From Eledone cirrhosa (lineage: Eukaryota): a stretch of DNA of 64,000 nucleotides. The notes under the pieces were generated by a model. That model made no database searches and was not told the DNA's origin. It saw nothing but the letters and a program-made list of their open reading frames with translations. Each line of letters starts with the position of its first letter. Within the stretch, counting starts at the first letter, position 1. Both the position numbers and the translations under genes were made by a program. This document shows, piece after piece, positions 1-64,000 of this stretch. The DNA lies in assembly GCA_964016885.1 (NCBI GenBank), contig OZ024742.1, positions 199,702,001 through 199,766,000 on the forward strand, in the 5' to 3' direction.

Positions 1-42
1 TCGGCCAGGAAGTCGACCAGACAAAGGTGGGCGGGTACCAAT

Positions 43-360
43 TTGGAGATTCTGGTGCAGATGAGGCCGGAGAGAATCTCCAAAATACCCGAAAAGGTCC
101 TAGTCGACAACAACAACTACATTAACATTTCGGTTGAAGGACAAAACCCACATTGCATTCGTTGTAATAGCACCACACATCTAAAGGTCTCCTGCCCTTT
201 ACAAACACGCTCAAACAAAACGATTCAAAAATACTGTTACCAACACCAACACCAAAACAACCACCACGACAACAACAACAACACACAAAACAAGCAAACA
301 CACCAAAACAAACAGCCACTCAACCAACAACAACAGAAAAAACACAGACAACACCCCTGA
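43..360 (+). pseudogene. LINE ORF1 (gag-like) remnant with CCHC zinc knuckle
   Basis: CIRCNSTTHLKVSC = CX2CX4HX4C, followed by a low-complexity T/Q/N/P-rich linker typical of Tx1 ORF1. Confidence 0.7.
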
Positions 361-1080
361 AGAACACAGCCCCACCCATCCCACTCCATCAAACACTACC
401 ACAAACACACACACCGAAACACCACCACCACACAACATACCCATACCCCACACTCCTGACGATGATTATTCATCGACGGATGAAGCTGCTTCTCCTTCTT
501 TAAGGGAAGAAGAAGGAGAGCCGCGGAAATCTAAAATACAAAAAAAGAGACACCACAAAACCCCCAAAACTCCAATCACCAACACCAACACACAACCACA
601 GACACAAACAACAATACAAACAACACCACGGTCAAACATCCCCATACCAGGAAAACCAACAGCAACACCAACACCACCCCAAACACAAGCACCCACCATA
701 AAAAGAAAACTCGGACGAACAACAAACTAAAACAACACAACAAAAACACAAACAACAATACGCATACATCAACACAAACAACAAGAGTTTGATGGAGGTC
801 ATCTCCCAAAATCCCAAGGTGGAGACGGAGGGCAAAACTTTCGTCAAGGCAGAATCGTCTCCACACCTTAAACTTATAAGGGTTTCTATGGAAACCTATA
901 ATGACCTGAAAAATAAACCCTGCCAGAAACCCATCAACCACGTCCTGTTAAAATGTTTCCCCACCCAACCCCACCCAACACCCCATCCAGCACCCAAATG
1001 GAGATTGAACAACCCGATCTACAGGAAACGAAAAAGTAAGTGCGCCTTTCGTCCCTTTTCTCCAACTCTTCTTCACCAAC

Positions 1081-4000
1081 ATGGCTAGTTTACGAGTTGG
1101 AAGCGTGAATGTGCGTGGACTAGGGATGCCCTGGAAACAGGGGAACTTTTAAACGACCTTAGGTCACACGGTATCGATGTGATAGCCATCACCGAGTCCA
1201 GGATCCACAACAGGCAGCAACTAACCCCCATCTTCGACAACTTTGAGATCTACGCATCTCTCTGTCAGCCAGGAGGTGGAGGGGGAGTGGCTGTCATATT
1301 TCGGAAGAACCTGGACGTCGAAGTACAGCAAGTACACTTGGACCCGGAGGGTAGACTGGTAGTCCTAGATGTGAACAGTATTGGAGGCAGAGCCTTCAGA
1401 CTGGTGGCCGTTTATGCCACGACCGGGCAATCGCAATCACGGCCAGACTTCTTTATGCGTCTAGAGTCTTTTCTGGGAACGCCTCGCTCCTTACTTTTAG
1501 TGGGGGACTGGAATGGTATCCTAGATGCACGATGGGACTATGTGGGAGCAGGGGGGTGCCACAGCCTCAAAACTTTAATCGGCCAATCCCAACTGGCCGA
1601 TAGGTATCGACTGGATTTCCTGACTGCACCACAGAGGACGTGGGCAAACCGCAGCGGAACATCTAGATCGTATTTAGATAGGTTCTTCATTAGAGAAAGG
1701 GACAAGGAGATGTTAAGCTGTTCACGAATGCACATGGTTGCCTATTCAGATCACAAATTAGTCGTCTGCTTAGTCAACCGTGACAGAATACATAGACAAG
1801 GACCCGGATACTGGAAGCTGAACGTGTCGTTGCCGGCACGTAAAGCTTACAGTGAACGGATAAGTAGACTAGTCAAGCAACAGTTAACGGGAGCTATCGT
1901 CAACAATAAATGGTGGTACTCTCTCAAGAAAGCAATTAGAATAGAATCGATAGGGTTTAGCAGAGAGTTAGCCTTAGAGAAAAACAAAATAGAAAGAGAA
2001 CTAGTAGCCAAGGTAGAGGAGGCACTTAGAAGTGGCAACGCGGCTAGAGTGTTAGCGTCGAGAACGGCACTGAACCAGTTCTTCGATGCAAAACACGAAG
2101 GCTGCGTGGTCAGAGGGAAAACACGTGCTCTAGGAAACGAAGGAGCGAAAGCTGTCAGCTGGGCCCGAGTGGCGGAGACGAAAAGTGGCAACAAGTCCAC
2201 GATTCGGTCTTTGAAAGACAAAACGGACGCGTGCTACTTGACCCCAAACAAATGTGCGCGGCCTTTCAGCAGCACTTTGCGCGACTGTTTGAGAAGAACG
2301 ACGGTGAGCCGAACGGGGCATACCTCGACGGCCTGCCGCCTCTCTCGATCACGGACGCCGAGTTCTGCGAAAGACCGATCACGGACACTGAGATACGGGA
2401 TGCTCTGGGCCGCTGCGGGAAACGCAAGTCACCCTATGAGTTTTACATAGGCATGCCGGACTTGTTCTCTGGCGTCCTCGAAGCCGTCTACTGCAATTGG
2501 CAGCAGAACGGGAGAATTCCCGGTTCTGCAGGCAAGGGCGTAGTAACGCTGATCAGGAAAGACGAGAACAAGGGGGACGAAATTAACAACTTCAGGCCCA
2601 TAACTCTGCTCAACACAGAGTTAAAGATTTTGGCCAAGGTGCTAGCGATAAGGTTGACGCTTGTCGTCGAGAACCTGGTAGGGAAAGCGCAAACGTGTGC
2701 AATCCCGTCCAGGTCCATCTCATGCGATACATCATAGAGAGGGTGAGTAGTATATCCAGCTTCGGTGGGGCTCTGGTCAATTTAGATCAGTCTAAGGCAT
2801 TCGATAGGGTCGACCATCGATACTTGGAAACGGTTCTCAAGGCGGCCGGTTTCGGTCCCGTTTACAGAGGCTGGATCGAGGCGATGCACACCAGCATCTG
2901 CTCGAGGGTCAAGGTGAACGGCTACTTATCGGAGCCGTTTGCAATCACGCGTTCCATTCGACAGGGGTGCCCTCTCTCCTGCATTCTGCATGTATTGACT
3001 CTAGAGCCACTACTGCGGAAATTGGAGTTGTTGCAGGGCATCCCTCTAGAACCGGGACTGCGCAAAGCGGCGTCGGCTTATGCCGACGACATGTCGTTAA
3101 TGGTGTCGAGCACCTCGGAAATCGGGGTGATCCGAAACTTACTGAAAGAATACGAAACGCTGACGGGAGCAAAACTAAACCCGGACAAGTCTGTCGGTTT
3201 GCAACTCGGTACGTGAAGAAAGAAACCGATGACATCCGACAGCGTCGTTGGACGCTGGACGGACGGACCGGTGAAATTGCTCGGGGTCTGGTTCGGTCCA
3301 TACCTCCAGGTGGAGAAAAACTGGAACGAGGTCACGGCCAAGGTGTTTGCACTCACCCAGAAGTGGGCAGAATGCAAACTGTCCTTTAAAGGTCGAGCGG
3401 AGGTGGCGAACACTTTCATAACGTCCGTCATCTACTACCGCTTGACTGTCGTGCCTTGTCGCCGTGAACACCTCGCCAAGATGGAACGCATGCTCTTCCA
3501 GTTTCTGTGGAAGAAACAGGCTCCGCTGGTGACGAGATCCGTCTGCTGTCAGCACACTTCCAACGGAGGGCTGGGAACGCCGTGGCTGATGATGCGGAAA
3601 CATGCGCTGAGGCTGCGGCATCTCCAGGTATTCCTCACCGATCCCCAACCGGTGTGGGCACCGTTTGTGAGAGAGGCTTTCCCGGAGCTGCAGTCCTGGG
3701 TCAAGAAAAGACCGAAAACGATGGGCGCCTGGCACAGTGAATGTGCACAGTCCTCTGGCAAGCGGGCGCAGCAATCAGTGGAGACTCCACTTCGACATTC
3801 TATAGAGGGATTGTACGTTACAAGGGCGACGGCGTGCTCGGAGAGACTCTGGACGTCGACGACGATGAGCTCACCAGTCTGTTTGGTAGGACTTTCCGCC
3901 CGGGACCTATGGACAACTTCCAGAGGTCCCTGGCCTGGCAGTGATACCGACGAGCTCTACCGGTTCGTGGCAAGATCCACAGGCACGACGCCCCGGCAGG

Positions 4001-4435
4001 GATCCGTCCGTGAGGCTGGGTCCAAGATGCGCGTAGGACATTGAAACATTCCTGCACGCAATTGTACACTGCCCGGGCGTAACCGACCTGTGGAACTATG
4101 CAGAACAACTGCTGTCGCGTATGTGACAAATCCAGTTGACTGCCGAGTCCATAGTAAGGATCAAACCGCCAGCCTCTTTCAAAAACGAAAGAGAGGCGGT
4201 TTTCCTCTGTACAGTGGCTATGGTGAAAGAAGTTATATGGTGGACGAGATTGAGAAGACTGAGGACAGATGCCTTTCTCTCCGTACAACAATTGATTCCC
4301 TTCTTTAAGTATCACTGTAGAAGGAGAATCAGAGTGGAGTGCGAGGCACTGCACCCCAGTAAATTGACTGAAAGGTGGGTAAATGAAGCGAAAATGGCCC
4401 GAGTGATTGGGCCTTCTCTGTTTATAAGCCTGTAG
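1081..4435 (+). pseudogene. Tx1-like ORF2 (APE endonuclease + reverse transcriptase), multiple frameshifts and stops
   Basis: MASLRVGSVNVRG start, ITES, LLVGDWN, SYLDRF, SDHKLV (APE); GPGYWKLN; FRPITLLN, LDQSKAFDRVDH, RQGCPLS, YADD (RT); NGGLG; spread over ORFs 1179, 2231, 2695, 3229, 3741 and 4136. Confidence 0.9.
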
Positions 4436-4668
4436 GTTGAAGAAGAGAGCAAAAGGAAGAAAGGAGCACTTGCACAACACGCACCTGGAGTTGAGGATTG
4501 TTCTATCGGCGGGGTATTAAACAACCCATTTGTGGCGCTTCCCCCCTATTGGGGATTTCGATTGTTGTAATTGTTTGTTTTTATATTTTTTATACGACTG
4601 TATGTAAAATCCCCGGCATGTCTTTGTATTGTCCCCTTTTCTCGTGCGCCCTTGTGGCAAATAAAGAA

Positions 4669-4724
<56 letters not shown>

Positions 4725-4745
4725 AGCTAGCTAGCTAGCTAGCTA
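4669..4745. repeat. (ATCT)n / (AT)n / (CTAG)n microsatellite at the LINE 3' junction
   Basis: directly visible. Confidence 0.95.
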
Positions 4746-5176
4746 TACTTCTAGTTAGTCTATGTTTTTGTCGATACAACTTACTTTTACTATTAAGTTA
4801 AACATTGTCTGGGCAAATACTTGCTGAAACCTATCAAAGTTATCAGTTTTGTCATTATCATTTCTATTAGCATATTCTGAATTTCTTGGATATCTCTGGT
4901 TTTCGAGTATTTCAATCATAAGTATTATTTATCACTTTTCATTATCACATTCTATATCATATCTTAAAGATCGCTATAAAGTTATGTTCCAATCACTTAT
5001 TTGACAATGAGAAAATTTGTATATTACAAACTCTCTCGGGGTCGATAAAATAAAGTACCAGTAATGCACTGGGATAATAGCTGGCCTTGTGCCAAAAGTA
5101 GAAACAATTATAATTTTATGTAAGATCCTTTGTTATGTTATGTTCTAAACACCAAATAAGTAAGGAGACATTTACT

Positions 5177-5560
5177 TATATTACTAAAATCTGCTAAATC
5201 CTTGATTATTATAAAAATTATTTGAAAATCATTAGAAATAGAGCAAGGAAAAGGTTAAAGTTTATATTTATCTAAAACCTATCTATCATAATGTTATGGA
5301 AGAACCAGCGGTTTTCATTAGAAATCGGTAACAAATTATATTCCAAAACCAGACAAATAATAAGAAAGTTATATTACTAAAACACTTCAAATGCTTGATT
5401 ATTGTCAAAATTATGTAACAATCATTAGAAATATGGTAACAGAAGGGTTAATGTTTATATTTATCTAAAAACCTTCCATCAACATTTTACGTAAGAAGCA
5501 GTTTTTATCATTAGAAATACTAGCAGAAAAACCACCCTTTGGGTAATTTTCTGTTAGCAT
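5177..5560. repeat. ~195-bp tandem duplication ending in a CTAG-bounded hairpin (Helitron-like remnant)
   Basis: TATATTACTAAAA...TTTATCTAAAACCT occurs twice; CTAGCAGAAAAACCACCC...TTTTCTGTTAG resembles the hairpin at 22306-22343. Confidence 0.4.
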
Positions 5561-6127
5561 GTGTAGTGTGCATATTGATATTATATGCAAGTACATCAAA
5601 TACAATCGTAATTGACAATATACACAGAAATTGAACGAAGACTGCGTTACACTGTCTTATGTAATCAGTAACGTAATCCATGATACATTAAAAAAAGACG
5701 ATATTATATATAAACTGCATTAGGAGAAATTACTGACGGAAATATATGAATGTTTTTTTAAGTGATCGCTAACCGGAAGTATTGACTTTTGAAAATTTTA
5801 AAGAAGTGAATCTTAAAATCAACAAAATTAAATATATTTAATCAAGAATAACGAAATTTAGCACATAAATTATGTAATATTAATGCATTATTTATTCAAA
5901 GTAATCCAACTTATTTTACTAACGGGATAAAAAAATATATTCTGAACGCAGTCCCGCACTCCTTACTTTATTATAGTTTAGATTGTGAAAAGCAAACAAA
6001 CAACAAAACAACGCCCTCAGTTTCCAAATTCATAAGTGAAGGCTTTCAAAATGTTTATTTATAAACATACTGCATATCGCCAGATATACAAATTTACGTA
6101 TTTCAAATAAAAAATGATTTTTAATTT

Positions 6128-6262
6128 AGGGCACAAAGTCAACAATTTGTGAGGAGGAGAAGTCATTTACATCGAGCCCAGTATATGACTGGAGTTTTAT
6201 TTTATTGAAACCAGAAGGATGAAAGGCAATGTTGACCTCGGCGAGATTTTAACTCAGAACAT
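6128..6262 (-). mobile_element. tRNA-derived SINE fragment (family A)
   Basis: reverse complement of the GTTAAAATCTCGCCGAGGTCAACATTGCCTTTCATCC body shared with the full copies at 51071 and 57493. Confidence 0.75.
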
Positions 6263-6378
6263 AAATGTATATGTATATGTGAATGTATATGCATGTATAT
6301 GCATATATAAATGTAGATGTATATTTATGTTTATGCATATGTGTATATGTATACCTATATGTGTATACATTTCTTATT

Positions 6379-6446
<68 letters not shown>

Positions 6447-6472
6447 ATCCCAACAATTTTAAATAAAACTTT

Positions 6473-6850
<378 letters not shown>

Positions 6851-6862
6851 CATATATATATG

Positions 6863-6895
<33 letters not shown>

Positions 6896-7127
6896 AGTGC
6901 GCTTACACACACACGTATATATATATTTATTAAATAACAGATTAAAGTTTAAAAACGTGGTTCTGTCTTTGCGTGTAATTGTTTTTCACCGCTCCAATTA
7001 ATGACGTATTATATTCGTTTTTTCCCGTTCTTTGCCAGCGAACGTTTCCACGAACCAAAGTATTGTCTTCCTGTCTTCCTCCGGTTGCAACGTTTTTTGA
7101 AATATCCACTTCTGCATTGACTTTGTT

Positions 7128-7178
7128 AGTTTCAGAAGATCCCGTTAAGGGTGAAAGCAGCGATTCTTTGCTTAAACT
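7128..7178 (+). ncRNA. Degenerate or variant type I hammerhead motif (core CAGAAGA)
   Basis: AGTTT-CAGAAGA-T CCC gttaa GGG T-GAAA-GCA..TGC-TT-AAACT; core position U4 is A. Confidence 0.4.
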
Positions 7179-7284
7179 TTAATCTGTTATTTAATAAATA
7201 TTTGCTCTACGGTTCTTATATATTTGATATATATTTATCCTTATCGAGCCCTCTTTGGATTTTAGTCTTCAAATTTATTATTAT

Positions 7285-7334
<50 letters not shown>

Positions 7335-7390
7335 AAGTACAGATGTGAGTGTACTATAAAAATATGTGTTTAAAATACCGTATCTAAACG

Positions 7391-7645
7391 CCACAAAGCA
7401 TTTTGGCCAATACTCATACGATTCTACCAATCGACCGCCTTCCAAATCCTCCAGATAATTTGGGGGAAGGGAAAGTCGATTGTATCGACTCCAGTGCATT
7501 ACTGGTACATTATTTTATCGACCCCATAAGGATGAAAGGCAAATCTAACCTCGGCGGGATTTGAACTCAGAATGTAAAGGGCCATAACTCTATGCCACAA
7601 AGCATAGTGTCTGACGCTTTACCGATACTGCCAATCCGCCGCCCT
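7391..7645 (-). mobile_element. tRNA-derived SINE family A (full copy plus head fragment)
   Basis: minus strand GGGCGGCGGATTGGCAGTATCGG (A box) ... GAGTTCAAATCC (B box) ... GGGTCGATAAAATAA. Confidence 0.85.
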
Positions 7646-7721
7646 AATCAATTCACAAATAATAGAAATTTTACCAATAGACGCAGCATAGTCAAATTGT
7701 CACCCAATCAGATAAATAATT

Positions 7722-7937
7722 GCTTCTACTTTTGGCACAAGGCCAGCAATTACCCAGTGTATTACTGGTACTTTATTTTATCGACCCTGTAAGGATGAAA
7801 GGCAAAGTTAACCTCGGCGGGATTTGAACTCAGACCATAAAGGGCCGTATGGTCTGAGTTCAAATCCCGCCGAGGTTAACTTTGCCTTTCATCCTTACAG
7901 GGTCGATAAAATAAAGTACCAGTAATACACTAGGTAA
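7722..7937. mobile_element. Inverted pair of SINE family A 3' parts (palindrome centred ~7843)
   Basis: ~90-bp arms TACCCAGTGT...CAGACCATA / TATGGTCTG...ACACTAGGTA. Confidence 0.85.
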
Positions 7938-8432
7938 ATAATGAAAACGTTCTATTCCCCAATTCCCATAAACGTTCGGATTATTAAAAACATGTTTAAA
8001 AACCATAGACATGATAATAACAGCATTAATCATAGAACTATGCTTCTGCCTATATATAAGACTTTTCTGAAATACAATAAGACATGATATAGAAAATAAA
8101 CGAAAGTGTATGCAACAATCTTTGTGTGTTTTTAAATGGTTAAAATAACTGTTTCACAATGTGGTTATTTTATAGTTCCATGTTCTTAGATTACTTCACT
8201 TGTCAAACATGAATAACTCCGATTGTATGTGATATATGTGAATGTATATCTATATGCATATATAAATGTATCTGTATATATATGTTTATGCATATGTGTA
8301 TATGTATATCTATATGCATATATAAATGTATCTGTATATATATGTTTATGCATATGTGTATATGTATATGTTTATGCATATGTGTATATGTATATGTATA
8401 TGTATATATGTATACCTATATGTGTATGTATT

Positions 8433-8465
<33 letters not shown>

Positions 8466-8653
8466 TTACACACACACACACACACATATATATATACATA
8501 TATATAGATGTAAGCACAGATGTGTGCTATAAGAATTTGTTTAAAATACCGTAGTATCTAAAACATTCAAACATTATCTGAATGAGAACTACTTTATTCT
8601 TGTGGGTAGAGTGTAGAAATTTATTTTTTAAGTAGAAAAGTTTCAAGGAATTC

Positions 8654-8698
<45 letters not shown>

Positions 8699-8941
8699 TG
8701 TAGATAAATCTACCAAAAGTTTACGGTAGTGTCCAATCCGTATGAAGAACTCAATGTAATCCGGATATCATGAAAAGAGAAGATGCATTCAAAAACTACT
8801 TTCGGTGAAAAATAAACGGAAAACAGAGTCAAGATAAAATATTAAAAAAAGAATGAATAAACAAAGAAACAAAGATAAGGAACTGTTTCTTTGTTTATTC
8901 ATTATTTTTTTAATATTTTATATACATATATATATATATAT

Positions 8942-9036
<95 letters not shown>

Positions 9037-9155
9037 TGAGTGCAATGAAGATATATATCAATTTAACGCTTGATATAGTAGGAAAATAGTCGTAACGTTT
9101 CGATTGTTAGTCTTCATCAGAATAAGAAGAGGAAAGAACAGACATGTTCTTTTTA

Positions 9156-9192
<37 letters not shown>

Positions 9193-9400
9193 TAAGGATA
9201 ATTGCGACGCCCGATGTAGATGTTCCTTTAACCATAAAGCTGTGATACATATTTCAATGACATTTATAGTTACGTGCTGCTTCGAACACGCAACCACTAA
9301 CACTACATCAGCAGGTAGCATCATATGCTATAATGTTACGTTGCCTATTCAATATAAGGGAACGGAGCGGTATGATATTTTCATTATGGAAGCTCATTCC

Positions 9401-9489
<89 letters not shown>

Positions 9490-9493
<4 letters not shown>

Positions 9494-9807
9494 GGTGGTG
9501 GATGCTTAAAGCGTCCGTATGCGGTAGGCCGTATGAGCACTCGATGCCCTCGTAGAGCAACGTATAATATCACAGAAAAAAGAGAATCAGTGTTGCAACG
9601 AAAAGAATTTATTGGACATATTACAATTGTTTCTCGGGCGAGCAACTCGAGGCACGATCGATGTGGTGATCAAACCTGACTCTGAAATCGCGTGGTCCTC
9701 GGATACGTCTCGATTCTACGAAGCAGATTTTCCTATGGGTCGCCAGAGAAACAATTGTAATACATCCAATAAATTCCTTTCGTCGCAACACTGATTCTCT
9801 TTTTTCT

Positions 9808-9812
<5 letters not shown>
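9490..9812. mobile_element. PLE-like terminal fragment as inverted repeat (HHR 3' halves facing outward)
   Basis: arms ~9566-9636 and ~9744-9812; each reads GAAA-CAATTG-TA...AATAAA toward flanking (TA)n. Confidence 0.6.
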
Positions 9813-9855
<43 letters not shown>

Positions 9856-9858
<3 letters not shown>

Positions 9859-12800
9859 ACATCTAAGGCGGGTAAATTCCCGAGATCCATGGACGAGTTC
9901 TCTCCAGCGGTCTCTGTCCCTCATTATCGCTGCCATGTCCTGCATCTCCAACAGACCAGTGTCTGTCCTTAGGGCATCAACATATGTTAACCTTGGTCTT
10001 CCTCTTCTAGTGTGTCCATGTAGGGGCTCTCAAAGGAGCACTGAGTGCAATGTCAACTCTGGATGTCGGTGAGCATGTCCAGCCAACCTCAGTCTCCTCT
10101 GTGTCACTTTTGAGTTGACTTTTGGGATGCTCCCATACAGCTCTGAGTTTTTCATCCTCAGTGTATACTGATTAATGTTCAGAGCCATCCTCAGCATTCT
10201 CGTGTAGCACCCATCCACCATCTGAGTGAGTCTCTTGGTCAGTGTCCAAGTCTCAGACCCATACAGCAGCACAGACTCCACTACAGCAATGAAGAGGCGG
10301 ATTTTCAGGTCTCTACGAAGGTCCGACTTCCACACCGATCTCAAGCTGTGACACGCCGCCCAGGCCTTGCTCTTCCTCTCAACCACATCATCTTCCGTAT
10401 TCCCAATCTTTGCTCCCAAATACAGGAAGTCCTCAACCAATTCCAGCGGCTTCCCGCCTACATTAGTGATCCCCTCTGGCTTCTCAACATTCTCTACCAG
10501 ATATTTTGTTTTAGTCTCATTCATTCTCAGCCCCACACTCATCGACACAGTCTCAACCTCCCGCATCAAATCCTCTGCCTCCTTCACTGTATTTGTCACC
10601 AAAACTATGTCGTCGGCAAATTCAGCATCCGATACATTTTTCGCCCCAACTCTCCTGCTCTGAGCCGGTGCTACAGTAAAGCCAGTGTCCTGGTGTTTCT
10701 CCAGTGCAAGGCGCATACAATAGTCCACTACGATGATAAAAAGGTAGGGAGCCAATGTATCTCCCTGGAGCACTCCAGCCAGTATCTCAAAGAACTCTGT
10801 CATCCCATCAGGTGTAATGACTTGGGCTTTGGTGTTGGTGTAGAGCAGTGATATCAGGTCCACTATCCTCTTGGGGATTCCATAAGCCTGTAAGATCTTC
10901 ATCAGGCAGTAACGGTCCACAGAATCAAAGGCCTTCCTAAAGTCAATGAAAACCATGACCGCAGGAAGGCACTTTGCTCTAGCTCCCTCTAATATCCTCC
11001 TCAGCATCAGGATGTGACTGGTGGTTGATCTACCCTCTCTGAAGCCGTTCTGGTTGTCCCTGAGCTTCTTCTCCATCTCAGGCTGGATCCTGTTAAGAAT
11101 CATCCTGTTGAGGGTCTTTGCCACAAGTGACGTCAGTGAGATCCCCCGGTAGTTGTTGGTGTTAGAGAGATCTCCCTTCTTTGGCACTGGGACGATGTTA
11201 CTGATCCTCCACTGATTCGGGGCAACTCCTTTCTCCAGTGCCCCGTTACAGAACCCCAGGATGATATCATCAAAATCACACCTCTTCATCACCTCTGATG
11301 CCACTCCATCTTCTCCATGAGCCTTGCCCTCCTTGATCTTCTTGGCTCTCTGAAGCTCCTCTCTGGTGAAGGGCTCTGTCTCAACATCCAGTTCCTCAAA
11401 CAGCCGCCTGATCTCCCCAGTGCTCTGGGCTGTGGAGGGTGGCTCTCCTAGTAGGGTCCTAAAATGGTCTAGCCATTTCCTCTTCCTATCCTCGGGCCCC
11501 GTTCCCTGGATCTGACTCGAACACCTTTTCTTCCTCCCTGTGATCTCGTTGATGATCATCCAGCTCTCCTTACATCCAGATCTGTCAACCGCTCTCTCCA
11601 CACTTCTGATCTTCTCTATCAGTGCCTCCTCTCTGACCTCAGTGTAAGCGGTACAGAGCTCTTCCCTCATCACCTCCACAGTCTCCATCCTCTCCTCCGT
11701 AGGATCAGCATAGAATTGGTCCCTGGCAGCTTTCAGGTGTTCTCTGGCTGCACACACTTTTGGGTTTGCAGAGCTGACGTGCTTCCCTTTGTTCTTTTTC
11801 CTCGGCACCAGGGTTTCACTTGCTTTCGCCACTGCATTGGTGAAGTGCCCGTACCTCCTCGTCACACTCTCCTCAGTCCATCCAATCTCTCTCTCCTCTG
11901 ACTCTCCACACAGAGCACTAAACCTGTTTCTCACTTCCACTGTGAACCTCTCCTGTAGCTTATCATCTTCCTTGAAAGCTCCCCAGTCATAGATTGTTCT
12001 CCGGGGCTGAGCCTTGCTCTTTCTTAAGCTCACGCGGACCTCACTCATAACAAGCCGGTGGTCACTACCCAGTGTACTGAAATAGCTGTATGGTTCCGTG
12101 TTCAGAACACTATTCCGCCACTTTTTCCTCACCAGAATGAAATCAATCTGGGACTTGGACAGGTGCATATCTGAGATGTAGGTCCACATCTTCCCCAGAT
12201 TCTTCCTAAACCTTAGGTTGGTCGCCATCAAGTTCGCCTCCAGCAGGGTGTCTCTCAGTAGTCTTCCATTTCGGTTGGTGTTGTTATGGAAGTACCAGCA
12301 AGGATCTTCACTGCCCTCCTTACTCAGATGTGCATTGAAGTCCCCCAAAACAAGCAGGATATTGTGTGCCTGAGTGGTGTTGACAGCTCTATACACCTCC
12401 TCATGGAACTCCTCGGCATTCACATCACTGTCCCCCTCGGTTGGACTATAGGCTGAGATGACTGTCAGTCTTGGGTTTCCATTGAAGGTCACCCTCAACA
12501 CTCGCGGGGAGATAGGCATTATTTCCCTCACCAACAGATTGGTTTTTGCACTGAACACAAAACCCACTCCTCCTACTGCAGCATTTGTTGTGTTCTTCAC
12601 TGCCGATGTAGTGATGAGCTGGCTCTTCCTCCCGATCATCACACTCCTCATGGGCTCATCGTGTAGAATCCTGTGTTCTTGGATCGCAAGTATCTGTATA
12701 CCACTCTCCTCGAACAGATGTCCCAACTCCTCTCTCTTCTCCAGCGTTCGAATAGTCCTCACATTCAAAGTGCCCATTTTGATGGCTCTTCTGCAGGACA

Positions 12801-13168
12801 AAACTGCATTCTTTATATTTGTCTCAGAGACAGCTGATCCATCATCCACTGGCCCTCTCTGTGGCTCTAAGCCAGCAGAGTCATAACGACCAGGCTGCTC
12901 CTTGACAGTGTAATTAGGGGCTCTAACCCTAGTGCTGTTAGATCGACTCTCCATATTTCTTTTCAATGGCTGACAATACCTTACCGGCGCCACTCGAATA
13001 AGGTAGTTATTTAACCCATAAATGGAGCCCTAACAGGTACTACCACCCCGGGCCAGGGCAGACCTGGGAGTCATGACAACTAAGGGGTAACTCCACATTC
13101 CCCACATCTCCTGAACTCCCGAACTGGAGCCTTGCCACTGGATGTAGTTTAATGTCATACCCAGGACA
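9856..13168 (-). mobile_element. RTE-clade LINE, full length, near intact
   Basis: single long APE+RT ORF, ~175-nt 5' UTR, short 3' end, (TA)n on both sides; its ends are matched by the derivative at 24644-24773. Confidence 0.93.
10030..12993 (-). CDS. RTE ORF: APE endonuclease + reverse transcriptase (987 aa; premature TGA at 10030-10032, frame continues to ~9860)
   Basis: GTLNVRT, LAIQE, LGDFNA, QIDFIL, SDHRLV; NYRGISL, QNGFR, FIDFRKAFDSV, GVLQGDTLAP, FADD, LLYGSETW, RRLRLAGH; after the stop EPLHGHTRRGRP continues the usual RTE C-terminus. Confidence 0.92.
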   Translation of the reverse strand: MAPVRYCQPLKRNMESRSNSTRVRAPNYTVKEQPGRYDSAGLEPQRGPVDDGSAVSETNIKNAVLSCRRAIKMGTLNVRTIRTLEKREELGHLFEESGIQILAIQEHRILHDEPMRSVMIGRKSQLITTSAVKNTTNAAVGGVGFVFSAKTNLLVREIMPISPRVLRVTFNGNPRLTVISAYSPTEGDSDVNAEEFHEEVYRAVNTTQAHNILLVLGDFNAHLSKEGSEDPCWYFHNNTNRNGRLLRDTLLEANLMATNLRFRKNLGKMWTYISDMHLSKSQIDFILVRKKWRNSVLNTEPYSYFSTLGSDHRLVMSEVRVSLRKSKAQPRRTIYDWGAFKEDDKLQERFTVEVRNRFSALCGESEEREIGWTEESVTRRYGHFTNAVAKASETLVPRKKNKGKHVSSANPKVCAAREHLKAARDQFYADPTEERMETVEVMREELCTAYTEVREEALIEKIRSVERAVDRSGCKESWMIINEITGRKKRCSSQIQGTGPEDRKRKWLDHFRTLLGEPPSTAQSTGEIRRLFEELDVETEPFTREELQRAKKIKEGKAHGEDGVASEVMKRCDFDDIILGFCNGALEKGVAPNQWRISNIVPVPKKGDLSNTNNYRGISLTSLVAKTLNRMILNRIQPEMEKKLRDNQNGFREGRSTTSHILMLRRILEGARAKCLPAVMVFIDFRKAFDSVDRYCLMKILQAYGIPKRIVDLISLLYTNTKAQVITPDGMTEFFEILAGVLQGDTLAPYLFIIVVDYCMRLALEKHQDTGFTVAPAQSRRVGAKNVSDAEFADDIVLVTNTVKEAEDLMREVETVSMSVGLRMNETKTKYLVENVEKPEGITNVGGKPLELVEDFLYLGAKIGNTEDDVVERKSKAWAACHSLRSVWKSDLRRDLKIRLFIAVVESVLLYGSETWTLTKRLTQMVDGCYTRMLRMALNINQYTLRMKNSELYGSIPKVNSKVTQRRLRLAGHAHRHPELTLHSVLL

Positions 13169-13189
13169 TATATATATATACATATATAT

Positions 13190-13590
13190 AAGAACAAAGT
13201 AGAGGTGTTATATATGAGATTTGTTGATTAACCCAGTTACAAATATTTCGCAGGTAGCCGGCTCGTGATCTGGGGTCATCATCCCAGACCAGACTCCAAC
13301 TCTGCCTGATCCTCAGAACAGTGCTAACACAACAAAAATCACTTCAAATCTGAAGACGAACCAGCCAGGAACAAACAAGCCTATAGAATGACCAATCACG
13401 GGCTTGAGGATCAGGTAGACTTGGAGTCTAGTCTGGGATGATGACCCCAGATCACCTACCGGGTGCCTGGGAAACATTTGTAACTGGGTTAAGCAATAAA
13501 TCTCATATGTAACACCTATATGTTCTTATTATATACACTCTGCTCTGCATCGAGTGCTGACCTTGGTACTCTCACCAGTCTTCTCCGGAT
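13190..13590. mobile_element. PLE-like terminal inverted repeat (~125-bp arms) with HHR-like motif having an extended stem II
   Basis: arms ~13190-13314 and ~13405-13530; minus strand CTGAGGA-TCAGGCAG...CTACCTGC-GAAA-TATTTG-TA; stem I imperfect. Confidence 0.55.
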
Positions 13591-13631
13591 TTACTGAACA
13601 GATTTCTTCAGACTTACTGAAACGTTTGCAC

Positions 13632-13694
<63 letters not shown>

Positions 13695-13716
13695 TGTACA
13701 TAAATATATATTTAGG

Positions 13717-13759
<43 letters not shown>

Positions 13760-14247
13760 GGGTGGGGGGAGAAAGGGAGAGAGAGAGAAAGAGAGAGATA
13801 TGTACATAAATATATATTTAGGTATATACATGTGTGTGTGTATGCAAAATCTATGTATGCATATATATATATATTTATATATGTATGTGTGCGCGCGTGT
13901 GTACACATACATGCATAACGATATCTAATACGAAATATCATTGTATTTGTTCTATGTACGAAAGACCCCCCCTCCCCCCTAAATAAAAAACAAGAACAAA
14001 GCAAGGCAAAAACAAACAAAAACAAAACATACAAGAACAAATTTGTCTCACAGATATCTTCTTTCAAAATACTGAGTGGTTGTCTTCTTTAGTTTACAAA
14101 TGAAGACCACCGCCACACCGTCACAGTGCTAATCACTACCGGCCGTCCTAATTTCTAACTATATTACAGGCGAGCCAATATACTCCTCTTGGCACACACA
14201 CAGACACACACATATATATATAAATAAATATTTTGAAATGACTTCTA

Positions 14248-16074
14248 CAGGACTAGAACTGTCTCATTTGAAGGAAATCATCTGGAGAGTCGACTGTCAA
14301 TGTGATATGGTGGCATTTATACATTTTCTGGCGGTAGGGGAAGGTGGCGATTGGGATGGGTGTAGGTCATATCCTCGATTAAGTATTACTGTCGTCGCCG
14401 CGAGCAGCCTCACCTATCCTACTCTGGAGCAGAACCTCTGAGGCAATCACGTGGTTCTAAGAATTGCCTGATAAATGTAATACCCGTTTTCTGCAACTGG
14501 ATACAGAAGATTACTACGCTTCTATCTCAGAGCCTCAACTGAATGATGCACTTGCTTTTGCCAGGAACTTTATCAACATCAATGATGCTGAGAAGGACGT
14601 GATCCTCCACGCCCGTAAGACCTTCTTATACCATGAAGGGCTCTTAATGGATTAATAAGATGTCTGAGGCTCCATTTGACGTCAGTATGGGAGCAAGTTA
14701 CTCCGCAGAAGTTAGCGACCTGATGGATCTGTATATCCTATACCACCTGAAGAATCATTTCACAGGCCTGGCCGGAGGATTATACCGCGACGATGACATT
14801 TTTGGTTTGCACAAGGTAAATCCTAGAACCACTGATGCGTTTCGGAAAAACTTATGCTCTTTCTTCCGTAATCTACGTTTTAGAATAAATATTGAATCAA
14901 ATTTGACTAATGCCAACTTTTTATCTGTCACTTTAGATTTAGATACTTCCCCCTATTACCCGTACCACAAACCTAACAAATCCCTTAGATACATAGATGT
15001 TAGTTCGAACCATATCAAAATATTACCGATAATTTAGTTAAAAGTCTCCCACTTAGAACTTCTGGTCTCTCAACCAACGAAGGCATTTTTAGTGCCTCTT
15101 CCCCTTATTGCAATGAAGCCCTTGCCCGAAGTGGCTTTAAAGAAAAGATTACCCATCTAGAAAACACCCAAGACCAAATAGGACAAATAGGCATAGGCAA
15201 ATTAGTTGGTACAACCATCCCTTCAACCTAGAGGTATCTACATCAATAGCTAGGACTTTCTTCAAATTGCTAAATAAACACTTCCACACACAACATAGGC
15301 ACTATACTATTTTTAATAAAAATACGATAAGAATCACCTACTCCACTACACCTAACTTAGCTAGGAATATACCCAACCTCAACATTGCTAAATTAAATAA
15401 GCCTACTACCTCCAAAACCCACCCTGGTGCAACAGCCACAATAATGAAGCGTGTCCACCCGAAAGCAAGTGCCAGATGAATGACATCGTATATAAATGCG
15501 ATGTCCTCTGAAGCACTGACAACAACAAAACAACATATATTGGAATGACATCCAACAAATTTAAGACCCGGCGGTATGCCCATACCCACTCGTTCAGAAG
15601 ACTGGACAAATCCAACCAAACAACACTCACCGTGCCGCTTATGTCCGGGACTTCAAGAGGAACTCTATCCCCTTCCCGCTCAAATGGATATTACCCCAGA
15701 GCGCGCGCTCATACATAGGAAGACACAAGTGTAGCGACCTTGGTATTTCGGAGAGTTATTTGCCAAGGGTCCTACACTCAATGAACACTGCCCGAACTAC
15801 ATGCACAAAAACTATGCAACGTATAAATCCTACAAATCAGTTCAGCCACCAGAACGATAGTTTCAAAAAACCCCTCACTCAGCAAAATATCCCCTCCTTC
15901 TCTATTCCACCCCACTCCTACCCTCAACCTACGCCCTCTTTCAGTCCGCCTCACAGTATTGAGGTTATGTAAGTACTCTTTACCTACTTGCTTTTTCTAC
16001 TTGTTTAAGCGAACTTGTATGTATGAAACTATGGGTGTATGCTTGTATGCACGTATGCATTTGCGTGTATATAA

Positions 16075-16160
<86 letters not shown>

Positions 16161-16413
16161 TTGTATAAGTGTGTGTGTATATATATAGGAGTGCCTGTAT
16201 TTGTATCATTCTGTATCACTATGTATTTTTCTATTTTTCTCTAAATATAGTTTTTTCAAAGAATCCCCATACTTTAAATCCATAAGCCAATGACCTCCAC
16301 CCATCCCAATCACCACCTTCCCCTACCAACAGAAAATGTATAAATACCACCATAACTCATTGATAGTCGGCTTTCCTTATGATTTCCTTCGAATGAAACA
16401 GTTCTAGTCCTGT
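14248..16413 (+). mobile_element. Penelope-like element, 5'-truncated, with inverted copy of the 3' end at its 5' side
   Basis: RT and GIY-YIG remnants inside; 14248-14370 is the reverse complement of 16291-16413. Confidence 0.85.
14464..15830 (+). pseudogene. Penelope-type RT + GIY-YIG endonuclease remnant
   Basis: LDTEDYYASI, FDVSMGASYSAEVSDL, LYRDDD, FLSVTLDL, YHKPN, WYNHPF, IFNKNTIRITYS, IVYKCDV...TYIGMT; many stops and frameshifts. Confidence 0.85.
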
Positions 16414-16416
16414 TTA

Positions 16417-16548
16417 TTTAAGGTAAAAGACTAATTGTCAGCAATATCTTTTGCATTTGTATTTATATTCTATATCCATACCTGCATTGTTCTGGCCTTC
16501 TAACTCCAAACGTTTATACCTCACTACACAATGCTTCAAGTAAACTAC

Positions 16549-16555
<7 letters not shown>
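16417..16555. repeat. Dispersed ~140-bp repeat (inverted copy at 32291-32433)
   Basis: near-identical reverse-complement match by eye. Confidence 0.75.
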
Positions 16556-16610
<55 letters not shown>

Positions 16611-16659
16611 GTGTGTGTGGGGGGGGGGGGAGGGGAATATATGTGTATATTCATATATA

Positions 16660-17250
16660 CCCGTTAGTGTGTCGGCTAACACGAGAATGACTATTTCAGT
16701 ATCATAATATTTATGCATTTCATACCATTAAAAGAGCACAAATGTGCATACGAAGAGTCGAACCCAGTATCTCTCAACACCATATGAGTGCGTTAACCTC
16801 TGGGTGGTGCAGTCTGCGACTAACCCAGGCTCTGCTGCTCTTCGGGTCGAGGAGAGTACACTCTCCAACCATCGGTCGCTCTCCGACAGGTTTACGGTCG
16901 AACCCGTGGTTGTGGAGACTTCTGGTGTCCCTGGTCCTAGGTCCACCTCCCTGCTCACCACCATCGGCAAGGAGTTGGCTACCCACAGGTGTGAGCCTCG
17001 CGAGCTGGAATGGTTATTCCATCCTCTGGGGAAACGCCTTCTCTATTCTGTCCACGTGGGCCCCCATTTTCTTACAATAGTGAGAGATGGGGGATAGCGG
17101 GAGAGGCGAAGGCAGCGACAGTGGGAGTTTGGTTCTTTTGTGTTCGGACCTGGTGTACATATGTGTATATAAGAGAGATAACCATTTATAAACTAAAGAA
17201 TAAAAATGAGTCCTGTGTTTGATAAATATATAAAAAGTAGTGACTGACAC
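16660..17250 (-). mobile_element. Possible LTR-retrotransposon fragment (LTR plus leader)
   Basis: GC-richer block; minus strand begins TGTCAGTC at ~17249 and has a PBS-like TGGGGGCCCAC at ~17066; no recognisable gag or pol motif. Confidence 0.25.
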
Positions 17251-17445
17251 TTCCTTCCGTCTTTCTAGAGAGCTTTATAGCTTGTAACTAGAATGTAGGC
17301 GATTCTGTCTTTAAGAATAATTTACACAATTTTACCAGCTATTATTTATAGTGATTCTTACTACAGCCGTTTGCTGCGTCTCGGACTTTCAAACACATAC
17401 ACGTATATATATATATATATACATATATATACGTACACACACACA

Positions 17446-17554
<109 letters not shown>

Positions 17555-17604
17555 ATTAAGTCAAATATGTAAAATTTGGCTTCGTTTATTATAAATTAAA
17601 AATT

Positions 17605-17659
17605 ACTGCTATATATATTTCGGTGACAGCCATCATTGGCTGCGACCTCTTCAGGCAAT
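17605..17659 (-). ncRNA. Type I hammerhead ribozyme (minimal, palindromic stem III)
   Basis: ATTGC-CTGAAGA-GGT CGCAGCCA atga TGGCTGT CACC-GAAA-TATATA-TA-GCAGT. Confidence 0.8.
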
Positions 17660-17784
17660 CCGAATTGGTGTGGAAAAGATAGGTACACATGTTGTTTAAG
17701 TGTGTCAATACATCAATATGTCCAGTTCCTGGGTGTGTTGTTATCCCTCCGAGGAACTGGAATCATATGAGCTAATATATATAT

Positions 17785-19560
17785 ATATCAATTGCACAAT
17801 CCTGATGAGATCCTGTGCACACTTCATGTCCACAAAAACCTTGCACCACTCTTTGTCCAATGTGATCCTTTTCAGTGTGGACAGCGATATTCGCGCGTCC
17901 TCTGGAATTTGATCCGTCCATCTCTTGGAAGTTCTACCTTGTGGTCTTTTTCCAGAGAATTCCCTCTTATAAAATGTTTTAACATATCTTTCCTCTCTTC
18001 TCATGATGACATGCCCAAACCAGTTTAACCTTCTTTTCATTAGAGTAAATATGCTTGATTTCACTCCAAGCTTTCTTCTAATATCAGCAATTCTGACTCT
18101 GTCTATCAACCTCTTGCCTTGTTTCTCAAACACTTATTTTCAAAGACAATAACTTCTTGCATGACTTCTTTTCTCAAAGACCAGTTTTCCCAGGCGCAGG
18201 CGTAATTTTCTAATATTTCATCATTTATCAGAGTAGCATAATCTTCTTCCGTCATTACTTTATACTTTATTAAGTTAACCTTCAATCCCCATTTATTGCA
18301 GTTATTTTCTTGTTCTTTAGTAGATATTTTTCAGTTTGGCAAATGCGTATTGTGTCATCTTCGTATATTATATCTGTAGAAAGACTCGTCAAAGCGCAGT
18401 TTTCATTGTAAACTAGCAAGACCATCCATGACAAATTCTAAGAATATGTTGAATAATGTAGGGAATAAAATGCAGCCTTACCTGAAACCTACTTCAACAC
18501 TATAAGAACTGTATTTCCTAACTAAGAACCATACATTCTGTGTTTTCATACACATATTCCAGTATGAACTGACACCAATTGCTTGCAGCATTTTCCATAG
18601 AGCCTTTCGCCAGGCAGTGTCAAAAGCTGACTTAAAATTGATGAAATGAAAATTTAATGGCACGTTATTCCCCTTTGTGTTTTTAATAATTTATCTCATG
18701 ATGAAAATAGCATCAACTAAACGAAAGCCATATTGAATTCTTTCACTCTGATCAACAGCACACGCAAGAATATTTTATATTTTCCATGGGAAATACAATG
18801 GCTCTGTAATTTTCTCTTACCAACTTACCTCTTTTGTGTATAGGGGACGCAATTATTTTTGAGAAATCTCGAGGAGTATTTTTATCCGTCTAAGCAGTAT
18901 TATAAATCTTTAGCAGCATTTTATCAACCATTTTATCACCACCATCTCTTAAAACCTCTAAGATTATTTGTTTAATATCAGGCGCCTTTGTCCTCTTCAC
19001 TTTCTTCATATCATCAACTAATCCATCGCTGTTAATCTCTGGCTCATTCTTCTCTGGTTCCTGGTAAAATATCTAAAGCAAAGTCTTCATCTAGAAATGA
19101 TGTATTCCATAGGTCTAAGAGCTCACGTATCAATATATATATTTATTCCCATGCGAATTCTTAATAACAGACAATGAATATGTGATCTCCTTTTTAAGTT
19201 TGAAACGGTTTTAACCAAATTATGTCTGTCAAGCTTTAAAAAAATTTCCTCTAATTTTCTCTCTTTTTAAATTTCAGTTTTTTCACACCCTTTTACTTTT
19301 ACCAGTTTGTTTAGTTTTCTGTACACCTCAGCATGAGTATTCGATGATGAGTGTTTCAAGAATTCAATCCTTGCCTTTCTTCTCTGTTGGCATAGCTCAA
19401 TAAGCTCTGGGAATGTTCTTCACATTTCTCTATCTTTTCAAGCCAATAACTTCTTTTTAAAACACATTTATCTTAATCTGATTTGAGTGCTAGAAATGGG
19501 TCAAAACGACCACCAATTTTAAATTCCAGTTTCTTTATTTAGTTTTTCAATATCCAACTT
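17785..19560 (-). pseudogene. Degraded RTE-like LINE ORF
   Basis: FINFKSAFDTAWRKALW, RRLNWFGHVIMR, KRPQGRTSKRWTDQI; many disruptions. Confidence 0.75.
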
Positions 19561-19756
19561 TGCTTGGCAGGAGTGATAATTTTCAATAATTTGGATATTA
19601 ATATATCTTTTGCTATATCTTCATGTAATAGACATAGATTTGTGTACAATCTATGACGCTTAACTTCTGGTGGAGTCAGAGTCGTAGGGACGCCGTCTCG
19701 GTTTGAGCCTAGTCGGAGAAGGTGAGAGAAAGAGATATATAGGAAGAATAGAGCCA

Positions 19757-19880
19757 TGTACCAGACTGGTATTTTATTTACCGACTCTGAAAGCACGAAA
19801 GGAAAGATCGATCTTTGCTGGAATTGAACTCAGGGCGCAAAGAACCGGAACGAATACCACAAATCATATTACCTGACCTT
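19757..19880 (-). mobile_element. SINE family A, diverged fragment
   Basis: ACTGGTATTTTATTTTACCGAC...GAATTGAACTCAG. Confidence 0.6.
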
Positions 19881-20151
19881 CTACACCACCTTTTTTTGTT
19901 AGTAAAACACTTTTAAATCCAGCTGTTAGGCTATACAACTGTTATTAGATTCAGCACTGTTATTGATCGATGTTTGAATATTACGGACTTCACGATGGCG
20001 TCCCTACCCAGCAAGAGTTAATGGTTCAAGAGAGATTATACTTGTTCTAAGAAAGGGATGGAGCGGCTGAATGGTTTTATTGTTTCTTTCTCTCGTGAAC
20101 ATGATTTAACCAAAACAGCAGACATTGGCCACATGAGCTAGATTTCAGTTT

Positions 20152-20193
<42 letters not shown>

Positions 20194-20454
20194 CACACAC
20201 ACACACACCACACACACACACGCACACACACACACACACGCACACGCACTCATTAAGGACAGAAGGCCGGACTGTAAACTTTATAATGTTAATTCGGCGA
20301 AGACACTATACATATTATCCGAATATGTTGCAAGACCCAGGCGATTTCATCAGGTGTTAATTGCAAACACAGAATAGAAAATAGAAAACAAAAGACTGAT
20401 TTTGATTCGGGGATGGCCCGCCGATTCTGTATCATGTAACGACAGGTCATCCTC

Positions 20455-20494
<40 letters not shown>

Positions 20495-20500
20495 ACTCAG

Positions 20501-20542
<42 letters not shown>

Positions 20543-20639
20543 GTATGTGTGCGTGTGCGCGCGTGTGTGTGTATGTTTGTGTAAGCATGTGTCTGTGCCT
20601 AGGTGTGTGAGCGCGCATATATATATATACACATACGTA

Positions 20640-20990
20640 CATACATGGTGGCTGCCAACTCGTATTCGAGTACGGCCACTACTTTATATCCATGTAGGAG
20701 AACCCCTACCAAAGCGCTGAACGAGTGTGACTTTTTAGTCCAGCCAGCGACTTGAAAACTCTGGTACAAACACTACACTTGTGACAATTATTGACACATA
20801 GTGCTGGGCCCATGACACCATGTGACACAAGGTGTTGTGTGAGATCACTACTCGACCTGCATACCCTTCCACAAACATTAAATGTCGTCGTCTGATGAAC
20901 GCTTATAGCTCCACAGGTGCCTGCTTCCCTGTTCTTGTGCACTCTCAGGTGACTCTCTAGACCTGCCATGCTCAGACAAACCCTATTACA
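20640..20990 (-). mobile_element. 3' end of an RTE-like element encoding tandem C2H2 zinc fingers
   Basis: CNRVCLSMAGLESHLRVH, VCGRVCRSSSDLTQHLVSH, CSVCTRVFKSLAGLKSHTRS; 3' tail ...GGCAGCCACC(ATGT)n shared with 52150-52780. Confidence 0.7.
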
Positions 20991-21283
20991 TACATACATA
21001 CACACACGTGGATTGGCAGTATCGGTAGAGGGTATTGTCCTGATACACTGATTAGAAACTTTTCATATATTATTTCAATGTAGCGACATGCTGCTTCCCC
21101 ATATGGTTTATAAGGAGTATAATTATATGGTTATATGATATATATTCACCTAACTCCTCTGGGGAAAATATATTCATATGGCAATTCAATGAGACAACAA
21201 CTTGTTCACATATCTGATCTAGCAGTGAATTGGTATGTATGATAATATTTCTATTTTGTCACCTTACTCTTATGAAGATTTCG

Positions 21284-21381
21284 CCCCCTGATGATAAAAC
21301 TTCAATTCTTCCAGTATTAGTTATTTCAATGTCTTGGGATTCCAGCTACTGTATCTTGAGTTTTTGAAACTATGGTTGGAG
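21284..21381 (+). ncRNA. Degenerate hammerhead motif with long stem II loop
   Basis: CCCC-CTGATGA-TAAAACTTCAA...TTGAGTTTTT-GAAA-CTATGG-TT-GGAG. Confidence 0.45.
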
Positions 21382-21552
21382 TATTGTTAAAATTGCCCTT
21401 TTTTTTTTTTAGCCAATTGGACTTGTATCTCCGCTCCGAGTGAGATTTGGGCTTAAATTTAATATATTTTAATACTTCTATGAGTAGATAGTTAGTTTAT
21501 TGATTTATTAATATATTGTCATTTCATTGAGATGCCTACGTATTAGAGACAA

Positions 21553-21726
21553 CTAGCAGAATGACCCGGCGTTGCTCGGGATTTGCTCTAGGGTTCTTAT
21601 ATATTTGATATATATTTATCCTTATCAAGCCTCGTGAAATAAATACGTTTGTTTATATATTGTTATTGTGTATGCCAAAATATCTGTACACGAATATATA
21701 ATCATATATATATATCTATATATATA

Positions 21727-21774
<48 letters not shown>

Positions 21775-22305
21775 AACGAGTCGGACCCCGACGACTGAGC
21801 TCAAGCCGTTTCGACGGCTAATATATATATATATATATATATTAAAATAACAGATTAAAGTTTAAGCAAAGAATCGCTGCTTTCACCCTTATTCTGAAAT
21901 TTAAAAAAATCAATCTGTGAACGTAGAAGTAAATATTTCGAAAAACGTTACACACACTATATATATATACACACACTATATATATAAATACACACACACA
22001 CACACACAGCTACGTCATAATGTCGTAATGCAGACAACCAGGCATACAGACAAATATTATAAGGGCGTAACGTTATATCTATGTATCTATCTAAAAAGAG
22101 AAAGACTGTGTTATAGAGAGAGATCGCTAAATCGCCTAATCCGGTCCCTAGGGCATTGAAATTTGAAATTCTTTTTGCTCAAAACACTCACAGGTCCATA
22201 AGTATTACATGTGTATTACATTTGAAAAAACTCGGTTGGGTGGTCCTCGAGTTTTAGTGATTGGACAGACAGACAAACAGACATTCTCTGTTTTAGTAAT
22301 ATAGA
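21553..22305 (-). mobile_element. Non-autonomous Helitron-like element
   Basis: minus strand starts TCTATATTACT with (CTGT)n near the 5' end and ends CCCGAGCAACGCCGGG hairpin + TCATTCTG-CTAG; interior is a patchwork of other repeats. Confidence 0.6.
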
Positions 22306-23270
22306 CTAGCAGAAAACCACCCGGTGGGCGGTTTTCTGCTAGCAAATCTAGTGTATATACTGATATTGTTGAGATTTGGATGAGAAATGTTTTCGACACC
22401 ACATGTTCACCGTCTCTCGGTGTGTCTTTTATGCATGTATAAATATATAGATTATCTATACGGTGAAATCTTTGAAATAAATATATGTTAAAACGAAAAA
22501 GGAGAAAATAAATAAGTGGCGGTTAGAAAAAAATATTCCTATGAAATTTTAATCATACCATTAGGTGTGAATAAGAAAATATTTTTTTATTGTCAAAACA
22601 AATGTTCAAAAGTTAAACTTCAATTTTTTTAATTATTTCCAATTTTTTCATGAAATTGAACACTGGACATTGGCTGCAGGAAATGGAAATTAAATCGTAT
22701 TTAATTGTATTTAAATTTCTAACCTTATTTTATTATTTATATTTTTTCAATAAGAAATTAAAAAAAACAACAAAAAAAATTGAAGAAAAAAATTGAACAA
22801 ATCAAACGTAGGTTATGGAACTGCGCAATCTGATTAATCAATTACCTCATCAGCAGCAACCTTCTTCAAATGGTCCTTATTATCAGTAGCAACAACCACA
22901 AATTCAATGGCAACCTTCTTCAAACCACAAATTCAATGGCAACCTTCTTCGCATGGTGTCAAGTCAGAACCGCCTCGAACTGGTTACTTCTGGCTTGTGC
23001 AAGGTGTCTCTATAGCAACCAGCGATTCTCTCGGCCTCAGTGACCAAAGTCAGTGGAGAGGGGAAGGTAATGTTTCTATAAAGGAAGGGGAAGGTAATAT
23101 TTCTGTAGCACGTGTTTTAGCGTCTATTCACTCTCTCTCTCTCCATCTCTCCCTCCCGCTATCCCCCTCTCGTAGTCTGTCTCTTTCTTTCACTCTCACT
23201 CTCTCTCTACGCACGTGTTTCCACTGTCGGACAGACAGACAGAGAAATTGGTGGTTATATATATAAGTAG
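22306..23270 (-). mobile_element. Second Helitron-like element abutting the first
   Basis: CTAG-bounded hairpin 22306-22343; (GACA)n + TTATATATAT end at ~23230-23265; internal ~29-nt tandem repeat ~22870-22950. Confidence 0.4.
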
Positions 23271-23345
23271 TTTAACTTTATAGAGTTGTAAATAAACGTA
23301 TCGACAGTTGATCGACAAGATCTCAGACCTCGTCAATTGCTAATA

Positions 23346-23380
<35 letters not shown>

Positions 23381-23389
23381 AGAAAGTTA

Positions 23390-23445
<56 letters not shown>

Positions 23446-23662
23446 CACACACACATTCAGACACACACAAACGCACGCACGCACACACATATGTGTGTGT
23501 GTATATATATATATATATGTATACATATGTGTGTGCGCGTGCGTTTGTGTGTGAATGTGTGTGTGTGTATGCGTGTTTATATGCATATGTAGTATAATCT
23601 GTATATATCTGAATATATATGTATATGAAATAAAGTGTATTAGAGCGAGTTAACTTTGTATG

Positions 23663-23724
<62 letters not shown>

Positions 23725-23730
23725 TATATA

Positions 23731-24577
23731 TCATCATCATCATTTTACGTCCGCTTTTCGCTGCTTGCAAGGGTGGGACGGGTCCTATTCAGCACAGCAT
23801 CTCTCCACTTGTCATGGTCCTTCGTCATCTCCTCCGTGAGTTTCAGCGATCTGAGGTCTGCTCTCACCACCTCTGCCCATGTTTTTCGTGGTCTACCTCT
23901 ACTGCGACTTCCCTCCACTGGGACTTCGTGGCACTTCTTCACCCATCGGTCATCCTCCATGCACATCACATGTCCATGCCATCTCAGCCTTCTCTCCTGC
24001 ACACCACAACTTATCCATCTTAAACCGAGTCTCTTTCTCAACTCGTCTATGCTTGGTCGTTCATGCACATTGACATTGCACATCCAACGGAGCATACTTG
24101 CTTCATTTCTCTCCATCCGTCGCATATCTTCTGCAGTTGCTGCGCATCTCACACAGGCATCATATAACCGTCCTTTCGTACGCAGGGAGAAACCCTTCTT
24201 TGTCAACAGAGGGAGCAGCTCCCTAAACTTCTTCCAACCCGTCCTTATTTTAGATACTATGGCCTCGTAACACCCCCCTCCAATGTTAATCTGATCACCT
24301 AGGTACCGGAAGCTATCAACCACTTCTATAGAACCCACCTGCATTTGAAAAATGAGTTTATCACATCGATTACTACTGCCAACTTTCCTTGTACTTCTAC
24401 TGCATACGTAGTTTTCTCTACCTGTTAGTTTGCCTACTATCCCACTACATCTCTTGTGTACCCAAGATCTGAATTGCGTACATTTTATGGAATTTATGCC
24501 AGTTCCTTTCCTACATATCGAACAGGGCCATTTCCCTGATGGAACCAGAGTATTGTCCTCTCTTTTACTTATCAACG
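23731..24577 (-). mobile_element. 5'-truncated RTE-like LINE with Cys/His-rich PHD-like insert in the RT C-terminal region
   Basis: WPCSICRKGTGINSIKC...WVHKRCSG, FRYLGD, ERRLRWHGHV, RSRGRPRKTW; (TGA)n 3' tail. Confidence 0.85.
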
Positions 24578-24643
24578 CCTTGTAGGTGGCGTGGTTCGAA
24601 AAAAATTTGAGAGTTTGTTCGTATATATATATGTGTACATATA

Positions 24644-24773
24644 TGTCCTGTGTATGACATTAAACTACATCCAGTGGCAAGGCTCAAGTTCGGGACATGG
24701 CAGCGATAATGAGGGACAGAGACCGCTGGAGAGAACTCGTCCACGGATCTCGGGAATTTTACACGCCCTAGAT
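24644..24773 (+). mobile_element. Bipartite non-autonomous derivative of the RTE at 9856-13168
   Basis: first ~50 nt match the RTE 5' terminus, last ~80 nt match the RTE 3' terminus. Confidence 0.85.
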
Positions 24774-25199
24774 AGATAGAGATATGTACATATGATCATG
24801 CATTTAATTGGCATGACAACAATTATGCTCCTTATCAGAACCCTGTACAATCGTAGTTACTGTTATTATCTGAAATGTAATAAATTAAGCTAAGAAGCCT
24901 TATTGCCCTCACTTTCCTCCTATTCTCTCTGTCTTTGAACACACACACACACACACGCGCGCGCGCGCGTATATATACAGTATATATACATTGCTCCTTT
25001 TCTTTCTAAATATCTTGGGTGGAGTTGATTTAAGGACACGCTTCTTTGTGTCCAACAGAACCATTCACTAATTCTTTTTTTATTATTTCCTTCAACAAGG
25101 TTTTCCTCTGAAGGATTTTCGACATCCTGAGATGATGGCATTGAGACTTGCTCAAGCCCATTAATCACGAATGTATTACAGTTAGGATGGAATGGAACA

Positions 25200-25371
25200 A
25201 TGGAATGGATCTCCTTCAGATTCGATGATGAGTGTTCCAGTTTGTCGAGCAACCGAACAACCTGCTCGGGAAAGTAACTTGTAAATGGCGGTGCGATCCA
25301 TACACACGTGTGCCATTAAAGTAATTGTCAGGGAGTTTCAGCATGTCACAGCGTGTGACATGCTGAAACTC
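25200..25371 (+). mobile_element. SINE-like dispersed repeat body (family B; related pieces at 26240-26372 + and ~29815-29920 -)
   Basis: shared GACGATGAGTG.CCAGTT...CCTGCTCGTGAA.TTAAC core in three places. Confidence 0.6.
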
Positions 25372-26168
25372 CTTGTACTATAGTATTAAGTTGTTAAGTA
25401 CTTCTCAGGGAGATTCAGTGTGCCACAGTATGTGATCTACTGGGTCTTTGAATTACATGTACAGTGCTTCTTGTACTATAGTATTAAGTTGTTAAGTACT
25501 TCTCAGGGAGATTCAGTGTGCCACAGTATGTGATCTACTGGGTCTTTGAATTACATGTACAGTGCTTCTTGTACTATAGTATTAAGTTGTTAAGTACTTC
25601 TCAGGAAGATTCAATGTGCCACAGTATGTGATCTACTGGGTCTTTGAATTACATGTAGAGTGCTTCTTGTACTATAGTATTAAGTTGTTAAGTACTTCTC
25701 AGGAAGATTCAGTGTGCCATAGTAAGTGATCTACTGGGTCTTTGAATTACATGTACAGTGCTTCTTGTACTATAGTATTAAGTTGTTAAGTACTTCTCAG
25801 GAAGATTCAATGTGCCACAGTATGTGATCTACTGGGTCTTTGAATTACATGTACAGTGCTTCTTGTACTATAGTATTAAGTTGTTAAGTACTTCTCAGGA
25901 AGATTCAGTGTGCCATAGTAAGTGATCTACTGGGTCTTTGAATTACATGTACAGTGCTTCTTGTACTATAGTATTAAGTTGTTAAGTACTTCTTAGGGAG
26001 ATTCAGCTTGTCACAGCGTGTGACATGGCTACGTATTTGGATTATAGGTACATAACTCCTTGTACTTTCATATTATGTTGTTAAGTACTTCTCAGGGAGA
26101 TTCAGCAAGGCACAGTGTGACATGGCTGGGTCTTTCAATTACATGTACAGTGCTTCATGTACTATAGT
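25372..26168. repeat. 98-bp tandem satellite, ~8 copies
   Basis: CTTGTACTATAGTATTAAGTTGTTAAGTACTTCTCAGG... recurs at 25372, 25470, 25568 and onward. Confidence 0.95.
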
Positions 26169-27143
26169 GTAAGGAGCTAAACATTGAAAGAAAAGGGAGA
26201 AAGCACCGAAATTGAAATAAATGAAATTTTTAAAAACTAGAATAGAATGGACCTCCGTCGAATCCGACGATGAGTGCCCCAGTTGTTCGATCACCAGAGT
26301 ACACGGAATACCCCGTTCGTGAATTAACGTGTAAGCGGCTTTGCATTTCACAGACACGTGAACCCTTAATGCAACCAAAACAATTTAAACACAGATCATC
26401 ACGCCCAGAGCCAGAACAGATACTGCAATATATCTCGTTTGAAGATCTAACCATTCCACCAATCCACTGGTACTTTATTTATCGATCTCGAAAGAATGAA
26501 ATGCAAAGTTGCTCTTTGGCGAGAGATTTGAACTCGTATTAACCCGATGATCTAACGGATTTTCCCCGGTTCACCTCCTTTTTACGGTCTCTCTCTTTCT
26601 CTCTCTCACACACATACACACAGATACACCCAGCTACACACATACACACATACACACATACACACACGCACACACATAGAATCACCCTTCCTTCTCCTCA
26701 CATACACAGATACACACATACACACACATACACACATACACTCAGATTCTCCCTTCCTCCACTCTCTCTCTCTGTCACACACACACACACACACACACAC
26801 AAACTTAAACACACACACACACACGCACGCACACAAACACACACACACACATACATATATATACCCCTAATAAGACAAAGTGGTGATAGCAGGATTGCTT
26901 TTGATGCAAAGTTCACATTACTTTAAAGAAATTATTGCTCCGCTGTGTGGAACTCATTAAAAACAATAAATTAAAACACATTTGAAAATTACAACCAGTT
27001 TGCCTGGCAAAGTTTATGTTTATGATACTATTAAATTAGGTTTTAGTGTTAAAACATTGCTCTTACGATTTCACCGTTGTTTAACTTAACAGACTCTTAA
27101 GACGCACACATATATATACACACGCAAACATATACAGATACAC

Positions 27144-27240
<97 letters not shown>

Positions 27241-27262
27241 AATATATATACATATATACACG

Positions 27263-27295
<33 letters not shown>

Positions 27296-27588
27296 ATATA
27301 AATACAGATACATATGTAGAATAGCTTCACTTTTTGCGTTACTATCATTTCCGTTAGCCAATAAAAGTGTTTACATTGAGGAATAGCAATTTTTACATTT
27401 GCGCGTTTTGAAGCTGTGTCACAAAGAAAGCTATTTGAAATTGTGCTACCGAAGGTAATATCCAATTTAATAATTGATCGTAAACAATTCTTTCCTTTTT
27501 AGTTTTCGAAAATGTCAAGGGCCAATTGAATATTTCCCCATTTTTGCTTGTAATACCTAATTAAGTACACACACACGCACACACACAC

Positions 27589-27664
<76 letters not shown>

Positions 27665-27757
27665 ATATACATATTTATATATATATATATATACATACAT
27701 ATATATATATATACATACATATATACATACATATATATATATATATATATACATATA

Positions 27758-27829
<72 letters not shown>

Positions 27830-27982
27830 AATATATACATATATATATATATATATATACATATAATTATATATTAAATAGAAGCATATTGCGATTGTGA
27901 CATTGAGGTTTCGCCAATAACAGGCCGTCAAACACTCTCTCTCTCTCACTCACATACTCACATTCTCTCTCTCTTACCCCCC

Positions 27983-28014
<32 letters not shown>

Positions 28015-28064
28015 TATGTATGTATATATATATGTATGTATATATATATATATATATATAAATG

Positions 28065-28098
<34 letters not shown>

Positions 28099-28154
28099 AA
28101 TATATACGTAATATAGTAAATGAGTGAGGAATAACGTGGAATGGCTGTATAATA

Positions 28155-28206
<52 letters not shown>

Positions 28207-28652
28207 TTCGTAATTATTGAATGTAAAAACAAATAATCAAAATTTATCAAGTCAAATATAAATGATCAAAATTTCACATTTGTACCGTAATAATAAAAAT
28301 ATAAACATGAAAACATTTCACTCATAACCTTTAACTGCATTTTCTTGAAAAGCTATAAAATTTCAGCATTTTCAATGATACATCTTCATATTTCAAATGT
28401 TAACGCCATACTATGTTCCCATGAGCGAACGAAGGAGTTATGACAAAAACATCGAATGCAGTAATTTTCATTAAGTTTTTAAGAACAATATTTAATTTAC
28501 GTTCATGAAAATTATTTGCATATTGAAAAAAAAAAAAAAATGAAAAAATATAAAAATGAAAAAAATTATGAAAATAAAGGCGTTGACACTGTTTTTCACC
28601 AAATATTACATATTTTGTCGCGTGGTAATTATGAACTTGTAAAGCAGAAATT

Positions 28653-28800
28653 AGGCGGCGAATTGGCAGAGTTATTAGAATGTCGTGGTATTCGTTCTAG
28701 ATCTCTGATCTCTCAGTTCAATTCCCGCCGAGGTCAACTTTGCCTTTCATTTATTTGAAGTCGATAAAAGAAAAGTACCAGTTTAATACTGGCGTCGATT
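28653..28800 (+). mobile_element. SINE family A variant
   Basis: GGCGGCGAATTGGCAGAG...CAGTTCAATTCCCGCCGAGGTCAACTTTGCCTTTCAT. Confidence 0.7.
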
Positions 28801-28807
28801 CTTCCTC

Positions 28808-29165
28808 TCTCTGGAAGAAATCTGCTGTACTCAGGCCTGGAGAGGGATGGGCTCCGCCAGGCTTAAAATGCCCAAGAAACGCCGTATGTCAATACAGCGC
28901 TCCTACGACTCTATCAGGAGTTACGGGACCTTACATACAAATATTTATATTGTTCCCTTTCTTTTAATTTTGAGTATATTTTGGGGGTTCGTTCTTCCTT
29001 TACATTTTTTTTTCACTTCTTTTCTCTTACCTTCTATCCTTCTCTGGAAAAAATCTGCTATACCCAGGCCTGGAGAGGGGATGGGCTCCGCCAGGTTTAA
29101 AAATGCATAACGGACGCCCTATGTCAATATGGCACCCCTACAACTCTCTCAGGAGTTACGGGTTC
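28808..29165. repeat. Two copies of a ~120-bp dispersed repeat (also ~63495-63610 and partially ~19660-19720)
   Basis: CTCTGGAA.AAATCTGCT..AC.CAGGCCTGGAGAGGG...GGAGTTACGGG at 28808-28930 and 29042-29163. Confidence 0.75.
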
Positions 29166-29201
29166 ATATCATACCAAAGTGTTAAATATATGTTAAATAT
29201 A

Positions 29202-29737
29202 CAGGGTGTCCATAAAGTCTCTTTACAATTGAAAAAATTTATTACAAAAGCAAATGAACAGACAAATATGTGGGAATTATTACAAAATGAGGAGTAAATA
29301 TTGAAGTTTGTTTTAACTAATTTAATAAACTTCTATATTGGCACCATTAGTTGCACGAAGCACATCAAGACGGAGTGATATCTGGTGAACTAGGTGGCCA
29401 GGGAATTACCTTGACCTTTTGACTGAATATGTGGCACCACAACGTGATGACCTTCAACCAGCACATCAAGTCGGTGCTCAATTACTTACCATGTTCGCTG
29501 TAGTATAGCCTCGTCAATGGGGACAATGGCATCAGTGATCTTTTGCTTTAGATCAGTGATGTCCCGTATCTTTGTTCGATACACGATATCTTTAACAGAA
29601 CGCCATAGAAAGAAGTCCAGGGGACTAATTAAAATTTGATAACTACTGAGTCCATGGAACAAATCTGATTCAGATATCTTATCAATTGCCTTTGCAATAT
29701 ATTTTTTAAATTGTAAAGAGACATTATGGACACCCTG
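29202..29737 (-). mobile_element. Tc1/mariner-superfamily internal deletion derivative (MITE-like)
   Basis: ~29-bp TIRs CAGGGTGTCCATAA.GTCTCTTTACAATT, TA on both sides, transposase C-terminal remnant SPLDFFLWRSVKDIVY...DLKQKI. Confidence 0.9.
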
Positions 29738-30135
29738 TATGTTGGACACAGCATGGCCGAACGGCTAAAGAACTCACAGTCACGGTGAATCACTCTGAGA
29801 ATTAGGTTAATCGCACAAATACACGGGGAATGCTCAGGCATTTACATGTTAATTTCATGAGCAGGCTATTCTGGTGATTGAACAATTGGAACATTCATCG
29901 TCGAAACCGACGGAGGCCCATTTCTTGTTTATGCGTTCCCGCATGTATGTATATACATATACATATATGTGTATTAAAAAAACCCAACGTACATATACAT
30001 ATATACATATATATATATACACATATACACTCACCCGCATATACAAACATACAGCAACTCATACACATACCCAACGATAATCTATATATATATACATAAT
30101 ATAAGATCAAAAGATGGTTAAAGGAGTTCCATGTA

Positions 30136-30202
30136 TTTTATTATGCGCATTTCAAAAACAAACATCATCATGCAATAATATTTGTGTTTTCATCAGATAA
30201 AA
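30136..30202 (-). ncRNA. Type I hammerhead ribozyme (same family as 49263)
   Basis: TTTTAT-CTGATGA-AAACACAAATATTAT..ATGATGTTTGTTTTT-GAAA-TGCGCA-TA-ATAAAA. Confidence 0.8.
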
Positions 30203-30385
30203 CAGGAGAACATGATATGAAGGCTAAAAACACCTGCGGATAGTGCAGTTTTAAATCAACATATACATATATATATATATGTGTTTATGTATATATATGT
30301 ATGCGTGTACGTATGTATGTATATGTATATTTATATATGTATATGTATATAAGTATATATGTATATAAGTATATAAGTATATATG

Positions 30386-30447
<62 letters not shown>

Positions 30448-31852
30448 TCAACGATGGTAAATTTTCAACCGGGTAAATTTTCAACCATGTATATTTTTAT
30501 ATATTTTTATATCTGTATATCTGTTTGACCCGAATTAGGCGATCGAATTTTCGCTGTGTGGATGATTAGTTTAACCACCATCTCAGTGTGTTTGGCCTTT
30601 AACGTAAGTTGTAAGCTCTAATTCATATGAATTATCGAGCGCTTGCCACACAACTCGGAAGTGTTTTTCGTTATTCCTGAGCTGAGATTCGATTCTCGCT
30701 AATTTTTACTTATATATATATATAAACGCACCCGCGTACCGAAACACAGCTTTATGTAGATTCTGCAAATTGTGTATTGAGGACATTTTTTTCATACTTA
30801 AATGTAAGAACTCTATTAATCTAAGAACGAATTTATTTAATTCTTGTAGACATCGCCTGGATTCAACATTCAGAACTATATATAACTTATTAATTATACT
30901 TATAATATTTCTACTTATTTCCATAACAATCTCACCCACTCGGTTTTAATATATTGATATCTCTAAATCATAATATCTATAACATTTGCTATAATCCCAC
31001 TTCCTAAAATTTCATAAAATATATACGTATATAATTCTAATTTTTTTAAAATTTAAATTTAAATTTAAATTTAAATTTTAATAATTTTTATTTCTTTATT
31101 TTTTATTTCTTTAATTTTTATTTCTTTAAAATTATTTATCTCTTATAAATTATATAAAATTTTTTTTTTTCAAAATTTTAATATTTTTTCAATACTGTAT
31201 CAATATTTTTTCAATATTTTTCAATAGATTTATAACCACTAACTGATTCTGGCTAAATGAATCTTTCAAAATCTATACTTATCTTAACTAAATAGTCTCA
31301 CACTAACGAATAAATAAATTAAAGCGGAGTTTTTTCCGTATATTCCCATTTTAATTTAATTCAACTTAATATTTATTTACATTAAATACAAAATCAATAT
31401 CCCTCATAACTCATTAGAACAATTATCTATAACATGATATAGCCATCTATTTATTTATTTATTTATTTATGTATTTATTTATGTATGTATTTATTTATTT
31501 ATTTATCTACTTATAACAGAAGAAGAATATTATATTATAAGCAAATTTTAAACAACTAATAATCGTAAATACACTTACTATTAAGATATATACTTAGAAT
31601 ATATTTCCCTCAAATTAACGTTATATGAGTTTTATTCATCTTCTCTTGTTTTTTTCTTCTCTCTCTCTAGCACTGTTTTATCCTCTCCTCCTATCTCTTC
31701 TCTCTTTCCATAGTCGTTTAAATAAACGGTTGTTTTTCAATTATTTACATATTCATTTGCATATTCACACATATATTTCCACTATCCAGTGAATTTCCAA
31801 CCGATAAGGTATGATTTTCATGGGTATGTCTCTATTTATAAAACAAACTTTG

Positions 31853-31915
31853 TATGTTATCTGATGAAAGCGTATCACTATGTCTTGGTACCCTTGAAAT
31901 ATATATAATAAAATA
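31853..31915 (+). ncRNA. Type I hammerhead ribozyme (AT-rich family C)
   Basis: TATGTTAT-CTGATGA-AAG CGTATCA..TGGTAC CCTT-GAAA-TATATA-TA-ATAAAATA. Confidence 0.72.
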
Positions 31916-32045
31916 AATATGGTTTTATAAATATAGTTTACATTTATTTAATATCATTGAATATTTACTCCAGTAAACTGTTGAGTGCTCTAAATCAGTT
32001 ATAAACATTTATATTTGTTGGACTTCCAACAAATTAAATACCCCT

Positions 32046-32094
<49 letters not shown>

Positions 32095-32098
<4 letters not shown>

Positions 32099-32230
32099 AA
32101 GAACGAGGATTCAGTAATGCACCAAACCACAATTTATTAACATATTACATATGTTTCTCCGTCGATCAGCTCGAAGCAGGATCTGTTATAGATCGAACCT
32201 GACTCTGCATTCGAAGACATATCTGAAGAC
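32095..32230 (-). mobile_element. PLE-like 3'-end fragment with HHR 3' half (partial copy at 36506-36567 +)
   Basis: minus strand GAAA-CATATG-TA-ATATG then AATAAA, ending in (TA)n. Confidence 0.5.
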
Positions 32231-32238
32231 ACACACAC

Positions 32239-32292
<54 letters not shown>

Positions 32293-33297
32293 AGGAAGTT
32301 GTAGTTTACTTGAATCATTGTGTAATGAGGTATAAACGTTTGGAGTTGTAAGGCCAGAACAATGCAGGTATGGATATAGAATATAAATGCAAATGCAAAA
32401 GATATTGTTGACAATTAGTCTTTTACCTTAAATTTATTTAAATATCCTTAATTTTCGAGATAATATCTCTTCTTCGGAGGGAAGTAAAGGGGTTAATCCA
32501 GTGTTCTAATTAGCTTGCCATGACTTGGCAAATATATATATATTTGCAATCTCGAGACTCTATTGATAATGACAAATTATGACAATTTAATTAACAAGAA
32601 GAATGAAATATTTAGCAGCTGCCAACATAGAAACAGTAAAACATTCCAAGCATTGTACAAGTTTCGAAAAAATATTGACAATTAATAATTTTATAAATAT
32701 ATTTATAATTTTTGCCTTACTGGAGTAATAATGTATTGATATTTTATCTATTATAATATTTTCATTATGAGTCTCTGTATCCTACGTTTTGATCAGGACA
32801 GTTCAATAGTTGATTTATGGTTTAGAAATATCACTCGATTTCAGAGTAGATATATTGTTTAAAGCTCACATATGGTGAATGAGTTATCTTCCTTTTTGTT
32901 TACATTCTTCGTAAATATTTTAATTTTTGACATAAATTATATAGTTGAATAATATAAAAATTTCTTTAAAAGGAAACTGTAATAATTTGTAATTACTGAA
33001 GTAAATATAAATTAGCGAAATAAAACTTTTGAGAGTAAATATAACTAAAATTTAATCCTGTAATTATATGATAATTAAAGATTTGAAACGATTTTATAAA
33101 GGGAATATATGCATGTATTTTAATATATATTTTAATACAAGTTTAATAATTATTTAAATATGCTTTAAAGATAATTTTTTAAAAAGTTGTAACAAAATAC
33201 TATGGAATATATTGCCTAAACCAGAAATTAAAATCTATAATGAGTTAAATTAAATTATATAATTTTTTAATTAAATAAATATGTGACGGCGATGGAA

Positions 33298-33487
33298 AAT
33301 AATTGTTTCTACTTTAGGCACAAAGGCAGCAATTACCCAGTGCATTACTGGTATTTTATTTTATCGACCACGTAAGGATGAAAGGCAAAGTCAACCTCGA
33401 CGGGATTTGAACTCAAATCGTAAAGGGACGTAACTATGCTGGAAAGCATGGTGTCCGACCCTCTACCGATACTGCCAATCCACCGGC
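33298..33487 (-). mobile_element. SINE family A, full copy
   Basis: A box TGGCAGTATCGG and B box GAGTTCAAATCC on the minus strand. Confidence 0.85.
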
Positions 33488-33995
33488 TATGGAAAATAAT
33501 GTATATTGATTAAATTTGATATATTATATAAGTATAATTAGCTTAATCATAACCAAATACTAGAGATATTCAATGGTTTATGGTAATTGATTGGTTGCCT
33601 CAATTGACCTAATATTTGAAAACAACATTTTTTTTCTACCCCCACCCCATAATTTCTTTTGTCGTTATTTCTTCTTTCTTCTTTTTCTTCATTCTTAGAG
33701 ATATTTCTTCCTCTATTCATCCATCTATTTATTCATTTAAATATTTATATATGTATTTTTTTATTTTTTTATTTTTCTTATTTTTTTATTGCATCTCCTC
33801 TTCTTTACACCCTCTCTTATATCTCTAATTCGCTCCGCGTCCTTTTCTTTTTTAATTATTATTTGTGGTATATAAATGTTGAGTATTATTATTTGTGGTA
33901 TATAAATGTAGAGATTTGATGAAATAAATCACTGCCAATACTGGAATTGAAATATCAAGACCGTAGAGGTATGTTATATATCAACTCATATATAT

Positions 33996-34059
33996 TTTAT
34001 CTGACGCGGACCTACTGGAAGAAAAAACAACACAGTACCTACGAAATATATATAATAAA
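33996..34059 (+). ncRNA. Degenerate hammerhead motif (family C-like; A9 to C)
   Basis: TTTAT-CTGACGC-GGACCTACTG...CAGTACCTAC-GAAA-TATATA-TA-ATAAA. Confidence 0.4.
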
Positions 34060-34309
34060 GCATATATTTTGATTATGTGTATATCTTTATTTGTTAATAT
34101 TTTGAATAATATTAAAACTCCAGGAACATTTCTTTGTTGAGTGCTTTTAATCTATTGTAAAACTGTATTCATTGAGTAATCAATGAACTATATTAATCTT
34201 TGGTTATATATATATATATAGGAGACGATCGACTTTCGTCAAATCGGACCGAGGGAACAATGTTTCCGTTGGTCTTTCCAATTGCTAATACTATCTATCG
34301 GTCGCAACT

Positions 34310-34436
34310 CCAGGTAGAAGGAGCAACGTGAAATAAAGTGTCTTGCTCAAGGACATAACGCATCACCTGGTCCAGGAATCGAACTCGCAACCTTACGATT
34401 GCGAATCCAATTCCCTAACCACTCAGCCACACGCCT
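34310..34436 (-). mobile_element. tRNA-derived SINE head of a second family
   Basis: minus strand AGGCGTGTGGCTGAGTGGTTAGG...GAGTTCGATTCC...GTCCTTGAGCAAGACACTTTATTTCAC. Confidence 0.75.
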
Positions 34437-35144
34437 TTATATATATATATATGTGTGTAGAAGTTATATTTAATTTGTTGGGATACAACAAGCAAATATT
34501 TTTATATTTTTATGTATGTATATATATATGTATGTATATATGTGTATGTCTATATATATGTATACATATGTATATGTCTGTGTATGTATATGTATATATA
34601 TCAAAATGTATAATTTGAATACATTCTATGAATGAACTCGTATAAAAGGTGTTTTACAGTTTATGCTTTAGATGTATTCTTATGAAAAACTTTAAACATT
34701 AAGACGTTATAGTAAACAAACTTATATTTTAACAGCCACAACTGTATAACAGGTGGATTTATATAAAATATATAAAATTTATAAAATTATAACTTACTAT
34801 AAAATAATATAAGATTTTTTTATAATCTTAACTTTTTTTATCATCTTAATCTTTATAACATTTAATCCTTATAGCAATCTAAATTACAAATAAATCACTT
34901 AATTTTCTTCACGCTGTATTGCTATTACGAAGAGATTATTCTTCAGTAAAATCTCTGAATTTCCATGGGTTTAGAAACATTCCTATATTTTAAACATAAA
35001 CATTTTTTATTTTTTTTATTATTTCTTATTTTTTATTGATAATTAATTGAAAAATTAATAATTAATTGTTGGTTGATGATTAATAATAAATTTATATCTG
35101 GTTATGTAATAATAACATATATTTTAATAATATATATATATGTA

Positions 35145-35690
35145 TATATTGTTATACTTGGGGAGGGTCATATTTGTGTAATATTGCCAGAATTAATAAC
35201 AGAACACACTCACTGTTTGGTAACCAATACACAGTCACCCAATCACGAACACACATCAAACAAAACATTATACACACACGCAAACGCATGCGCAAAGAAG
35301 ACAAAATAAAATAAACTAATAAATAAATATATAAACAGACTAAATAAAGATGGCGTAGTAAATACAATGAAACGGGAGGAAACAATAGCACCACTGACGA
35401 TGTTGCAGATGTGCAACGAAAGAACTTTGATAAACTATATATATATGTTTGTGTCTATATTGTATCTGTATTATTTTTGACCGTTGGTCAGTCAATGGCA
35501 ACATTGAGGACCGAATAAATTAGATTACCGATATAAAAGACACAGAAGCGAAAAGCGAAAACCAACCAAACAGTGAGTGTGTTCTGTTATTAATTCTGGC
35601 AATATTACACAAATATGACCCTCCCCAAGTTTAACAATATTTGTTTCGACACACGATTTCATATCAAAAACCTCGCAAAACTAATTCATC
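35145..35690 (+). mobile_element. PLE-like terminal fragment with ~75-bp inverted arms
   Basis: 35145-35221 is the reverse complement of 35565-35640; related to the 44700, 50810 and 60480 repeats. Confidence 0.7.
35390..35431 (+). ncRNA. Minimal type I hammerhead motif (family D)
   Basis: ACCA-CTGACGA-T-GTTGCA gatg TGCAAC-GAAA-GAAC-TT-TGAT; one stem I mismatch. Confidence 0.62.
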
Positions 35691-36209
35691 GCCTATATGT
35701 ATATATATATATATATATTCTTTTAATAATATATAGATCTCAATTTTTAATTTTTAATTTATAGATCTCAATATTTTAACTGACATATTTAATTGATAAA
35801 TTAAACATTTAATCAAATTTAAACATTAGATAAAATTCTCCGGTTATTATTATTTATTTATTTATCCACGCTTTATTTATTCCGCGTAATTCATCCACTA
35901 TATATTTATTTTTTCGCTTCATCATCTCATAAATTACGTTAATACAACACTCTCTCACTTAGGGTTTTCTCTCTTTCTCTTTCTTTTGTTTTCCTTCTTT
36001 GGGTTTGCTCTTTCTTTTTCTTTTTCTTTTTCTTTTTTTCCCTATTCCAACGGCTTAATTTAAATGTACTAGGATTTAAACCTCTCCGACACTAATTTCA
36101 TAATAGACCAATAATAAAATTAGTAACCCCACTACCGGGAGCTTCCAACCGACATGGTCGCATTCTTTAAGGGTATGTCAATATTTGTTTATAAAACTGA
36201 TCTATATTA

Positions 36210-36274
36210 TATTTTATCTGACGAAAGCGCACCATAATTTGCTTTGGTGTCCTTGAAATATGTATAATGAAATA
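36210..36274 (+). ncRNA. Type I hammerhead ribozyme (family C)
   Basis: TATTTTAT-CTGACGA-AAG CGCACCA..TGGTG TCCTT-GAAA-TATGTA-TA-ATGAAATA. Confidence 0.72.
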
Positions 36275-36312
36275 AATATGGTTTTATAAATATAGTTTCC
36301 ATTTGTTAATAT

Positions 36313-36371
<59 letters not shown>

Positions 36372-36408
36372 TTGCAAACCGCCAGAGATTCGATTTTACT
36401 AAATTTCC

Positions 36409-36480
<72 letters not shown>

Positions 36481-36639
36481 ATATATGTGTGTGTCTGTTT
36501 GTGTGTGTCTTCAGATATGTATTCGAATGCAGAGTCGGGTTCGATCTGTAACAGATCCTGCCTCGAGTATATATATATATATACTTGTATAATAATAATA
36601 GTAATAAACGAAAGATATATACTTTATATCATCTCTATT

Positions 36640-36717
36640 TATTTCATTATATATATTTCGAAGATGTAAAGTTTTATGTATAACATAAAGCAAAGCATGT
36701 CCTCCTCAGGCAAAATA
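36640..36717 (-). ncRNA. Degenerate hammerhead motif (family C-like)
   Basis: TATTTTGC-CTGAGGA-GGACATG...CATCTTC-GAAA-TATATA-TA-ATGAAATA. Confidence 0.5.
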
Positions 36718-36795
36718 CATGGAACATAGAAGATGTAAAAGTTTTTCATGATATGCTGGTAGACTAAAAATTTGATACATATAGGGTAGGGTGCT

Positions 36796-36846
<51 letters not shown>

Positions 36847-36851
<5 letters not shown>

Positions 36852-37054
36852 AACGAGTAGGACCCCGACGGCTGAGCTCAAGCCGTTTCGACGGCTAATT
36901 CTGGACTAAATGATTTAGTCCAGAATTAGCCGTCGAGACGGCTTGAGTTCAGCCGTCGGGGGTACTACTCGTTCCTATTACCCACTCTACTACCCTAAGT
37001 ATTGAGTACTTTGGTGCGTTATGGTCCACCTGGTTCCTTACCACATTTCCTCCG

Positions 37055-37060
<6 letters not shown>
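36847..37060. mobile_element. PLE 3'-end palindrome, family E (also 21771-21821, 46641-46847, 49748-49832)
   Basis: ~63-bp inverted arms containing the HHR 3' half GAAA-CGGCTTGAGCTCAGCCG-TC-GGGG. Confidence 0.7.
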
Positions 37061-37095
<35 letters not shown>

Positions 37096-37134
37096 ATATT
37101 AAATAAATGGAAACTATATTTATAAAACCATATT

Positions 37135-37200
37135 TATTTCATTATATATATTTCAGGGATATCATATTAACAATATGCTATGCCTTCCTCAGACAAAATA
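37135..37200 (-). ncRNA. Type I hammerhead ribozyme (family C), mirror copy
   Basis: reverse complement of 37341-37406. Confidence 0.7.
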
Positions 37201-37340
37201 CAATATAAACAGTTTTATAGATAAATAGATTCGACATACCGTAACAACATCGACTTGCATTTGAAAAGGTTGATTTTCAAATGCAAGTCGATGTTGTTAC
37301 GGTATGTCGAATCTATTTATCTATAAAACTGTTTATATTG

Positions 37341-37406
37341 TATTTTGTCTGAGGAAGGCATAGCATATTGTTAATATGATATCCCTGAAATATATATAAT
37401 GAAATA
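37341..37406 (+). ncRNA. Type I hammerhead ribozyme (family C)
   Basis: TATTTTGT-CTGAGGA-AGG CATAGCATATT gtt AATATGATAT CCCT-GAAA-TATATA-TA-ATGAAATA. Confidence 0.7.
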
Positions 37407-37533
37407 AATATGGTTTTATAAATATAGTTTCCATTTATTTAATATTGTAAATATACTCCAAATATTTGTCGAGTGCTTCTATATCAGTTATAAATATTTA
37501 CTAGTTGTAACCCAACAATTTAAATATAACTTT

Positions 37534-37624
<91 letters not shown>

Positions 37625-37869
37625 AGCACCGTACTCCATATGTATCAAATTGTTGACGTTTTCCTTTCATTATGTTCCACTCCTGTTCTTCGTTTTGAAG
37701 TTTGACAGTGAAATAAACTGACTGAAGTACAATTGGGTTTCTTTAACACTCGAATTCTATGTCACTATAAACTAATTTCACATTGCTAGGAGGTGTCTTA
37801 TTTCTTAGATAATCGTGCCAGGGTCTGGTAGGATTCTTGTAGGGGGCTTGAAGGGAGTAAGGATAGGAG

Positions 37870-40310
37870 AGTGTGGTTAATGGTGGTGGTGTTTTTATTG
37901 TTGATGGTGGTGATGGTGTTGGTGGTGTTGGGGGTATTGTTGTTGTTGGTGGTGGTATTGGTCATGGTGGTGTTGGTGGTGTTGTTGGTGTTGGTGGTTG
38001 ATGGTGGTGTTGTTTTTGTTGTTGATGGTGGGGTTGGTGTTGTTGGTGGGGGTGGTATTGGTGTTGGTGGTGATGTTGGTGGGGGTGTTGTTGTTGGTGT
38101 TGGTGTTGGTAGTTGTGGTGGTGATGGTGATGGTGGTAGCGATGCTAAGTTGTTGTTGGTGGTGTTGGTGTTGTTGGTAGTGGTGTTGGTGGTTGTGGTG
38201 GTGATGGTGATGGTGGTGGTAAGTTGTTGTTGGTGATGGTGTTGGTGGTATTGTTGGTGGTATTGGTGTTGTTGGTAGTGGTGTTGGTGGTTGTGGTGGT
38301 GATGGTGGTGATGGTGGTGGTAACTTGTTGTTGGTGATGGTGTTGGTGGTGGTGTTGGTGGTGTTGGTGTGGTTAGTAGTGGTGTTGGTGGCTGTGGTGG
38401 TAATGGTGGTGCTGGTGATGGTAAGCTGTTGTTGATGGTAGTGTTGGTGTTGTTAGTGGGGGTGGTATTGGTCATGGTGGTGTTGGTGTTGGTGGTGTTG
38501 TTGGTGGGGTTTTTATTGTTGATGGTAGTGGTGTTGGTGGTTGTGGTGGTGATGGTGGTGGTAAGTTGTTGTTGGTGATGGTGTTGGTGGTGTTATTGGT
38601 GGTGTTGGTGTTGTTGGTAGTGGTGTTGGTGGTTGTGGTGGTGTTGGTGGTTGTGGTGGTGATGGTGATGGTAAGTTGTTGTTGGTGATGGTGTTGGTGG
38701 TGGTGATGTTGTTGGTAGTGGTGTTGGTGGTGTTGTTGGTGGTGTTGGTGTTGTTGGTAGTGATGTTGGTGGTTGTGGTGGTGATGGTGATGGTGATGGT
38801 GGTGGTAAGTGTTGTTGGTTGTGGTGGTGGTGGTGTTGTTGGTTGTGTTGGTTGTGTTGGTAGTGGTGTTGTTGGTTGTGGTGGTGCTGGTAAGTTGTTG
38901 TTGGTGATGGTGTTGGTGGTAGTGATGTTGTTGGTTGTGGTGTTGGTGGTGTTGTTGGTAGTGTTGGTGTTGTTGGTAGTGGTGTTGGTGTTGGTGGTTG
39001 TGGTGGTGAATGTAAGTTGTTGTTGATGGTAGTGTTGGTGTTGTTGGTGGGGGTGGTATTGGTGTTGGTGGTGTTGTTGGTGGTGTTGATGTTGGTGGTG
39101 GTGATGGTGATGGTGTTGTTGTTGTTGGTGTTGGTGATGTTGTTGGTGATAGTGATGGTGGTGATGATTGTACGTTGTTGACGTGACCGAGATGGTGGTG
39201 TTGGTGGTGTTGGTGGTGTTGTTATTGGTCATGTTGGTCATGGTGGTGGTGGTGGGGGTGCTGTTGTTGGTGTTGTTGTTGTTGTTGTTGGTTGCTGTGG
39301 TGGTGATGGTGGTGGTGATGGTAAGCTGTTGATGTGATCGTGATGGTGGTATTGGTGGTGTTAGGGTTGGTGTTGTTGGTGGTGGTATTGGTAATGGTGG
39401 TGGAGGTGTTGTGGTTGTGATGGTGGTGGTGAATGTAAGCTGTTGATGTGATCGTGATGGTGGTGTTGGTGTTGGTGGTGTTGTTGGTAGTGTTAGTGTT
39501 GGTGTTGTTGGTGATGGTGTTGGTCATGGGTGTGGCGTTGGTAGTGTTGTTGGTGGTGTTGGTGGTATTGGTGGTGTTGTTGTTGGTGTTGGTGGTGTTC
39601 TTGGTGGTGTTGGTGATGGTGGTGGTGATGGTAAGTTGTTGTTGCTGATGGTGATGGTGGTGTTGGTGGTGGTTTTGGTGGTGCTGTTGGGGGGGGGGTA
39701 TTGATGGTGGTATTGGTGTTGGTTGTGTTGTTCGAGGTGTTGGTGTTGGTGGCTGTGGTGGTGATGGTACGTTGTTGTTGGTGATGGTATGTGTGGTGTT
39801 GTTGGTGTTGGTGTTGATGGTTGTGGTGGTGATGGTGATGGTGGTGGTGATGGTAAGTTGTTGTTGCTGATGGTGATGGTGGTGTTGGTGGTGGTTTTGG
39901 TGGTGCTGTTGGGGGGGGTATTGATGGTGGTATTGGTGTTGGTTGTGTTGTTCGAGGTGTTGGTGTTGGTGGCTGTGGTGGTGATGGTACGTTGTTGTTG
40001 GTGATGGTATGTGTGGTGTTGTTGGTGTTGGTGTTGATGGTTGTGGTGGTGATGGTGATGGTGGTGGTGATGGTAAGTTGTTGGTGATGGTAGTGTTGGT
40101 GGAGGTAGTGTTGATGGCGGTATTGGTGTTGGGGGTTGTGGTGGTGATGGTGATGGTGGTGGTGGTGATGGTAAGTTGTTGGTGATGGTAGTGTTGGTGG
40201 AGGGAGTGTTGATGGCGGTATTGGTGTTGGTGGCTGTGGTGGTAGTGATGGTAAATTGTTGGTGTTGGTTGTTGGTGGGGTTGATGGTGGTGGAGATGGT
40301 TAAGATTTGG
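37870..40310. repeat. (TGG/TGT/TGA)n low-complexity array with internal ~230-bp duplication
   Basis: degenerate trinucleotide repeats; ~39612-39840 repeated at ~39843-40070. Confidence 0.9.
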
Positions 40311-40429
40311 GTTGGGTTAGAGCGGAAATATGGCGACAGTGCTGAGTAATATAGAGTCACACAACCATTGACTACACCATAATTCTTCACGTGTAAGCCA
40401 GATTGCAAACGCTGAAAAACAGATGTTGA

Positions 40430-40449
40430 CATTGCTGCAGCTGCTGTTG

Positions 40450-40484
<35 letters not shown>

Positions 40485-40546
40485 GCTGCTGCTGCTACTA
40501 CTACCACCACTACCACCACCATCACCACTACTACTACCACCACCAT

Positions 40547-40611
<65 letters not shown>

Positions 40612-40612
40612 G
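40430..40612. repeat. (CTA/CTG/CCA)n microsatellite
   Basis: directly visible. Confidence 0.95.
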
Positions 40613-40879
40613 CTTTAGTTGTTATACCAACATCCGTATATATTCTATGTATGATATCTATGTATGCAAGTATTTATAGTACTCTCTTTTAATTTTGAGT
40701 ATATTTTTGACCGGTCACCTTCTCGGTGGCAAGATTGGAAAGGAAAGGAAATTGACGCTGTCTCTTGTGCAATCATTCAGTCATACCTTGATCCAGACGG
40801 ATTGGTATCTATCAAGTATGGGTAAAAGTTTTCGAGCAGTGGGCCGCATAGTATATGGTTCATCATAAGGCGGGCCACA

Positions 40880-41700
40880 CGACTTAAAAATTGAAGGCAG
40901 TTTTGAAATTAGGTGTGCCATTCAGAAGTCTAAATCGACCACTGGTATATATCATGTAACTCCAGCAATGATAGATATGAAGCTGAACGTGTATCTTGGT
41001 TACTGGATCAGAAAACTTCCCATTGAGGGTTCGTAGGTATCCTTCTCCTGTTGAAATTTTCTGATCACATTGAGATCGAATGTGCAGATGACTTCTACAA
41101 CAGAACATGTTTTTAGTGTCCCCCCCCCCCAAAAAACAACAATATCAGGTTGGTTGTGCTTTATTTAGCGGATGTTTTTATTTTTCGGTTCCATCAGTAT
41201 TCCTTTGAACCACCAGTCTCAACATATTTACCCTTATTTGATTTCATTTTCGTCTTCCGTAATGCATTTCAGACCGTTTTAGTGATCACATTATGCCATA
41301 TGGTGGGGGGGGGGGAGGGCATAGACCTGCCAACCTCTGAAAACCCAAACGGGGAGTACGATAAAGAAAGTGCCCCCAAACTGGGAGAAATGAGGCAAAA
41401 TGGGGAGATTTTACATAATGAAAGTTATACTCATTTTCACAAGAGAAAACATCACCCATCCACTTCAAGTGGGTGGGAGATCTTCCCGTCCGACGGGGAG
41501 AGTTCACAGGTCTGAAGGTGGGGGTCGTTACAAGGAGACAGTCTTTCACTGTTGGCAATAATGTGGCTAACGTTTTCAGTCTTTGTTTTGCACAACCTAC
41601 ATTTATTGTCAGCTGATGACTTTTTCCTTTTGTGCAGTAGGTACATGATGAGGATTTCATGTTCTTGGAATGCATGGAGGCATCCTTCAAGGTGAAGATG
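40880..41700 (-). pseudogene. R4/Dong-like LINE C-terminal remnant (CCHC + restriction-like endonuclease)
   Basis: KCRLCKTKTENVSHII and IKHNQPDIVVF on the minus strand. Confidence 0.6.
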
Positions 41701-43450
41701 CTATGAACTTGTCAGGAATCCATGTCTGTTTTTAGTAACGTTTATCCTTTCTACAGTCTATTTTTTTAATTCGAGCATTAAGTAGTATGTGTGTCAACTT
41801 ATATTTCATGTTACTCCTCTAGTTTTGCCCTTTCTATTCCCTTGGTGATTATGCCAAGTGGGAATGCTCTTTGGATGAGTCTATTTTTCAGTTCATTCAC
41901 TGTTTACTCGTGTTTGATCGGGTCCGATAATGTTGTGCATATTTTTTGCTAGGTTAAAATGTTCAATTTTGCGTCTTGTGAGTGGTTTGATGTAAATAGA
42001 AGTACTGTTTTGGATGTTGTCATTAAGGCTATTTATCATATTTTTAATTCTGTGAGTGTATCAAGGTTTTCAGGCCATAAGATACAGTTGGTTTTTTAGT
42101 TGCGTGTGAAATGTATCTCCAAATTGCATTAGCGATTGACTCTCTTTTACTCTTTTACCTGTTTCAGCCATCCGGCTGAGGCCATGCTGGGGCACCGCCC
42201 TTGACTGTAAATATTTTGTAAATCTTTTGGAATCCCATGGCTACATTGGAGTATGTGGGGGATACTTTCGTGCCAATTGCGGTTCCTGATATTTGTCGGT
42301 ACTCAGATCCATTAAATAAAGATTAATTTTTTTGAAATATGAATTAAAGTCTATCAATGATGAAGTCATTTTTGATGCGAAACGGTAATTTGGATTATTG
42401 TGTGTTTAGCCAATATTCAATTGCAGTTATTCAATAGCCATGGGGAATAGTTGTGCATAAGTTTACAACGTCGAACGAAACAACAACAAAAATATATGTT
42501 CACTTACTGTTTTGAGAAGATGATTCAGCATGTCTAGGACATCTGCTATGTAGATCTGAAGGGTTTTAACAGGATGTTCAAGAAGTTACCCAGTCTATGT
42601 GATTCTCATAAATAGCTTACTATAATTGGCACAAGCTTTAAATCGTCTGGATTTCGTTGTTGGAGCTTTAGAAGCACCATTTATCAATTTGTATTTATGT
42701 ATTTTCGGTGAGTCATAAAAAAATACTTGTTTTTGATTTGAAGTGGTTTATGTAGTCGATTTCTTTCGAATTCTTTGCAGTAATTATCTACCAAGGTTAA
42801 TAAATTTGCTATTATTTTTTACTGTTTGTAGTTGGTTGTTTTTTGTTTCATAATAACTGTTGTCCTCTTACATGTTAAAGGCCAGATCTGTATAGCAGTC
42901 TGTATTTATAGTGACAACAGTGCTACCTTCATCAGCCTCTCTAATAGAGATTTCAGTGTATTCTTGTAAATCAATTAGGTTCTTCCATTCGTATTTTCAG
43001 AAATTTGATTTAGTATTTCTATTTCCAATATTTTCAATGGGAAAATTAAACCTAGTGATTCGTCTTCATTAGGATTGATTTCGCAGAAGAATTCGGCTAA
43101 TTCCCTGATGTCATTTTTCATTTTGTTGAAGTTTGATTTTTGTGGGGTGGGTGTAAATTTTAGTCATTTAATATATCATTTGAGTGTTTGTCAATGACTT
43201 CTTTCAAAGGTTGATTACCTTCTGTTTCTCATATCTGGAGGCCATCACGTGTCCTGGTATTTCTGTGCTTGTGCTAGATTGTTATTTTCAGCACAGCTGT
43301 TGTTTGTGTGGGTGTGTAGGTTGCTTATTTATGGAAAGTAATGTAGTGTTGTAGGTGGTACCTGTTTTAGTTGTTCTTGTATAGGGATTCTGTTGGAATT
43401 TCATATATTAGAGCTGTCATTCTTAATCTTTTTTGTTTTGTTTTATACCC
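41700..43450 (-). pseudogene. Highly decayed Penelope-type RT
   Basis: ISIREADEGSTVVTI (~42910-42955; cf. the KPADKG motif) and GTAIGTKVSPTYSNVAMG (~42233-42286; cf. GTAMG..MAP.YAN). Confidence 0.62.
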
Positions 43451-43590
43451 ACTACGACTTCTCAGAAAATGTAATGCACCGCCCCATCCCTAAATATGAA
43501 AATATCTTTGGTGTTATAGATAATCGGTGCCACATCATGACCGTAATCTAATGGTTGAAACCAGAAAAATAGAATATATATATATGTGTG

Positions 43591-43666
<76 letters not shown>

Positions 43667-43731
43667 TACATATATATATATATACCCATTGTACATCGAT
43701 CTGCAGCACACACGCACATACATACACAGAG

Positions 43732-43889
<158 letters not shown>

Positions 43890-43904
43890 ATCACAGACAC
43901 ACAT

Positions 43905-43966
<62 letters not shown>

Positions 43967-44446
43967 TCTATTTCTATCTATAACAGTTATTTTTCTTTTT
44001 TCTCCATGCCCCACCATGCTACTACAAAAAATGCTATGCCCCCTTTCGTCTCAATATGAAAAAATGTTTGGCGTTAAAAATTTATAAATTTACGAACAAA
44101 AAAATCTTTCAAATTGCCCCACAAAATTATTTAAAGTTTCCCCATGTGGGGCATGCTCACCACATACTTCTCTATCTTAGGCTTTTCATTCTTTCTTGCT
44201 ATCTTTCTTTCTTTCTTTCTTTCTTCCTTTCTTACACCCTCCTCTTTCTTATTTTCATCCTTTCTCTACCCCCACCCACACTCTCACAGTCTCTCCCTTT
44301 TTTATTACACACCACATTTACTCTGGCCTTTCTCTATTTCACACTCACATACTCACTCCCTCACACACGTTCTGTGTGTGTATATATATATATACATGTA
44401 TATAAGGAGGTGATTATGTGTGTATATTGTGTGTGTATGTATATAC

Positions 44447-44510
<64 letters not shown>

Positions 44511-44526
44511 ATGTAAATATATATAT

Positions 44527-44614
<88 letters not shown>

Positions 44615-44617
44615 ATT

Positions 44618-44685
<68 letters not shown>

Positions 44686-44699
44686 AATATATATAAATA

Positions 44700-45015
44700 T
44701 AGTTATACTTTGGGAGGGTCATGTTGCCAATAAGAAACACACGCACCAGTTGCTTTCACTTCAATTTATTATATATTTATAAATTCATAAATTTACAAAT
44801 CTACAAACTTATAAATTATAAATTTCTGGTTGGTTGGTTGGTTCCACAACCAGATAGTTGTTTATATATATAGTCATAGTCCTTTCGTCACACACTCTGT
44901 GACCTCTTCAGTGACTGGGGATTCCTTTCTTCGTTTCTGTGCCTTTTCTTTCTTCTATCCTACGCCATTTTGTTTCTGTGTGTGTGTGTTGTGTGCTCAG
45001 TTTGCGCATGTGCCA
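44700..45015 (-). mobile_element. PLE 3'-end fragment, family D
   Basis: matches 60540-60790 and 50810-50950; flanked by (TA)n. Confidence 0.75.
44872..44916 (-). ncRNA. Minimal type I hammerhead ribozyme (family D)
   Basis: AGTCA-CTGAAGA-G-GTCACA gagtg TGTGAC-GAAA-GGAC-TA-TGACT. Confidence 0.8.
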
Positions 45016-45036
45016 CATTATATAAATATAAATATG

Positions 45037-45067
<31 letters not shown>

Positions 45068-45070
45068 ATT

Positions 45071-45108
<38 letters not shown>

Positions 45109-45131
45109 TATGTAAATATATATAAATATAA

Positions 45132-45177
<46 letters not shown>

Positions 45178-45221
45178 ATATATATATGAATATATATATA
45201 TATATACATATATATGTAAAT

Positions 45222-45266
<45 letters not shown>

Positions 45267-45544
45267 CATGTATATACATACACACATAATCACCTCCTTA
45301 CCCTCTCCTTATTTTGTTCCTTATATCAATCCATCCCCCTTTTCTCATCATCCCCCCCCCTCTTCTCTTCCTCACGTATTCCCCCCATCTCTCCCATAAG
45401 CACTGTTCTTCTCGTTCAAAAAAAAAATCCTAAACTGACACCAAACAAGCGCCTTATTGAATGGTATTTTAACAAGATAGATTTAAAAATAATCTATAAT
45501 ATGACACATGGCACTTGTTCTACCTCCTGTCTTTGCCTTTCACA

Positions 45545-45616
<72 letters not shown>

Positions 45617-45709
45617 ATATGTGTGCATGTATGTATGATTTACTCATATATTATATATTTATATATGTATGCATACAAACACGCACGCACACATATATAT
45701 GTGTGTGTA

Positions 45710-45783
<74 letters not shown>

Positions 45784-46026
45784 ACACACACATTAAATGT
45801 ATGAGGAAAGTCAACAAGGAAAAAAAACACGGGAGAACAATACAATACAATGATGATATATATTAGTTTAGCGATTAATATATATATATAATATATATAT
45901 ATATGTGTGTGTGTGTGTTTGTGTATGTGTAAGTATATATATATATATATATACATACTTACACATACACAAACACACACACACACATATTTATATATAT
46001 ATTTACTGTATATATATTTACACATG

Positions 46027-46057
<31 letters not shown>

Positions 46058-46599
46058 TTACATACACACACACACATATATATATATATATATGTGTGTG
46101 TGTGTAAATATATATATGCGCGTGTGTGTGTGTGAGTGAGTGTATGCATGTATATATGCGTATATACATACATATATATATGTGTGTGTTTGTTGGTGTG
46201 TATGTACGCGTGTATATAGTGATTGGTCTGATAATGAGCCTCTCGCAAAAAGCATAGTTTTCACTTTACGTAATTTTTGAAGTAAAAATACAATTACTTT
46301 TTAAGGACAATGGGATGACACTTTTTACTGTTTTCTTTTCCTTTAAATAGGATTTCACTTGCCAACTTAAAAAGCATTTAAGGATAATTAAATATAAAAT
46401 AATACTACAGCGCCAAAAGTACATGGTTGATTGTTAAATGTATAAGTAAAAAGATGCAACTATTTCTTCTCTTCAGTTCCCTATAGCTCACTCCTTTTAC
46501 CTCACGTCTACTTTCCCCCATATAACTCCCCCCACACTTATTTAACACTGCCAGAGACTAGGTGCAACTACAACCCTACACAACAAACCATATATATAA

Positions 46600-46643
<44 letters not shown>

Positions 46644-46842
46644 CGAAGGAAATGTGGTAAGGAACCAGGTGGACCATAACGCACCAAAGTACTCAATACT
46701 TGGGGTAGTAGAGTGGGTAATAGGAATCAGTAAGACCCCGACGGCTGAGCTCAAGCCGTTTCGACGGCTAATTCTGGACAGAATTCTGGACAGAATTAGC
46801 CGTCGAAACGGCTTGAGCTCAGCCGTCGGGGTCTTACTGGTT

Positions 46843-46883
<41 letters not shown>

Positions 46884-47014
46884 GTGAGGGTTTTTTCACA
46901 AAATGAAAAATAACCGAGGTGTCCTATACGAGTGAAAGTATAAAGAAAAAGAGATGAAATCGAAAATGCAACTGGAGTCTTATTTTTTTTAAAAATATAT
47001 ATATTTATTTGGTT

Positions 47015-47052
47015 CCTTTACCGGTTTCGCAGTTCTTCTGCTTTTCAAAAGG
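47015..47052 (-). ncRNA. Variant hammerhead (U3-A8 core), mirror copy
   Basis: reverse complement of 47118-47155. Confidence 0.65.
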
Positions 47053-47117
47053 TGAGTTGAGATGGAGGGTCTGTTGTATTTCTGTGAGAAAAACTACAGA
47101 CCCTCCATCTCAACTCA

Positions 47118-47155
47118 CCTTTTGAAAAGCAGAAGAACTGCGAAACCGGTAAAGG
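47118..47155 (+). ncRNA. Variant minimal hammerhead (U3-A8 core)
   Basis: CCTT-TTGAAAA-GCAG aagaa CTGC-GAAA-CCGG-TA-AAGG. Confidence 0.68.
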
Positions 47156-47226
47156 AACCAAATAAATATATATATATTTAAAAAAAAAATAAGACTCCAG
47201 TTGCATTTTCGATTTCATCTCTTTTT

Positions 47227-47340
<114 letters not shown>

Positions 47341-47568
47341 TTATATATATATTTATATGTATATTTATATATATATTTATATGTATATTTATATATATAT
47401 TTATATATATATTTATATATATCATTCCACCTACATAATTGTGTTAAGTTCTGATAACGTTACATCAGTATAGTTCACTATTTTATTGATTGCAGAACAG
47501 CTCTATCCTGCTTTCACAGAAATACGTATATTCAATAAATATGATTATGTAACTTCTGTCTTAACGTT

Positions 47569-47634
<66 letters not shown>

Positions 47635-47637
<3 letters not shown>

Positions 47638-48653
47638 GGAGGTGAGTTTTATTGTAGTACAATAAAGCAATGCAGATATCGGATAAGAAGCACTCTACAG
47701 TTTGTGGGACTGGAGTATGCATAATATAAGATCAAAAGATGGTTAAAGGAACTAACACTGCTCTCTCAGAACTCATATGGTCCTTAAAAGACAAAAACAT
47801 TAAATATAACATCTTTTGGAAAAAGATTTCTTCTGCATCCTCGTACTTGAACAGTTCCCTATCTAAAATCTGTAATCTCTGCCTAAATGAAAAATTTACC
47901 ATTATCTCTAACCTAGAATCCATAATAAATAGACGCTCGAATTTGTTTTCCATCTGCCTGCATAAATTCCATAGAACTTTTCACAAAGTATACAGTTAAT
48001 ATTCAATTCTTTATCAACTTAGAATCTTTTCTCAAAGGCACATATACATACACCTCTTTAAAATATACCCATCTACCTTACTTTAAAGGGCATTATACAC
48101 TCTATAGTACTCGTTTATTCATTTACCTCATCCTATCTTCTCGTAAAACAATAACATTTGTTTTTGACATTTTGAATATTCATCCGCAATCATTATTATT
48201 TTTTTTCCCTCAATCATAAATCTTTTTAATCTCAATTTCATCCTTAATTTATTATTATATTTTTTTTAATATATACTCATATATTCTTTAAAATATACCC
48301 ATCTACCTTACTTTAAAGGGCATTATACACTCTATAATACCCGTTTACTCATCACCCTCATTATATCTCTTCGTAAAACAATAACATTTGTTTTTGACAT
48401 TTTGAGTATTCATCCGCAATCATTATTATTTTTTCTCTCTATCATAAATCTTTTTAATCTCAATTTCATCCTTAATTTATTACTATTTTTTTTTTTTTTT
48501 CTCCCCATCAACGAACTCATTATTAATACATATGAATTCAATATAAAAACTTTAACTTCACATTATTTTTCTCAAATCCTATACATAAACATTTTCTCTT
48601 TGCTAATTTTAAGATTCCTACATTTCTCCTTTTGAATATTCACCCACAATTAT

Positions 48654-48689
<36 letters not shown>

Positions 48690-49372
48690 CTCTCTATCTC
48701 CATACATAATCTCCCTTCGTTATTTTTTCTCTCTATCTCCATACATAATTTCCCTTCGTTAATTTTCAAATTCCTTTAATTTATACATTATCTTCCAACG
48801 GTTCCCAACCTCTCTATATTAAAACATTATATCTTTTTCTCAGTTATAAAAACTATCTCTTTCTCTCTATCACCCATCTCTCCCTTTCCACCCTCACTCT
48901 CATCTCCTCCCCTTTTTTTCATCCTTTCCACCCCCACCCCTCCCTAAATATAATATATTTTTTCCTCGCACATATCCTCCCTTCGTTAATTTTCAAAATT
49001 TTTAATTTATACAGTATCTTCCAACGGTTTTCAACCCCTCTATATAAAATATATCTCCTCTCTGTTATAAAAACTATCTCTTTCTCTCTATCACCCATCT
49101 CTCCCTCTCATCTCCTTCCCTTTTCATCCTTTTCTCTCCCCCCCTCTCTAAATAAAATATTTTTCCCAATATCACACATCAATCTAAAACCACTTTTCAT
49201 ATGTTGATTTAAAACTGCACTATCAACAAGTGTTTTTTTAGCCTTCATATCATGTTCTCCTGTTTTATCTGATGAAAACACAAATATTATTGTTTGATGA
49301 TGTTTGTTTTTGAAATGCGCATAATAAAATATATTGAACTCCTTTAACCATCTTTTGATCTTATATTATATA
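47635..49372 (+). mobile_element. 5'-truncated Penelope-like element: GIY-YIG C-terminus, long duplicated 3' UTR, HHR, inverted 3' end at the 5' side
   Basis: TALSELIWSLKD...KICNLCLNEK...INRRSNLFSICLHK (47752-47999); 47721-47751 is inverted at 49339-49369; UTR has tandem duplications. Confidence 0.82.
49263..49329 (+). ncRNA. Type I hammerhead ribozyme in PLE 3' end
   Basis: TTTTAT-CTGATGA-AAACACAAATATTAT..ATGATGTTTGTTTTT-GAAA-TGCGCA-TA-ATAAAA. Confidence 0.82.
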
Positions 49373-49710
49373 TATATATATATATAAGGGGTAACAAGTT
49401 ATCGGTAGAGGTTGTGAGTACTCTGCGCCGTGGATAGTTTTAACGTACGGCTTTGTTTAACTCAACAAGATGTTTCCATAGTTATGCAACGAGTTCGCGG
49501 TGATTCCTATGTAGGTTATACTTGGCGTAATAATAGTGAAAGAATGAAGAGTAACATGGTTGGCTGTACAACAAAGGGCTTTATTTCAGGTATTAACTAT
49601 ATATATATATAAATAGGATTTCGCTTCAAGCATAGCGTTATACAATTATGTATAGAAATTTCGTATTTCTAAAGAAACACGGTTTTAGGAAGCCGTAGCT
49701 ATGTAAACAC

Positions 49711-49747
<37 letters not shown>

Positions 49748-49749
<2 letters not shown>

Positions 49750-50300
49750 AACGAAGGAAGTGAGGTAAAGAACCAGGTGGATCATAACGCACCAGAGTAC
49801 TCGATACTTTGGGTAGTAGAGTTGGTAATAGGAAATGGTCCCAGGGCTAACTCCTACTCGGGAGGACGCCGTAGGTGTAACTTATGCTCGGAGGAAACAA
49901 TACAAATGGTGTTTACGAGGGACCAACTCCTAAACAAAAAAGACAGACTTGTAACCGCATGTAAACACCGATTGCGCAGGACTTACCTTGCCTTCAAACC
50001 ACCTCATGACCCGGGTCGGTAGACAATGGCTGTAACATCCTTCTTTTCCCCACTTGCCAAACAAGATAGGAGAAACCCCAGCTTACATAGGTAGATGTAA
50101 TTATTTTATTTTTTCCCTTTATCTCTTCTTCTCACTTCCTTCCACTCCTTCACCTCTTCATTTTCCTTTTCCTATTTCGCTTACTCTGAGGCAACCCATC
50201 TGACTTTTGTAGCCTCAGTACCCCAACCCCCGTGAATTCTATATAGCATTGGCTGAAAACGCAACACCAGCAAAAAATATAGCAACTGTTTTAGAACCTT
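49748..50300 (+). mobile_element. PLE 3' fragment (GIY-YIG C-terminus) preceded by an inverted family E end
   Basis: ANSYSGGRRRCNLCSEE...LLNKKDRLVTACKHR; right boundary uncertain. Confidence 0.7.
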
Positions 50301-50479
50301 ATTATTTTTATTTTTTTTAATTTTAGAATTTCCCATTTTCAGATTACTGTATAATTCTATTTTCGCTTGCTTTCTAGCTAGCCTATTTCATCCACACTCC
50401 TTAGAATTTGTTGTATAGAATTTACTTTTAACGCGTGACCGGTTTCACCCACTCCCTCTTTGTTCCACAGGCAAGTTTT

Positions 50480-50805
50480 CACTGAAACAGGTGGAGAAGT
50501 TGAAGTATCTCGAGCGATGGAAGGCATGTGGTTGCATTAAGTGCAGGAATATGCAAGAGCTGGTTCAGTAATGAGCGAGCTTCAGCATTCAGTAGGTATA
50601 AAAGGCAAACTCGCTATATTCAAATCGATATTAGTGCTAACTCTTACCTATTGTCATGAATCTTGGGAAATGACCGAAATGGGGTTGTTATGAAGGGTCT
50701 TTGGAGTAACGTTACTCGATAGTGTGCGTAACTCGGAGATCAGATAATCACTTCAAGTAGAGTCGTTAATTCTCCGAATTAATAGAATACAGCTCCGATA
50801 TTATA
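50480..50805 (+). pseudogene. RTE-like RT C-terminal fragment
   Basis: LKQVEKLKYL; KLAIFKSILVLTLTYCHESW; LDSVRNSEIR. Confidence 0.65.
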
Positions 50806-51070
50806 TATTTATAAATTTATTATAATAAATTGAAGTGAAAGCAACTGGTGCGTGTGTTTCTTATTGGCAACATGACCCTCCCAAAGTATAACAATATCGG
50901 TTTCAACACACGATTTCAGATAAAGAATCTTGCTAAACAAATTCAGAAACGAAATATATATATATATATATATATATATAGAAGAAAATAACGAAACCCG
51001 CGTCATCAGCTCTCTAATTGAGGTTATGTAACAGTTTGGTTTCGCATATAAACATTATTTATTTATATAT

Positions 51071-51262
51071 AGGGCGGTGGATTGGCAGTATCGGTACAGA
51101 GTCGGACGCCATGCTTTCCAGCACAGTTACGTCCCTTTGCGAACTGAGTTCAAATCCCGCCGAGATTAACTTTGCCTTTCATCATTATGGGGTCGATGAA
51201 ATAAAGTACCAGTAATACACTGGAATAATTGCTGGCCTTGTGCCAAAAAGTAGAAACAATTA
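51071..51262 (+). mobile_element. SINE family A, full copy
   Basis: GGGCGGTGGATTGGCAGTATCGG...GAGTTCAAATCCCGCCGAG...GGCCTTGTGCCAAAAAGTAGAAAC. Confidence 0.87.
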
Positions 51263-51277
51263 TTTATTTATATATAA

Positions 51278-51326
<49 letters not shown>

Positions 51327-51344
51327 CATGTACATATATATATA

Positions 51345-52147
<803 letters not shown>

Positions 52148-52149
52148 TA

Positions 52150-52777
52150 TGTCAGGTCACCACTTGGTGCTACTGGTAACATGTATCCCAGTACAACCTG
52201 TCACATGGTCGGGTCGTTGGCGACTAAACTGGCAACCCCACCAAGGTTTCTTAGTGAGGAGGGTGACTTTGGACATCCTGCAGGACTAAAAACAAAACCT
52301 GTCAAAGGGCAAAGGAGCTCTTAAGAGTCAATGGCCATCCAAAATCACTGGGAGAGATGACCCCTTAGCCTTTGTCAAGGCAGAATTCTAGGAGAAGGAA
52401 AACTCTGATATAACACCTGCAACCCTGATGGTATCCAATGATGTTGACTTGTTCTTCTTTTTGGTAAATATCATCTTGGTTAAGCGAGTGGGACTGGCTT
52501 TGTGCAGTGCCTTTGCTCACTATAAAAGCTTCACGGCACAGGCATTGCTTTATATCTGGAGATCTCTCTGCACTTGTCGTCACATGGTACCATGGGCCCA
52601 GCACTATGTGTCAATGATTGTCACAAGTGTAGTGTTTGCACCAGAGTTTTCAAGTCGCTGGCTGGACTAAAAAGTCACACTCGTTCAGCGCATCGGTAGG
52701 GGTTCTCCTACATGGATATAAAGTAGTGGCCGTACTCGAAGACGAGTTGGCAGCCACCATGTATGTATGTATGTATG

Positions 52778-52780
<3 letters not shown>
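52150..52780 (+). mobile_element. Internally deleted RTE-like element with C2H2 zinc-finger 3' end, embedded in (TATG)n
   Basis: RTE-type 5' UTR signature GGAGAAGGAAAACTCTGAT; 3' ~200 nt match 20640-20840. Confidence 0.65.
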
Positions 52781-52828
<48 letters not shown>

Positions 52829-52832
<4 letters not shown>

Positions 52833-53467
52833 GGAAAAAATGAAACGATATTTCATTTCCCACTCTTAGTACGGCTGTTACTTAAATATAAGTATGTACA
52901 CGTACATACATATATGTATACCGACGTACAGTAGTATGTATATATATATATATACATACATGCACACATATATATATGCACGTATGGATTCACCGAACAT
53001 TTATTATAATGCTCGGTGTGTTTGTAAACAAACATCCCGTATTAAGCCGTAGTGTCTAGCAACCACCGTTGCTCGTTTGTTCAACACTGACAAAGGAACG
53101 CTGTACTAGTTTCAAGCTTGTTAGCTATCGTCAGCAACGTATACCTTCCTGCCAGATTGTTGAACGTATATTAACGGCTGAGTAGCCCAATATGCATATC
53201 GAGTAGGTTAATCGGCCGGGTGCCCCGAAAACGATAAACGGAAAAAATGAAACGATATTTCATTTCCCACTCTTAGTACGGCTGTTACTTAAATATATGT
53301 ACACGTACATACATATATGTATACCGACGTACATACATATATACATACATGCACACATATAATAAATGTTCGGTGAATCTATACGTGCATATATATATGT
53401 GTGCATGTATGTATATATATACATACTACTGTACGTCGGTATACATATATGTATGTACGTGTACATA

Positions 53468-53471
<4 letters not shown>
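52829..53471 (-). mobile_element. Retrozyme-like non-coding element copy 2 (407-nt unit, >1 unit, 5' inversion)
   Basis: ACGGAAAAAATGAAACG at 52831 and 53238; inverted segment 53361-53471. Confidence 0.75.
53098..53140 (-). ncRNA. Minimal type I hammerhead ribozyme
   Basis: ACGTTG-CTGACGA-T AGCT aaca AGCT T-GAAA-CTAG-TA-CAGCGT. Confidence 0.82.
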
Positions 53472-53542
<71 letters not shown>

Positions 53543-53705
53543 GAAAATAGAGAAGTTAATGTAAGCAAAAAGCCGACAATAATTCAGACATATAACTGAC
53601 TATAACATCAAGATGAAAAATGTTTAACGTAAGATTTAGGATAAGTAATACAATCTGAAAATCAAGAAAAAATACTTAACCGTCAATTTGGGCAAAACTA
53701 CAAAT

Positions 53706-53785
53706 GCACTATATAGTCTTAAAAGACTATTTCACGAAACTTTTCAGTGGGGTTAGTCTCGGTTGGGGTCGATCTTCAGTAGTGC
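53706..53785 (-). ncRNA. Type I hammerhead ribozyme with stable stem III
   Basis: GCACTA-CTGAAGA-TCGA...TCGT-GAAA-TAGTCTT tt AAGACTA-TA-TAGTGC. Confidence 0.72.
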
Positions 53786-54174
53786 TCAACGCATTAACTA
53801 AAATCACTGCTAACATGCGGGAGGGGAATTAAAAGCGGGCAAGCGAATAGCGTGTAGAATTGAAATAACAGAACACACGTGAACACACGTTAGTGATGCC
53901 GGGATGAGACGAAAATCTGTTTACAAGAAACACCAGTCGAAACATTCCGAAAAAACTCAATAAAAATATGGAGTTCAGCATAAGCAATATTATCGCAGTT
54001 ATATATATTTATATATACATATATTTATATATAAATAAATAATGTTAATATATAGATATGCATAGCGAAACCAAAATGTTACATAACCTCAATTAGAGGG
54101 CTGATGACGCGGGTTCCGTTATTTTGTTGTTTCCGAGGTATTCTATATATTATTTTTTTGTGTGTTATGCTTGT

Positions 54175-54256
<82 letters not shown>

Positions 54257-54446
54257 CTCTGCGTTTCATAGGTTATAGATTCCATACACTGGCGGTTTTC
54301 CCTGTTTTATTGATAGCGCACTGTATCTCTCTCTAATGTGTTACCTTTTCAACATATTGTAGTTTAAAGAGCTCAGGATCTCCTCTCCTTTGAGTACATT
54401 ATTTTCAGGGAATGGCGAGAGTCTATGGCTCCGTTAATGTATCGTG

Positions 54447-54483
<37 letters not shown>

Positions 54484-54521
54484 CGCACATATATATATAT
54501 ATATACATAAATGTATGTATA

Positions 54522-54635
<114 letters not shown>

Positions 54636-54763
54636 AATGTATACACACACACACACATATATATATATAAATATATATATATATACATATATATATATTT
54701 ATATATATTTATATATATATACACACACACATATATATATATGCATATATTATATATATATAT

Positions 54764-54824
<61 letters not shown>

Positions 54825-55139
54825 TACATAGATAGATAGATAGATTGATAGATAGATAGACAGAGAGAGAGAGAGAGCAAGAGAAAGCGTGAGAGACAAA
54901 TAACAAGACAAAAAACAAACCAAAACAAATGGATACAAAATATAACGGCGGGAAAATGTTCTTATTTCTGCGTTATTGTTCTCTTCTGAGTTCTGACCTA
55001 GTATTTTCTTAAACATCGTCGTAGTTATATTTCTTATATTATATTTGCTTTTCTCTTTTTCTTTTTTTGCTTTCGTTTTTTTTTTCCTTTTACGGTTTTT
55101 ATTGCTTTTTTAGAACATACCTTCCCGCTTCTCAGCCCC

Positions 55140-55680
55140 ATGACAATGATCATAAGAACGATGACAGTAATGATGATGACGACAACGATGACAACGATAA
55201 GGACAACGACCATCACGGCAACCACCAGCAGAAACCACCGCAATCACAACCCCCGCCAGCAATAGAATCTCACATCATTGCCATCTTCACCACCACCGCC
55301 GCCACCACCACAACCATCATCATTACTATCCTCACTATCACCCGCCTCCAACCAGCTTCCTTACCAGCTTCTCCACCATCGCTAAACACCGAAACACCCC
55401 ATAAACACCACCACCACCACCACTACCACCACCACCACCAACCACAACAACAACAACAACAACAAAAACAACAACGACAACAACATCACCTTCATCGCCA
55501 CCACCAACATGACAACGACGACGACGACCACCACCACCACCACCACCACGACCACCTCCACCACCACCAATACGATGACGACGACGACGACCACCACCAC
55601 CACCACCACCACCTCCACCACCACCTCCAACAACACGATGACAATGACGACGACTACCACCACTACCACCACCATTACGC
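55140..55680. repeat. (CAC/CAA/GAC)n low-complexity array
   Basis: directly visible. Confidence 0.9.
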
Positions 55681-56119
55681 GTATATGTAAAAAGAATTAG
55701 AATGAGAAAATAGTTGAAAGAATGTGCCAACATTGCTCTAAATGACCCCCACAGATTGTTCTTAAATAAGCATAAAAAATAACTGTATGTCATTTTAGGC
55801 CGAAGCAAATGTTTATACAGACTCCCAGGACTGCACCAGAGCGTTTCTAATCTGGTCATTTCCATATACCATTTAAGTCTTTAGTCTTGAAGTTCTCCGT
55901 CCTGAAACGTTGGTGGGTGTAATTTAGCCCGATAAATATAATATTATGTATTATAGTACCCAAACAGAAGTGATTTAGTACCCAAACAGAGGTGCTTTAG
56001 TTCAACAAGTATTATTGTATACGGCGGTGGATTGGCAGTATCAGTAGAGGGTCGGATGCCATGCTTCAAAGCATGGTGTCCGACTCTCTTCCGATACTGC
56101 CAATCCACCGCCCTAATAA

Positions 56120-56452
56120 ACTGTCAATGATAAGAATATCTACCAGTGACAATCGGCGCACTTGGAATGATAAAAAAAGGAACTGAAATATATTTGGGCT
56201 GTACACTTGGATACAGAAAATAGTGTTGACTGGCACTGACCATTTCGTGAAAAGGGCATTATCAATTTAAAAACTTTACAAAGACATTTACTGTTTTTTA
56301 TGCCCTTGTGGCATCATTTGTATGACAATTGATTGTAAAATATGTGTATTATCAAATTTTGCCTCCTGTGTCAGTTTGGAACTCGGCATGATTTCGGAAA
56401 GAAGCAGAATTTAAACGAACTTTCAAATAATAATATTATAATTATTATTATA
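56120..56452 (+). mobile_element. R4/Dong-like LINE extreme 3' end
   Basis: PVTIGALGMIKKG and IQKIVLTGTDHFVKRALSI*, then a UTR ending in a (TAA)-rich tail. Confidence 0.6.
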
Positions 56453-56840
56453 AGGGCAGTAGATTGGCAGAATCGGTAGAGCGTCTGACCAAATATTTTA
56501 CTGTATTTTGTTATCGTTCTTTAAGTTCTGAGTTTAGCTTTGCCTTTGATCCTTCTTGGGTCGTTAAAATAAAGTATGAATAAAAATATTGAGGTCGATA
56601 TAATCAATTTACCCTTCCCCCACAAGTTTTTGAATTTGTGTCTAAATTAGAAACCATCGTCATTATTATTAAGGGCCGTAACTCTATGCTTTGCAGCATA
56701 GAGTTAAGGCCTTTTACGGTCTGAGTTCAAATACTGCCGAAGTTAACTTTACCTTTCATCTTTACAGGGTCGATAAAATAAAGTACCAGTAATGCACTGG
56801 AATAATTGCTGGCCCTGTGCCAAAAGTAGAAACAATTATT
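56453..56840 (+). mobile_element. Two tandem SINE family A copies
   Basis: 56453-56660 diverged full copy; 56672-56840 3' part. Confidence 0.8.
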
Positions 56841-56901
56841 AATATTAGTAGTAATTGGTGGGTTAGTAGAATTGCTAGAATTCTGCTTAAATTAGAAATT
56901 A

Positions 56902-57965
56902 CACTGCATGACAAAATGAAAAAAAGTTTCTTTATCAAGAGATAATTAGGGTGATTTTAGTTCATTTTAAGGTGCTCTTCCTGAAGAGTAAGTCAGTTTT
57001 GTTCCATCACATCTAGATTTCGATCTGCAATATACCAAATTAATAGAAACGTAATGTCAAGTGTTCTTATTTGTCTTTTAAGAATGTTTTGGTGTTTTTT
57101 TTTGTCATAATGGAAAAGTTGTAAAAGTACATGTAACACATATTAGGTCATGAATATTTTTAGAACATTTTCAATGAGAGAGCTGTATGGATTTTGAAAT
57201 TCTTAATTCATGCCCTAAAATAAGAATAACCGGATCATTTTGTTCAAAACGATGCTTATTTGGATGGAGCAATGCTCAGAGAACTTAATGCCTTAGTCCA
57301 GGGAACCAAAACAATAACGTACAGTCACTGAAAGAAGAAATTTATTGAATCTTTCGACACACACAAGGAACTGGGTTTGGTTTATTGCAAGAACATCACT
57401 GGTTTGATACTGGCACTGAGAATTTCCTCTGATGTCAAAACATATTGGTGGTTATTCATTAATTGCAAGACATATTGATGGTTATTCATTAAGGGCGGTG
57501 GATTGGCAGTATCGGTAAAGTCGGACACCATGCTTTGCAGCGTAGAGTTACGGTCCTTCACGGTCTGAGTTCAAATCCCGCCGAGGTTAACTTTGCCTTT
57601 CATCCCTACGGGGTCGATAAAATAAAGCACCGGTAACGTACTGGGGTTGATTTAATCGACTTTCCCCTTCCCCAAATTACTGGCCTTGTGACTATACTAG
57701 AAATCATTCATTAATTGCAGTCTTTCCAGCTTAAAGGCAGTCGTTTTGTATGTTGGGAATGAGTACCCAGGGATTCCAGTGGGATATTCGAGGAAAGTAA
57801 AAGAGTCATAAGTCATTATCAAGATGTTACTTTCCTGGATCAGGTTTGATGATTTCAAATGGAAAGCTTGAGGTGACTTCACGATCATAGGTTTTTTAAC
57901 TGGAATGCAAAAGGGTCACGCGAAGTTTTCCTGCTTCTTGTCCCTGTGGGGCACGAGTCACTGGA
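56902..57965 (+). mobile_element. DNA transposon remnant, probably CMC/Chapaev3-like, interrupted by a SINE
   Basis: starts TTA|CACTG; transposase-like FINCSLSSLKAVVLYVGNEYPGIPVGYS...GDFTIIGFLTGMQKGHAKFSCFL; family assignment from memory of the motif. Confidence 0.5.
57493..57705 (+). mobile_element. SINE family A, full copy
   Basis: A box 57504-57515, B box 57567-57577; flanked by a repeated ATTCATTAA (TSD-like). Confidence 0.88.
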
Positions 57966-58706
57966 CACTGAGGGGCAACCAATCAAGTTGCTGAAATATA
58001 TCTTTCCTCGATTAAGGTGAGTGAGAACAGCGAGATTGACGCAGCTAAATGGGTCTACTCTGAATATATTTTTCTAAGATTGGAAGAAAAGAAACTGTCA
58101 AAGGCCACTTACTATTCTTTTAGTGATACAGAGTAATCCGGGATTTGTGTAATCTCACCCCGAATTACTTTAGGTGCCCTTCATTCCTGTAGCGGAATTA
58201 TATTAGTATGTCTATTTCAGAATAATACATTTGATGGATATATGTACCCATCAAATACATATATCCTTGTGGCTGATTGGATAATATATACATCTTCTGA
58301 TGAGTGTTCAATAAAATCTGAAAATCGATTAAAGTTGTGTATAATTTTCCCAACTTACAGGGTAAGTCGTATTTTCTGGCATATTTACATGCCTGCAAAT
58401 TAAATATGTGTATATATTTATACACACATAACACAAATTGATTATAAAATACAAAGTTATACATATATTTTATCATATCACTATATATATATTTCATTAT
58501 AATATTTCATATATATCATTTCATTTCATTGCATATTTCGTTACAATAACATGATATTCATTAAAACTTTCAGATATATTTTAATATATTTCAACTTCAA
58601 CCAAAAACCGAACGATACTTGAGAAAGGATTTATATCAAGAAATAAGATTTTTTCCATTGTTTATTCAAATACAACACAGAACACTTCAACAACAACTAC
58701 AGGAAG

Positions 58707-58872
58707 CTTCTTCTTCTTCTTCTTCTTCTTCTTCTTCTTCTTCTTCTTCTTCTTCTTCTTCTTCTTCTTCTTCTTCTTCTTCTTCTTCTTCTTCTTCTTC
58801 TTCTTCTTCTTCTTCTTCTTCTTCTTCTTCTTCTTCTTCTTCTTCTTCTTCACCACCACCACCACCACCACC
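58707..58872. repeat. (CTT)n + (CCA)n microsatellite
   Basis: directly visible. Confidence 0.97.
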
Positions 58873-59469
58873 ATTATCATCATACCATTAATACCATGCA
58901 GTAATGCCACTCAATGCCAATTATTTACTTATCTTCACTGTGGCGGTTCGGGTCCGAAGACACCCGAGCTCTCAATAGTGACTGACATAGAAAGACAACG
59001 GCCATTCCATACCGAGTGTTTAGAGTTTATCTATGAAAAGAAATTAGATTTATATAATTTCTTCTTAAATATTACCCACAATGAACAAAACATCACAAGA
59101 TATTTCATAACATTAAATACTATGACATCAAACGTTGGTTTCCCAACGCAATAAAACTATTTTGAAAGCGAAACAACTTAAGTAGTTAATATTCTGATTA
59201 AAAGCAAACTAAAACTAAAACTAAAACTTTTTTTTTATATAAAAAAAAAATAATTTTTATATAAAAAAAAATTTTTTATATAAAAAAATTTTTTTTATAT
59301 AAAAAAAAAATTAATTTTTTGTAAAATTTTCCTTTTCTTTTCAGTTTATATTAAGTAGTAAGCGTCTAGTTTTATATCAACTTAAATTTTTCTGCATTGC
59401 GATCGATGTATTTTATCTTAGAGAATGCCGCTTAGATGTTAAGACAATATTCATGATATATATATATAT

Positions 59470-60456
59470 ATACTATGAATAACGAGTTCTAAACTCAAAC
59501 AGTCCTTTACAATGAAATAGCTCATAGAAAGAAGTATTTCTGAGCCATGTAATACAAGTTAATATAAATTAATATATTTGATAAACACTAATACCAACAT
59601 ATAAGTGTTTGTATTGTAAATGACTAAGTTAGCTAGATTGAAAAATACTAATTATAATAATACAGTTTGCCTGTCTCGATTTAAAATAATTATGGAAACA
59701 TATTTGGATTTCGAAGTTTAAACTTATCTACGGAGCAGGTTTGGATTTTGAAATTTAAATTTGTCCAAGTACCACGGCCATTTGCCAATATGATTTGTTT
59801 TTATTGATTTATTATTTTAAATCGAGTCAGGCAAACTGTATTATTATAATTAGTATTTTTCAATCTAGCTAACTTAGTCATTTACAATACAAACACTTAT
59901 ATGTTGGTATTAGTGTTTATCAAATATATTAATTTATATTAACTTGTATTACACGGCTCAGAAATACTTCTTTCTTTGAGCTATTTCATTGTAAAGGACT
60001 GTTTGAGTTTAGAACTCGTTATTCATAGTATCACGGCTCCTCTGTCGAGCTAATTTTTAGCCCCATAAAAACGGCTGTTATTTCTAGCAGCACGAGTATG
60101 AGGCAGCTAGACACCGAAAAACCATGTGCGTTATTCAGTCTTCTTAAATATTTTGAAGTGAAACATACCAATTTTTCAGGGTACTTGCTGAAGAGATCTG
60201 AATTTGGTATTCTTTCACTTTTTCATTTATCGAAACATATTTGAATTTCGAAGTTTAAACTTATCTACGGAGCAGGTTTGGATTTTGAAATTTAAATTTA
60301 TCCAAGTACCACGGCCATTTGCCAATGTGATTTGTTTTTATTGATGTATTATTATAATTAGTATTTTTCAATCTAGCTAACTTAGTCATTTACAATACAA
60401 ACACTTATATGTTGGTATTAGTGTTTATCAAATATATTAATTTATATTAACTTGTA
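59470..60456 (+). mobile_element. Retrozyme-like non-coding element (537-nt unit, ~1.4 units, 220-bp 5' inversion)
   Basis: GAAACATATTTG at 59695 and 60232; 59471-59690 is the reverse complement of 59811-60030; (TA)n on both sides. Confidence 0.75.
60180..60310 (+). ncRNA. Type I hammerhead ribozyme with ~30-bp stem III
   Basis: GGTACTTG-CTGAAGA-GAT...ATC-GAAA-long hairpin-TC-CAAGTACC (8-bp perfect stem I). Confidence 0.78.
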
Positions 60457-60691
60457 TATATATATATATATATATATATTTCGTTTCTGAATTTGTTTAG
60501 CAAGATTCTTTATCTGAAAACGTGTGTTGAAACCGATATTGTTATACTTTGGTAGGGTCATGTTGCCAATAAGAAACACACGCACCAGTTGCTTACACTT
60601 CAATTTATTATAAATTAAATTTATAAATTTAGGAATTTATAAATTTCCGGTTGGTTGGTTGGTTCCACAACCAGACGATTGTTCATATATT

Positions 60692-60734
60692 GTCAAAGTT
60701 CTTTCGTCACAGATTCTGTGACCTCTTCAGTGAC
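60692..60734 (-). ncRNA. Minimal type I hammerhead ribozyme (family D)
   Basis: GTCA-CTGAAGA-G-GTCACAGA a TCTGTGAC-GAAA-GAAC-TT-TGAC. Confidence 0.75.
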
Positions 60735-61034
60735 TGGGGATTCTTTTCTTTGTTTTTGTGCCTCTCCTTTGTTCTGTCCTACGCCATCTTGTTTAGGATG
60801 TTGTTGTAATTCAATCCGAAGCTTTGTTGTTATGTAAGAGGTGTTTCCAGACGTGTGGACAACGTGTGAAGAATTCATTTCTTGAGTTTAGGCAATCGCT
60901 ATTAACTCAACGTTAAAACCAATGTAGGAAAAGCATTTCTAGCCCTCTTAGATAGACACTTTCCCATAGGTCATAAAGACCGCTCCATCTTTAACCGACA
61001 CAAAGTAAAACTAGGATACTCCTGCGCTAAGAAT

Positions 61035-61532
61035 ATGAAGGCCCACATCACCAACAGCCCTAAGAGCAACACCCCACCAGGGTGCTCTTGCCGAAAGCCT
61101 GAAGCTTGTCCCCTTCAACAGCAATGCAACACACCCGCTGTAGTTTATGAAGCTGTGGTCACTTCCAACCGACCAAATCAACCACAGGAGGTCAAATCCT
61201 ATGTGTGTATGGCGGAGGGCCGATTTAAGGAAAGCTTCCTGAACCATCAGTCGACCTTTAGGTACCCTGACAAACGATCATCCATGAAACTCGCGAGCCA
61301 CGTATGGTCCCTCAAGGACTCAAGTATATACTACTCCATTCAACGGAAAGTCATCACTAAGTCCAAGCCATACGCAAGAGGCAATCCGTCGTGCGGACTA
61401 TTTTTTGATGAAAGAATAAATATTCTAAAGAGATTACGCAATAGCGATTGCCTAAACTCAAGAAATGAATTCTTCACACGTTGTCCACACGTCTGGAAAC
61501 ACCTCTTACATAACTACAAAGCTTCGGATTGA
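61035..61532 (+). pseudogene. PLE GIY-YIG endonuclease domain fragment
   Basis: 165-aa ORF with GIY-YIG-like VVY...SYVC and a terminal Cys/His cluster; 5'-truncated. Confidence 0.82.
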
Positions 61533-61698
61533 ATTACAACAACATCCTAATTTTCTTATCAATTAGAAACTTTCGGACTTTCGCAGTTATCGCCCTTACA
61601 CCTTTCGCACGCAATTTTGTATTGCCTTGGTGAAGTGAGCATTTCTACGCATGCGCGTCCACACGGTTGTCCTTCCTGTTCCGTATAACCATGTCCAT

Positions 61699-61739
61699 TA
61701 CGAGCTGAGGATCCGCTAGGGTGAAACAATTGTTCTGTA
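61699..61739 (+). ncRNA. Minimal hammerhead motif
   Basis: TAC(G)AG-CTGAGGA-TCC gcta GGGT-GAAA-CAATTG-TT-CTGTA. Confidence 0.58.
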
Positions 61740-62270
61740 TGGTGAACTAACTGTTGTATAACCACTTCTATATATATATATATAATTTATATATATATAT
61801 ATGCATATATATATATATGCATATATATATTTTGAGTATATGTTGGTTGTTTACCGACACCTCAGTATGCAGATTGGAGCACTCGACGAAGTACGCAGGT
61901 TGGTTTGGTTACTCCGGTGTAATGTAAAATAAAATAATTAAGTCAAATATTTAAAATTTGGCTTCCTTTATTAAAGGTATACTGCTATATATATTTCGGT
62001 GACAGCCATCCTTATATATCTGACCAAGAATGCCTTTGTGAAAATCAGTCATGTGGAACTATTGTCATCTTGCCTGACGGTTTGAACCTTACAGAACCAC
62101 CTGTCTCTTTGAGGTCAAATACCAACCTACTACCATCTACAAACTGACCAATGAGAATCAAGACTATTCCTGCTGACAACATCAAAATATTCCTAACAAG
62201 CTCATATGTCCAAAAGCTCTGATACCATCAACACTATACACACAGAACTGCCATATCTAAGAACTGACTA

Positions 62271-62326
62271 ACTGCCTGATGAGGTCATAGCCATTCAATG
62301 GCTATCATCGAAATATATATAGCAGT
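62271..62326 (+). ncRNA. Type I hammerhead ribozyme (same family as 17605)
   Basis: ACTGC-CTGATGA-GGT CATAGCCATT c AATGGCTAT CATC-GAAA-TATATA-TA-GCAGT; an inverted 3' half lies at 61981-62010. Confidence 0.82.
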
Positions 62327-62360
62327 AAATGAGTTCATGCAATTGACTTATGTTTCGTCG

Positions 62361-62426
<66 letters not shown>

Positions 62427-63025
62427 ATGTATATATATAAACACACACATATATATGAATTACGTATCTATAACGCGCTTGAGAGACAAAGAGAAAGAAA
62501 GGGGGGAAAGAAAGAGAGTGAGAGAAAGAAAGAGAGAGCGGGAAAGAGAGTGACAGAGAGAGAGAGAGAGAGAGAGTGAGTGAGAGAAAGAGTGAGCGAG
62601 AGAAAGAGGGAAAGGGAGGGAGAGAGAGAGTGAGAGAAGTAAAGAGAGTGAACACTAAATCTTTGAACGTTATCAAATTTCCTTTGAGAAAGATTTCAAG
62701 ACACGGTTTATAATAATTTATAATTTCAACAGGAGAAACTAGCTTATATGACAAATGTCCTCCCTGTAACTCAATACTGAAGAATTACCAGTAAAAGTTC
62801 AAACCATGAAATAATGTAAAATATAAATAAAAAGTGAAAGAAAGAAAGGAAAAATAATATTAACAAAATCTAAATGAAAACACAAACATAAAAATATCAC
62901 AAACATTTAAATTGAAATAACCTTTTTAATCCGTTTTCTGGAGGGTGGTCGTATTCTCGTGTCTTTGAGACGAGAAAATTGATTTCACGAATGCCTTTAT
63001 CAATAGGCTAATAATGGTTCCTTAT

Positions 63026-63400
63026 ATAGGCACAAGGTCAGCAATTTTGGGGGAGGGGGGAAAGTCGATTAAATCGACACCATTGCGTGACTGGTGCTTT
63101 ATTTTACCCACCCCGTAAAGATGAAAGGCAAAGTTAACCTCGGTGGGATTTGAACTCAGACTGTAAAGGGCCGTAACTCTATACCGCGAAGCAGAGTGTC
63201 CGACGCTCTACCGATTCTGCCAATCCACTGGTAAATAATATTGTCAGGCGGCTAATTGACAGAGGTGTTAGGGCGTCGGATAGAATGCCTTGTGGTATTC
63301 GTTCCGGCTCTCTACGTTCTAGGTTCAAATGCCTCCGAGCTCAACTTTGATTTTCATCCTTTTTTCGAAGTCTACAAATAAAGTACAGTTCAATACTGGG
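63026..63400. mobile_element. Two divergently oriented SINE family A copies
   Basis: 63026-63229 minus (A and B boxes present); 63247-63400 plus, diverged. Confidence 0.8.
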
Positions 63401-64000
63401 TTCTATCCTTTCTTTACTCCCACCTCTCTCTCTCTCACTCTCTTCCTCTGTCCCCACCCCCTCTCTCTCCTCTCACTCATTCTTCTTTCTCTTTCTCTGA
63501 AAGAAATCGGCTGGGTTCAGACCTGGAGAGGAATGGACTCCACCTGATTTAAATGACTTAAATGCTGTACATCACTCAGGGCGTCCCTACGATTCCCTCG
63601 GAAGTTAAGTACCCATGACATGGCATGACAATAAGATAACAGAAATGTCATTTTGATCATTAATAAAAAAGAAACACACCCAAACTATTATATTAACTTC
63701 TCGTTATTTCGTGATGGCAAAATTTTCACCGAACAATTGATTGCAGTGGAATTGTATCACAAAAAGTGCAACGAAACATTTCACTTGTTTAGCTAGTGAC
63801 TTAATTCGAGACGGCGTTTTCAAACTGAAGCAATTAATTACATCGGGGGAAGAGTAATTTTTTTGTGTGAAAAAAAAAAAAAAATGACACAAAAATTGTT
63901 AAATTCATTTTTGATTTATCATTTATTTCGTGGTGTCAATTTTTTCTTTGCACCCTTTGTGAACTGGTTCCTGACACAATTCCACTACAAATCTGCGAGA

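Follow-up and report, generated by a model that had tools for sequence, protein, structure and literature searches.

A dispersed, non-coding hammerhead repeat of Eledone cirrhosa, probably copied through a circular RNA by a PLE protein

The window analyzed here, a stretch of 64,000 nucleotides of E. cirrhosa (assembly GCA_964016885.1, contig OZ024742.1, positions 199,702,001 to 199,766,000), contains an insertion flanked by (TA)n runs and built of one complete and two partial copies of a 537-nt unit, preceded by an inverted arm. Its parts, numbered along the window and named from its sequence, are as follows.

59456..59469, no strand: left (TA)n target, which hides any target-site duplication
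59470..59690, minus strand: inverted arm, unit positions 46-266, with its 3′ end at putative start site B
59690..59765, plus strand: 5′-truncated upstream unit, positions 462-537 (76 nt)
59766..60302, plus strand: full 537-nt unit between consecutive cleavage sites; predicted monomer or circle of RNA
59949..59982, plus strand: putative start site A (unit position 184), then hairpin A
60031..60051, plus strand: putative start site B (unit position 266), then hairpin B
60157..60179, plus strand: strand 5′ of stem I, pairing with loop II (60198-60219) in three short helices
60180..60310, plus strand: complete type I hammerhead motif, cleavage predicted after 60302
60303..60457, plus strand: third unit, partial (positions 1-184, with 29 nt deleted), up to putative start site A
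60458..60479, no strand: right (TA)n target

This layout bears out the original prediction of a ribozyme-to-ribozyme unit between (TA)n flanks. The 3′ half of a hammerhead near 59695-59773 consists of GAAA (59695-59698), stem III (59699-59763), GTC and CAAGTACC (59766-59773). The full type I hammerhead at 60180-60310 is composed of GGTACTTG, CUGAAGA, GAU..AUC, GAAA, stem III (60236-60300), AUC and CAAGTACC, with the expected 8-bp stem I, a 3-bp stem II and a 31-nt loop. The predicted cleavage sites are 537 nt apart, as are the direct repeats (131 nt at 95% identity); the further partial repeat extends over 155 nt, with the 29-nt deletion, at a spacing of 508, and the proposed 5′ inversion corresponds to 59470-59690 (221 nt, 99% identity). 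The unit is AT-rich and non-coding, as had been stated: its G+C content is 31%, and scanning of the doubled unit disclosed no useful reading frame (longest stop-free frame, 71 codons; longest ATG frame, 48). Concerning stem III, the claim of an unusual length stands, but the hairpin has 27 positions with 1-2 mismatches, not the approximately 30 bp attributed to it.

The upstream unit has GAAA, the long stem III and GUC, and is devoid of the stem I 5′ arm, of CUGANGA and of stem II. The contrast drawn earlier between both copies was confirmed: the upstream one keeps the C-G closing pair and GUC, whereas the downstream one has AUC and an A at 60300 that produces a C·A mismatch at the base of stem III, where the C-G pair is kept in 149 of the 161 aligned segments having both letters. 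The locus does not hold two consecutive complete ribozymes. As the upstream 5′ half is missing and the downstream mismatch lies beside the triplet, no 537-nt monomer is expected by ordinary cis cleavage at this locus. The window copy, without an intact ribozyme pair, is probably dead.

A one-off local duplication is ruled out by genome-wide copies, and the unit belongs, as had been proposed, to a retrozyme-like family that is dispersed, non-coding and tandem. A first-look search of the 3.0-Gb assembly yielded 3716 candidates, forty of which were scored and displayed 88-100% identity; a 32-nt pattern across the cleavage site gave 436 exact matches genome-wide (control, 0). The 114 loci examined were 54 picked by best match plus 60 consecutive ones on one chromosome, taken from the exact-pattern lists and considered as the unbiased set. 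The genome search for tandem multimers was positive, with 1-3 units (up to 2.9) per insertion in (TA)n and often an inverted arm; the longest arm measured 1571 nt and the median arm of the unbiased set 406 nt. Two intact consecutive ribozymes in one arm, the mark of an ‘active’ family according to Li et al., occurred in 18/114 loci (6/60 in the unbiased set). Many variant copies of the unit were present in contigs from three sequencing runs of one sample, while a search of phage records and metagenome contigs with the unit gave no match. A 17-nt motif common to the families gave 8674 matches, a figure rejected as a copy number, as only 6 of the first 30 came from the retrozyme superfamily. The same motif occurs in an unrelated family of repeats, 600 nt or longer (L270, L271, L276, L284 and L285), and a second short degenerate repeat that carries it explains many other matches.

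Besides the family of the window (family A), several sister families were found. Family B (517 nt, 69% identical to A) and family D (about 490 nt) have a 3-bp stem III; family C (556 nt, 72% identical to A, copies 96-98% alike) has a 27-bp stem III. Single examples with the same architecture are L291, with a 5-bp stem III, and L268 and L275, with the core UUGAUAA. The core UUGAUAU, with U3-A8 and U9, was found in 23 of 25 family C motifs; U9 appeared separately in three family A loci, and U3-A8 is a natural swap already known from the available text of PMC3088659 and PMC4209133. Since sister families with a stem III of 3-5 bp have spread equally, the long stem III can be considered derived and not required for spread. 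Judging by its sequence, family C, which is young, appears the best candidate for current activity; its copy L132:1588-2143 (G000 C2 near 59.455 Mb) combines the UUGAUAU core with a loop II of 75 nt and a stem III of 27 bp that is nearly perfect. The family D ribozyme L173:1700-1830 has apparently three extra bases between core and stem II.

Seven further type I hammerhead-like motifs occur in the window, at 36218, 37192(-), 37349, 30196(-), 49269, 17654(-) and 62276; they have short palindromic stem III loops and represent at least three families, 37192(-) and 37349(+) being an inverted pair. Other repeats of the window are a 98-nt tandem repeated eight times at 25372-26168, a 230-nt duplication at 48055-48495, a 2.3-kb (TGG)n-rich array at 37905-40252, and a 148-nt inverted pair (57520-57667 and 63057-63204) with its members 5.4 kb apart around the locus.

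Concerning the hammerhead itself, the ribozyme region gave a folding z of -4.85 (0/200 shuffles as stable) and the whole unit one of -7.42 (0/100). The core positions were invariant in 103-111 loci each, with N7 being A, U or G in 16, 28 and 63. Covariation was studied in 23 diverse, related copies, i.e. 24 of 103 matching copies picked by dissimilarity minus one with a damaged 3′ end. In this set, stem I showed two-sided changes in 5/8 pairs, and the number of two-sided covariation cells was 51 versus 15 in shuffles, none of 500 shuffles reaching it, as counted among related sequences. Variation in stem III was one-sided, with zero two-sided changes within family A, and 6/7 of its common variants keep or improve pairing, versus 14/62 private stem changes. 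The G·U-rich pattern of variation places the structure on the sense RNA. From this comparison of copies, it can be said that the type I hammerhead fold is under selection. The 3-bp stem II displayed a pairing probability around 0.01 in ViennaRNA, and the thermodynamic folding of four natural copies did not form it; this weakness of stem II speaks against activity, including the cleavage as a monomer that had been suggested. Rfam gave no hammerhead at gathering score in the whole window, nor at E≤10 in 59400-60500, where the only matches were weak, chance-level miRNA/snoRNA hairpins. In the available text of bioRxiv 2026.07.22.740005, eight of nine predicted Xenopus retrozyme dimers gave no cleavage in vitro.

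The strand that pairs with loop II comprises the 23 nt directly 5′ of stem I. The proximal of its three helices showed two-sided changes in 4/5 pairs of the 23 copies and was predicted unprompted by RNAalifold; an equivalent complementarity was read by eye in families B, C and E. Since the loop II helix crosses stem I, together they form a pseudoknot. The folding prediction for the circle prefers the fully zipped helix (around 17 bp), which looks, on geometric grounds, too long to coexist with stem II. The loop II helix may be a pseudoknot contact or an off-switch; as the zipped form would exclude stem II and is favored in the circle fold, it may stop circles from cutting themselves. Base-paired loop contacts occur in all three hammerhead types and matter for speed, according to the available text of Perreault 2011 (PMC3088659).

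Another observation concerns the 3′ ends of the copies, which occupy one of two fixed unit positions 82 nt apart, 184 for site A and 266 for site B, and are followed by (TA)n. Within about 7 nt after each site, the RNA contains a GCUC...GAGC hairpin that is nearly invariant in family A and was also read by eye at both sites of the sister families; in the window, GGCUC (59955-59959) pairs with GAGCU (59978-59982) in hairpin A, and GCUC (60036-60039) with GAGC (60047-60050) in hairpin B. Among the inverted insertions of family A, every classifiable locus has an A end on one arm and a B end on the other (29/29 + 23/23 = 52/52); 16 further inverted loci, with one or both ends unclassifiable, are outside this count. 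An independent choice of ends would yield such a result with a probability of about 2e-16. The A+B combination was also found in 8/8 inverted loci of family B and in 12/12 of family C, while family D, compared with a crude reference, gave three A+B and one apparent A+A. We infer that sites A and B with their hairpins are reverse-transcription starts and protein-binding elements. These copies carry the signature of mobilization by PLE: they are partial tandems in microsatellite targets, with an inverted 5′ copy and with a tail on one of the ends. In PLE, two internal start sites, nicking and extension of both strands and a predicted dimer have been described (PMC11167929), and partial tandems, an inverted 5′ copy, a tail at one end and a (TA)n bias are hallmarks (PMC8557442, PMC3846280).

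A 5′-truncated coding PLE lies close to the locus, at 60793-61770, with the C-terminal part of a GIY-YIG domain (208-aa frame, 60906-61532), an inverted arm of 111 nt and, near 61709, a hammerhead of minimal type. Its family is very large (62603 candidates), with full RT-EN frames elsewhere, and its inverted copies have a 65-nt tail at one end; the same split of ends was read by eye in six loci. Pfam assigned its endonuclease fragment to no family. This neighboring family shows no similarity to the 537-nt unit, from which it also differs in its 3′ end and in its ribozyme, which is minimal. At 15228-15631, the window has a degenerate fragment of a PLE endonuclease. A partner PLE was not found among the PLE copies examined, which cover a handful of the PLE families of the genome, and no GCUC...GAGC pair appeared, among the matches listed, in the 3′ regions of other PLE fragments at the loci examined.

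The nature of the template was approached through the variants carried by the units of each locus. Common minor alleles, seen in at least eight loci, were carried by all the units of a locus in 910 cases versus 112. Sixty-four variants without counterpart in the nearest loci were fixed in all the overlapping units of one locus, and 47 of them, in 25 loci, span different tandem positions; the coincidence expectation in two-unit columns was 0.7. Changes from C or G were 11/64 among these locus-fixed variants versus 263/574 among unit-private ones (p 7e-6); with fewer changes of this origin, the locus-fixed variants probably date from the template stage. Between the two arms, units sharing a tandem position were no closer to each other than the others (2.2% versus 2.3-2.4%, p 0.30). 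No indel was found in the 16 nt around 106 junctions, and 5′ ends did not accumulate at the cleavage site. Given this lack of indels at the junctions, jumping between cleaved linear monomers as templates is not favored. ADAR editing was rejected as a source of A/G variation (locus-fixed A>G, 12; T>C, 13). The patterns of unit sharing and junctions, as read from these genomic copies, fit the repeated copying of one monomer, such as a circle; it is possible that homogeneous source arrays outside the sample could also give unit sharing. On the other hand, twenty variants were common to some but not all units of a locus, and in the inverted insertion L113 four variants were common to the second unit only of both arms, so that a dimer or longer template is needed there. 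Recurrent within-locus differences were somewhat above a simple simulation (51 versus 39 ± 5). The within-locus counts omit the complex loci L021 and L116, and the comparison with the simulation omits also L113; repeated records of a locus, L119, which mirrors L118, and second insertions of other subfamilies in L012, L030, L238 and L255 were left out.

A chance motif in a local duplication might be suspected from the AT-rich sequence and the lack of an Rfam hammerhead match, but it is refuted by the copies, which are dispersed in hundreds, with an invariant core, compensatory changes and, in sister families, the U3-A8 swap; its probability is negligible. The unit could instead be the pseudo-LTR (pLTR) of a coding PLE, the loci being 5′-truncated copies of it, as the anatomy of the insertions matches that of PLEs and, in the available text of bioRxiv 2026.07.22.740005, Xenopus retrozymes are homologous to pLTRs. 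However, what lies upstream of the ribozyme is always the unit before it, the junction of an inversion or flanking DNA unrelated to it: the arms lead through up to 2.9 units and never into an ORF in the 114 loci, and the same is true, as far as inspected, of 30, 24 and 25 loci of families B, C and D. None of the 114 loci is joined to a coding element, a link that the original prediction had named as refuting it, and none has the repeat flanking an RT plus GIY-YIG ORF, as in autonomous EN+ PLEs; neither LTR structure nor protein-coding capacity was found in the unit or the flanks examined. PLE protein matches lie near 8/60 of the consecutive exact-match loci, none as a continuous upstream ORF: in seven of the eight the PLE is on the other strand, downstream or distant, and in L239 the match is set apart from the unit by a TA run and an inverted piece. 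At L291, a PLE endonuclease abuts the inverted arm, which is not a pLTR arrangement, and no homology of the unit to the pLTR of a host coding PLE was detected among the PLE copies examined, from a handful of families. The pLTR explanation is largely refuted and very improbable, a pLTR ancestry of the unit being possible.

Two further explanations accept a mobile repeat and differ in how it is copied. A retrozyme could produce its inverted copies by fold-back self-priming of a single cDNA or from an antisense template; fold-back has been proposed for PLE inversions (PMC3846280), and in 43/52 inverted loci one arm is contained within the other. Nevertheless, in the other 9/52 neither arm is contained in the other, which excludes fold-back copying there; the longer arm is B in 28 loci and A in 24, the unit positions of the two 5′ ends are unrelated, the overlap or gap between them being mostly -6 to +4 nt, and fold-back would not make the arm ends always differ. 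It seems reasonable to consider this mechanism improbable. The other explanation, which we take as unlikely, is that of a non-autonomous PLE passenger derived from linear, uncleaved multimers of a few young arrays, with a side role for the ribozyme and no circle as template. In its favor, ribozyme cleavage was dispensable for the insertion of PAc, the one PLE reconstituted in vitro (PMC11167929), L113 shows a multimer template, and uncleaved RNA would account equally well for the precise junctions and for 5′ ends that do not accumulate at the cleavage site. However, the 47 new variants fixed in all tandem units, in 25 loci and many subfamilies, need a one-unit bottleneck, for which later gene conversion is a poor substitute given that the locus-fixed spectrum is unlike post-insertion mutation. 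Furthermore, with a median arm of 406 nt and two intact ribozymes in 6/60 loci, linear copying alone would shrink lineages, and the ribozyme core is conserved across families 60-72% alike.

The reading preferred here, with a probability of roughly 0.7, is that the locus is a dead copy of a non-coding hammerhead repeat whose transcript would be cut by its ribozyme, closed into a circle and copied into (TA)n by the RT-endonuclease of a PLE. According to it, the family would be transcribed, cut to unit length by its own ribozyme and circularized at roughly 537 nt. A PLE protein, probably a dimer, would bind the two GCUC...GAGC hairpins, nick both target strands and, on a single RNA, prime one cDNA at site A and another at site B. 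Both cDNAs would be extended back across the cleavage/ligation junction, for as many as about three rounds, and would be joined head to head via 0-6 nt of microhomology or a short filler. As for the loop II helix, it would either, in its short form, hold stems I and II together or, zipped throughout, keep the ribozyme off in the circle. A more ambitious version can be advanced only tentatively, its odds being somewhat below even: a superfamily of circular-RNA parasites in which the two hairpins would set the subunits of the PLE dimer at A and B, each two-ended insertion thereby receiving an A end and a B end, with a new pseudoknotted type I ribozyme provided with an off-switch and tolerant of U3-A8 and U9.

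On testable features of its sequence, the family belongs to the animal non-LTR retrozymes. It consists of head-to-tail units of a few hundred nucleotides with G+C below 45% (537 nt, 31%). As in the retrozymes portrayed in the available parts of PMC7229834 and bioRxiv 10.64898/2026.07.22.740005, these low-GC, non-coding tandem units each contain a type I hammerhead and occur as dimers to short multimers, for which a circular RNA intermediate and PLE mobilization have been proposed. Within that same available text, the unit falls within the 51-972 bp covered by the 2026 survey and exceeds the circles of 170-400 nt tested for retrozymes of coral, mussel and axolotl; its stem III has 27 bp versus the usual 1-2 bp with a palindromic loop, and its base-paired loop II contact differs from the archetypal loop contacts. 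Two start sites, inverted arms and (TA)n targets are undescribed for retrozymes in those parts of both sources. The family resembles EN+ PLEs (PMC8557442, PMC3846280, PMC11167929) in its partial tandems and inverted 5′ copy, in having at one end an optional tail, delimited by two internal start sites, in its AT-rich or (TA)n targets and in a hammerhead near the 3′ end. Unlike them, it has no ORF, its tail is of 82 nt and not 30-40, the same hairpin follows each start site, and the ribozyme is not a minimal dimer-type motif; moreover, the rule of one end for each arm is strict here (52/52), whereas the EN+ PLE papers say ‘often’ or ‘optionally’. Within the available text of PMC3088659, pseudoknotted hammerheads likewise have a short stem II held by a base-paired contact to the strand beside stem I, but the contact can reach here about 17 bp and the host is an animal repeat family. 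The U3-A8 swap recurs in those pseudoknotted and in large-helix-III hammerheads (PMC3088659, PMC4209133, both as available), there is no mention of a U9 core in the available text of PMC3088659, and the fungal and protist PLE hammerheads of the available part of PMC4209133 also have a large helix III, which allows monomer cleavage there. In literature covered in part, no paper turned up that describes this family, an animal retrozyme with a long stem III, or a strict assignment of one end to each arm.

The class is known, and what the family adds is unusually clear genomic evidence on the movement of retrozymes by PLE, together with a new, testable ribozyme architecture. The mobilization of animal retrozymes by PLE via circular RNA is a standing hypothesis, so far based on co-occurrence and pLTR homology, and this family shows the PLE footprint directly. 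Being small and non-coding, with its two start sites mapped and two hairpins as candidate binding elements, it can serve as a substrate for testing whether PLEs make inverted insertions from two cDNAs or by fold-back, and if a circle is the template. It also offers a natural series of ribozymes missed by Rfam, in which stem III has 3, 5 or 27 bp, the loop II helix covaries and the core varies. If the more ambitious version is true, the genome of E. cirrhosa would record both the integration mechanism of PLE and the rolling-circle reverse transcription of retrozymes.
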